Assembly: GCA_015680685.1 (NCBI GenBank)
Contig: MNCI01002242.1
Location: 275,042 to 339,041 of the forward strand
Direction of reading: 5' to 3'
DNA: 64,000 nucleotides
Origin: Gnetum montanum
Lineage: Eukaryota > Plantae > Gnetophyta
In this document: piece by piece, positions 1 through 64,000 of the stretch
Position numbering within the stretch: position 1 is the stretch's first letter
How the letters are laid out: the number at the start of each line of letters is the position of its first letter
Made by a program: the position numbers and the translations under genes
Notes under the pieces: model-generated
Databases searched by the model: none
What the model was told of the DNA's origin: nothing
What the model saw: only the letters and a program-made list of their open reading frames with translations

Positions 1-1707
1 CTTCACTCCTTAGACTCCTCTACAATTTTTAAAATAGTTTCAAACCTACTATCTAAGGAGTCCCACATTTGATCCGACACTTCTGTTGTTAATTTCTAAA
101 GCGGCAAGGTTTTCCTACTCACCAACTCTTCGAGTGGTGACTCATCCTCCTCCTCACAGAATCTTATTCCCCTCTTTCGAAGGGAAGGATCACGGTTATA
201 TTCTTCCGTGCTTTCTCTCTTACATAGCTCTCCTTCTTCCTTAGCTACTTACTTCAACAATATATGAACTTCATGGGACCTAAGTTTAGATAATCTCCCT
301 TGGGCATATATTCCAAGGGTTCTTCTAGGTTCATGTCTTAGCCCATCTACAAGATGACATAGTTGATCCCGTTGTGCGTAACCATGGCTCGGGCAATGAT
401 GTAGCAATGCATAATATCGGCCCATGGCAGCATCCAAGGATTCATGAGTTCCTTGCTTCCATCCTTGGATCTTTTTTCGTAAGTTGGACACTCAGGAGTA
501 CATTTGATATTTATCATTAAACAATTCCAGCATCGTACTCCACCTCCTAATGGTTTCCAGTTCTAAGGACCAGTACCAACTTTCCGCTTCTTTTATGAGT
601 GTCCTTGGGAACAACTTGCCACTCGTTCTCAATATTCTATAAGGCACAAGCATCATGAAATTCCTATAAGTGGTTCTGCGGATCAATGTTGTATCCTCCC
701 TCAAACCGTGGGATATTATTCATGTCTAGTCTCTTGATCCAGCTATCTTTCTAATGCCTTGTAGGTATTCTCACAGCCTCTGTTATGTTTAACATGCTTC
801 AGGTTGCTAGTAGGGGTTCTTCGTTGTCATTTCTCTCATGGCGTCTATGATGCCTACGTAGTTCCCTACTTTTTCTTCTTCCATGCCTAGATTCTCTCGA
901 ATGCCCTCGTCCTCACTCTCAACTCTCTCGTCAAGGTTTCTCACTATGCTTACCCTTATCCTCATAGTTGGGCTCTTTGTGACTATGTCCTGATGTGGAA
1001 GGAGAGGGTGAGTGATGCAATGAAGGTGAAGAAGAAGGGGAACCATCGCCATGAAAATGTTTCTTACCTTCTCTTCGATGATCCTGACCCTGATCGTGAT
1101 GATGATCAGAATGCTCACCCTTATCTTGTATTTGTGTTCTCTCATTAAACACTTGGTGTTCATGGGGATCAGAACCAGGGCTGTGTATTGTGGAGCAAAG
1201 GTTCTGATACACCACCTACTCACTATCGTTAGGAGGAGGAACATCAATTTGTGGAGAACCTATTAAAATAGGTTCACCACCCTTAATTTCTCTTATGATG
1301 GGTGAAGCATTATGGGGTCCTTTGCCTTTCAACAATGTGTGGTAACTCTCCTGCCATGCATCCCATTGACGTTGTGCCACTGTGGAATGGTAATCTCATG
1401 TGTCATAATCACATGCAACGTATTCTGCATATAGTTGCATCATGTCTATCTGTGCAAGAGCACGAAGGATCATGTTAGGGACTGCACAATCTGGGGGTAA
1501 CACTATGTTACCTTGCAGATCTCTCCAATGCAGTTGTTCATCTTGGTGGAGGATAAAGGTAAAATCGGATACATACTCATCATGATGAGTATAAACTACC
1601 CAATACTATTGAGGAACTAGTAGTTCTTGGTTATGTATGTTGTGCCACTGACTGTCTCTTGTGTTATCCCTAGGTGGTGAAGTGCTTTTTCGTGGAGAAG
1701 AAGACAT
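1..1707 (-). pseudogene. gag: Decayed gag (Retrotrans_gag-like)
   Basis: ATG at 1707 (MSSS...), His/Ser/Arg-rich linker, FPRTLIKEAESWYWSLELETIRRWSTMLELFNDKY and QG..ESLDAAMGRYYALLHHCPSHG motifs; contains stops and frameshifts. Confidence 0.8.
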
Positions 1708-1762
1708 TTTTATCTTGTCGATGTGCTATTGACCATTGTTTAAATTTTCTTCTGATTAACCN

Positions 1763-2313
1763 AGGGTGAAAAGACTAAGTGACTAACTTTCATTAACTAG
1801 TTTCTAATGCCCTAGCATTAGTATCCATCCCACTTATTGTTCACACCCTAAACCAATGCAACGCTACTAGGATTACCAAACACTATTCATTACTGGGTTA
1901 CCAAGCGTAACGCACATGCTCGAAGCGGTCATACTGAATGCACTTAACTAGGAGTTAAGGGTTGAGAGAAATTTAATTAACTAATAAAGCATTTAAACAT
2001 TTAACATTAATTAAGTCCTATTTAGCTTAGTCCATGCACTACAAGGTTTATCAGAAAGTTCGTCTTTATTTCTGTACACAAATGTGTGCTCAAGTACAAA
2101 TTTTCTCGAATAAAGATCCATTCACTTTGAGACTCTTACTGTGGGCACATGGAAATTATTCTATCTCTGGAAGGGTAAAACTACCAGAGTTTGGCTAAGG
2201 GTCTAGATCTAGATGGAGAAACAAGGGAAGGCTGCCTCTTATTTATAGACAAGGTGATGGGCTGTGATATCGCGTATGCGATATCACGGCCTATGCGATA
2301 TCGCGTCCCATCA
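1763..2313 (-). repeat. Athila 5' LTR (truncated by assembly gap)
   Basis: CGCGATATCGC palindromic array, CTATAAATAAGAGG TATA region and AATAAAGACG, all shared with the LTRs at 24651, 61167 and 62430. Confidence 0.85.
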
Positions 2314-4434
2314 CTTGTATTGATGTTTTTCAAATTTCTAGTTGAGTATAGAGATACAAGTTTTAATGAGACAATTATTTCAAATAGATAGGCTACTTGT
2401 TCTTACATGATCTATCTTTGATCTTTGATGTCAAATTGTGTGTTGTTGATCCTTTTTGGTTTAGTTGTAGCTCCTTGTTTTTCAATTGAAAGAGAAAATC
2501 TCAATGTATCATCAGCCCACCTATTCGATATTCAAGCGTAAGCTAAAGCAAGAAGTACCTATATTTCTATAAAATAAAGCAAATAGTTGATATTATTCCT
2601 TATAGCAATATGAGTAAGAACATGATCATTCTGTTGATGGCAAAGTATCCTTGGATTTGATTGAAACATCCCTTGAATAGTTTGCCTTGAGATGTACTTC
2701 CTAGTTCATGTATTTTAAATTTGGCATGGCTAGCTTCAAATTGTGAAGTTGTATTACTACCATAAAAGATATGCCCTATTCTTTTGTTGATGTTTTGTAA
2801 AGATGGAGAGCATTAGAATATTAATGAACCATGCAATACAAACTACTAATGACTTATTGGTTTAAAGACATGTTACTTAATCTTCAAGGATTATACTTCA
2901 CTTCAAGCTTTAAGTTTGAATGTCATCTAAAATAACTGGTTTAGTTCTTGACAAATTAGGGGTAGCTCTTCATGAAAATCAATGTTGAAAGATGTGCACT
3001 CTTTTACTCAATGTCTTTATCTCCTTAGAATTATCAGATGTTATTAATTATACATATTATATGATATTGCACTTCTATGATGTCTCTTTAACTAGTTTAT
3101 GTGACTTATCCTTTTTGCTACTATTCAAAAAGGGGGAGAGTAGGTTATGATGTGTTTGGAGTTCTTTCCTTGTCTACTAATCCATTTTCTTAAGTTTTGA
3201 ACATCACCAAAAGGGAGAGATTGTGGACCTTTTGGTGTGTCAAAATGTTAAGTAAAATGGAGATAAAGGTTGTGTGGTCATTGTGTTTTTAGGACAATGT
3301 ACTTGGAAAACTAAGGTGAGATAAAGCCTACATTGATGACAAGGAACGAACTAGTTTAGAGGTCAAAGGAGAAGGTCATCCACATGGTCTCAAGCGAACA
3401 TGCAAGAAGTCAAGAACATGGATAAGAAGCAAATAACTCATAAGCAAAGTTCTCATCATTGAAGCATGTGGAAGTGCAAGACTATGAATAAGGAACAAAG
3501 AATTCATCATGCAAAGGAAGGTGAAGAAAGAAATCTTAGAGAAACAATAGACATCTTGGTAGAACTAAAGGATGCATAGACAAAAACATCTCCATGAAAC
3601 AAAATATGTCTTTCATTAGGCAAAGACATCTTCATCAAACAAAGACATCTTCCTAGAATAGAGAGCAATTTCAAAAAGATGTCTTTTCTTAGATAAAGAC
3701 TTCTTACCAGAATGGAGGAAAATATAGAAAGATGTCTTAGGAATGAATAATACATCTTCCATGACCATTAGCTACTGTTAGCTAGCCATTGCATGAGTTC
3801 CAAGATGGCTTTGGAAACATGGTGACTATAAGAAGACATCACTTTGATTGGAAAATGTGCATGCTCTTGTACAATCATTGTATAATCATTTTTTAATCAT
3901 TGTAATAATTGTTTCTCCTCATTTTATTATCATTTATCCATTGTAAAGAGTGTTGTACCTCAAAGTGCAAGGATCAGCAAACTAAGTTGCATTCATCCCT
4001 TGTAATTGTTATTCTTCCTTAGACCTTGTAGGGTTGATGTGCTTCTTACAAGTAGGCATCTTTTTTGAGCTTGTTGGGATCCTATAGGATTGTGTGGTTG
4101 GTGTTGTGGCATAACACTCTAGAGCGAAGCTCAAGATTGTAAAGTTTGTGGAAGCTTGGAAACCACATTCTAAGCTTAATGGAACCCTGCAGGGTTGAGT
4201 GGTTGGTGCAACTTCAGAATACTCTAGAGTAGGGCTTAGAGATTGTATAGGGTGTGGTACCCTTAAAACCACATTTGAGAGTAATAAAGTCTAGAGGTAT
4301 GCTTGTGATCTACCCTCTCAATGTGGACTACAAATGTTGGGGAACCACATTAAATTTGATGTCTGTGCTTCTTTCAAAGAATTTGAATTTGGGAAACTTA
4401 TTCATCCCTCCCCTTCTAAGTTCAATGATCCACA
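2314..4434 (+). mobile_element. 3' end of Ty1/copia Sirevirus (SIRE/Maximus)-type element
   Basis: Two PPTs (AAAAAGGGGGAGAG 3127-3140; AAAAGGGAGAGA 3209-3220) precede an LTR with TGTGGA...TCCACA ends. C-rich TTATTCATCCCTCCCCTTCTAAG motif near the LTR 3' end. Left boundary is uncertain. Confidence 0.7.
3222..4434 (+). repeat. Sirevirus-type 3' LTR
   Basis: 6-bp terminal inverted repeat TGTGGA/TCCACA, immediately after the PPT; AGACATCT/AGATGTCT motif array in U3. Confidence 0.8.
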
Positions 4435-7400
4435 ATGTCCATACCATAGCCTCTATGATAATCTTACCAAACTCATTTACCAAGTTAGTGCATACTAACA
4501 AAAAAGATAATTAAATAAAACATAACTTAAGGACATAATATAACATCCAAAGCATAGTGAGCATAAAAGCACAAGGTAATGTACTAATCTAGGCATTTAA
4601 AAATATAGGTTACTACATTCTTCTCCATCTAAGAATCTTCCTTTTGGAAGACCTCAAGATGGAATGAATGAATATTAGATTCAATCTCCCAAGTCAACTC
4701 TTAAGAACCATGACAGCTCCATAAGACTTTTACCATGGAAGTTATCTTACTATGTAATTTTCACTCCATGCCATCCACAATCCTAATGGGATTCTTCACA
4801 TATAAATCATTATCCTAAAGCTATATATTGGTCCAATCGATAACATGGCTATCATTGGGAACATACTTTCAAAGCATGGATACTAGAAAACCTCATGCAA
4901 GCTTTAAAGGGATGGAGAAAAACTCATATGATATGCCACCTCTCCTATGCACTAGATAACATCAAATGATCCAATGAAGCATGATGCAAACTAAACTTTC
5001 TCAATGCAATACATCAAGTGTTTAAGTGAAGATACATGAATGGATACCTTATCATTAATTATGAACTTAAAAATATCTTCTCTAATAATTTATGTAGCTA
5101 GCCTAATGGTTTTAAGCTACTTAGAATCACCCACAAATATCTTTAATCAACTCTTTCATGCATAAAAAGATATCTATATTGACTTGATATCTATCCTCAA
5201 TCACATTCCAACATAAAAGAGTTTTGCAAGGTCTAACATACAAAATCTTATTAGGTGTTTCTTTAAGACTTGCTTGCTAGCTATTGTTGTAGATAAATTC
5301 ATTCAATGATAATAGAATATTCAAGATATTTTAAAAATAGAGTTCACAAGACTAAAGCATGTTTTTTAAACCTTGGTTGATCCTCTCAACTTGGCCATCC
5401 ATCTATGGATGATGCCCTAAACTCAAATTCAGCTTATTACCCAAGCTATCCATGAATGCTTAATAAAATATAGAGGTGAATTTGATATCATGATCAGAAA
5501 TAATTTTGATAGGAATGCCATGCAATTGAATAATATTAGAGATGAATAACTAAAAAAAATCCTCTATGTTGGTTGTTATCCTCATGATAATGAAACTAGC
5601 TGACTTAGTTAATAAGTCAATAAAAAGAAGGATGGCATCATTTGCAACCATATTGTGATATAAACTAGTGATGAAATCGATACAATCACCTCATACTTAT
5701 ACTTTGGAAAAGTATGGGGGTATATGTAGCCATTGGTCACTAATGCTCAAGCTTATTCTACTAGTAGATTAAGCACCTTGTCACATATTGTTCAACTTGC
5801 ATTTTCATGCTTAGCTAGTAGTACAACCTCCTAAACATTGGATACATCTTGTCATTACTAGAAGACATCTAAAACTCACTAAGGTAAGCTTCCTCTAGCA
5901 AATTCCATCATAATGAATTAGACACACATATATAATCCTCATGATGAAAAAAGCATAGTGCATCTACCATGGATGATAGATTACTTGAGTGTATAAAATA
6001 CTTGCACTAAGGATCTCATTGGTGATTTATCCAAATCATATGTAGCATTTCTAAATGAATCACCAATCTATGAAGCTTAGTAGCCACATGGCTCAAGCCA
6101 TCCACAATAATGTTTCTTTCTTCTATATAATATTTGATAGTAAATTAAAATTTTTCCAACAATTTAACTCAGCTCCTTTGACATAGATTCAACTATGATT
6201 GATTCATCAAGCATTGTAGCTCTTCATGATTAATCCAAATTGTCAACCACTAATCAAAGAAATAGTGATGCCAGATCTTTAAGACAAATATTAGTGCTCC
6301 TAGCTCAAGACCATGATTGGGATAACATGCTTGATGAGGCTTCAAATATTTCAAAGGATACACTATTACTTTCCCCTCTTACATTAGGACACATCCATAA
6401 CCTTCACTTGATGCATCTATGTAAACACTGTATAGTTCATACTGTTTAAGAAAAATCAATATAGAAATCAAAATCTATCTAATTTTAAGTTCATATAAAG
6501 TAGCATAACATTGTGGGTCATATAGGAACTTAACATCCTTCTATAAAAGGCTTTTGAAAGGTAAAGATATGTAGGAAAATTCCTTAATAAGCCTTCTATA
6601 GTAACCTACCAAACCAAGAAAACTACGAACCTTCTTGACATCCTTAAGGATAGGCCAATCCAAAATAGTGGATATCTTAGTGAGGTCCATCACTATACCA
6701 ACCTCCAAAATAACATGTTCCAAAACTTGAATTTCATGGTGTCAAAATAAACACTACAATGTTTGAGTAAATAATGGATGTTTCCTAAGTGTATACAACA
6801 TTTTTTCTCAAATGCTACTCATGAAGATTCTTTGATGACAAGTTTACTACAATGTCAGCAATAAACATCATGAAAAATGATCTAGGTATGGTCTCATCAT
6901 ACTAATCATGAGATGTAGTAATATTGTAGTAGCATTAGTGAGTCTAAACAATAAATCCATGAACTCATAATATCTCTATCATTTATTAAAGGCTATCTTG
7001 GAGACATCTTTCTCTTTGATGAAGGCATAATGATATCCTAAATTTAGATATTTTTTTAAGAACATCCATGCTTCTCTTAACTGGTTAAATAAACCATCTA
7101 TGTAAGGTAAAGGATACTTGTTTTTTTATAATCATTTGCTTAAGCTATTAATAATCGATGCACAATCTTATGCTACCATCCTTCTTCTTGATAAAGAAAA
7201 TAGGGGTATTCCAAGGAGACATACTTGCATGATCTAGATCCTTATCCCATAGCTTCTAAAGTCGAATCTTTAGTTTAGCCAACTTGACATTGTGTTATCA
7301 AATTTGAATTTTTCTACCTAAGATAATGTTTTAGGCACATTCTATGACTTCTCAGTAGTCTAGATTTAACATCTTGTATCATGTACAATGTGGTTTCTAG

Positions 7401-8853
7401 TCTATATCTTCATCTTTTACCAAAAGCAACATCTCACATTATTTGAAACATTATTTTTATATGTTCATCTACTATATTTAGTTTCAACATTCAACATCAA
7501 ATCCTACATTAATCTTGACTTTAATTCTTAGGTGAAATCTACTTTTCAAAGTACAACATCAATTTTTCTTTTGATGTCTTGCATAAATATCTCTTTTAAA
7601 GTTTGATGTCATTTTTCATATCAATTATCCACATGTTGATTCTCCTATTTACAATCTTGTAGATTGTATGGATCCCAATGCATCATTTCTTCATGATCTA
7701 TAAGGCATTTTGGGTTATCCCTAAGTGGAAAGGGGTTGAATTGGCTTTTCATTGGATTTAGTTAAAGCTCTTCCAACTATTATTGCAATTAGGTACAATA
7801 TGCTCCTTACTTGCATTTGGGTAATTTGGAAATCTTTTAAAAGATTCATCTTCTCTATAGAACAACTATTCTCCATATAGCAATGCTAGCTCTTTTTTTT
7901 TATCTCCATACAGAGATACTTACTCTCTTTTTTAATTCTCTTTCTTTCTTCCTTTTGATACATTTGTATCTACTTCATGCTATTTTCTTCACACATGGAG
8001 AGTCATTCAAATTTGGGTCAACATGCTAATCTAATTTAATCTTTCCTTGTTAGCTTTTGAATTTGTAATGTTCTTATTAAATCTACATCAACCACATGCA
8101 TTATAGAGAGAATGGGATAACACAACTCCTCATCTAACATCTTTGATCCCTAATCCATTTCTCAAGATTTTCATAATAGGTTTTATATTCCTTTTTCTCT
8201 ACCATTCTAATTTGTTCATTTTAGTTTCTTATTTCTGGCATTGTACTAGATTTGATTTAAGCATTTATTTTTTAAAGTTTAGCATGGAATGGTTTAGATA
8301 TATTTTTTCTTTATACGCTTTGTTTCATCTCTTTTTTGTCAGTTACATGCATATTTTGACCTATTTCATTTTACATTACACAAATATTCTATTTATTTAT
8401 ATTTTTTCAACTATTCCATACATGTTATTTTTCACATTATACTTGCTAATGTTTGGCAAAAACATTATCTCAAGTTGCCAAATTTTTTCAATAATCTAAA
8501 AGTCCTATTTAAATTTAAGAAAAATATATTTTTATTAAAAAATTTAGTGGTCATGTGATTTCATGGCTCAGTTTCGTGATAGGTTATGTCAAATCATGTA
8601 TTACAATGATTTTTAAAATAACATCTTTTTGGTACTCAAGGGAGAACCTCTGTGAAATTAATGTCATTTCTAGGATTCCGTCTCTACTAGTGTTTATACA
8701 CTATTTTCTAAGTTTTAATGAAATGTTATTTTAAAAAATTAACATGTTGATTCTTTGTGACTTTTATGCTTCATTTGAATAGAAAATTCTCATCTTCTAT
8801 TTCATGTGTGAACCTATTTGTAGGAAAAACCAAAGCTCTAGTAACAGCTTTGT
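4435..8853 (-). mobile_element. Decayed Ty3/gypsy chromovirus (Tekay/Del-like)
   Basis: Degenerate Met PBS (plus GCTCTAGTAACA ~8835-8846), RT/RH/INT remnants, PPT (plus TTCTTCTCCATCTAA 4618-4632) abutting the 3' LTR start at 4617. Confidence 0.75.
4640..7330 (-). pseudogene. pol: pol remnant: RT, RNase H, integrase, chromodomain
   Basis: RLCIDY, KNKYPLP, YEFMDLLFRLTNA, VRSFLGLVGYYRRLIKEFS, HP.MDGQVERINQ; C-terminal VKVLW.....ELTWE.E chromodomain. Confidence 0.8.
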
Positions 8854-9423
8854 TGTGACATCCCATCCCTAGATGTCATGGAAAACATAAAATATACGTT
8901 ATGTTAGACATTAGGCATAATATGATAATGTAGAAAATGTCAAATATATGTAACATTTGACATTAAGCGTAACAAAAATAATAGGGAAAATGCAGAAGTA
9001 AAAAGAAAAGAATGCTTTATTGATGCGGAATAGTATATCTGGATCATGCTTTGAGAGTATTCCTTATTTTCTTCCTTTGGTATCTATCACTTAGAGGCAA
9101 TCCAGCACTACAACCATAGTTAGGCCTACAACCAACCAAAAGATATGGTCATTCCTCCTCTTGTCTGCTTCACCCATACCCTGTTACTTACCTTTGCTTG
9201 CTTTGAAACTGCATGCTAATACTACCTCTAATGCTTGGGTATAAATACCTTTGGTCAAACTCCCAAATGTTACCTTGAGAGATACTTTTATGATTACAAC
9301 ACATCCTTTTGAGTATTAATTACAACTCCCCTTTTGGATCTTGTTACAATAATGATAACACTTATTATGAAGAGGCACCGTCTATATTATGTAGTAGCAC
9401 CATTTGGAAATAGGGACATTACA
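8854..9423 (-). repeat. 3' LTR of cargo element
   Basis: Plus TGTGACATCCC...GGGACATTACA; collinear with 14209-14826, 18285-18850 and 22262-22834. Confidence 0.9.
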
Positions 9424-9438
9424 ATCTACCTCTCTTAG
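9424..9438 (-). other. Polypurine tract
   Basis: Minus CTAAGAGAGGTAGAT immediately before the LTR-initial TGTAAT. Confidence 0.65.
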
Positions 9439-9829
9439 ATTTCATTCATTCACAAATGAGTCCATGTTCACTATCTTTTTCAAGCTCAAATGCTCTTTTT
9501 ATGATCCTATGCTCCAATAATTTCATTTCTCCTTTAGGCTTGAGGTTGTTTCTTGCTTATTCTACAAACAAAATATAACTGAAAAGAATATATATAAGTA
9601 TTAAATATTATTTTATCAATAATTACCTCATTTTCTAAGATAATGACAAGAGGCAAATTAAAGATCTACCAACCACTAGTCACAAGTCCAACTCGTATTT
9701 GGTTTACCAAAGTGAAGGTAGGGCAAATCCCTTATTCCCAACTTTCATTACCCTAGATATTTTACATATCAAATTAAAATATAAAGTAAATAATAAATAA
9801 AATTATGAAAATAATAAATAAAAGTAACA

Positions 9830-11038
9830 TTAAGATACTTCCTTATCTTGATCAACCTTAGGAATTAATGGAAGTAATTGTAGTTCTATCATAAGTGGTA
9901 TATGATTGGATGGTCTTGTTCGTTGAGATGGAAAGGCTTGATCCTACTTCTTCTCAACTTCTTCTTTAGAAATTAACTCTAGTAACTTGATAACTTGGAA
10001 GAATTAGATATCATACCAAATATAATCCAAGGTCTTAATGAAGAATGTTGTTGACACATCTTCATTAATTGTGGTAGATTAATTGTTGAACTATGGTTCT
10101 TGATGAGTACTATCCATCAACATCATCTGTTTCTGAATTCTAGGATATGATTTATCTATTAAATATTTCAAGTAAGTAGAATATGTACTGGTGAATGGAA
10201 TTGTATGTTTAATTGATGAGAGCATCTTCTTCAAATTAGGTTTGTCTTCAAAGGATTCCTTTACATATCCATATTTTAAGAATTGATGAACACTACTTCC
10301 AACTTTCACATTGAAGTCTGCACAAAGGAAAATTGATACTAGATTGGTATGTCTTAGGAATAACTTATTCTTCAAACTTTCCTCTATTTTCTTAATAAAG
10401 TATGCTCCTTGGCATAGTCTAACATCTAGACATGTTGATTTGGTAATTAAATGTGTGTTAACAATGCATACATATCCTTCTAATAACTTGATTTTTAGTA
10501 TCATTGACAAAGCTATATTGCTTCTTTGGAACATTGACCATTCTTTATTTCCCATGATTTGAAGTTTTGGGAGTTTAAAAATCATATTTTCTAAACTCCA
10601 TTCAAATCTTTATACTCATTCAAATTTGGCTTCTTTATAAAATATTATGCAACCATCCATGTTATGATTTCTGTAATAGGATAATTTGTATAGCTCAAAA
10701 GAAGAACTTCCACAAAAACCTTTTTTCTTGTAAATACCTTTGTATCCCATATTTTCCATGTTCGATTAGAATTGATATCAAAATTCCCATGGCAAGACTT
10801 CTCATATGCATAAAACATCAGCATCCAAATCTTATAACTTTGCTAAGATGCATGGGTATCGATACTCATGCAAGTTCAAGACTCACAGTGGACATAATAG
10901 ATGTTGTATCTTGCAAGCTAGGCAACTTGCTAGCACATTATATGTTACCACTTTCATTCTTATTCTTGGATTCTCTTCTAAGCCATTACTCTTTATGGGT
11001 ATCATACACCTTGTCAAAGTGAGATTATGACTCTTCAT
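9830..11038 (-). pseudogene. CCR4/nocturnin-family (EEP) deadenylase-like gene; one frame, 11 internal stops, no frameshift
   Basis: Manual translation gives, in canonical order: KVVTYNVLA, CPL*VLN...YR, DADVLCI*EV, MGYKGIYKKK, DGCIIFYKEAKF, NIALSMIL, CIVNTHL, DVRLCQ, FLCADFN, GSSVHQFLKYGYV, HTIPFTSTYS, EP*FNN, FIKTLDYIWY, LLELI, FPS...PSNHIPLMIE. Includes track ORF 10091..10585. Confidence 0.9.
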
Positions 11039-11978
11039 GTTATTTTTTCATATGCTTTGATTGCAACAAAAATTGATATAAATCTTCTTAACCATTCTGG
11101 TTCACCAACTGATTCTTCAACTAACCTTTTTAGTAATAACTAGCTACATTAGCTAAACTCTTTAGTGACCCTTCTTTCTATCCTTCTTAGAACACTGACT
11201 CTGGTAGTGTAATAAATGGCACATCAAGGGATAGTAATCTCAAGACTATTTGCAAAGATTAAGCACTTAGTCTTAAGTTCTAGATGATTAAATTTTCTAG
11301 TCCCAATAATTAATTATTAAGCATGATTAGCTAGCCTAAGTTATGGTCTTTTAAGGCACAATTTATGATTTCATAGAATTATTAGGTACTTGGATAATAA
11401 ATCTAACCTCATCATTTAGTTTAGAGGGTTCAAAAATATTAGGAATGACTATTCATATGTTAGAAATGGGCATCATATGCTCACGTTATACTAAAATTAA
11501 GTCTCTAAGGGTATAGAGGCACCATGTTTGGCAAAGAGTGAAAACTAATTTCTGGGACTTCATGGGGTATATTTGACTTCACAATTATGTCTAGAAGGTT
11601 GAAATTTTTAAGAAACCACTCCTTGTTTGTTGAAAAAGGCTTCTAGAGATAAAAGTTATGGCTTTTGCGATCTAAAACCTTTGGCATAGAAAATGAGACT
11701 TCTTGAGGTCACTTATCCTAGCACTACTCCAAAATGAGCATGCTTAATTACAAATTTTTCATCCCATCTATTGGAAAAACATCAATTTTAATTTCTTGTT
11801 AAATTTTTCTTCCTTTGAATATTTAAATTTTCCCATCGAAACATTAATTTTAAAAATTTTTCATTATTTGATGGTTTGAGAATGTCCTTCAATTGCTTGG
11901 AACATTTTCATAACTAACAAAAAAATTTCTGGTGCCTGAAACTATTGAAGGACGTAGCTTTTTTCAATGCCACCAATG

Positions 11979-12185
11979 TTTGCGAGTGTCTGAGGAGGTG
12001 ATCATTTCTAGCACTAGCGGTGTTCACGGTTGTCAAAGGAGGCAATGATTTTTGATGCTGGTAGTATTTATGGGTGCCAGAGAAGATGATTATTTTTGGC
12101 ATTAATAGTGTTTATGGGTGCCAAAGAAGGTGACTTTTGTCGTTGCTAATGTTGTCCATGGGTGCTAAAGGAGGTGGCTTTTTCT
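11979..12185. repeat. Degenerate 44-bp tandem repeat, ~5 copies
   Basis: Units start at 11979, 12023, 12067, 12111 and 12155 (consensus approximately TTTATGGGTGCCAAAGGAGGTGA..TTTT). Confidence 0.75.
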
Positions 12186-12199
12186 AGAGTAGTTTGCAA

Positions 12200-12704
12200 A
12201 CACGTAATACAAAAAGGTAGATGAAGCAGCTATGAGGTGAAGGGTCTATGAACATGCAGAGAAAGGGTTCAGTGCAAGTAGAGCAAGGTTTAGGTGTTGC
12301 TAGTCTAGTCTCTCCAACGGGATAAGCAAAGCATGGATAGGCTAGTGTTGATAGCTTTTGGCTTTGAGTTCCATCAACAGTGACTCGTGAACACCCCATT
12401 GCCTTATGCAATAGCACCTACATCTGTAGTGCCCACACCACCATCATCTAGGGTAGTCAATTGAAGAATGTTTTTATGATCATACCTATTCCCATGCAAC
12501 CATGGCCTTCATTATTGACCTTGATCATGCACTCTTTGGCCTTGTCAGATGCTACAAAGATCACATGCAAGTTAACATTGCTGGCCAATGGTCTCCTTAC
12601 AAAGCAAAACATGGTTTTATATGTCCTTGGGTAGGATATGATACCACCATTACATGCAATTCTTTTACACCTTCACCTTTTTCTTTCTACTTCTCTACAC
12701 CCAT
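12200..12704 (-). pseudogene. Captured 5' fragment of a family-1 UDP-glycosyltransferase
   Basis: MGVEK*KEKGEGVKELHVMVVSYPTQGHIKP, frameshift, MFCFVRRPLASNVNLHVIFVAS, later ILQLTTLDDG and LLMELKAK. Matches the UGT N-terminal H.....P.QGH.NP signature. Left boundary approximate. Confidence 0.75.
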
Positions 12705-14195
12705 CTCCCCTATTATCTTCAATTCCAATGGACTAAGACTCTTATTTTACCGTATCAACATAATCAACTAAAAAAAATGTGGTATTGGTATTTTGTGGCT
12801 AAGGCTAGTAGTTGTGGGTGCATGGTGTGATGATGAAGAAGGTTTGCATGATTTTGGCCCTTCTTGTAGGGCTGCATAGCGCCTCCCAAGGCTAGTGAAG
12901 CTAGCTTGTAGCTTGGCCTAGTCTAGCCAGGCCACAAGGCAATATATATGTAAAGAATATATGTTACTTTGTACTTGCCTTGGTGGTTAGCAAAGTGGAT
13001 CTTAAGATTGTTGTTTAATAATTAAGAAGTCGTGAGTTTTATTTCAACCCCTAAAATTTATGACTTTTTGTTATAACTTTTTAATATTATTTTATTCTAC
13101 GTTGCCTTGGTGAATGATGTGGTGGTTCGGCCAATGATAGGATGTGAATTTGATTTGGGTAAAGGGAGATTCTACACTTGATTCTTGATCCTAAAATTTT
13201 GAATTTTTAAAAATAAATAATTTAATAATGTTTTATTTAATTATTTATTGTTAATTTTTTTAAAATGCAAACATAACAAGAAAATTAAAATGATAATGTC
13301 TCCCAAAATGTGAGTCCAATTGGGACAAAATTTGTACCATTAGAAACATCTCGAGGAGTACTATGTGTTGGATATGGTTTTAGGATCAAAAACTATGTTA
13401 GATTTTCATGATTTAAAAGGATTGAAACAGCTTATTTTTTGAATTAACATTCCTAGGCTAACATATATAGGTAACATAATAACTTACATATGACTTGGAT
13501 TTTATTGTAAATGATGTACCAACCCTAGAATAGGAATATAATATTTATACCTTATAATTTGACAAGTATGATGGTTATACCTTCTCATATTATGGTTATA
13601 CCCTGATGACATACTGAGAAGATTATGACAACATCATTCACCAAGTATTGGTTTCCGTGGAGGGATGAGACAATCCTATGGATGAGTTGATTTCCCTTAA
13701 CTTATTAATACCTAGGTCTTAGGTATGGTGAATAATACCAAATTACAAAGATTAAGCACTTAGGATAATGAGTTTCAACAAAACAAGATCAATTTAGGTC
13801 ATGGTTGCTAACCTTTTGGGAGAATCTTAATAATGACCTTAATCAATTAACATTCTAGCATCACTATAAGATGGGTAAGAGTTACTAGGATAGGTGTGTG
13901 ATTTTCTTACCAACATCTCTTGTAATTGATGAATCTTAATAAAGTGTACTCAAATATTCCTTGATCAATGATATTCATAAATAATTTTTTTGGTTGGTGG
14001 GATCTATGCCTCTTGTAGATGCTTGATCCACTGTTCATGAAATCAATGAAACAATATATTTTAGCTTACATAGATCATCTTAGACATGTGGCACATCTGG
14101 TGGTGGTCCATGATGCTTTCTAGCTCTTGGCTCCTTGGTTAATCATTAGATTGTAGTCAGCCCATGGTTCTAAATGGTCCTTGATTCATGGTTTT

Positions 14196-14206
14196 CTCTG
14201 ATACCA
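14196..14206 (-). other. Primer-binding site, initiator tRNA-Met
   Basis: Minus TGGTATCAGAG, 2 nt from the LTR end. Confidence 0.9.
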
Positions 14207-14208
14207 AA

Positions 14209-14826
14209 TGTGATATCCCATTCCCAAATGTCATGGAAAACACCAAATATACATTATATTAGACATTAGGCATAAGAAGATAANTACCAAATATACATTA
14301 TATTAGACATTAGGCATAAGAAGATAATGTAGAAAACATCAAATATATGTAACATTCGACATTAAGTGTAAAGAAAATAATAGGGAAAATGTAGAAGAAA
14401 AAAAGAGAAGAATGCTTTATTAATGTGAAATAGTATATCTGGATCATGTTCTAAGAGTTTCCTTAGGGTTTTCTTCCTTCGACATTTTTTCCTTAGAGGA
14501 AATTCATCATTGCCACCATGGTTAGGCCTACAATTGGCTAGAAGGGATGGCTAGTCCTCTTCATTTCTTGCTTCACCTAGCACCTGTGACTTGCCTTTAC
14601 TGGCTCTGCAACTCTATGCTAATATGACCTCTAATGTTCAATTATAAATACCTTAGGTCAAACCTCCAAAGGTCAACTTCAGAGCCATGTTTGTTATTAA
14701 AACATACCCTTTTGGGTCTTAATTACAACTCCACTTTTGAGTTTTGTTATGATAATGATAACACTTATAATGAAGAGGCACCATCTTTGCTATGCAGCAA
14801 CACCATTTGGGAATGGGGATATTACA
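14209..14826 (-). repeat. 5' LTR of cargo element
   Basis: Plus TGTGATATCCC...GGGGATATTACA. Shares the GATAATGTAGAAAA variant with the 8854 LTR but not with the solo LTRs. Contains an N at 14284. Confidence 0.9.
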
Positions 14827-16990
14827 TCTATGAGATCATAGTCATTTCGGCAATAACAACAATGGTATCATCTTCTAATTTTAGTTTCTTCAAGATTTAT
14901 AATGTCATGGACCTAAGGAGAAATTAGAGATTTTCAGAAGGAGTAAGCTTGAAAGACTACAAAATGGCCTATACCAAATGAAAGCTAGGCTACCTACTTA
15001 CACTTGATATGTTCAAGCTCATGGAATAGTATGAGTAAGCTAATGATTTACCACCTTTCCTTCTTAATCTAGATCATCCAATCCAACTAGATAATAAGGA
15101 AGCTAATAAAATCAATAGGTTTATTATGGAGTAGGAAAATATGTAACAATGCCTACATCTATAGATTGAGAATGCTAGGATGAAAATCATTCTCGACCAA
15201 CCTCTTAGTTCTCATATTATTCTTAAAGGAAGGAGAGGAAGAGGAGGCTTCAAATCACATATTCATCTGCTAGGAGAAGATAAAGAACAATCAATAGGAG
15301 ATCTTGACAAAAGAAATTCTCTATGATATTATATCCATAACATTAGCATCACAACTACTTCAAATAATTTTTTTAGATCTATTTCCCCTACAACAAAACC
15401 ACTTAGCCTTCCTAAAAGCTCTATTCCTTCTTACTATTTTTTCCCTCCCAATAATGATAGTAATTCCCACTTCATATTTCAATCCTATATTCCATCTTTT
15501 GGATCCACATATTTTATTCCTCAACTATAATCTACCATACCTTCTTTTCAGTCCATTCCACTTTCTACTTCTATCACTCTACCACTATTCAATCTTTTTA
15601 AACCTGTTAGCATACTTTCTTTTCCAATATACCCACCCACCTCAGTCTTATTGGGTATACTTTATTCTACAACCTTAGGATCCATTCTATATGTACATCC
15701 TCCTTCAACACCATCACCTACTACCATAGCTTAATATACCCTTTATTCTTCTAGAAGAAATCAACAACTATTAGCATTGCTCAACGATATGATTTTTTAT
15801 CTCTAAAAAATTAAAGATAAAGTAGCAAAGATGCTAAACATATAAGGGAATTCTATTATTTTCTTGAATTGGATCTTGAGTGATCCTATAAGCTTTTCCA
15901 TTTCTTTGATAGTTCTATTGAAAGAAGATTCATTGCTATATTTCATAAACTACCATGGTGAAATAGGGGACCCTATGAATCATGTGGTTACATTTAGAAA
16001 TAAATACATGATTCTAGTTCCTTACTCACACATTGTGTTAAGGTGCTCTTCCAACTCTCTTTTTGGAAGAGCTTTATAATGGTGTAGGTCCTTAGTATGT
16101 GGTTTAATTACCTCTCTAGAGTAATTATTGGTAGCTTTCATTGAGCACTTTAAGTTTAATGTCCCGCAAAGCACAACTATCATGTCTTTTGTTTTCGTTA
16201 AGAAAGCTCCAAATGATCCTATTAGTAAATGTATTTCTTGATGGATAACATCAATTAAAATGCCATATCATTTGAAGTAATATCATTAACAGGATATTTT
16301 AAGATATGATAATTGACTACATTAAGAAGAGGATGGCTTGTCCTAAGCCTCATTCTCAAAATGATGCTTTCCTAGCTTCTAGACATAATGAAGAAGCTAT
16401 TATTTAACATGGTTATTAGAAGTTTTTGTCAATCCATAACAAAGCTAACTAGGTTGTAAAACAAGAGAAGGGACAACCAAACTTTTGAGGTATTTCTTCT
16501 TTTTCTAAGGAACAAAACAATACTTCCTAAACTACTTCATCTTTCACTTAGCAACACAGATCTTAAATGAGTAGAAATTAGTACACCAAGATACCTATGA
16601 AGTACACCCTACATTTGAATAATGTTCTTAAGGATGATACCTTATGAGAAACTAAGTCTCAAATCAAGTGGGAGCATGCTATCGTCACATTCTATGGATC
16701 CTTTTCAAAGGCAAGAAGGTAACCCTGAGATACCTAAGTGACATAACTATTGGAAATATTGCTATTATTATGAGACTACTAGACATGACATAGATAACTA
16801 TAAGAATTTGAAAGATGACATCTAGGATCTCATAGATAATTACAAGATAGTGGTGAAAAGTGATCCACACATGATGCATTCAAATAATCAAAAGCTAGAA
16901 GTGTTTCAGAATCCCTTGGCAGATGGAGGTGCCATTTTGTTATAGGAACATCTCTTCTGATTCCCTTTGTTCCTCCCCTATGTTTGTGTC

Positions 16991-17892
16991 TGTAGGTTTT
17001 GGCCTTAATGAAGATGTCTTGGCTAAGACTTTGGGTTGATAGAAGACATCTTGTTGGGAATACAATCTTCTTGAGGAAGACATCTTACAATAGATAAGAC
17101 ATCTTGCCTAACACATCTCCCATTAGGAGGAGACGTCTTGCCTACATAGGAGACATCTCTCCTAAAAGTTGATTTTGACAAGAGACATCTTGCTAAGGCT
17201 AGAGGGAACCATATTACTAGGAAAACTTCCAAAATCACTTGTTCTAATTTGGAAAGTAGCGAGGGTATGTTGAAAAGGAAGGAAATAGTCATGAAGAAGG
17301 TAAAAAGACATGGAAACCAATTGAAGAATCTCAAGATGAGTTGAGGAAAGGTTTCTAGGTTTATTATCTTCTTTTCATCTATAAATATTGATGTAATTCA
17401 TAATTATTAGTACCATGAGTAAGAAAGAGCTCTTAAGTATGGAAAGCTTAGCAAGAGAGCATGTGAGAGCATATTGAGTGAGTGTAATTAGGAATTATAA
17501 CTTCAAGATCAATTTATGGTTTGTTGGCTTGTGTGTTCTAGTCTCTTATATCTTGTGAATCAAGATCTCAGTTCTAGGTTATGGGAGAGATTTTCTGTTG
17601 GTTGTGTCTTGCATTGAGAATAACCATTATGTGGTGTAGAGCCTCATGCTTTGCAATATCATTTGAGTAAGAAAGGTTTTGAATGTTATGGATTTTGAGA
17701 ACCCTATTATTGAAGATAGCTAGTTTTCTTGTTTTCTAATAAATTAATTATATTTTCATAATATCTAGATTTAGTATGTGAAGGTGATTAATTATCGAAG
17801 TAAACTTGCTTCATATTTTATCTTTCAAGCCTAAATACAAGCTTGTAACTTACTGACTAGGGGACCTTACACCATCTACTAGTCTAACTACA
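16991..17892 (+). repeat. LTR-like insertion (probable solo LTR)
   Basis: TGTAG...CTACA ends, AGACATCT/AGACGTCT array, CTATAAAT at ~17380; interrupts a gag region. No convincing TSD. Confidence 0.5.
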
Positions 17893-18284
17893 AGCATCCT
17901 CAATAGTCATCGTCCCAATCTTAGAATTCTTATATGATTTATTTGTCTAATTATGTTACTACATCATCAAGGACAAAATATTCTTCTTTTTCTTCCTATT
18001 GTATTCATGCTATCAATCCCATTGTTCCACTTCCATTACTTAATTCATCCATCCTTCCTATTATCTCTTATTCCATGCTACACTAAATCCCAAAACATTC
18101 CTTCACTTACTATGTTTTAGATATTAACTCATCCTTTTCCATCATTGTAAGTAAAAATTCTTACCTATAGCTAATAGACCAATGAGTCACAATTAGACAA
18201 GTAGAAGGAGTAGGTTATTGATGCATAAAAGCAACCTTCTAAGACATTAAACAAGGTTTTTGTTTACAACAACAATAAGAGACT

Positions 18285-18850
18285 TGCCATATCCCCATTT
18301 CCAAATGATGCTGCTGCATAACAAAGATGGTTCCTCTTCATAACAAGTGTTATTGTCATCGTAACAAGACTGAAAAGGACATTTGTAGTTAAGAGCCAAA
18401 AGGGAATGTTGTAATAATGGATGTGTCTCTTGAGATAACCTTTAGAGGTTTGACCTAAAACATTTATACCTAGACTTAGAGGTCATGCTAGCATGGAATG
18501 GTGGTAAGGCATGTCACGGGAGCCTAGTGAAGTAGGATAGGGAGTGGATTGGCCATCACTTCTAACCATTTATAGGCCTAACCATGGTGGCAGTGTTGGA
18601 TTTCCTCTAAGGGGATAGATGTTGAAGGAAGAAAACCCCAAGGAACACTCTCAAAGCATCATTCAGATATTCCATTCTATATTAATAAAGCATTCTTTTC
18701 TTTCTCTTTCTACAGTTTCTCTATTATTTCCTTTACACATAATGTCAAATGTTACATATATTTCACATTTGGTATATTCTCTTCATATGCATAATGTCTA
18801 ATATATCGTATATTTGACGTTTCCATGACATTCATGAATGGGATGTCACA
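18285..18850 (+). mobile_element. Solo LTR of the cargo-element family
   Basis: TG...GGGATGTCACA, reverse-complement homolog of 8854-9423; perfect TSD AGACT (18280-84, 18851-55). Confidence 0.9.
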
Positions 18851-20443
18851 AGACTACTTCTTCAAGTAGCCTTCCATCTTCATCTAATCCTGTATAGCCA
18901 ACCATGTTGGCCCCTACACCATAAGTATCTTAGCCTACATATAATAAAGTATTACAAGAAATAATAATAATTGTATATTACAAAAGCACTAATTTATCCT
19001 TGTATGATCTTGTAGCAATCTCTAAAGAACATCATGCTACATTATATGATGTTTTTAAGAGGATTGTAGTTGCAAGTAACATTCTTTCCTAGATAGAGGC
19101 TATATCTACCTTTCTTTAAGTCCTCCATTATGGATTAGATAGTTTGAACTTCCATGGTAAGAACATCAAGATTGATGTGAAGACAAGAGATATCTATCAG
19201 CTACAAATCTTCATCACCATCAAGGTATCACTTGAAGCTTTAGTTCCACTCATACATGTTGATGATGATGCCAAATATAACATGATCACATGGATTGTTA
19301 TATAGCATCTTAGTATTCATGATTAGGTAGCTTTCAACAAATGTGTACTAACCACATTTTCATTAATAATACATGAGTAGAAATTATAGGTTCTATCAAG
19401 TTACCATTCATGGTGGGTGATTCTATATAGTTTAAAGCTCTTTTCATGGTCATACGTGAGTGTACTAGTATCAATAGAATACTAGAATTCCCTTGGCTAG
19501 TTTAGCATTAAGTTTTATCCTATTTTATATATCAAAATATACAAATCCATATTCATAATCATGAGATAGTCATCTTACCAAAAAAAAACATATCCTAGGT
19601 GTTTCTTACTTAGATTAGGAATCTTGCCCTTATCAGCTTAGTGGAAAACTAGTTAATATCAAAGTTAAAGCTACAGGTAAGCCTATAGTTCCCTTTTCTT
19701 CTAAAAACTCTATTTTTATTACAAATATAGTAGAATTAAGTGATGAGAATATTTCTAATTTTGAGTTTGCTAATTTACTCTTTAGAGAACTTGACATATT
19801 CTTGTCTAAAAAGAAGGATTTTTCTTATTTAAAATTCATAGCAAAAAAAATAACTTTGGATGCTTAAGCTTTAAAATGTTTAAAATCTTTGTTTGGAACC
19901 TCTTTTACATGGTGGAAATCTACTAGCACCTATTAGAGATACTTTTGATGTCTCTTATGCTATTTACTATCATCAAGCAATGATGATTAGTGGATGGATT
20001 GACATTAATTCTCTACATAATTTTTTATAATCATTCTAATACATAAATATTTTCAAAGATGAACTATAGTGTGTCATAATAGTTTGAAGTTATACATTGT
20101 TTACACTTGTTTACCACTTTCCAAGTGGTGAATGTCTACTAATTCCTATTACTAACTCTCTTAATTGCTTATTATTAATCCATAATGATAATTTAATAAG
20201 CTCTTACTTAACTTTATGACATTATATTAATTTCATAAATATAAATAGTACACAAGTGGTTAACTTGAAATGAAATGAAAAATAAACTTTATTTTCATAA
20301 ATAATCTTTACAAATGATGCACATTAGAATATTCAACATGATACCTTGTTTCTTTGGAATGTCAAACACACTTGATGTTTTATAAAGAATCTTTTCTAAG
20401 TCAAACATAGATGACACATAAAAAATAAATATAAAAATAACTC

Positions 20444-23400
20444 TTAGTTTCCTCTTCTTCTTCATCAATTTACATAAGAGTAGTTCATCTGCTGGTTTCT
20501 AGATACTTTCCCTAGGATCTACACACAAAATTAAAGAAAATATGTTATTAATCTTATTTACCATGTCAATGAGATGAAATAAAATAGCTACCTAAAATTT
20601 TTATTCTTACACTATGTCTCCTTAGATATCTCTAATATTCTTTGTTATATCTCCTTCAAGCTTAGATTGGTTTTGTCTAGTGTATTAAAAGCTAAACTTG
20701 GAATCCTTGATAGGATGCTTGGCTATACTTCTTAATACATTTTTTATTCTTTTGGTATAATTTCACCATCATTCTACTCTTTTGTAGCTTCCTCTTGTGG
20801 CCCTCTCTATTGTTCTTCTAGTATGGTAATTACCAAAATATTTGCAAAATCTTCAAATAGCTCTTCTAACTTGGTCTATTTGATAAACATACTTCTTATT
20901 TCTTTATTCACAAGAAAAATTTTATTCTTCTTCAATAGCTTAAGGAACTTTCTTTTGTATCACTACTTATTTGTTTGGTGCTTCCTAGCCTACCTCTTTA
21001 ATGCTATTGTAGAGTTTTTAAGACTTTTCATGGAATGAGTTATTGCTAAAGCTGATATATTTCACTCCATTAACACTATTTAAAACTATAGAAATTTTTT
21101 CCTTTCTCTTCAATATGCATGGGAAGGATGGTTGTACTTGATCATGTTATTGCTCCTTATTTTTTCTTCTAGGAGCTTTACCTAGTCAGAAAAGATCCTT
21201 ATTTATTGATCATTTTCTTCCTTCTTTTTGTGTGCTTAGTTCAAGGAGTCTGGGAGCATGATATTTGTGTTGGATTATTCTATAGCTAATACTTCCATAT
21301 CCTTGTCATAAATGAGGCTTGTGCTTATTTTTTCTGTATCTACTCTCTCTATTGCCAAATCAACATTTACTGTTGGATCATGAAAGTTACTTATTTCTTA
21401 TGTATCTTAATCTTTATTTTTGCATCATAAATGAGAGAACATTAGATTTTGTATTACTAACAATGAATAATATTCTACAATAATAATGTTGAAATTGCTC
21501 ATCTCTTTCCAGAGAGGTCAATTTTAGCTTTCTCTCCATATCATCTACTAACCCTTCCAACATCATCTACTTGTCTTTTACATAAGCCCATATTTTTCTT
21601 TTAATCTATGAAAAAGAGAAGAAAATGGTTAACTATTTTTTACATCTATAGAATTATTATGTAATCTTTGATATGACATACATTACACTTACCATTTGAT
21701 GTAAAAAGATCTGAGCTTTTTATCCCCTTTATCCTTTTGCAAATGTCTGAATAGTTCAAAATTAATTTTTTTGATGGAGAAACATTTGTAGAAAGTAGAG
21801 GTAGGATCTCCCATTCTTGAGGCTCATCCCTTCTTCAGCTCTTGCTCTTCTGATCTTCTTGTCTTGTTTTATCATGGTTTAAAATAAAGAGGTTATAAAA
21901 AGAAGTTAAACTTTCTCTATTCCCTTCATTTTCCTCTAATGAAAATAAGTCATCCAAGAAATCCATCTCCTCTATTATCATATCCTCCTTTTGACCTTTA
22001 GAGATCAAAGGAAGGTTCGAATGTAGCTTCTTTGCTTTCCATTTCATTGCTCTTCTATTGGAAGTAGCTTTTTCAAAATAACCAAATGTTAGTCTCATGT
22101 CATTCTTTGTCCACATTGAAACCAAAAATTATGCTATGTTAATAATACTTAGTAGATAGTAGATTAGAAAAACTTACTTGGTCATTCCTCTAGCTTCTCT
22201 TGGGAGACCTTTATTTCTAAGATCTTTTTAAGGAGATGTCTTCCTATTTAGAAAGAGGTTTTGTGACATCCCGTCCCTAAATGTCATGGCAAACATTAAA
22301 TATACATTATATTAGATATTATGCATAATAAGATAATATACCAGACATCAAATATATGTAACATTCAACATTATGTGTAAAGGAAATAATAGAGAAAATG
22401 CAAAAAAAGAAAGAAAAGAATGCTTTATTGATATGGAATAGTGTATTTGGATCATGCTCTAAGAGTGTTCTTTGGGATTTTCTTCCTTTGATAGCTATCC
22501 CTTAGAGGTAATTCAACATTGCCACCATGATTAGGCCTATAACTTGACTAGAAGGGATGGCCAATCCACTTCCTATCTTACTTTACTTGACTCTTGTGAC
22601 TTGCCTATACCTGCTTCACCACTCCATGTTGGCACAACCTCTAAGCCTAGGAATAAATGCCTTAGGTCAAACCCCCAAAGATTACCTCAAGAGACATGTC
22701 TGTGATTACAATGCATCCTTTGGGTCTCAATTATAACTACCCTTTCAAGTCTTGTTATCATAATGATAACACTTTTTATGAAGAGTCACAATCTTCATTA
22801 TGCAATAACATCATCTAGGAATGGGGATGTTATAGGTTTCCTTTTTCTTGAAGGTCATCCCTTATCCATAGTTTCATATATGCTTTCCAAAATTCCTTTC
22901 TTTCCTACTTATTTATCTCTATTTATTTATTTATTTTTGTGAGCTTCCTAAATGCTTACTGAAATTGATAAATCCATCTCTTCCTTAATCTTTGACACTA
23001 ATGTCAAAGGACCACTACCCTTGATGCTTTAAGTAGAAATTCTAATTATTAAGTGTTGTCATAATGGAGATCTAAAGTTCATTTCAAAAGTAACATTAGA
23101 TTACTTTTCTTTGTCTTCAATAAATAATGTTTTCAAAACCCTTATTAACTCATAATAAAATCCAAAATATAGTTGCTTACTTACCATCTTCTTTTTTCCC
23201 TTCTTGTCCTCTTTGGGTATCTTGTCCATTTCTTTAACCATTTCTCAAAAGATAAATAGTGTTTAGTTAGCTATTATTTCTTGGGATATTGCCCCATATA
23301 GCCAGTACAACTACCTAGAGACCAACTTCTATTTTTGACTTCTCTTATTATAGAATATTTTTTCAATGAACAAAGAAAATAATTTCTTCAACTCTTCATT

Positions 23401-23640
23401 AATTTCCTTATGTATATTGATGACATCTTTCTTTTCCAATCTCACTCGTTCTTTCACAACTAATAGTTCCACTAAATCTAGTTTAGAACTATTGATCTTT
23501 ATTCTTCTCTTAGGAAATCCTAACCGATACCTTAGTGTAGCCAGGTTGCAAGCAATAATAACTTGTTTCTATTCTATACAAACCACAAAAGCTACTCCAT
23601 TATTTGTCAAGTCAATCAGTTTATTTTGTTTGAAAAAAGT
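20444..23640 (-). pseudogene. Multi-intron TE-associated gene (N-terminal putative plant transposon/env-like domain, C-terminal coiled coil)
   Basis: GT-AG introns at 23115-23184 and 21606-21692, donor GTAAGT at ~22178, acceptor TTTTGTGTGTAG at ~20519. Exons read LRYRLGFP, IIAN*TLFIF*EM, LHYDNT and Lys/Glu-rich heptads. Confidence 0.6.
22262..22834 (-). mobile_element. Solo LTR of the cargo-element family
   Basis: Plus TGTGACATCCC...GGGGATGTTATA; perfect TSD GGTTT (22257-61, 22835-39). Confidence 0.9.
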
Positions 23641-23713
23641 TAGTCAATAATCCCATGCCTTCCCAATTTTCTAAAAGAACTTGAGGATGAGTTTTCATTC
23701 AATTGTGGGAGTA

Positions 23714-24619
23714 TGATGAGTCATGTTCAATTGGCTACATTAATGAGGCCTCGTCAATGAGGCCTAGTCGATGCATCTTATCATGCATCGATGACGCCTC
23801 GTCGACGTAGTGTAAGTTTTTAGCTATAAATACGTGCCTACTAGCAACATTTATGGCATTAGAGATTGTAGTTGTACTGAAGCTCTTACAGTTTTTCTAT
23901 TTCAAAGTTAGAATTTTTCTCCCAAGTGCCCACAGCAAGAGTCATCGAGTGTACAAATCTTTATTCAAGTATTGTTGTACTTGAGCATGATAGTGTGTGT
24001 GGCAATAAAGACAAGCTTTCTGATAAACCTTACAGTCCTTTAGATAGATTAAATATTTTTTATGCATTTAATATTTTCAATTATTTATTCAATGCTTTCA
24101 GTTATTTATTAAATGTTTCCAACAATTAAGTTAATGAGGTAATTAAACAAGATAAATTACACACATAAGTACAACCACTTTGAGCGTAACACATATTCAC
24201 TTGGTAATCCTACTAGCATTATTGCTTGGTATGCCTAGTAGCGTAGCACTTGGTCGCCTAGTAGTGGATACGTGGGTTCAAGACATGTATGGAAAGTGGG
24301 ACTAGATGCTTATGTTAGGACTAGTTAGACATTAGTTAATTAGTTAAATTAAATTAATTAGTCCAACTACTTTATTTCTCTTCAAGTACCAAAATCATAA
24401 AAATACACAATGATAAAAATCATATACCTCAATTACACTTAACCATACCAGTGTACATCACAAGTGTAATTGGGAAGACAATGATTGACCTAAAGGCAAG
24501 ATTCACTTCCTAGAAGACTAGTGCACTAGAAATGATAAAGTCCATGGAATTCGACCGGATCATGCGTGAATGCTTTGTGATTTGTATGGTTAGATGTAGG
24601 GGTACCTCACCACTCATCA
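23714..24619 (+). repeat. Older Athila LTR with ~70 bp of upstream PPT region
   Basis: TGATGAG...CACTCATCA. Same subfamily as 30880-31933 (inverted). Upstream GAGGATGAG...TTGTGGGAGTA is homologous to the flank at 44685-44720. Confidence 0.85.
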
Positions 24620-24650
24620 ATAATAATGTTTCCCAAGGCTCTAAGGTAAC

Positions 24651-25494
24651 TGATGAGACGCGACTTGCACTGGGCCGCGATATCACGTACGCGATATTGC
24701 GTCTTCTCCTGCGATATCGCATACACGATATCGCGTCCTGCCACCATATCTATAAATAAGAGGCGGCACTCCCTTCATTTCAAAATCTTGGCTAGTGTAG
24801 CGAAGCTCTGGCAAATTGATCACTCCAGAGTTAGAATTTTTTCCCATGTGCCCGCAGTAGGAGTACTAGAGTGAACGGCTCTTTATTCGAGCAGCTTGTA
24901 ACCTGAACCGAAGTTGAGTACGACAATAAAGACGAATTTGATTGGATAAACCTTGCAGCACGTGGTTTCATTTATTGTTGTTTATTTACTGCTTTCCTAG
25001 TGCGTTCAAGTCCGACTTGATTACGAGTGTCTACGGACGTGTACGGCTAGTCAAGGAATCGGCTGCTTATCACACATAGGCTAAATAGGTGCCTCAGTAC
25101 GACCACTTCGAGCTCTTGCGTTACGTTCGTCGATCCCAGTAACGATTAGCATTTGGTAAGCCGCAGTTGCATGGTTCAGGGTGTGTCCGATAAGTGGGAA
25201 CGGATGCTGACGCTAGTTAATTTAGACTTAGATCTTTAGTTAGAGTTAGCTTAGTTTCTCAACCCTTTCCCCTGATAGCATAGAAGATAAGCCGAAAATC
25301 CCAAAAAAGTCACATACCTCAGACTTGCTTAACCATACACTGTGACACTTACAAGCAATCCTGGGAAGACAACGAACGATTAACCCCAAGTGTTTCTTGT
25401 GGCGTTAAGGAATTTAGTCTGCGGAGTTCGACCGGATCACGCGTGTACGCTCGTATTCGTATGGTTGAGTGTAGGGGTACCTCGCCACTCATCA
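24651..25494 (+). mobile_element. Young Athila solo LTR
   Basis: TGATGAG...CTCATCA; perfect TSD GTAAC (24646-50, 25495-99); CpG-rich. Confidence 0.95.
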
Positions 25495-25499
25495 GTAAC

Positions 25500-28400
25500 T
25501 AAAATCATTAAGTTATTCAAGTGATTTTGATTATTTTTACTATTAATTACCACAATGTTTCAAAATGAGGTGTTGGGAAAATTTCAAAAAGTACATTGTT
25601 AACCCCCCCATAATAAATGAGCTTAACTCCATAAGCACACAAGTTTTTAAACAATTAAAACCAAAGGTCTAGTTCACAAGATGACCAAGAAATTTTGAAT
25701 TTAGAGGAAATTTCAATATAAAAGCATTAAAGATAACTCAAAATTGATGAGAAGTTGATTGCAAAATTATGCATAAATTTAGAGAATCTATCAAAGATGT
25801 TGTTGAAGATGTGAGGTTTGGTTCAAAGCCATGATCAACAAAAGTTATATTAGTGGGTCCTCCCCAAAGCAAGCTCCTGCGATAATGCCCTTGCATAACC
25901 ACTTCTATAGATGTTTGAGGGAAACTTAGAAGTTAAATGTATATCATGCTTTTGTTCCAAAAAACACACAACTACCTTGGTTAGGATCCTATACTATACT
26001 ATAAAAACTCATTAGGCCTAAAATTGGATGTAGTAGTGAGGTGAATAATGAGATGAGAAGGGATTCTAGAGATTAGAATGTAAGGTACTTAACCATGTCT
26101 GCAATAGGTTCTTGTGTCAATTATGATCAAGATGACCGTTATACCTATCTATCCAAGTTTCAAACCAAGTTCACACCATTAATAGTGGCCTTGCATTAAT
26201 CCATTCCTTCTTGCCTACCATCATGAGTCCATAACAACCACAGAGAATGAACGTCATTTCAAAAAGAGAAGAGAAGAAAAAAGAAGAAGGAAGGAAGGAA
26301 GGGCCTTAGTTAGAGGAGTATTTTCAAGCATGGGTAACATTTCTTTCCATTCCCATAACTAGTGATTGTAGCCCATTATTATTTCTAAGGAATATGATTT
26401 GAATTTTCATTATTTTATTGTTTTTTTCTTTTTTTCTTTTTTCTTTTCTTTTTTTTCTTTTTTGCCAATGGAAACTACACCATGCAAAGACATTACTTCC
26501 CATTTATTGGTCAATGTAGGAATGATGCTATGTTCCATGAGGAGTCATAGACCATAAAAAGAGAATCCAACAAATCCATTTGAGATCACACCCTTTGCCA
26601 TTCCCACTTGATCTTTCTTTAGGAAGATACAATGATTAGTATTTAATTTTATTTTCAAGTAAGAAGAACCATACTTTCATAATAAAGACCTTTTATTTAG
26701 AGAACTGGAGGGATGGATGATGTGGCCTCACTGCTTTACACAATTATTTATCCAATCATCTTGATAGCATAGGATAAAGACCCAACACATGGTGTTGACT
26801 GCTACGTCATGACTAGTAATATTATTAACAAAAAAAAATAGACATTCATAGAACATAATGAAAATGACTTAAGAAAAGAGAAACTTACAAAGAAAATAAA
26901 AATAACAAGAAATGAAAAACATATTAAGAATTAAAATTTTTTTGAAGAAATAGGAAAATGATAAAAAAATTGTAAAACAAAAAAGTGAAATACACTTATT
27001 AGTTCTTGATTCAAGATGGGGCATCTCCCCCATGACTAAACTCATGGGCAAGCATTCGGAAAATGGACTACACATTCCCTTGATTATACACCATAATTTT
27101 TCCATTTATCATCTTTAATGATTTGAGTTTTCTCTTAGTAGGGCATTTAACATTGATGATAATCATGATTTGATCATTTGGAAACATATCCTTAGCTGGC
27201 CTAGAAGGTATTTTTTATTTAATAAGTCCAAACATGTTTCCTTGTTTATTTTCTATTTTAGTTTTTGTGTCTCCTTGTTTAACATCTTCTTCTGGTGTAT
27301 AGTCAAAGTGTAAGATGTTCTTCACTAAGTTCTTTGTTTGGTTCACTCTCTTAGGATAGGAACTAATAAGTGGGTTGGATGTTTCAATATATCTATTTAA
27401 TGGTTTTATATTCTCATTTTCGAGCCACTAGGTATCTTTTGATTTAGTGGCTATTGTGTAGACTTGGTTTTGCATACACACTTGTTCCTTAACTTTGTTG
27501 TGGATTGGTATAGGGATCATGTTAACACTTTGAACTTTTGGCCCACAACTGTACCCTTTATTATTATTAGTAATGAATGGAATTTTCTATGTCTCCATAA
27601 TGGTAGGTTCATCTTTTACATTTTTTCTTGGAGTGGTGATGGTTGTTGGCTTTTACATAGGATTAGGAGACATTGTTTTTGTGAGGAAGGGTGTTGCACT
27701 ATATTGGCCTTATGTTGGTTTGGATGAGCTAGTAGGTCTACAAGTTTTATTCACATGTGTGGGAACTGTCCTAAAGAAAGCGCATTTCTGAGACTTTTGT
27801 TAAGATCTACTAACATTATCATTTACTTGTATGTTCACATCACAAGTTGCATTTTTCTATTGAGGTTGTGGTGCCAATCCTTCCTACATTGTTGGTGGTG
27901 ACATATAATGGAGGGAAGTATCAGAGTGTCAGGGATGTGACATATGATGAATGGCATGGGACAATGATCTCATAGTAGATATTATGGGTTGATGATATTT
28001 AGGAGAGTAGTAGTACTGATTGGAGGTAAAGGAAGTAGAACCATTTGGAGAAACATGTTGCTGAACATAGTATCCATAAGGGTCCAACTAACAATCAGGG
28101 TATTGTTGGTTTGTTGATGGCATCCCCAACAACTATGGCTTTTTCCACTGTGGTTGATAGTAGTCTTGAGGTGATAAGAAGTCCCACTAGGATAAGTATT
28201 ATTAGTTGTAGAACTATCTATAATTTCCTTGTGGATAAAGAAATCTCCTAGGCATTTTCTTTTCTATGGGATTCAAAGCAAAAACTACAAACTCTTGTAT
28301 ATGTAACATAACTGGGAAATAGCCCTTTGGATGTTCATATTGGCAAATGTCACATCCATCATCCTCTTCTATATATAAGTTTGTAACCTCTTCTACTATA

Positions 28401-30335
28401 GCTATTTTCCTTTTTTGTTGATAAGTTTCCTTCTCTATTTCTTTGTTATTTTTTCTCTTCTTATTTTAATCACTTAAAAGTTTTTTCTATACCTTCTCCT
28501 CTATGATTTTCAAGTTGGTTGTAACTTTTTTATTCATCAATTCCCACATATTATCTATCTTTCATTCAATCTTAACCATATACTTTTCTATTGGCAAGGT
28601 TTTATGTAAAATCAACTCATCAAGAGCTGCCTCTTTTTCCTGAAGAGTTGGATCCCAATTATATTCCTCTACACTTTCTCTTTCACATAGCTCTCCTTCT
28701 TCTTTTTCCACCTTTTCAACTAGCCTTTGTATCTAATGGGATATTAGTTTTGATAATCATCCTTGGGCATAGATCCCAAGGGCATCCCTCATTTTATTAT
28801 GGAGCCCATCTATGATGTGGAGAAGCTACTCGTTCTAAGCAAAACCATGGCATTGACATCTATGTAGTAGAGAATAGTATTTGTCCAAGGCTACATCCAA
28901 TGATTCGTGTTTTTATTGCTTCTGCCCTTGGATTTTTTTTTCTTAGATTGGACACTCTTTCATAGGTTTGGTATTTTTTGTTAAAGAGCTCAAGCATTGT
29001 GAAGCACTAGTGGATTGAATCTAGTTCCAACAATCTATACCAACTTTCAACTTCTTCTATTAGTATCCTAGGAAAGAGCTTAAGCTTTTGCCACTTACTT
29101 TTAATATTTTACAAGGTGTGGACATCATGGAAGGCTTGTAAATGATGTTTTGAATTGAAATTATAGGCTCACTCAAATTTAGGAATGTTATCCATATTAA
29201 GCCATTTGATGTGGCTTTCCCTTTAATGCCTATTAGGTATTTGAACTGTCTCCCTAATTTGTATCATGCTCCTAGTAGCCAACAAGGGTTCATCTTCATC
29301 AAACATGTCATGATGATAATCTCTATTTCTTTTTTTCTATAGTGATGATCTCATCTATGCTCACTTTGATGTCTTTGATCTTACCTTTGTGTTCTATTTC
29401 TATCTTCATCTTAATCCTTTAGTGTATCTCTATCTCTATACCTATGTTCATCTTTGTCAAAACTAGACATTAAAGAGGAAGAGAAAGATGGTGAACTGGG
29501 AGAATCACCATGGCTCCTATATCTTCCCTTATGATCCCTTGATTTATCTCTTCTAGGTTTAGAGGAGGTCCTAGGCCTTGAGGCCCTCCTTATTCTAGGA
29601 CTTACTCCATCTTCTCTAGGATTGTCTACATCAGTTAAATGTAGTAAGGGTCTAAATGAGCATATGAGACCTCAGTGTTTAATGATTCACTCCAATTCTC
29701 TTCAATATAGATCCTACCATTTTTCCTACTAGTGTTCTCATCATGTGATGGAGTATCAACCCTATGTGAAGAAGACATGTTTTCAATTAATAATATGTGT
29801 GACTAAAAATATTAATTTTTCTTAAAAGATAAATCATTAATGCTTTTCTAGCGATTATTTATAATATAACTAATCTAGATAACTAGCACCATCCTTGACA
29901 ACAACACCAATGATGAGTAGCTGGTATCCCCTACACCCAACCATACAAATCATAAGTGTTCATTTGCAATCTGATCGAATTCCATGGATGGAACTACTAT
30001 GGAATCTAGATTGTTAAGCATTGATCGCAGGTCACTATCTTCTCACTTGGACTAGTGATAGCTTTATATCGTATTGTTTAGTCCAAAGTGAGGAATATGA
30101 TTATTGATGTTGTGTGGTCCTTAAACTAATTGAATAATCATGTAGAAATTAATTATTCAAACTAATTAATAACAAGAAGATAAATCCTAAACTATCCTAA
30201 GGATGATGAGTGTCCATTCCCATGTTGTTGTACATGTCTTGAACTCATGTACCTACTACTAGGATTACCAAGTGTTATGCTACTGGGTGAACCAAGCAAT
30301 AACGCTACTAGGATTACTAAGCGAATATATTGTCT
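25500..30335 (-). mobile_element. Athila derivative with gag but no recognisable pol
   Basis: Partial 5' LTR 29911-~30335, decayed Asp PBS 29891-29909, gag ~27850-29780 homologous to 1-1707 and 53500-55900, and 3' non-coding blocks shared with 49020-49390. Confidence 0.7.
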
Positions 30336-31933
30336 TGGTTCAATAGGAACATCATTGTTGTCTTGGTTCAGTAGGAACAAGGGATTTGTGAACCGTCTCC
30401 CCTTAGCATTCTCATGATGCCTCTCCTAATGTCGATCTTGCCTGCTTTGTGTGTCAACGGGATGGTAATCCTGAGTGTCATAACCATTGACAAAATATTC
30501 CTCTTGAAGATCTAAGATGCCTAACTTCTTTAGAGTTTGAAGTAGCATCCTGAGCATAGATCAATTGAGGGGCAATAGATGTTTCCTTCCATATCACACC
30601 ATCGCAATTACTCATCCTGATGTAGGATGAAGATGAAATCAAGCACAAACTCATTTGGATGAGTAAATACCACTTTGCACTCTTGTGGGACTAGTGGTTT
30701 AACATCATCACACCTACAAGAAGAAGACATTTTGCAACAAATAAAGTATCAATTTTCTTTTTGTAATTATGAAATATGGGAATGATATCAACCTTGGGGT
30801 TCGTCCAACAATATTACTAATATCCACTAAACCTAGATAGCATATGTTTCAACAGCAAAGTCCCCAGAAACAATGCCAATGATGAGTGGTTGAAGGTACC
30901 CTTATGCCCAACCATATGAATCACAAAACATTCACACGTGATCCAGTCGAATTCCATGGACTCTCTAGTTTCTAGTGCACTAGTCTTCTAGGAAGTGAAT
31001 CTTGCCCTAAGGTCATTTTTTGTCTTCCCAATTACACTTGTGAAGTATAAAGGTATGGTTAAGTGTAATTGAGGAATATGATTTTTATCTTTTTATGTTT
31101 TATGGTTTTGATGCTTAAAGAAAGAGATGAAATATTTTAATAACTAATTTAATTTAACTAACTAATTGGTCTCTAGCTAGTCCTAACATAAGCATCTAGT
31201 CCCACTTTCCATTCACATCTTAAACCCACATATCCACTGCTGGGTTACCAAGCACTACACTACTGGGCACACCAAGCAATGACACTATTGGGATTACCAA
31301 ATGAATATGTTTTTATGCTTGAAGTAGTTGTACTTATGTACTTAATCTACTTAGCTTAATTGATTAAATTCTAATTTAGCTTAATTAATTGAATATTTAA
31401 TAAAAACAATAAATGCATAAATAAAACATTTAAGCTATCCAGAATGCTACAAGGTTTATCAAGAAGCTAATCTTTATTATCATACACACTAGTGTGGTTT
31501 AGGTACAACAATGCTCAAATAAATATTTGTACACTCAATGACTCCTGCTATGAGCACTCGGGAAAATATTCTAACTTTTGAATGTAAAAACTACAAGAGT
31601 TAGGCTACTACTATGACTTCTAATGCATAAACACAGCTGGGGAGCTTGTATTTATAGTTTTTTCTCTAGGGCTACATTGACAAGGCCCCATTAACGTAGG
31701 AAACGCTACATTGATGCGGCCCCATCGATGTGGCAACACCATGTAAATGGAGCCCCATCGATGTGGCAACACCATGTAAATGGAGCCCCATCAACAAGGG
31801 CCCATTGACTAGGCTGCATCAACGAGGGCTCATTGATGTGGCCCCATCGATGGGGCAAAACCACATAAATGGGGCCCATTAATAAGGCTGCATCAACAAG
31901 GGTGCGCCAACATGACACTGTGATGCCTCATCA
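30336..31933 (-). mobile_element. Athila 5' LTR, PBS and gag start (truncated)
   Basis: LTR 30880-31933 (TGATGAG...CTCATCA), PBS TGGCATTGTTTCTGGGGA 30861-30878, gag ATG (MSSS) at 30730. Confidence 0.8.
31719..31792. repeat. 33-bp tandem repeat in LTR U3
   Basis: GCCCCATCGATGTGGCAACACCATGTAAATGGA twice exactly plus a partial copy, within a broader CATCGATG motif array. Confidence 0.9.
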
Positions 31934-33339
31934 AGTTGCATGCAAGTGCAAAGATACCAAAAACAACAGAAATCTTAAAGGTGTAACAATATGTCAAATA
32001 TAAGAAATCAAAAAGATCACAAAATCATGACATAAAAAAATCTTTAAGTAGACTATAATATTCTAACTGTGATTAAAATAATCACATAATCAAAAGGGCA
32101 CTAAACATGGGCCACCTTTCACACCACCTTATTTAATCAAGATCCAATATATAGACTTTATAAATCATAATTTTAACTATATATGTATTATAATTTATAA
32201 TTAAGACTTAATTCTCAATCATCTCATAAGTAAAAGCTATTAGTATAGTGGACACCTTTAATAATAGGACTTATAATAAACTTTATGAAGAGGGCATGCT
32301 TCTTTTAGATCATGGCTAGCCACAACTTTCCAATTTTTCCTTAGGTTCTCTTTTTTAATGGAAAATAGAAAGGTGAAGGAAAAATAAGATAAATAAAGGA
32401 AAATTAGGAAAAGGTAGGAGAGGATCAATTTTTTTTTAATGGATCAAAGGAATGAAGGGTAGGGTGAGGATTGGTGCTGGACCCCATCACACTTAAGAAC
32501 TTATTACACTACCAATGAACATGGTCCTTCTTTTTTTCTAAGGAAGCTTTGCTCATGATGCATTTCATTCTTAAAGTAGGAATTCCAACATGAGTCTAAC
32601 CAATTAGCTACACTACCAAAGAATATGATCCTTTCAAAAACTTTTCCCATGGTGTAGATCAACCCTCATGCATGTGCCTTTAATTATAACCTAGACGACA
32701 TCATAGTAGGTCTCTTATGTGGCTAAGGATTCTCAAGTGAAGAGGGACTCACTTCACCCTATTGCTCATAAGATAGCCATAGATCATCATACTTCAGGGC
32801 TAGGGCTTATGAGAGGAAAAAGAAATTTTCTAAGGCCACCTAGTGATTATGGCTAGCCATTCTCCAATCTCACATGCCCTACATTCACATAACCATGATA
32901 ATCACATGATAAGTCAACATAAATTCTATTCTCCATAATCCAACATGACTAATAAAACTAAAACCTTGAAAAGGATTGGGAAGAGTCATAAAATTATTGA
33001 AGTTTAATCATAAAAAAGATTTTATACATTAATAATACAATATAACATGAATAATATCTAAAACATTATCCTCATATGTTTTTCAAATGGTGTTATGATG
33101 ATCCAAAGCCTAGCACTTAAATGATCATAATGATTATTAAAATCATATTGAAAAGCACAAATAGATCAAACCAAAATCATTATGCTAAGGAGGAAATGAT
33201 GGTAGACACAATATGCATGAGTAAAGAATGAAAATGCAAAGAAAATATGCAAATGCAAATATATACAAATGAAATACATGAAAAATGAGAAAAAAGCATG
33301 CAACTAAGTATCCACCAAGTGACCACAAGTGGCACCTGA

Positions 33340-34600
33340 GTAGAAACACTTTAAATAAAATGCATTAAAATTTCTATGTAATTTGTTTCCTTCGAAATTA
33401 GCAAATTTGTAAACATTAGGGTCAATAACATTTGTGAATTGATATGGACCTAACCACATAGGAGAAAAATTATTTTGAGAACCATTTTGACTAGAAACTC
33501 TATCTCTCTTAAGGACTAAATCACCTACTATAAAATATTTAGTTGCATATTTCTTATCAAACCATCTTTTAATAGTTTGTTGATGATTAAATAAGCTTTC
33601 AACCGCTTTGACCCTTTAAAGTTTTATATTTTAAATGTCATATGTGTGGGAAATTAAGTGTTCATCAATTGGTAAATAATTTAAGAAAAAATGATATGTA
33701 GGAATTTGCAAATTTATTGGTAATATTGGTTCTTGTCCATATACTAAATCATATGGTGTAACTTTGATTGACTCTTTATAACATATTCTATCAACCCATA
33801 CTACCCATTTTAATTGTTCATGCCATGTACATGGATTTTGAGTTATCATCTTTTTCATTCCATCTAATATAACTTTATTGGATGATTCTGCAAACCATTT
33901 CCTTGGAAATAATATTTGGTGATAACTTTGACAATAATATTATGCTCCCTAGCCCAATTTGTAAACTCTATGGAGATGAAGGCAAGTTCATTATCAACTA
34001 CTAAAATGTAAGGATATCTATATCTAGAAATTATATCATTTTCTAAAAAGTGAATAGCTTCACAACATATTGCAATTCTAGTTGTTTTTGCTTCTAACCA
34101 ACGTGTGCAATAATCAGTAGCCATTAAGATAAACATATGTTGAGTTGTTGATAGTGTGTTACTCACTCCTATAAAAACTAAAGTCCATTGTGCAAATGAT
34201 CTAGTTTCTATTATAGGTGGTAAGAGAGCTAAACTTTTGGAATCTTTTCCTTTATAAATTTGACATTGTACATAAGTTTTAACTATATTGTAAGCATTAT
34301 TAATCATAGTAGGCCAGTAGTATCTTGCTCTTATGATTTTATGTACTAACAAACAACATCTTATATGTCTTTCCTCATGTAGTTGCTTTAAACTGTTGTT
34401 AGCTTGTTCTTGGTCTAAATATTTAAGATATATCCCTTTGATTATTTTTTAAAAATAACTCACTACTAATTAAAGTAAACTTAGAATAATTAGATACTAA
34501 AAGCTTTCTTTGATATCTAGGTAAATCTGAAGGACAATGATGAGAGGTCAAATAAAACCTAATATCTCCATGCCATGGATCATGTAATCGGCTAGGATAG
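33340..34600 (-). pseudogene. Integrase remnant
   Basis: KIIRARYYWPTM, QCQ, ILMATDYCTRWLEA, VVDN, QGNG, TPYDLVYGQE, GPY. Confidence 0.9.
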
Positions 34601-34739
34601 AATGGGATACAATAGATAGTATATGAAGCATTATTATTTCTTTGTCTTTAGGTGTATTGTGATTTTCTAAAGTTGAGGCTTTGGGTATGAGCTTGGCAAG
34701 ACCATATCCTCTAACTAACTTGGCTACTTTCCATTGAAT

Positions 34740-35960
34740 ATCAAACTCTTATAATTTCATAACCCATTTAGCACATTTTTCACTAGGATCTTGTAATTTG
34801 GCTAATGCAATGATGGATGAATTAGGAACAATAACAAAAAATTTTGCATTTAACAAATAGTAGCAAAAATTATTTAGAGCTTTAATCATAGCATAAAATT
34901 TTTTTTCTCCAAGTGAATATTTTAATTCTATATCTTTTAATGGTGTAGACATAAAATCTATAGGCCTTTCACCTTGGTTAATGATATCTTGAGTTAAGAT
35001 AGTGATGGTAATAACATCACTAGAAAAAGAATATAAAAGGAAATCATTTTCATACCCAGGAGAAGTTAAAATAGTAGCATCTATAATGGCTTCTTTAATA
35101 GAAAGAAAATCATTTTTTCTTTCTTTTTTCCAATGCATATTACTATCTTTCTTAATGTTCTAAGTAATTTAGCATAAATAAGGACAAATTGTCCAACAAA
35201 ATTGATTTTCCCAAAGAAAGCCCTTAAATCAATCTTAGACAAAGGATAAGGTACCTCTAAAATAGCATTTACCCGCTCGAGATCAATCATAATTTCTTCT
35301 TTAGTCACTATATGACCAAGAAATTTACCACTTTGAACACCAAATATGGATTTCTTTGCATTCAAAGTGATGCCAAGTCACCTACATCTTATGAAAATAT
35401 TTGTAAGGTCTCTAAAGTGTGTACCCCCAATATTTAGAGAAAATGGTTAAATCATCTAGATAAACAATAATGCATTTCTTAATCAATCCTTCAAAATTTT
35501 TATCCATGGCTCTTTGAAAAGTAGAACCAGCATTTATAATAGCAAAAGGCATCTTAGCGAATTGAAAAGTTCCTCATTTTATTGTAAAGGAAGTCTTATA
35601 TTGGTCCTTATTACTTACTAAAATTTGATTATATCTTTAATACATTTGCACACCTTTCATGATTTGCAAAAGCTCTTCCATAAGGGGAAGTGGGTAATTA
35701 TTCTTAATATAAGAAGTATCAAGGTTACGAAAATCAATACATAACCATAATTCACTTGTTCATTTTCTAATTGGCACTAAATTTGATATCCAACTCAAAT
35801 GCCACAAAGGATAAATAATTTTGAATTCTAAAAGTTTATTAATTTCTACTTTCATCAAAGTTTCAATCTTAGGATTAATAGGTCTACATTTTTGTTTAAA
35901 TGATTTTGTTTTGAGTTTAAGATATATAGTATGTATCATCATGAGATTATTAAAAGTTTT
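34740..35960 (-). pseudogene. Reverse transcriptase + RNase H remnant
   Basis: WISNLVPIRK, LCIDFRNL, MPF...NAGSTFQRAM, VYLDD, GKFLGHIV, FFGKINF, ELKYSLGEK. Confidence 0.9.
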
Positions 35961-36303
35961 AAGATCCTCATAAGTCTAAAATAAAACATCATGAAATTCG
36001 TGTAACAATTCAATCAAGTTTTGTTATTCATCTGCATGTAAATAAGCCCCTATTTTAATAGGGTAGTATTGTCCTTTCTTTTAAAATTTAAATTATTTCT
36101 ATTTTAGCTAACATTTACCAAATATTATTTTTAGATATTTCTTCAATTTTGGTATATTAAATAAATCTTCTCTAGTTGTTATTTTAGGAGAGATTTTATT
36201 TAAAAATATGACATCATTGGTTATATCTTCTTGAGAAATTTTCAAACATTGATCACTAAATTCACCCTTGGAAAATAAAAATTCATAAATATGATTATCA
36301 TCA

Positions 36304-36790
36304 TCAAAAACTTGGAAAGAAAAAGATATTATCTAGAATCAAATAAGATTTAACCTTTTCAATAATGCTTTCAAAATCCCAAGCATTATGTCTAAAAGGG
36401 ACATCTAAAGTAGTGGCCATTTGAGCTAATGCATCAAGAACATAATTTTCTACTCTATGAACATGTTCAATAGATATGTGATCAAATTCCTCAAAAAGTT
36501 CAAGGATGTAAGCTTTATACGCTTTCATGATAGCATCCTTATCATTAAAAATCCCATTGATTTAATTTACTATCAATTGAGAATCATTATAAATCCTGAG
36601 TTTGGATAAGTCATAATATTGAGCTAGCTTGATCCCATGTATAAGTGCTTTGTACTCAACCATGTTGTTAGTCATAGGTTGTGTGAAATTGATGGCTTTA
36701 AGGATAAGAGCTTCACTAGGAGGTATGAGCATTTTTCTTGCTCCACATTCTTTCTTAGAAGAAGCACCATCCACTCCTAGTATCCAAGTG
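36304..36790 (-). pseudogene. Additional (archaeal-type) RNase H upstream of RT
   Basis: DGASSK, TNNMVEYKALIHGI, DSQLIVN, IEHVHRVENYVLDALA. Confidence 0.9.
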
Positions 36791-37246
36791 TTTAAGTTAA
36801 TAAAATCTGAAAATTTAGCCCTTTTATTAATGTAGCAATGATCATCATCAAAATTTGGCTTGTCTTATAATTTTTCAATGGCTAGAATTTCATTTATATC
36901 TTTGTTCTTTTTTTATGGCAGCAGATCACCAAAAAGAAATGTTTTTCCATCATGTTGATGATAAGGTAAGGTATCATCAGAGATATCCTTATATTTTCTA
37001 AAAGCTTGATAATATTGAGTGAAATATGTGTAAGCAAAAGAATTTACTTCTAAAATTTCTCACATTATCTTTTATAACATATTTTCCAAGTCCAAATTCA
37101 ATAACTCTAATAAAAAGATTGGTATTTTGGTTTTACAAAGATTGATTTTGTTGATTGAAAGTTGTTACCACATGTTTATAAAACCATTCTCTATGTATAA
37201 CAACATATTTAGATTTTTCTTTAATATAAATTAATAATTCTGAAAA

Positions 37247-39081
37247 CTATGATCTAAAGAAGCCCCCAAATTGGGCTTTGAAAGTCCTCAATAGAAGCAC
37301 ACCATAAGTGGGTGACATATCAACTACTAAAATATCTATATAACATGTGAAAGTAGGGTATTGTTTAAGTTGCACTTTCACTCCTTTTAATGACCCTACC
37401 ATAGGTACATTGGCTCCATCAAGTTGTATCACACTTCTTACTTGTGGAAGCATTTGTGCTCATTACATTTTACCCACTTCTAATGGCATGACACTAAAAG
37501 TTGCACTAGAATCCATTAAGCAACTATGAATAGTCTTACCTAAAATGATCAAGATTATTAGAAAATGAGGTTCATATTTCTTGTTTAACATGAAATTTCT
37601 TGAGTTTTGTATTGATATAGCATTAGGACTTTCTACAAAATAAACTTGTTTTTTAGTTGTTAGAGATTTTTCTTTATTGGTTTTAGATGTATGAACTATC
37701 TTATGGATTATGTCTTTCATTTCATTAAAATGTAAAAGATCATACATTGAGATGTTGTCCTTAATCCTTTTTAAATCTTCAACTAAATCATAGGCTTTAT
37801 GTTCATCTATTGACTAGGAACTCTTGTTTTGGAAAGAGTATAAGTGTTATTCCTAGTTTATTGTTGAGTAGTGTTCATAATGTCACTAATTCTATAGTAG
37901 CGAGTGTTATGTGGATTGGGATCATTCACCATGACTTATTCACATGACGTAACTTCTTCATTTTCTCTTTCATGAGATATGTTTAGGACCATAATTGGGG
38001 CTTTTCTATTTTGTTCATTTTAGGTAATATCACCATATAATACCAAAAATTGGGGTTAAGTTTTCTCAGAACATTGCCTAGTATTATGAAGATGACAATA
38101 ATTATCATTAATGGATGTGCTTGGTTTTATAGATTGTATAGGGACATTGTTATTATTTTACTTTTGTTTGACTACTTCATTTGAAAGCTTTTAAAGAGAA
38201 GTTAATATTTGAGTTATTTAATTCTCTATTTGATTAGTCAATCCATTCAAATTAGATGCTCCATTTAGTTTTATGATGGATTGGATTAACGATTTTGATT
38301 GATTGTCACTCAAATTGGTATTTAATGGTAGAAATTAAGAATAAGTTAAACTTTGAAAAAAATTATTTGTAAGTTGAGACATTTGGAGGGAAGTAGGGAT
38401 CTAAAACATACTATTATTCATTGGGAGAGTTTGTGATGGTAAGGGACTAGATTACATAGAATTACTAATTCTAATCATTCCAAATTGAGTTTGAATGCTA
38501 TTCATTAAGGTAATTTTTTCTAGCTCAACAACTTTAGCCATTACTCCTTGTAATTCTTTTATGTTGCGATCAGATTTAATGACATAGGCAAAGAACAGAT
38601 CAATTGTGGAGAGGTAAAAATTGAGGATACCATTATGTTGAAAACACATCTCATTTGACACATAAGCTATTTGATGAAGAAATCTTAAATTATAGTCACA
38701 AATGTTTTTCCTAGGTAGTTTTCTTAGACCTGTAAAGTTGCTTGAGACTAAGGCAAGACTAGTAAACTTATCAAATTGGACTAGAAACTTCTTTTTAAGT
38801 TCTAGCCATCAATTAATAGAGGCATTAGGGAGCATTAAAAACCATTGTGTGGGTTTACTTCTAAGAGTAGTTATGAAGACTCTACATGCTATGTCATTTT
38901 TAGTAATATTGTAGATGCCTAGCAAAGTTTCAAAGCATTCTACATGTTGCCATGCATCACTAGTGGAAGATGTAGGATCAAAGAATAAATTGATGTTTTG
39001 TAGAGATTTAGGTATGTTATGATAGATTGTGAAATTAAAGGAATTGGTAACCAGGGGAGACGAGGGTGGATTCGCTACCAT
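37247..39081 (-). pseudogene. gag and aspartic protease remnants
   Basis: DIACRVFITTLRSKPTQWF...SIN (gag); CLMDSSATFSVMP and YGVLLLR (protease). Confidence 0.8.
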
Positions 39082-39676
39082 CCTAATTTGAATCCTTCTT
39101 AGGATATAGTTTGGAAATCTTGAAGCTCATTATCTTCTTAAGGTGAAATGACGGGTAGCGGGTTGGTTAGGAGTAGGGGTAAGAAATCTTTACTGAGACA
39201 TTCTATGGGAAGTTTCTTGGCTCATAAAATGAACAAACGAGGAAATGTAAATGCTAGTAAACTATAAAAATCAAAGTAAATAGGAAAATAGTTATATATT
39301 ATTATTATTATTATTATTGAAAAACTGAAATTGCAATATACATATAAATTTTTAAAAAACATTAAATGCAGAATTTCAGAAAAGTAAACTTAATACAAAA
39401 TGATGTTCGTGAGAAAACCACCTTACCAAAGTTAGAACTAAGGTAAGGACTCCCAAAATAGAAACATGAAACTGAAATAGGAAAACAAAGATTTCAAGAA
39501 AGAAAAAAAAATAGGAAAATGAAGGTTTAGGAAACAAAATAGGAAAATAGAGGTTTAGGAAATAGAAATAGGAAAATAGAGGTTTAGGAAAATGAAATAG
39601 GAAATGGAGGTTCATAAAACTAGAAAGAAAATTGAAATAAAAAAATAGAAGTTCATGGAAACTAAAATAGGAACAA

Positions 39677-39693
39677 CCCTCCTTCTAGTGCCA
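39677..39693 (-). other. Primer-binding site (Tat-type)
   Basis: TGGCACTAGAAGGAGGG, one transition from the TGGCGCTAGAAGGAGGG PBS seen in Tat-clade elements. Confidence 0.75.
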
Positions 39694-42600
39694 AAAAGAG
39701 GGTATTGACACACAAATTTGGGCCAACCAACACACCTCACAAAGAACTCATTCTAGGAGACTATCATCCAAGGAGTCTTCCATATGGGTAGGAAAAGCTA
39801 GGAAAGGTCTTATCTGCTAAGGATAATGTGATGTTTAACTTCTAAAGTTATTGCTTCATTATTATTAATATGCAAAAGCCAATACTACATGAATATGATC
39901 GAACTAGAAATAAATTAGAATGTAGTGTAAACATATGTGTATAGAAAGAAATTCCAATACTGTGTAGAGATTAAAACAATAGAAAACAAGATGCTAAAAG
40001 AAATTATTTTCATTAAAGTTTCATAACATAAAATAGCATTTCTTAGGAACAATGTTAAAAATCACACACTAATAGTAAAGCAAGAGACAAATCTAAACAA
40101 GAATAGAATCATAAATAAGACACTTAGCTCTAGATAGAGCTTTGGATCGCTATCGCTAGATCTGCAACCTATTTGAGCAATTTTCCAGCCTACACCTCCA
40201 ATCAATAAACCTCCTCCAATAGATCCTTGTGTTGGGACTCTTGGACTACTGGTACACTTGAGAAAAAGATACAACCCGCATTTTAGATCCTCTTCTTTAA
40301 CTTGAAGGGACCTAAACTAGTCAAGCAAGTCAAGGGAAATGGAAGTATCTTGGCAAGATGTTTCAACTTGGCCAAGGTCTAATAATCTCCTCTGGTTGTG
40401 TCTTTTAACAATCTTACATAAAGAAAAATGTGTCTCTATGAAGTCCCTCCCCTTGCAATGTTCCTTCTTGCCTCCTTTTTCTACATCTACCCTTTGGTCT
40501 TTTTTCTCTTTTTTCTCTTCCCCACCAATTTCTACCTCTTCCCTACCAACTACTACCTCTTTTCTTTCCTTTTCCTCTACCTTCTGAAGTTTGGCTCCGT
40601 CAAACTATTTGCATCTAACAATATCTTGGCATATTTTATCCTATTGTAGCCTACGCATAAATGAAATTATCAATTTAAAAAATGAACAAAAATGCTTTTG
40701 AATGCATTATATATATATTAAGGATTTACTACTACTATATTCCATATAAATTAATTAATGTAACACATACTTTGGTTCACATAAACACAATTAGACTACA
40801 ATGTCAACTTCAATAATGAAGCTCAAAATTGACTGAAGAACTAGACCCAAGCAAATAGTGATAATAAAAAATCATTTTAGAATATTTTCATTATTTTTGG
40901 GTCTTGTACTAGCTTAAAGAGACAAAACTATATACCACAACAACATATATTTGTCCATTAACCGCTTATTAGTGTAAGTGAATGATCTTTATCGTGGGTT
41001 AAAAATTTACTAATAATGATAATGAATGAAAGATTGTAAAATTTTGTATGTGTAACTTTCCTTATTTATGTTTTTTTTACTACTTGAATGTTATCTTTAT
41101 GATCAATATTATATTGCTCATTTTTGTAACCTTTGTAAACAAAGTTAATATAACATTCTTTTATTCTATTTTATTGGTCGAAACAAATATGTTATGAATA
41201 TAAGTAAGGAAGAACAAAAACTCATCTCTTTAGAAATGTGTTGTACTTGACCTAATGTGACTAAATTATGTTGATAAGAGCATAGAAGTAGCCATTTTGT
41301 GAGTTTTTGGAAGGCCAATAGATGAGGGAAAGCTTATTCCAGTGGTTAAACTAATTAATGAATGGCCTCATGATAACATGGTAATGTTGATATCAATAAT
41401 AAACATAACAACATAATTCCCCTACCATGTAATAAATCTAAAAAAAATTTATTTCACCATTTCCAAAACTTGACTACCACAATAAATCACCAAAAAATTT
41501 CTTCATATCAAGTGAATGTAAAAAGATTATATCTAATGCATCTTCATTAATGAACAAGACATGGAGCTGCATCCCATCATTCATTACCATGAGTTTAAGA
41601 CTATAAGATCATCTCTATAATGCAACATGAACCCTTCTTGTGCTTTAAACGTGTCTTAAATTTCTTTCAATTATTGCATCATTCAATGATAATCTTTTCT
41701 AGAGCAATAATAGATGGTGCCTTCATGCCCAGGCCAAGATGTAATTGTAAATTCATAATACAAGAAACATGTATGCATGACCTCCATTTAGTATGCTATG
41801 TTGATCCATTTGTGTGGTGGCCCATTTTGTAACTCATGTAAAACCTTTATCCTTATTCTACATAGGAGAACATGACCAAATAGTTATGTCATCACTAGAA
41901 CCATTTTTTGGCTCATTGGAAATAGATTTTGCCACTACTGATACCACACAACTCAAATGCTAAACCCTACAACAACCATTAACATTCAAATCTAAACTAT
42001 ATTATGCTAAGCAATATAAGTACCACATGAACATAACTAAAGAACATTATATAACCCTGAGACCCTCAACCATGGCTACAAAAATCTAGAAAAAACATGA
42101 TTAAAAACTAAATCTATCCTTAAAGATTTAATCTATGCCAAAATTTCAATGAAAATAGATTCAATTAAATGCACAAGGATAACTAATGCATAATGATAAT
42201 CAACCACAAACAAAACCACTGCATGTCTTGAGATTAAAAACCATACTTAACGTTATGCCCTACATACCAAAAAAATGCATTACACTAGTGAATCACAGAC
42301 AATTCTTCTGAGATACATTCTAGAAAATGTTGACACTTTCAGACAAACTATTTAAAATAATGGATTATGAGCTATGTCAAAAATCATAAAGCTACCTACC
42401 TGCATGCCAACAATTAATAGTCACCTAATGTGAGGTTCTAGCTTGAAGATGCCTCTAGTAATGGTAATGCACTGAGCTCTAATGGGTGCCTCAACCACTA
42501 CTATAGAGCTATATTTTTTATTTATAACTAAATACAGTTCTTTCACTTTTTCTACCCCCAAGTTTTGCTTTACTGCATGCCTTTTTACCTATAAAAAGAA

Positions 42601-44146
42601 TTGTTACCTCTTACCTCTTAGCCTCTTGGTTTTCTTCAATTTATTGATTATCCTTATATGTCTTTTATTTCAAATTATCTTTTATTGGATCTATGAACCT
42701 ACCTTACTAGTAACACTTCATTAAACAATCAACCATACCAATCTTTGAAAGGGAATCATTAAACTACATGTGTCCTTCAGCAAGGCTAGCATGACCAATG
42801 ATTGAATACACTATTGCCAAACTTGTGAAGATATCGAGAAAATAGAAGACCCTAAAAACATTATAACTTTCCCATCAAAATTATCCATAATGATTACCTC
42901 CAACATCAAATCCATCTATCACATTCCTTTCTTTTCTAATCCCAAATTTCAAAGTCAAACATCTATGACTAATTCATCTGTCAATGTTTTCAAATATCAT
43001 GTACGTTCTCTAACCTAACTAGGAGATGTAGCAAATAAACCACATTTTAGCATGTTTAAATCATGCTATTTGAGATGTCTGCCTAGGGTCCAAAACATTT
43101 TTCTAGTAGCTATTATCTGTTGTATAGGCTTGGGGTCCAAGATTTTGAGTAGGGATAAAATTTTCATGGTGCATTACCATTCAAAGAAGTTTTTATCCTT
43201 AAAAAAAATGTATTTTAAAAAGTACTTGAAAAATGAAAGTCTTAACATAAAAATTATCCTTCCTCTAAGAACAATGCTTTCTACCAATATGTTGTATGAG
43301 AAGAATTAATTTTTTTAGTTATAAATAGATAAAACAAGGGCATAAGCCTTAATATTTACTTTATATTAATTGTACATATATGTGAAAAATAAGTAATATT
43401 GTTTTGATCTATAGATGTATTAAAATCATTAGTTTTAATTTTCATAAATTTTTGATTAATTATATATTGATTAAAATAAACATCTTAAAGAACAAGAAAT
43501 ATTTTTATCCATATTAATGAAAGGGTGCATTAGAAATCACCCTTCATAAAACATATAGGGAGCCCTTCAAATTTGACCCTTGATTCTAAAATGTGTATTA
43601 AGAATTTCCACCATGATGGATTTTCACTTACAAATATCAATAGTTACACTTCATATCTACATGTCAACTACAACATTGGATTGGACAGTTGCAATGCAAT
43701 CCCACTCATGAACTATATCATGAAGTATTTCTAGTTATAATTGGAAAGTTCTCCTTACTAGTGGCAAATGTCTCTCCAACTCTAAGCATTTCTATTATGT
43801 TTGAACCATGATTCTCTCCACCTCATACCTAAAAATGCTAAGCCACTCTCATGTTTTACTAGCTTGTTATGACTATGTTGTAGTTCATATGTTTACTACT
43901 ACTTCATCCTACTTTGCCTTGGCCTCTCTTCGTTGATGACCAATATCCTAGAAAACATCGGTTTTTATTAGCAATGGATTCTTCATTCCATTTCAATGTA
44001 TTACGTCCGGAAGATACAATACTATGAAATAGTAAGCAATAGCCACATATAACCATTCTTTATGATCATTAAAATTTTATCAACCAAACATATGACAATG
44101 AGACATGTGTAACTTTAGTATGTCAATTTTACAAATTAGCATGGAA

Positions 44147-44684
44147 ACAAGTATTTACTAACAACATACCAAGTATCAACTACTGGGATTACCAAGTGTT
44201 AATAGGTTATGCTTGAAAAGGTCATACTCATATTGCTCATGAATGATAATATTAATTACTTTATCCAAAATAATAATGGAAAGTGCATGTAAAGTAAACT
44301 GTAAAAAAGTAAGATTAAACTAGTCTAAGTGTTGCAATGAATGTAGGAAATCTTGATTTTATTATGGTTCATGCCAATATGTTCAGGTACATAGGCACTT
44401 CAATAAAATGTCCTACAATCTCATAGATCCATACTGTAGGCACTCAAAAGACAATATTCAGCCTCTAGAATGAAGAAACTACAAAAATTTGGCTAACTCT
44501 ATGATTGAAATATGTCATAAATGCAAGTGATGCATGAATTTATATAGGCAATGATTACATCAACATTGACGTATTTGTGTTAACGCATTTTAGCATGCAT
44601 TGACACTCTATTAATGGGGATATGTCGATAGGGCTACATCAATGGGCATGCGTTGATGTAGCCTATCTTATTGATGTTTTATTA
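44147..44684 (-). repeat. 3' LTR (truncated)
   Basis: Aligns by eye with 56477-57001 (e.g. AAGTAAGATTAAACTAGTCTAAGTG). Confidence 0.85.
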
Positions 44685-44999
44685 TACCTTCACAACTGAC
44701 TAAAATCTCATCCTCAAGTGAAAAAAAGTAGGATCAAGCTTCTTATAAAATTCTTAGAAGTATGGAATTTATTAACAAAAAGATTGGCTAATTCTAACTA
44801 ACTCTAGCTACCAAATTATACATGTTTGCAAAAATGAGTGTCCATCCAAAAAAATTTGATACTTTTATAAAATTTCAACAAGTGCTTATAAAATATTTTA
44901 AGACATGATAAATTCTTAAAAAATTCCTAGAGGTGCAAGCTCCTATGGCTCTGACAGTCCTACATCTTATCTTGGTGCTATTGGAGGTTGAGGTTGACC

Positions 45000-47750
45000 T
45001 GCTACTGCTACCAGAAGTTTGAAAGCATCTAATAGTATGTTCATTTTTCTTCCTTGCTCTATGGATCATAAATAGTCCAAGTGGGGTCAATATAGGAATA
45101 TCCCATAGGCATAGCATTGAAGGAAATAATTCCTTTGTTTTAGCAAACTAGGTTATAAAGGTTTTAAGTTCAATATTGAACATCTTGACTAGGTTCTACA
45201 ATTCCTAGTAATCATTGACTCTTCTTGCTAAGTTCTCAGTAATAGATCATTGATTAATGAATTTTCTCTTGAGAACTTCAAGCTCTACATTAGCTATTTC
45301 CAACTTTTGTTTGGTCTCTTTGTGAAGCTTAAATTCTACCTCATAAGGAGGTATGATCTAGAAACTTATTTCTCTAACTTAGTCCTTGGCCTCCTTGCTA
45401 TCAACATCACCAATTTTGCATAACAAAGATTAGCAAGATACATGTACTCCATCATCTCTACAATTTCCAATTCCTTAAAGAAAATCTCTACCTTGCTATC
45501 TGCATTCAATCCATCAAAGATGGCCTACCAAACATCATCTCATTGTTGGAGTTGTTAGAGGGATTTGTTCATCTTTACCTTTACTAATTGAATTTCCTTT
45601 TCATTAACCTCCTTAAGTAGCCCAACATGGTCCTTGTGGTGATTTTTCACCCATTTGAACTTCAAGGTCTCATTTTTCTAGGTAGCTACCTCAATTACAA
45701 TCTTCTAGCAAAGAGCTTGGACTTCCTCCATTAAGATATTTTGATTTTCTACTATCAACATCCTCAAATCCAAGTTAACCTTCATGAGCTGCTCTTGCTA
45801 CTAGTGTATAAATTCAACCATCTAGTCCTTTTGTTGCTTAGCATTTTGCAAGGGATAATTATCCTTGATGAGGACCAAGTTCTCCTTTTGGACCTACGAT
45901 AGGTACTTGTTAGTGTTGAAAGTCATGGCTTCTAACAATGATGCATCGAAGATTGTTACCTCATTTGCATTCTTAGCCTCTTAAAGTCTATGTTAAAGCT
46001 ATTGGAAAGCTTCATCTCTAGTAAGCTTAGGCCTAAAAATAGCAGGGTCAGATAAATGAGCTCGCAACTTATCAACTTTAGCAGCCAACCACCAATTGGT
46101 TGTAGTGGCCTCCTCTAATTATGTATTAAAAATAAGCAATTTGTGCATTTCTTCAAGTAGTTATGGTTGGTTTATTGTGATTTCATCCAAAAGATCAAAT
46201 ATCTCTAGAAGTGGTTGCCTGGCTCCAATCAATCTTTCCAACAACTCCTCATGTTGGATAGTGCTCATCCAACCACTCCCTTCTCCTATAGATGTATGGA
46301 TGTCTACCATGGTGGCAATGTTAGGTACAATCATCACAAGAGAATATAGAACTTCAACTACCCTATCAACCATCACCTTTGCTACTATGTAATGACCTTT
46401 GTATGGCATAATCAAGATAGTTATCCCCTTATCTTCCTCCAACATGATGAAGAAGGTTGTAGCATTCCTGAAAATCTCAATGAATGTTTGTCCAGAAATG
46501 GACATTGTGACCTTTTTAGTATTTGGATTGGACCTAGTGGATGCTTGGTTACTTTATGCAGAGAAGAGTGGGGCTATTTCATTATATAGCTAGCTTATGG
46601 CCCTTGTGACCTCATTGAGATGGCTCATGGTTGGATGGTACATAGAGGGCTCCCCACCACCTACAAAGCCTTACTATTTTTGTATCTACTACTAGCAAAT
46701 TTTTTTAATCCTTTTAGCAATTACAAGCACTTTTGATGTATTTTTTAGGGCATTAGGTGATCGTAGTGGCTACTCCTCTTTCTACAACTTTGATGTTGCC
46801 TTATCTTTCATAATTTTCTATCATGAGGTGCTAGGACCATGGCAAACCACATCATTGAAGTAACAAGCTATGCCTCCCCTTTTTGCATAGCTTGTAGATG
46901 AGACATGAAAAGGGAAGTTTCTTCCTTTCCTTTCATTTTCCTTAAAATGTTTCTCGATCTTGAGGAAAATGAAATAGGGAAGGTTGACTATGAACTTCTA
47001 ACTTAGAGTAATGCATGCTTAGGTAGAGAAAGCTATAACTTTACTAGGCTTCACCATTCGATTTAGGTGATAAGCCACAATTTTAAAGTATGCTCTCTCT
47101 ACCTTTGTGAGAGCACTGTACTCCTTGTAATCTACCCCATAGCATCACTAAATCCATTCTTTCTTAGCTTCTAGATCTACCTAGATTGAAATTTCAGCCA
47201 ATTTGACTCTAATGTCTTGCAAACCAAGGGCCTCCACAATGGCCTCAACTGAGTAGGGGATTGTTATATCTTTAATTTTTACCATGCATCTCATTAATGA
47301 TTGTTTTAGTAGAGACAAATCTTACCCATGTACCATTCTCCACTATTAGAGAGAATGTACAATATGGAAGACCTCTATAGTTGTGTGTGGACCTCCTCTA
47401 GTGCTAGCTTTAATAGGGATCTAAAATTCAACTCTTGAAGGATAGAAATTTGGACCTCCTTGATCCTGATCTTCTCTAAGTAGGCCTTCATGAGATGACC
47501 TCTAGGCTAGGCCTTTGCCTAGGAATCTCATCTTTCCTAGACTGGCTAGTTTCCACAATAGGAATCTATTAAACAAATTCCACTTTAGGCTCCTCTTGAA
47601 GGGGTTCTATGACATGAGTTGTCTCAACTGCTTGTTCCTTGAGTTGCTATGATTATTATTGCTATTAGTCCCTTCCTCTTCTTGATCACTTCTCTCTAGG
47701 ATGTGAAGGCCCTCCTACTTGTTCTCCTTGTTTTGGCATCATCTATGATT
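45000..47750 (-). pseudogene. env-like / extra 3' ORF remnant with coiled-coil C-terminus
   Basis: VKIKDITIPYSVEAIVEALGL, VNLPYFIFLKIEKHF...NFPF motifs; Glu/Lys/Leu-rich tail; located between INT and the 3' LTR. Boundaries approximate. Confidence 0.6.
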
Positions 47751-49799
47751 ACAAACTTAACCCATTGTTAGCTTTTTTACTTTATAATCCTTAGTTATTT
47801 TGATACCTTTCTTATTTGATTAGGTTATGTTTAATTAATGGGTGTTTAAAATTTGCTCATTTAAGTGTTGGTTTGTGATCTTGGATTACTATACTATTAT
47901 AATATTATTTAATTTCATTAATTATTAGAGTTTTTTTATTGGTCTTAACCCTCTGTGGTGATTGTTTTAATATTATTTTAATGGATTAACCATGGGAAGT
48001 TAGAAAAAATTCTAAAAAATTTTCTGCAAAAATCAAAGATTTATGTTCCCCAAGATGTAAAGCTTACCTCTGATAGTGTGAGGATCAAAAAATGGGTGAG
48101 ATCAAGTTAGTAATTTGAAAGTTAAGGCACATGGAAAGCCCTTAGACTCTAAAAATGGTAAAGACTCCTCTTACTCTTTGGAAAAATGATGTAAAGTGAG
48201 CCAAGTGTTGTGCATATATATAGATTTTTTATGTTGCATCGACAAGGATATGTTGATGAGGCTATGTTAACTCAACCCACTACATCAATGTAGTTGTTTG
48301 TAGATATAGTTTTCATTTTGAAATGGATGAATTTTAGTGAGTTTTGGATCAAAACAAGAGCCTAAAGGAAGCTAAAAAGATGTAGAATGATGGCAATATA
48401 AAGAATAGGGTTAGCTTTGCTTAGAAGAAATGATTCAAGTAGATTTTGGATGAAGTTAGAATGCCAAAATATAGCAAAACTAGATGTTTGAATACTATCA
48501 GGATGACGTATTAAACAAGTAACCCCATGGAGAAAATTTAACTGAAACTAGACTAAAGGAATGCAAGTGGATCCTCCCCAACATAGGCATAGGCCTCATG
48601 TGCCCTTTCATAACATCATCTTAAGGAGTCCATGAGCCTCCAAGATGATGAGTGGTCGAGTTTAGTTAAATTCCATACCTATCAACAATTGCTTAAGGAT
48701 TATATGATCTAGAAAGAAGCTGAACGATTTTCCATGACATGAAGTTGTGATGTGGTGAATCATGAATGAAGCAATAATGTAGAGAGAGAATATGGAAGAG
48801 ATTATTAGCATCGTAGTCACACAATATTCTTGGTGGAATTCATGATTAAGATGATTTGATCACAATTTGTGCTAAGTCTAGATCAAGTCCATTCTACATT
48901 CAGTGATCTCGCATTGACATATACCCTTTAGACATCGATTAAAAGTCTAGGATGGCTCCAAATAAAAGCCATTACTCCAAGAGAAGAAGAAAGTAGAGAG
49001 GACATTAGTTAGAGAAGTTCCTTCAAGCATGGGTAACATGTCTTTCCAATCCCATAACCACTGCTTATAGCCATTATTTAGTTTAAAGGGTGTGCTTTGA
49101 ATTCGCGTGCTCATTTTTTTATTCACAGGAATCACACCATACAAAGATGTGATTCCTTTTAGTATGGGTCATGGTATACTAGTGGAGTATCATAGAATCT
49201 TTAAAATGATGCTGAGAGGAGCAATGTCAAATCTCATTAAGGTCACATCTTGTTCCATTCCCACTTGATCCTTTCCTAGATCATTAAATATCAATATCAT
49301 TGATTTATTATTAAGTTTTAATAAGAAACAACCTTATGCTTTCAAGATATTGATTTCCTATGGAATAAATGGAATGGATGAATGTTGTGATATCAATGCC
49401 TAATATCACCAAAAAAATTAATAGAGTGTTTGTAGATTACATAATTCAAAAACAATGGTCATTTGATTAATCAATCATAAGGTTGATATTGTTCTATTGT
49501 AGCTTCTAGTGTTGAAGTAACAGTAATGAAAATTAAAATCTAAGATTTCTCATAAGTTGAATGAAATTAATTAAAAGTAATAGCAAAAAGATAATCAAAA
49601 ATATATATAAAGTAAATAAGAAAATATACAAGAAAGTGGAAAACATATTAAAAAATAGTGTAAAATAAAAAGACCTAAAACTTGGTTAGCCCTCACAAGA
49701 TTTTAACATAAATGACCATCTCCTTGGCAACTAAGTTGAGAGGATAAGATTCAAAAAAGAGAGCATGCTTGCTCTTTCTTGGAGGTGTTAGTGTTGTCA

Positions 49800-52700
49800 A
49801 TTACTCTAGATTCTAGGAATGGCTTCATTTATTGAATGTTAACCAACAAACATTTCTCTAGGTACGATGAGCGGTAAATGGTAATGGCACCAAAAGGAAA
49901 AGTTATATGAATGATGTAAGGTTCTTCCTATAGCATTTGAAACTTAGTACATTATTATATGTACATGGGGTTCCAGTAAAGAACCTTATCACTAGGTTGA
50001 AATTTAACCTTTCTTATTCATGCATCATGATGTTGTTCAGAGTGTGCCTTATGCACTTCATTCATTGTTAAGGTTACTTGTCAGTTCTCATCTAGCATAT
50101 TTAGTGTCAGTAGGCATTCTTTTTGTACTATACTAAGGTCAAGGTCAATCTCAAAGGTAGTTGAGAGTGTACAAAGCTTATCTTGGATTGGAAGTGTTGG
50201 TAGTTTCCTGTATAGCAACCCATAAGGAGAGTAATCTATAGGAAGTTTATAAGTTGATTAATGAGCCCAAAAAGAACTGTTGAGATTCATATTCCAATCC
50301 TTCCTATATTAACTAATGATTCATGTGAGCATACTAGTTATCTCCCTATTAGTAACCTTAGCTTGTCCATTAGCTTGGAGGTGATAGGGGGTTGTCAGTT
50401 TTTGTTGTACCCCCAAGCATTACATTAGCTTTCAAAAGGTAAACCTAGTGAATTAAGTTTCATTATTTGAAATAAATACCCTTGGCATACAAAACCTATT
50501 TACCACATTTTTCTAAACAAACCATGCTATAGTGGAAGATGAACAATCAGCGATGGCTACAACTTGAACCCACTTCATGCAATAGTCAACAATTTTGATG
50601 ATGTAAGCCTTCCCATTCGACATGGGAGTGATGGATACCATGAAGTCAATGTAGCAAAGGTCAAAGGGCTCTAGTGGTTGAATTCACTACTAAGGCCCTT
50701 TCATTCAGACCATCATTCCTTCCTCTCTTTGGCAATATTTTCACAAATAGGAAAAATGATGAGCATTATTGAAGATCATTAGCCAAAAGCACCATACCAT
50801 GGGAATCTTCATAGCCTTTATTCATCCCACATAATGGCCCCTGCAAGGATCTTCATGATCATCCTAAAGGATTTGCAGTTGATCAGCATTAGGCATACAC
50901 CATTGTACCAAGCCTTTCGCACAAATAATAGTCTCCATGTAGTGTTTGACTTTGTGAAGAAACTATTGTTTCTTCTCATTGTCCCATTCGTGTAAAGTCT
51001 CTTAAGTCAGAAGATAGGAGAGGAATTCATTATACCAATTGGTACCCTTAGGTCTTTAAAGTTCAGTGAATTTAGAAAAGAGGAGTTTGTCTAGGAATTA
51101 ATTAGATAAGGGCTCCTAATCCTCTTTGCTATTCCATTGTAACCAAGATAAGTGATCAGCAACCACATTCTTGGCTCCCTTTCTATCCACCATCATAAGA
51201 TCAAATTCTTGTAAAATTACCAGCCATTGTATGACTGAGGACTTATTGCTAGCTTATTCACTAGAAAATGGATGACAGAATGATCAATGTGTGTAGCAAA
51301 TTTGTGTCTAAGTACATATTGCCTGAATTTTTCTAGGGAGTATACCATTGTCATAAGCTCCTTCTCAATTATGCTATAATTCAATTGTGCACCCACAATG
51401 CTTTTGCTTATACAATGGATATACTTTGGACATTTCTAATTGTCCAATTATGTAAATATCAACCCCAATGCATAGTTGGATGCATCTATCATGACATGGA
51501 ATGGTCCACACTGATCTAGAGCATGTAGAATTAGAGTTTCTATGAGCTTCTATTTTAGCTACTAAAATGCTTATTGGCATTTCTTAGTCTAGTCAAATGA
51601 TGCATCCTTCTTTGTCAACTCTACTAGAGGTTTGACAATCTTTGAAAAGTTTTTGATGAAGTGCCTATAGTAACCAATGTGTTCAAGAAATGACCATGCA
51701 TCTTTTAACATTTCAAGTTGTCTAGTAATTTTTTGGATGACCCATAGTTTATTTGGGTTCACCTCAATCCATTTCTTTGAAATTCTGTGTCCCAAAGCAA
51801 CACCTTATTAGAACATGAAATGGTTTCTCTACCAATTGAATCTTAATTTGATCTCCACATAATGTTTTATCCCTTTCTCTAGTCAATCCCAGCCTTACTC
51901 AAAGTTGATGCTATAGGTGGAGAAGTCATCCATGAAGACCTCCATACCACTACCAATTTTCTTTTCAAAAATGTTTAGCACTAGGCATTAGAAGGTAGCA
52001 GGGATATTTCAAAGACCAAAGGGCATCTTTTTCTATGCAAAAGTCTCCCATCAACTTAGGAAGGTTATTTTGGCCTGATCCCCTAGTGCTATCTAGATTT
52101 GGTTATAGCCACTATAACCATCTTAAAAGCTATAGTATCCATGCCCTAAAATAGTATCCAACACCTAGTCCACAAATGGTAATAGAAAATGATCTTTATA
52201 AGTATCCATATTCAATAGCTTGTAGTCTATGCAAACTATCCTTTTTCTACCTTTCTTTGGTACAATTACAAGCGGGCTAACCCACTCATGATCCATAATG
52301 AGATAAATGATTCCCACCTTAAGAGGTTATTCAATTTTATCCTTAACAACTTACTTAAGCTTGGGATTCAACCTTATCTATGGTTATCTTTTTGCTTTGA
52401 TGGAAGAGTTTTCATAGATTCAATGCCATCGATCTATCCCTATTAGTTAATTATATGACTAAGAAAAGGTTGTAGGTCATGTATTTATTACTTTTATTTT
52501 TTTTTCCTTTCCATGGTTGATCAAGATTGAAATTTATAATTACTAGCTTACCATTGTTAAGAAAAGTGTATTCTAGATTATTTGGTAAATTTTTAAGTTC
52601 AAAGGGCTTCTTCTTGAAATGATCTAGGATCTTTAACTCTCCCTAATCCATCTTAGTCTGGGTTAGGAAGTTGGTTATGGATATACTCTATTTTATCCAT

Positions 52701-53300
52701 ATTATCAATGTAATAACTTGTGATGTTTTCTGCTAGTACCATACATATTTGCAAGTCTACTTCAATATGTATTGTTAGCCACTAGCTACCTTCCTATTTT
52801 GTGACTGCTACATATAGGCACCTTTGAATATTGGACCCCTTGGCATACTTCTTACATGCTATCATGGATGTTCTTTGCATGGCCCATATCATTTGCATGT
52901 AATAAAACTGTGTGTCACTATATGTAATGCATGGAACTCACTTCTTCTCTACCTTTTCAAATTCATTTTCCTTGAATATTTCCAACGAAAGATCTGGAAT
53001 CCCCAACTTGACATTAATTATGCTAAGGTAAGACCTTCTCATAAAAATAGGAAAGTTCCCTTTGCAATTATCCACATGGATCAATAAGAAATCTACTGGA
53101 TAAGAACACCCATAGATGGTGGTAACAATGTCTTTCACTAATCCCAAAGTGACAATGATGAACTAATCTACAACCTCTAGTCTAATGTTACCTTTGTTTA
53201 GTGAAGGTAGGTTCTACGTCTTGTATATTTCTTATGAAATCAAACTTACTCTAGAACCTAAGTCTAGTAGAGCCTTACATAGATCATTTCCTATGATCTA
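49800..53300 (-). pseudogene. pol: Athila pol remnant (PR, RT, RH, INT)
   Basis: KALLDLGSRVSLI, WVSPLVIVPKK, GYSGYNQI, VFMDDFS, GYYRHFIKNFSKI, LQEFDL..VDRKGAKNVVADHL, PYHLQANGQA. Confidence 0.9.
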
Positions 53301-53479
53301 CAAATAGATAAGAGGACTCCATCAAATCTTTTCTTGGAAAGGTGACCTACCTTTATCCAATTGTCAACTACATGCATCAACATGATAATATGGATATTAT
53401 AGGAGATTTGATCTAAAAGAGGCTCGTGGATAATTCTAGAGGTAGTTGATGTAGGATTGGCAACCATAGGTCTTTGCAA

Positions 53480-55900
53480 GATTTTTGTGAACTATTGGTT
53501 CTACAGAAAGCTCTCTTCTTAGGCTTTTTCTTAGAGCCACTTATATGGATATCCTACTGTAAATTAACTACCTTCATGGCATTTCTTTGTTGTAGCTATG
53601 GTGAAATTTCTTCCTCCATAGATGGAGCAAGCAGCAAAAGAGTGGTGTTAGATGGTGTAGAATTAGGTGATCAATATGAAGAAGGATAAGTGGAAGGAGA
53701 CTTGTTTCTTGGAGTAGGCATTTGGTAATATTCAAGAGGGTAATAATGATGTAAGAAAGGAGTGTGGCTCATAGAGCCATGAGGAGATACAGGTTGCTAG
53801 ACATAATATCCATAGGGATCTAGCTAGTGGTAAAGATATTACTATCTTGAGGGTGCCATTCACCATGACTATGAATTTCACCACTGCTGATTTTGCTCCT
53901 AAGGTTAAGGTGATGTTCCACTTGGATAATACTACATTTGATGAAACTAGTACCTATAATTGCCTTATGGATAAGGCAATATTCTAGGTGGATACCTTTT
54001 ATAAATTTCATAATTAAGTCATACCCTAGATTCTTGTAGATGCTACAACACTAGACAACATCCTTTGCGATGTTCATATTGGCAAATATCACATTTGTCA
54101 TTATCTATTTTTTAATCTACAACCTTATCAACCATTGAAACCTTACCTTTTTTGTTGATCATAACCCCTTTTTATATCTTTCCTTCCCCTTCTGTCTCAT
54201 CCACTACTCCCCCATAATTTTAAGAGCAGTTTAAAACTTTTCATCTAAAGAGTTCCACATTTTATCCATCTTAGCCAATATTTTAGTAGTAGATTTTTGT
54301 ATTGGCAAGGTTTTTCTTTGCACCATTATATCTAGTGGTGCTTCCTCCTCTGAATCATAGAACTGTACCTTCCTCTTGTGGATGGAGGAGTTCCTCTTAT
54401 ATTCCTCTACACTTTCACATTTTTTCAACTCTCCTTCTTTCTTTACCACCTACTCGATCAACCTTTGGATCTAATGGGCTTGCATTTTAGAAGGTATCCC
54501 TTTAGCATAGACCCCAAGAGCTTCCCATGTTTTATTTCAAAGCCTATCTATGATGTTAAAAAGTTGCTTCCTTTGAGAGAATCCATGGCTTGGGTATCGG
54601 TGCAAGATAAAGTAGTACCTACCTAAAGCTACATCCAAGGACTCATGATTTCCTTTCTTCCATTCCTAGATCTATTTCCTCAAATTAGACACTCTAGAGT
54701 ATGTCTTGTACTTGTCATTAAATAATTCCAACATTATACTCCATATTCGAATGGATTCTAGCTCCAAAGATTGGTACCAACTTTATGCTTCTTTGATAAG
54801 TATCCTCTAGAACTATTTCAACTTATACTACTCATTTTCAATGTTTTGTAAAATGCAAACATCATGAAAAGCTTGTATATGATGCTAGGGATCTACAATA
54901 TATCCCCCCTCAAATTTGGAAATATTATTCATATCTAGCCTTTTAATCCTACTATCCTTTTGATGCTTGGTAGGGACTCTAACTACTTCTAAAACATTCA
55001 ACATGTTTATAGTGGCCAACAATGGTTCATCATCATCATCATGCCCATGGTGATCCTTATTATGACCATGCCTCCTATGGTGAGTTCTATTATGTCTTCT
55101 TTATTGGTGATGCTTTTATTCCTCTCTATGTTAACTTCCATCCTAGCTCCTATTATCATGTTGGAACCTCCTATCATCTCCATCTTAATCTTGATCACCC
55201 TAGTCTATGTCTCTATCATAGATCCTCTTATAAAAATTTGATGATGATGAGGATGGTGAAGGTGGAGGACTTGGAGAATGGTGCATTCTAGTCCTTCTCT
55301 CTTGGTTCTTGTCTTGAGCCTTCTCCTTAGCTTTATCCTTCTCTTTATCATGCTTCTTATCCTTGGATGAACAACTAGGAGACTTCTCTTTTGAGGTTCT
55401 TTAACCTTTTTACCACATCTTTCCTTCACCAACATTCTCCAAGTTTGACTATAATCATTGGTAAAAGGCATCATCCTCAAAGAAAGGAGGAGAATCTGTG
55501 TATTGAGAGTGTCTATAAAAGAGATCCTTGCCCTCTTTATGCAACTGTACAAATAATGGTGGTGGGAGTCATTTACCTTTAAAAGCTTCATAGAGAACCT
55601 CCATGCATTTGTCTTTCTAAAGCTACAATTCTGTAGGCTAATAGTCCCTAGAGATTTGATCTATCATTTCATACTTTGGCCTTGCTATTTCAATGCACAG
55701 TCTCATGAGTTAGGTCATGAGCATGAAGGAAATTGATCAATTAGGGGATAACACAATGCTACCATCCATATCCCTCTAGTATAACTACTCATCCTAGTGG
55801 ACAATGAAAGTGAGGTCTAAATAATAGGGATCAAGATGAGCACGGATGAATTTTAGCTCCTATGGCTTCTCACTGAGAGTCCTCTACATTCTTTCCTATT
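53480..55900 (-). pseudogene. gag: Athila gag remnant
   Basis: IPNLRG..VDPS.HIQ-like segment, W.QSLELESI..W..ML.LF.DKY; homologous to the other gag copies in the window. Confidence 0.75.
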
Positions 55901-56114
55901 GTTGATTAGATTTGTCCCCATGTAATGGAGATTCATTCTTGTGATTAGAGGTCATTTTAGTAATGTGTCTTAAGTGTGCCTTGAGATAATTTTGGTATTA
56001 TTATTATTATGAGTTATCTCTCGTTGCGTTTTCCTTACAATTATTTTATAAAAGTTCATTAGTTAATTATATTTAGCACACTTAGCTAAACTAAATCCCC
56101 AACAATTATGCCAA

Positions 56115-57001
56115 TGATGAGTGGTAGGTATCCCCTACGTCCAACCATACGAATCACAATCTAGTTGAATTCTGTAGACTTAGTTACTTAATTGGCAAAT
56201 ATTTCTAATAGTGAATGATGGAGTTTTAAATCATTGTCTTCTTAATCCAAACTTGTGTCTAGCCATATGTATGGTTAAGTATGGTTAACACATAAGATAT
56301 GTATTTTTATAATTATTTTATTATTTATCTCCTAATAGCTAGATGATCAAATATGGATATATAATAATTGAATTAACTAACTAATTAGCTATTTCATTAA
56401 CTAACTATCCTAACATGGATTATCCATTCCCATTTATCGTACACATCCTGAACAGATATTTACACCACTAGGTTATCAAGTATTTACTACTAGGCATCTC
56501 AAGTATCCACTACTAGGATTTAAAAGCATTAATAAGTTATGCTCAAAATAATTGTACTCACATTGCTTATGAATAATCATATTAATTACTTAATCAAGAA
56601 TAATAATGGAAATTGCATCTAAAGTTAAGTGTGAAAAGTAAGATTAAACTAGTCTAAGTGCTGCAATGGATGTAGGAAATCTCAATTTTATTGTTGTTCA
56701 TGCTAATACATTCAAGTGCATAAGCACTTGACTAAAAGGCATACAATATCTTAGATCCTCATTGTGGCCACTCAAAAGGAAACATTCTAATTCTAAAATG
56801 AAGAAACTACAAGAATTTGGCTAACTCTATGACTAAAAGTTGTCATAAATGCTAGGGGTGCATACATTTATATAGGTAATGACTACATCAACATTGGTCT
56901 ATCTACATCAACGCATCCTAGAATGTGTCAACTGGGATACATCAATGAGGTTACATCAACGGACATGTTTTGATACAACCTATCTTATTAATGTTTCATC
57001 A
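56115..57001 (-). repeat. Athila 5' LTR
   Basis: Plus TGATGAGTGG...TTTCATCA, adjacent to the PBS. Confidence 0.9.
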
Positions 57002-60000
57002 AAAAGTTTCAACAAAGTATTAGTCCTTAGAGATAATGAATTTTCAAAATCCCATTTTATTTACACAAAGTTATGAAATTCACAATTTATATTTTCTACA
57101 TTCTCCACTATTGTCAAATCTTTAAACCTATAATACTCACTATTGTTATCTGTGTTTTTAAATTCAACATAAAGTAAAAACTCTCATCTAACTATTTTAC
57201 ACATGAGAGACTAAAGGACAGGTAGTTGGATCCAACATCTAGATGAAGTATAAAACATCAACATTCTTGTCAAAGCATTAAAAGATATTTAGCAAAAGGA
57301 AAACATGTAGTGGTCTCAACATATGCACCTCATATTGTTGATCAACTATATAAAAGAAGGATTATGTTGCCTTCATGGTTTGATATTCTACTTACAAAGA
57401 TTAATTTAGAAGGAGGTTGAATTGCTTCTTATGTCTACTTTTTTTTTTCTTTCTTTCTTTGTTTCTTTCTTTTGAATACTAACCACAATCTTCTTTCTTG
57501 TTACTCATAAGTTTTTTTATTTTATTTTTGGGGTACATTTATTGCTCCTACCATATAATTTCTTTTGATATATGATATCATGTCTATATTATTCTTATTT
57601 AAATATCCTTCTATTTAATTAACACTGGTCTTCCCTATGACTATTATTTCTTCTCTTTCAAAATCTATGTTCCTCTTCTTTCTTTTTAAACTATTAAAAT
57701 CCATGTTAAAATTAGTTGATTGTTATAATAGATTATTTCATGGAAAAAATGTTTCTATTATTATTTTTATTTACACCTTTTCATAACAACTCATGGATTC
57801 AACTATTTTCTTGATCACCATTATTTATAAACAAAAAATTTGTTCCAACAACTTCTATGTTCCATAGCAATAGTTGTCGCATGCAAAATTCTACATTTTT
57901 CAACTAGCCATATCTCAAGGTCAACCCCTCATGATCTATTATATTAGATAATTGACAACTAAAAACAATCTAAGTTGATTATCATCTCTATCCATTTCAT
58001 GGAAACAATTCTTATTATTATTACAATATAAACATGGATAATAATCGTAATTCATGGATGAGGTTCCTCCAACTAGAAAAATAAGTCAACTTTTTCAGCA
58101 ATGACTATTTTAAATTTTCAACTATAGTCAGTTACATTGTAGTGTACTTGTCTTACTATATATTACCTTTCTATGTATGACATTTTCTAGTCACTCATGT
58201 CGAACTTGAATAGAAAAAATATTTATTTTTCAATGAATAAATTTTTCCAATCATATCTAGCCTGTAGTTCCAAATGGAATTTGAATTTAACAAGCATTTA
58301 GACGCTTATTTATGGTATAATTGTTTACAAGAAAATTAGCTAGCCTTTAAAATTTCTATATGTTTAAATTAATTGCTTCTAACACAACCCATTATGTATA
58401 GGCCATTACATATGCATTGAAACTAAACATCATAACAAGGCTCATGCATACAAAGATACATTGTTATAATCATTAATGATGAAACAAAATAAGAAGTTCT
58501 ATCTTACACCAAGATGATGGTTATCATGATCAAAAGGTATATAATGTATTCATAATATTTGATTCTAACTATGTGAGGCACTGGAGTTAATTAGATTGAC
58601 AATTATTGAGTCACCATTTCATTCATGAATATATCCAAAGTCCAAACAACATCTAGAAAAACAAGTCACAGATGACATGTGATTTTCAAATGGTTAGGCT
58701 ACTTGATTTTCCTATGTATATCCACCCCTAAAAATATCTTTTAAACCTCATGAGATAAGCGATTCAAATAACTTAACAAAATAATTAACATGAAATTTAC
58801 AAGGCTTTTATATTTTACATATTTTACAACACCATGCACTTGAATAAATTATAATTTGCTTGCTTGCAAATCTTAGTATGAAAAACAAGTTAAACATTAA
58901 ATCATGCCACTTATTCCTAAAGTAACCCAAGCATTTAGGTTGCCAACCAAGAAAATAGTGCTTAACCCAAAGAAAATAATACATTGTTTATATGGATAGG
59001 TGAAAGTAAATATACATCGTGCTGATATTGTGATTGATTCCACTAAATAAGTGTATAACGGTAGGAGGTCTAGATAAGAAGTCAACTAAACAATCCACTA
59101 CATTCTTTATCTCAAAAATTAAGTATCTTAAGATATGTTCTTTAAATTACAAGCAATGTTGTACTTGTTTTTTAGGTCTCAAACATGTAGGACTATATGG
59201 ACAAAAATTAATGAAACATCACCTAATGAATATACCCATTTCTAGAACAGTAAATTCACTCTAAAAGAACTTACCTCATTCAAAAAAAATAAAATATTGT
59301 GTTGGCTAAAAAATTCAACATAAAAAATGAAGAGTATATTTCAAAATATAGACACTAATTTCTCTAGACATAATTTATTTTAATATGCCTGAATCATGGT
59401 TTGCTTAGATTTAGAGACATCAATAATACTATTTTGATAATTATACAAGTATCTATAGATATTCCAGTAAATATAATCAGCATTAATTAAAGATTCATCA
59501 AACAATGCATTTTCTAATTTATATAATGTTGCATCATAACTTACATAAGCAAATCAATTTCAAAAACAAGGAATGCCATATTCGATAGAAACATCAACCT
59601 TATTGTCTAGTATAGACTATTTAGGATAATGAAAATCTATTAGTCCAAGCAACAAACAAGTTTGAATGCTACACATGGGAAGCATATATTTATTCAACTT
59701 TTATATAGAACATGTATTTTCCCATTATCACTAATAATTAACATGATATTTGTATACACAAGCCACAGACAAACTCTACATTAATGCAACAATAATGATC
59801 TAGGCTTCTACTATTTTACAAAAAAACTCAACAATAATACACCTAACCCCACAGTAGATTCCATCATTTCAAACATGAACGTAACTCTCATTCTATTTTC
59901 AAGAAATGGTAGGAATCACCAAAATGGAAACCATTTCACCATCCCAGTAGCAAAGAAGAAGTAGCTATGCTTGCATTAACTATTAGGGCTTCATAAAGAG

Positions 60001-61166
60001 AAATAATTGTTAATGGCAAACTATTTAACTAGTAAGATTGAATAACATGTAAACCAATCAAAGAAGTTTAAATGACAAACAAAATATGCATGCTTGTTGA
60101 TATGTAGGTAGCATGTGAACTACTAGGAAGGCTGTAACTAAAGGACTTCTGAACAACAAGCATAGGAAAACATTATTCACTACTCCATGCAGCTTCATTG
60201 TAATAGTGTTTCTTCTAGGTGAAAAATATTCATACCAAACCATCGTAAATGATCTTTATTTCCTAGGATGAGCACAAATCATACTACATAATAAATGTCA
60301 ACTAATACCTAAATCGATCTCTAATCAATGACATAACCAATATAATTATTCATGATGCATCATGAATGATCATTTCCAAAGTATCAATCCCTTAGGCTAC
60401 TTACTTCAAGCTTTTTGTTGCCTAGGGCTATTGATCCTCCTTGAAGGTGTTGAATATTGTATGGTCCACTATAGAGAGATTCCTTAAGCCAAGTGAAGCA
60501 CTAAAGAGAAACAAATTTGTAAGGTCATAACTTTAACGAAAGTATAACTTGTCTCCTTAATGTAGATTTCTTGTAATATTACTCCTCATAGGTGGAAAAG
60601 TTTCATATTAAAGCACTGCAAAGAGCATCTATTTTTCTAGTGCTACATATAACAAACTCGAAAACTAACATTCCTAAAAATCAAAATCATTTCTTACTTA
60701 GATAAATACCTTACGTAAAAAACTCATCATGCTACTAAAGGGCCAGTTCTTACAAATGTATGAATGAAGCTCATTATTGCCTCATGTTCATGGACCTACT
60801 TATAGGTATCAATCATAGAAAACAATACTATAAAGCTAGTTCAAATTCTAAATGCCACTCCAACTTTCTCCTTGATAAGTATGGAATAGAAGTCAAACTA
60901 CAACTTTCTAAAATCATAACCAATAGTGTCATAGTATCTTAGTGGTAGATACATAATCAAGTAGAATGGTATCATCATTTGTTGTAGTAAGTGTGTATAT
61001 ATGAAAAATAGCATATAAATGCTTATGTATACCAACATAAAATGCTTGATATTTGAGACAAAAGATGACTAGCTTACTCAAAAATGGCAAGATTAGAGAA
61101 ACCTAGTTCCTAGTCAATGAAGCCACCATTTAATAGTACTCGTCATTGATAAAAAAAATTCACTTC

Positions 61167-62212
61167 TGATGGGACGCAATATTACAGCTGTCGTGATATC
61201 ACATCCCTCGCCATATCACATCTTTACCTGCGATATCGCGGTGCGCCGTCATATCTATAAATAAGAGGTGGCTCTCCCTTGTTTCCTCATCCTAGGCTAG
61301 ACAGTAGGGAAACTTTGATAGATTGATCACTTCAGAGATAGAATATTTTCCATGTGCCCGTAGTAGGAGTCCCAAAGTGAACAGATATTTATTCAAGCAA
61401 ACATTGTACCTGAACACAAGTTTGTGTACGGCAATAAAGACGAGCTTTCCATATAAACCTTGCAGTGCATGGAATAGGATTTTATTATTGTTATTTATTA
61501 CTTGTTATTTATTATTTGTTATTTACTGCTTTCTCTCTCAACCCTTCTCTCCTAGTTAAGTGCCTCAGTACGACCGCTTCGAGCACGTGCGTTACGCGTG
61601 GTGATCCCAGCAACAACTAGCGTTTGGTAGCCACGGTTGCATCGGTTCAGGGTGTGTATGGTAAGTGGGAATGGATGCTGACACTAGGTAATTTAGACTT
61701 AATTCATTAGTTAGAGTTAGTAATTAGTTTCTCAACCCTTTACCTTGTTAGCATAGGAGACAAAAACATAAAAAACTATAAAAATCATATACCTCGGACT
61801 TACTTAACCATACACCGTGACAACTACAAGTCTGGGAAGACAACGAATGATTAACCCTAAGTGTTCCATGGGCGTGTAGGCACTTAGTCTACAGAATTCG
61901 ACCGGAATGCGCATGCTACGCTTGTATTCGTACGGTTGAGTGTAGGGGTATCTCGCCACTCATCATTGGCACCGTTGCTAGGGACTAAGTGTTTGTTTGC
62001 TGAATAGAACATAGGATATCACTCACATCGTTGGAAGCCTAAATGAACCTTCAGGTTAATTAAAAGAAAAATCTATATAACGGTAATTAGCACACCGATA
62101 AATAACAATGTCTTCTTCTAACAAAAGCAACTCACCACCTAGGGATAATACAAAGAATAGTCGGCAATCAAAAACACATAACCTAAATCCGCCAAGTCCT
62201 CAACAATATAGG
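61167..62212 (+). mobile_element. Athila 5' LTR (61167-61965), PBS and gag start, interrupted
   Basis: TGATGGGACG...CACTCATCA; PBS TGGCACCGTTGCTAGGGA 61967-61984; gag ATG at 62108 (MSSSNKSNSPPRDNT). Confidence 0.9.
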
Positions 62213-63000
62213 TGTTGGCACATTTGGCCATTCCATGGAACAATTGAAATATTTTATGCAAAATTGGAGGAATCTATGGTTGTAAATTTACAAGTAAATT
62301 ACAGCTTTAGTGTTGAGGGTTGACGGGTGTTTTTAAGATTGATTCACTGGTAAAGAATTTGATGTTAAAGCCTTTTGGGTACAAGATGAAAGTGCCAGAT
62401 TATTCCTTTGTTAAAGATCAGAGGATAGTTGATGAGACCTGAATTGCTCATAGTGCTGGCAGCCGCGTAAGGCACCCACGATAAGGCACCCATGTTAAGG
62501 CACCCACGTTGTATCATGGGTCGCGATGTATCATGGGCCGTGATATCGCGTATGCGATATCGCGTACACGATATCGCAGTCAGCCGCAATTTCTATAAAT
62601 AAGAGGTGGCTCTCCCTCATTTCACATCCCAGTTTTAGTGTAGCGAAGCTCTGGTAGTTTGATCCCTCCAGAGTTAGAATTTTTCCCGTGTCTGCCCGCA
62701 GTGTGGTGAATGTGATTGTACGGTGTCTTTATTCGAGTGTGCCGTACTTGGACACGCACATGACCAGCAATAAAGATCGAGATTACTTCATCATTGCAGC
62801 ATTCACTTAGTTTATTTATTGTTATTTATTTAATGTTATTTATTGCTTTCATAGCGCGGTGTGAGTACGACTTAACTACGAGCATCTACGGGTGTGTACG
62901 GCTAGTTAAGGAATCGGTTACTCATCGCGATTAGTTTCTCACCCTTAAACTCCTAGAAGCGGAACGAGTACGACTTGATTACGAGCATTTAAGTGTGACT

Positions 63001-63120
63001 GCTTGGTAGCCCAGTGGTGTAGCTAGGGGGATCTACGCTTGGTAACCCAGTGGCGTATTTGGGGTCTGCGCTTGGTAATCCCAGTGGCGTACCTAGGCCT
63101 ATGCTTGGTAGTCCCAGTGG
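63001..63120 (+). repeat. Four-copy GCTTGGTA..CCCAGTGG repeat in LTR
   Basis: Copies at 63001, 63037, 63070 and 63103. Confidence 0.85.
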
Positions 63121-63468
63121 CAGTCGTGCACGAAGTCCAAGATGTGTACGGTTGATCAAGGAATCGGTTGCTCGTCGCACTTAGGCTAGATTAGATTCTC
63201 TTACCCTTTTCCTCTTAGCTTAAATTTAGTTAATATTATTTTCCACTGCCGTCAGGAGTAGCATTAGAATTAGAACACATCATACACCTCATCTAGACTA
63301 AACCATACGTGACATATGCAAAACTAGTCTAGATGGGAAGACAGCGAACTGCGACCTAAGGCTAACTATCTAGGTGCCACAACTAGTCCATCTGCGGAGT
63401 TCGACCGGATCGTGCGTGCGACGCTCGTTTCGTATGGTTGAGTGTAGGGGTACCTCGCCACTCATCAT

Positions 63469-63487
63469 TGGCGCCGTTGCCGGGGAT
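63469..63487 (+). other. Primer-binding site, tRNA-Asp (Athila hallmark)
   Basis: TGGCGCCGTTGCCGGGGAT, complementary to the 3' end of plant cytosolic tRNA-Asp. Confidence 0.95.
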
Positions 63488-63598
63488 GGTGCTAGTTATC
63501 TAGATTAGTTATATCATACCAGGTCGTTGTAAAGGACTTAACAATATATCTTTCAAAAAATAATAATTATTAAAAAGTCACATAAATTCACACCCAAC

Positions 63599-64000
63599 AT
63601 GCCTCTCCTACAAGATGACAATAACGCCCCACTTGGTGAGGAAGTTCATTGGGGAACCGATGAAGTATATGATAGTGAATATTGGAGTGCGCAACCTTAT
63701 GCAGGAGTCTCCTATGTTGATGAACACCCCAACGATACTCAAAGACTCTCGTCATCCAACTCTGACATCTCTAATGAGGATGAGACATCACATAGAACGA
63801 GAAGGCCCAAAAGGCTTAGGACCTTCTCAATAACTAACAAGAACTTACTTGGGGATGATTTGAAGACTTACAAAAGTCATAACAAATTTTACAGTTCCTT
63901 CTCTTCCTCTACTCCCGATTGTTAAATTCGGGACACGAATGACGATCTTTCAAGGGATCGGCGTAGAACTAAAAATCGAGCTCACAAAGAAAATCAAGAA
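63599..64000 (+). pseudogene. Probable gag N-terminal region (frame interrupted)
   Basis: Lies ~110 bp after the PBS; low-complexity Ser/Arg/Asp region resembling the gag N-termini of related copies. Confidence 0.5.

Follow-up and report, generated by a model that had tools for sequence, protein, structure and literature searches.

Anatomy of the LTR element

A structurally complete LTR element of 5,973 bp was located at positions 14826-8854 on the minus strand of the window (the whole 64-kb stretch of DNA that was analysed), and the decayed frame of a CCR4-type EEP nuclease lies between its two LTRs. The features of the element, in its own sense, followed by two further LTR copies, are given below:

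14827..14831, minus strand: candidate 5-bp target-site duplication (TSD), upstream copy, ATAGA in element sense
14209..14826, minus strand: 5' LTR (copy B), 618 bp, with TG...CA ends and a 44-bp internal duplication
14196..14206, minus strand: primer binding site TGGTATCAGAG, 2 nt after the 5' LTR, the sole such site in the window
11039..14195, minus strand: 5' internal region, in which neither gag nor pol nor any other protein similarity is recognisable
9830..11038, minus strand: CCR4-type EEP nuclease pseudogene, comprising the linker and the whole catalytic domain, with 11 internal stops and SDH changed to SNH, and without the N-terminal zf-MYND-like part
9425..9436, minus strand: polypurine-like tract AAGAGAGGTAGA, one base before the 3' LTR
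8854..9423, minus strand: 3' LTR (copy A), 570 bp, at a K2P distance of 0.227 from the 5' LTR
8849..8853, minus strand: candidate TSD, downstream copy, ACAAA
18281..18850, plus strand: LTR copy D, with no adjoining primer site, outside the EEP element
22262..22834, minus strand: LTR copy C, preceded by a purine-rich tract and with no primer site, outside the EEP element

The LTR sequence starts with TGTAAT and finishes with TCACA, and the two LTRs that bound the element, A and B, are 81% identical. The primer site TGGTATCAGAG is complementary to the 3' end of the plant initiator tRNA-Met, which is used by many plant LTR elements. The two TSD candidates, ATAGA and ACAAA, match at three of five positions, and both mismatches are transitions. 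The EEP frame had been described in a sequence-only reading of this DNA as lying in sense orientation upstream of a PPT and a 3' LTR, and this is the arrangement observed, with the frame preceded by a non-coding leader of ~3.2 kb and ending ~390 bp upstream of the purine tract and the 3' LTR. Since the LTRs, the primer site and the purine tract are kept, all the cis signals are present in the element. No gag, protease, reverse transcriptase, RNase H or integrase was found in the 4.8-kb interior (14208-9424) by Pfam on its stop-free pieces or by tblastx against the remainder of the window and the metagenome loci, and the EEP domain was the only similarity returned. Having no gag-pol, the element would have needed an autonomous partner that copied it in trans.

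Cassandra, an element of the LARD/TRIM type, has LTR parts that derive from 5S, whereas no 5S-like sequence was detectable in the window copy; searches for 5S rRNA or any other Rfam family and for tRNA genes returned none in the window, the element or the LTR. A UDP-glycosyltransferase fragment was considered at 12200-12704 and rejected, as the Pfam and PDB sequence searches were empty on both strands. Runs that faintly resemble UDP-glycosyltransferase motifs can be picked out by eye at 12187-12443 (minus strand) and 12452-12631 (plus strand), where Pfam and PDB gave nothing. An N base stands at 14284, inside the 44-bp internal duplication peculiar to LTR B, and a further single N base of the assembly is found at position 1762 of the window.

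The nuclease frame and its relatives

Read on the minus strand from 11038 to 9830, the EEP frame opens with ATG and its translation comprises 402 codons and a terminal TAA. It contains 11 internal stops (four TGA, five TAA and two TAG) and no frameshift; the in-frame stops disqualify it as an open reading frame for a protein, and its longest open piece is of 172 residues (10609-10094). When 47 CCR4-like proteins were compared with the window by tblastn, one HSP was obtained per protein, the best extending from 10951 to 9857 with ~30-32% identity over ~365 residues and E values down to 4e-37. A single uninterrupted HSP indicates that the frame has neither intron nor frameshift, and the earlier description of an intronless, frameshift-free minus-strand frame therefore holds. 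In the script-based comparisons, the frame was read through its stops as X.

In the MAFFT alignment, the motifs VVTYNVLA, DADVLCI*EV, DGCIIFY, NTHL, CADFN, TLDYIWY and SNH were all placed in conserved catalytic columns, in agreement with the order of EEP motifs noted from the sequence alone, and the final motif reads SNH in the window frame where the kin have SDH. The catalytic set of N, E, D, N-x-H, D-x-N, D and D-H is thus complete except for the last aspartate. A stop codon occupies the residue directly before the catalytic Glu. Of the stops, only number 52 stands opposite a W that is invariant in the canonical proteins; number 79 (TGA) is opposite an invariant Q, from whose codon two steps are needed. 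Pfam scored no family on the five stop-free pieces of the frame, and a word-indexed protein search with the 172-residue piece found no match. No remnant of an N-terminal zinc finger was detected upstream of the frame in any reading frame, and no poly(A) remnant was found after it.

Against PDB, the 172-residue piece matched ANGEL2 best (1.2e-5), followed by PDE12, yeast Ccr4 and CNOT6/CNOT6L. An exhaustive phmmer search of the same piece against 1.84 billion cluster representatives returned 26 matches, none above 38% identity and the best with an E value of 3e-9; those that are named are Ccr4/CNOT6, and nine of the top ten relatives passed PF03372 (Exo_endo_phos). The nearest relative, P0002, matched only the CCR4 group in PDB, with CNOT6/6L at 2e-37. 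Judged by these comparisons, the cargo is a CCR4-group EEP domain, as had been claimed at the outset, and not a LINE endonuclease, its PDB kin being ANGEL2, PDE12, Ccr4 and CNOT6L only. Like ANGEL2, nocturnin and PDE12, the cargo has an EEP domain without a CCR4-NOT docking module; however, the full-length nearest relative P0002 scores best on CNOT6/6L, so the likeness to these three would be one of architecture and not of descent.

The best-matching group consists of P0002, P0003, P0004 and the P0001/P0031/P0053 cluster, and these were obtained only from ENA, JGI and Logan assemblies. A divergent CCR4-like clade was delimited that contains P0053 (the ORF of metagenome contig L003), P0003, P0004, P0054-P0057, P0060 and P0002, none of whose members was found among named, annotated proteomes. 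Clade members are 54-60% identical to the P0053/L003 ORF, and the canonical plant proteins named 'carbon catabolite repressor protein 4 homolog 1/2', from Closterium to angiosperms, are ~40% identical to the divergent group. Within the clade, the N-terminal loss is progressive, with the zinc finger lost first and then the whole N-terminal half; some members are EEP-only, and P0002, P0056, P0057 and P0060 begin near the same linker as the window frame. Metagenome contigs L001-L004 (35% GC) carry an intact, intronless ORF of 537 residues with a weak zf-MYND-like match and an EEP domain, and no frame of the window resembles the L003 ORF before its residue 163. These four contigs, which come from different JGI samples, are circular permutations of one ~9.9 kb unit that may reflect a tandem duplication or an assembly collapse. 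Two features were located in L003:

L003 6973-8586: CCR4-like gene of 537 residues, intact and intronless
L003 2254-3225: decayed RT/RNase H, on the strand opposite the CCR4-like gene

The L003 gene lies among decayed retroelement pieces and is not visibly inside an LTR pair. A repeat in L003 (1-308 and 9901-10216) was considered as an LTR pair and rejected, having no TG..CA ends and no primer site on contigs that are circularly permuted. The locus is intronless like the window frame but has no visible LTR element and no DNA in common with it, and neither LTR nor internal DNA similarity was found between the element and the metagenome loci L001-L005.

A maximum-likelihood tree of 42 rows was constructed under LG+C20+F+G4 by PMSF. 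The window sequence joined the divergent CCR4-like group with support of 82/85, outside the canonical clade, and the window and the divergent group together were sister to a tight canonical streptophyte clade. The end branch of the window is very long (3.65), and long-branch attraction is a possible cause of its placement. The AU test rejected a grouping of the window with the angiosperm CCR4-1 clade (p 0.006), this group having been named after inspection of the tree and involving long branches. At the 18 columns where the consensus residues of the two groups differ, the window agrees with the divergent group in six and with the canonical group in one, and its identity to the divergent group is 32-37%, against ~26-30% to canonical CCR4-1/CCR4-2. 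The divergent clade supplies the best matches by every measure and shares group-specific residues with the window, although the frames of its members are open and that of the window is dead. These comparisons give moderate support to a grouping of the cargo with the divergent CCR4-like clade. The placement outside the canonical clade and the AU result also sustain the earlier view that this is not a recent retrocopy of canonical CCR4a/b.

Compared with streptophyte CCR4-1/CCR4-2 (the Arabidopsis CCR4a/b type, with a zf-MYND-like part and an EEP domain), beside whose clade the tree sets the window, the same motifs occur in the same order and the linker before the domain is recognisable. In contrast to these proteins, the window frame lacks the whole N-terminal half including the zinc finger (PF15801), and its copy is intronless, lies inside a transposon and contains 11 stops.

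Age and decay of the copy

LTRs A and B differ by a K2P distance of 0.227, and a divergence of about 0.23 indicates that the copy is old. Substitution rates of plants are 1.3e-8 or 7e-9 per site per year, and with these borrowed rates the LTR distance would correspond to an age of roughly 9 to 16 million years. Half of the LTR distance and the mutation spectrum of the LTRs were then applied to the EEP frame, and this gave an expectation under neutral decay of ~7.5 stops and ~75% unchanged residues. The frame contains 11 stops and has kept 45 of the 65 invariant columns (69%) that were defined on 26 streptophyte CCR4 proteins. Both the stop count and the loss of conserved residues fit neutral decay since about the time of insertion, and the copy is therefore dead, a neutrally decayed pseudogene. 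The private changes of the LTRs comprise 68% transitions, and C>T plus G>A account for only 37%; the proposal that the stops are mostly of C>T/G>A origin is not established from one copy.

The overall identity of the frame to its kin is 30-37%, compared with the 69% of invariant columns that are kept, which suggests that the sequence was still a constrained nuclease domain at insertion. It probably retained a nearly full conserved core at that time. If the observed identity of 33-37% is divided by the expected retention, the inserted sequence would have been ~45-50% identical to the divergent group, which is close to the internal spread of that group (54-60%). The LTRs of the element carry five private indels in 1.19 kb, four of them frame-breaking, from which ~4-5 frame-breaking indels are predicted for the 1.1 kb of continuous EEP similarity (9857-10951), whereas none was observed there. 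The rough Poisson probability of this is 0.01-0.02, and simple neutral decay is no explanation for the absence of a frameshift.

Origin of the cargo

We lean towards the view that 14826-8854 is an old, dead copy of a non-autonomous LTR retrotransposon family whose passive cargo goes back to the captured mRNA of a divergent gene of the CCR4-like type. In an ancestor of the family, the processed mRNA would have been acquired while reverse transcription was under way, through template switching or transduction; the cargo would then have been amplified passively with the element, which would have replicated in trans through an autonomous partner. The source of the mRNA would be an already divergent CCR4-like lineage of EEP 3'-5' poly(A) nucleases, derived from streptophyte CCR4a/b, and not canonical CCR4a/b itself, and the N-terminal MYND-like part may have been gone in that source lineage or may have been lost on capture. 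Any protein of the master copy would have resembled Angel, nocturnin or PDE12 in being a free-standing nuclease. The sequence-only reading had proposed that the sequence evolved as a TE-borne gene, with a possible effect on poly(A) metabolism or silencing, and here its argument falls short of a decision, as the same data fit the capture of an mRNA from a divergent host paralogue just before a burst of the family.

Gene capture by plant LTR elements is established, with Bs1 and the surveys of sorghum and rice as examples (PMC13317346, PMC7264820). As described there, Bs1 of maize and other gene-transducing plant LTR elements carry host-derived coding sequence in sense, as the present element does, and Bs1 holds pieces of three host genes, in none of which the ORF is full-length (PMC13317346, PMC7264820). 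The window cargo differs from that of Bs1 in being one whole catalytic domain that is deeply diverged from any known gene. Non-autonomous elements of the LARD/TRIM type, of which Veju is an example (PMC13317346), likewise have LTRs, a primer site and a purine tract without gag-pol, and mobilisation in trans is a further trait that they would share with the window element, but they have no protein-coding cargo. Full-text literature searches, together with look-ups in reviews of extra ORFs in plant LTR elements and of gene capture, did not turn up any plant LTR element described with a CCR4 or EEP cargo. Gene capture of this kind is a known mechanism, while a CCR4-type cargo is new.

The nuclease may instead have served the element family as a functional gene and been maintained by selection during transposition, as a free-standing deadenylase, as an RNA-end trimmer or as a decoy, and the window would then hold a dead copy of a counter-defence or RNA-processing factor encoded by the transposon; we consider this unlikely, though it has several observations on its side. 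The nuclease is the sole cargo, lies in sense and presents a complete catalytic domain from an ATG. In spite of its deep divergence, 45 of 65 invariant columns are kept, close to what post-insertion decay alone would leave, and no frameshift is seen although the LTRs are burdened with indels. Among the nearest kin are open frames that consist of the EEP domain only and, like P0002, begin at the same linker as the window frame; the divergent clade is absent from named, annotated proteomes. A selective stake is also plausible. The MYND-like part of plant CCR4 docks to CAF1, and a trimmed CCR4 without the docking half could compete with host CCR4a; a decoy that lacks this CAF1-binding N-terminus would interfere with the shortening of retrotransposon RNA tails by host CCR4a. 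Arabidopsis CCR4a binds the RNA of LTR retrotransposons, shortens its poly(A) tail directly and suppresses transposition (PMC12501189). Against a working gene, the non-coding leader of ~3.2 kb ahead of the frame is poor for translation, the residue pattern is equally expected if the sequence was freshly captured from a divergent host gene, and the decay of this copy is fully neutral. A more elaborate form, which we hold to be rather less probable again, is that of a many-copy non-autonomous LTR family whose masters encoded a working, trimmed nuclease of the CCR4a lineage as their only protein, kept for interfering with or replacing host deadenylation of the element RNA; such a family may join a wider intronless CCR4-like clade (P0002, P0053 and kin) that travels with, or derives from, transposons in several plants.

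Captured pieces in plant LTR elements are usually fragments of ordinary genes, and the piece found here is a whole catalytic domain from a deadenylase lineage for which restraint of LTR retrotransposons through RNA-tail shortening was recently demonstrated (PMC12501189). It appears to have been amplified across a genome by a non-autonomous family that had no other cargo. If the copies show selection or expression, this would be the first plant retroelement with a piece of the host RNA-decay machinery and would provide a direct handle on the contest between transposon and deadenylation. If they show neither, the passive capture that we favour would still be a clean case of the transduction of a whole domain that can be dated, and would mark an unannotated CCR4-like clade that evolves fast.

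Four copies of one LTR family are present in the window, namely A (9423-8854), B (14826-14209) and C (22834-22262) on the minus strand and D (18281-18850) on the plus strand. Copies C and D are each ~80% identical to the LTRs of the EEP element and are probably solo or truncated; no gag-pol remnant or autonomous partner is recognisable beside them, and the 64-kb window holds one EEP copy. The K2P distances of all six pairs among A-D range from 0.227 to 0.30 in a star-like pattern, and these near-equal distances suggest one old burst of the family. The A-B distance is not below the distances of A and B to copies C and D, so the two are assigned to each other on the basis of the primer site, purine tract, orientation and TSD. 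Alternatively, a host CCR4-like gene may have left an ordinary processed pseudogene here, which happens to lie between two unrelated solo LTRs of a common family; in favour of this, the four copies stand at nearly the same distance from one another (K2P 0.23-0.30), so that A and B cannot be shown to be a pair, and the TSD match is just three of five. We regard this as very improbable, because the sole primer site of the window and a purine tract lie precisely at the inner edges of B and A, respectively, the frame is oriented like both LTRs, both TSD mismatches are transitions, and no poly(A) tract follows the frame. A remnant of the LINE-type (APE-like) endonuclease of a non-LTR retrotransposon is scarcely credible, for although LINE endonucleases share the EEP superfamily and one relative has a faint match to Exo_endo_phos_2 (E 0.084), the significant kin are all CCR4, nocturnin, Angel or PDE12, every named relative is a CCR4 protein, no LINE or APE nuclease occurs among the PDB matches of the 172-residue piece and of P0002, and no reverse transcriptase follows the frame.

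The window as a whole is a heavily decayed, transposon-rich region with few long ORFs. Only two ORFs of at least 150 residues were found in the whole 64 kb, one of which, at 33864-34352 on the minus strand, is an integrase-like ORF of 162 residues whose best relative is 48% identical and carries PF17921.
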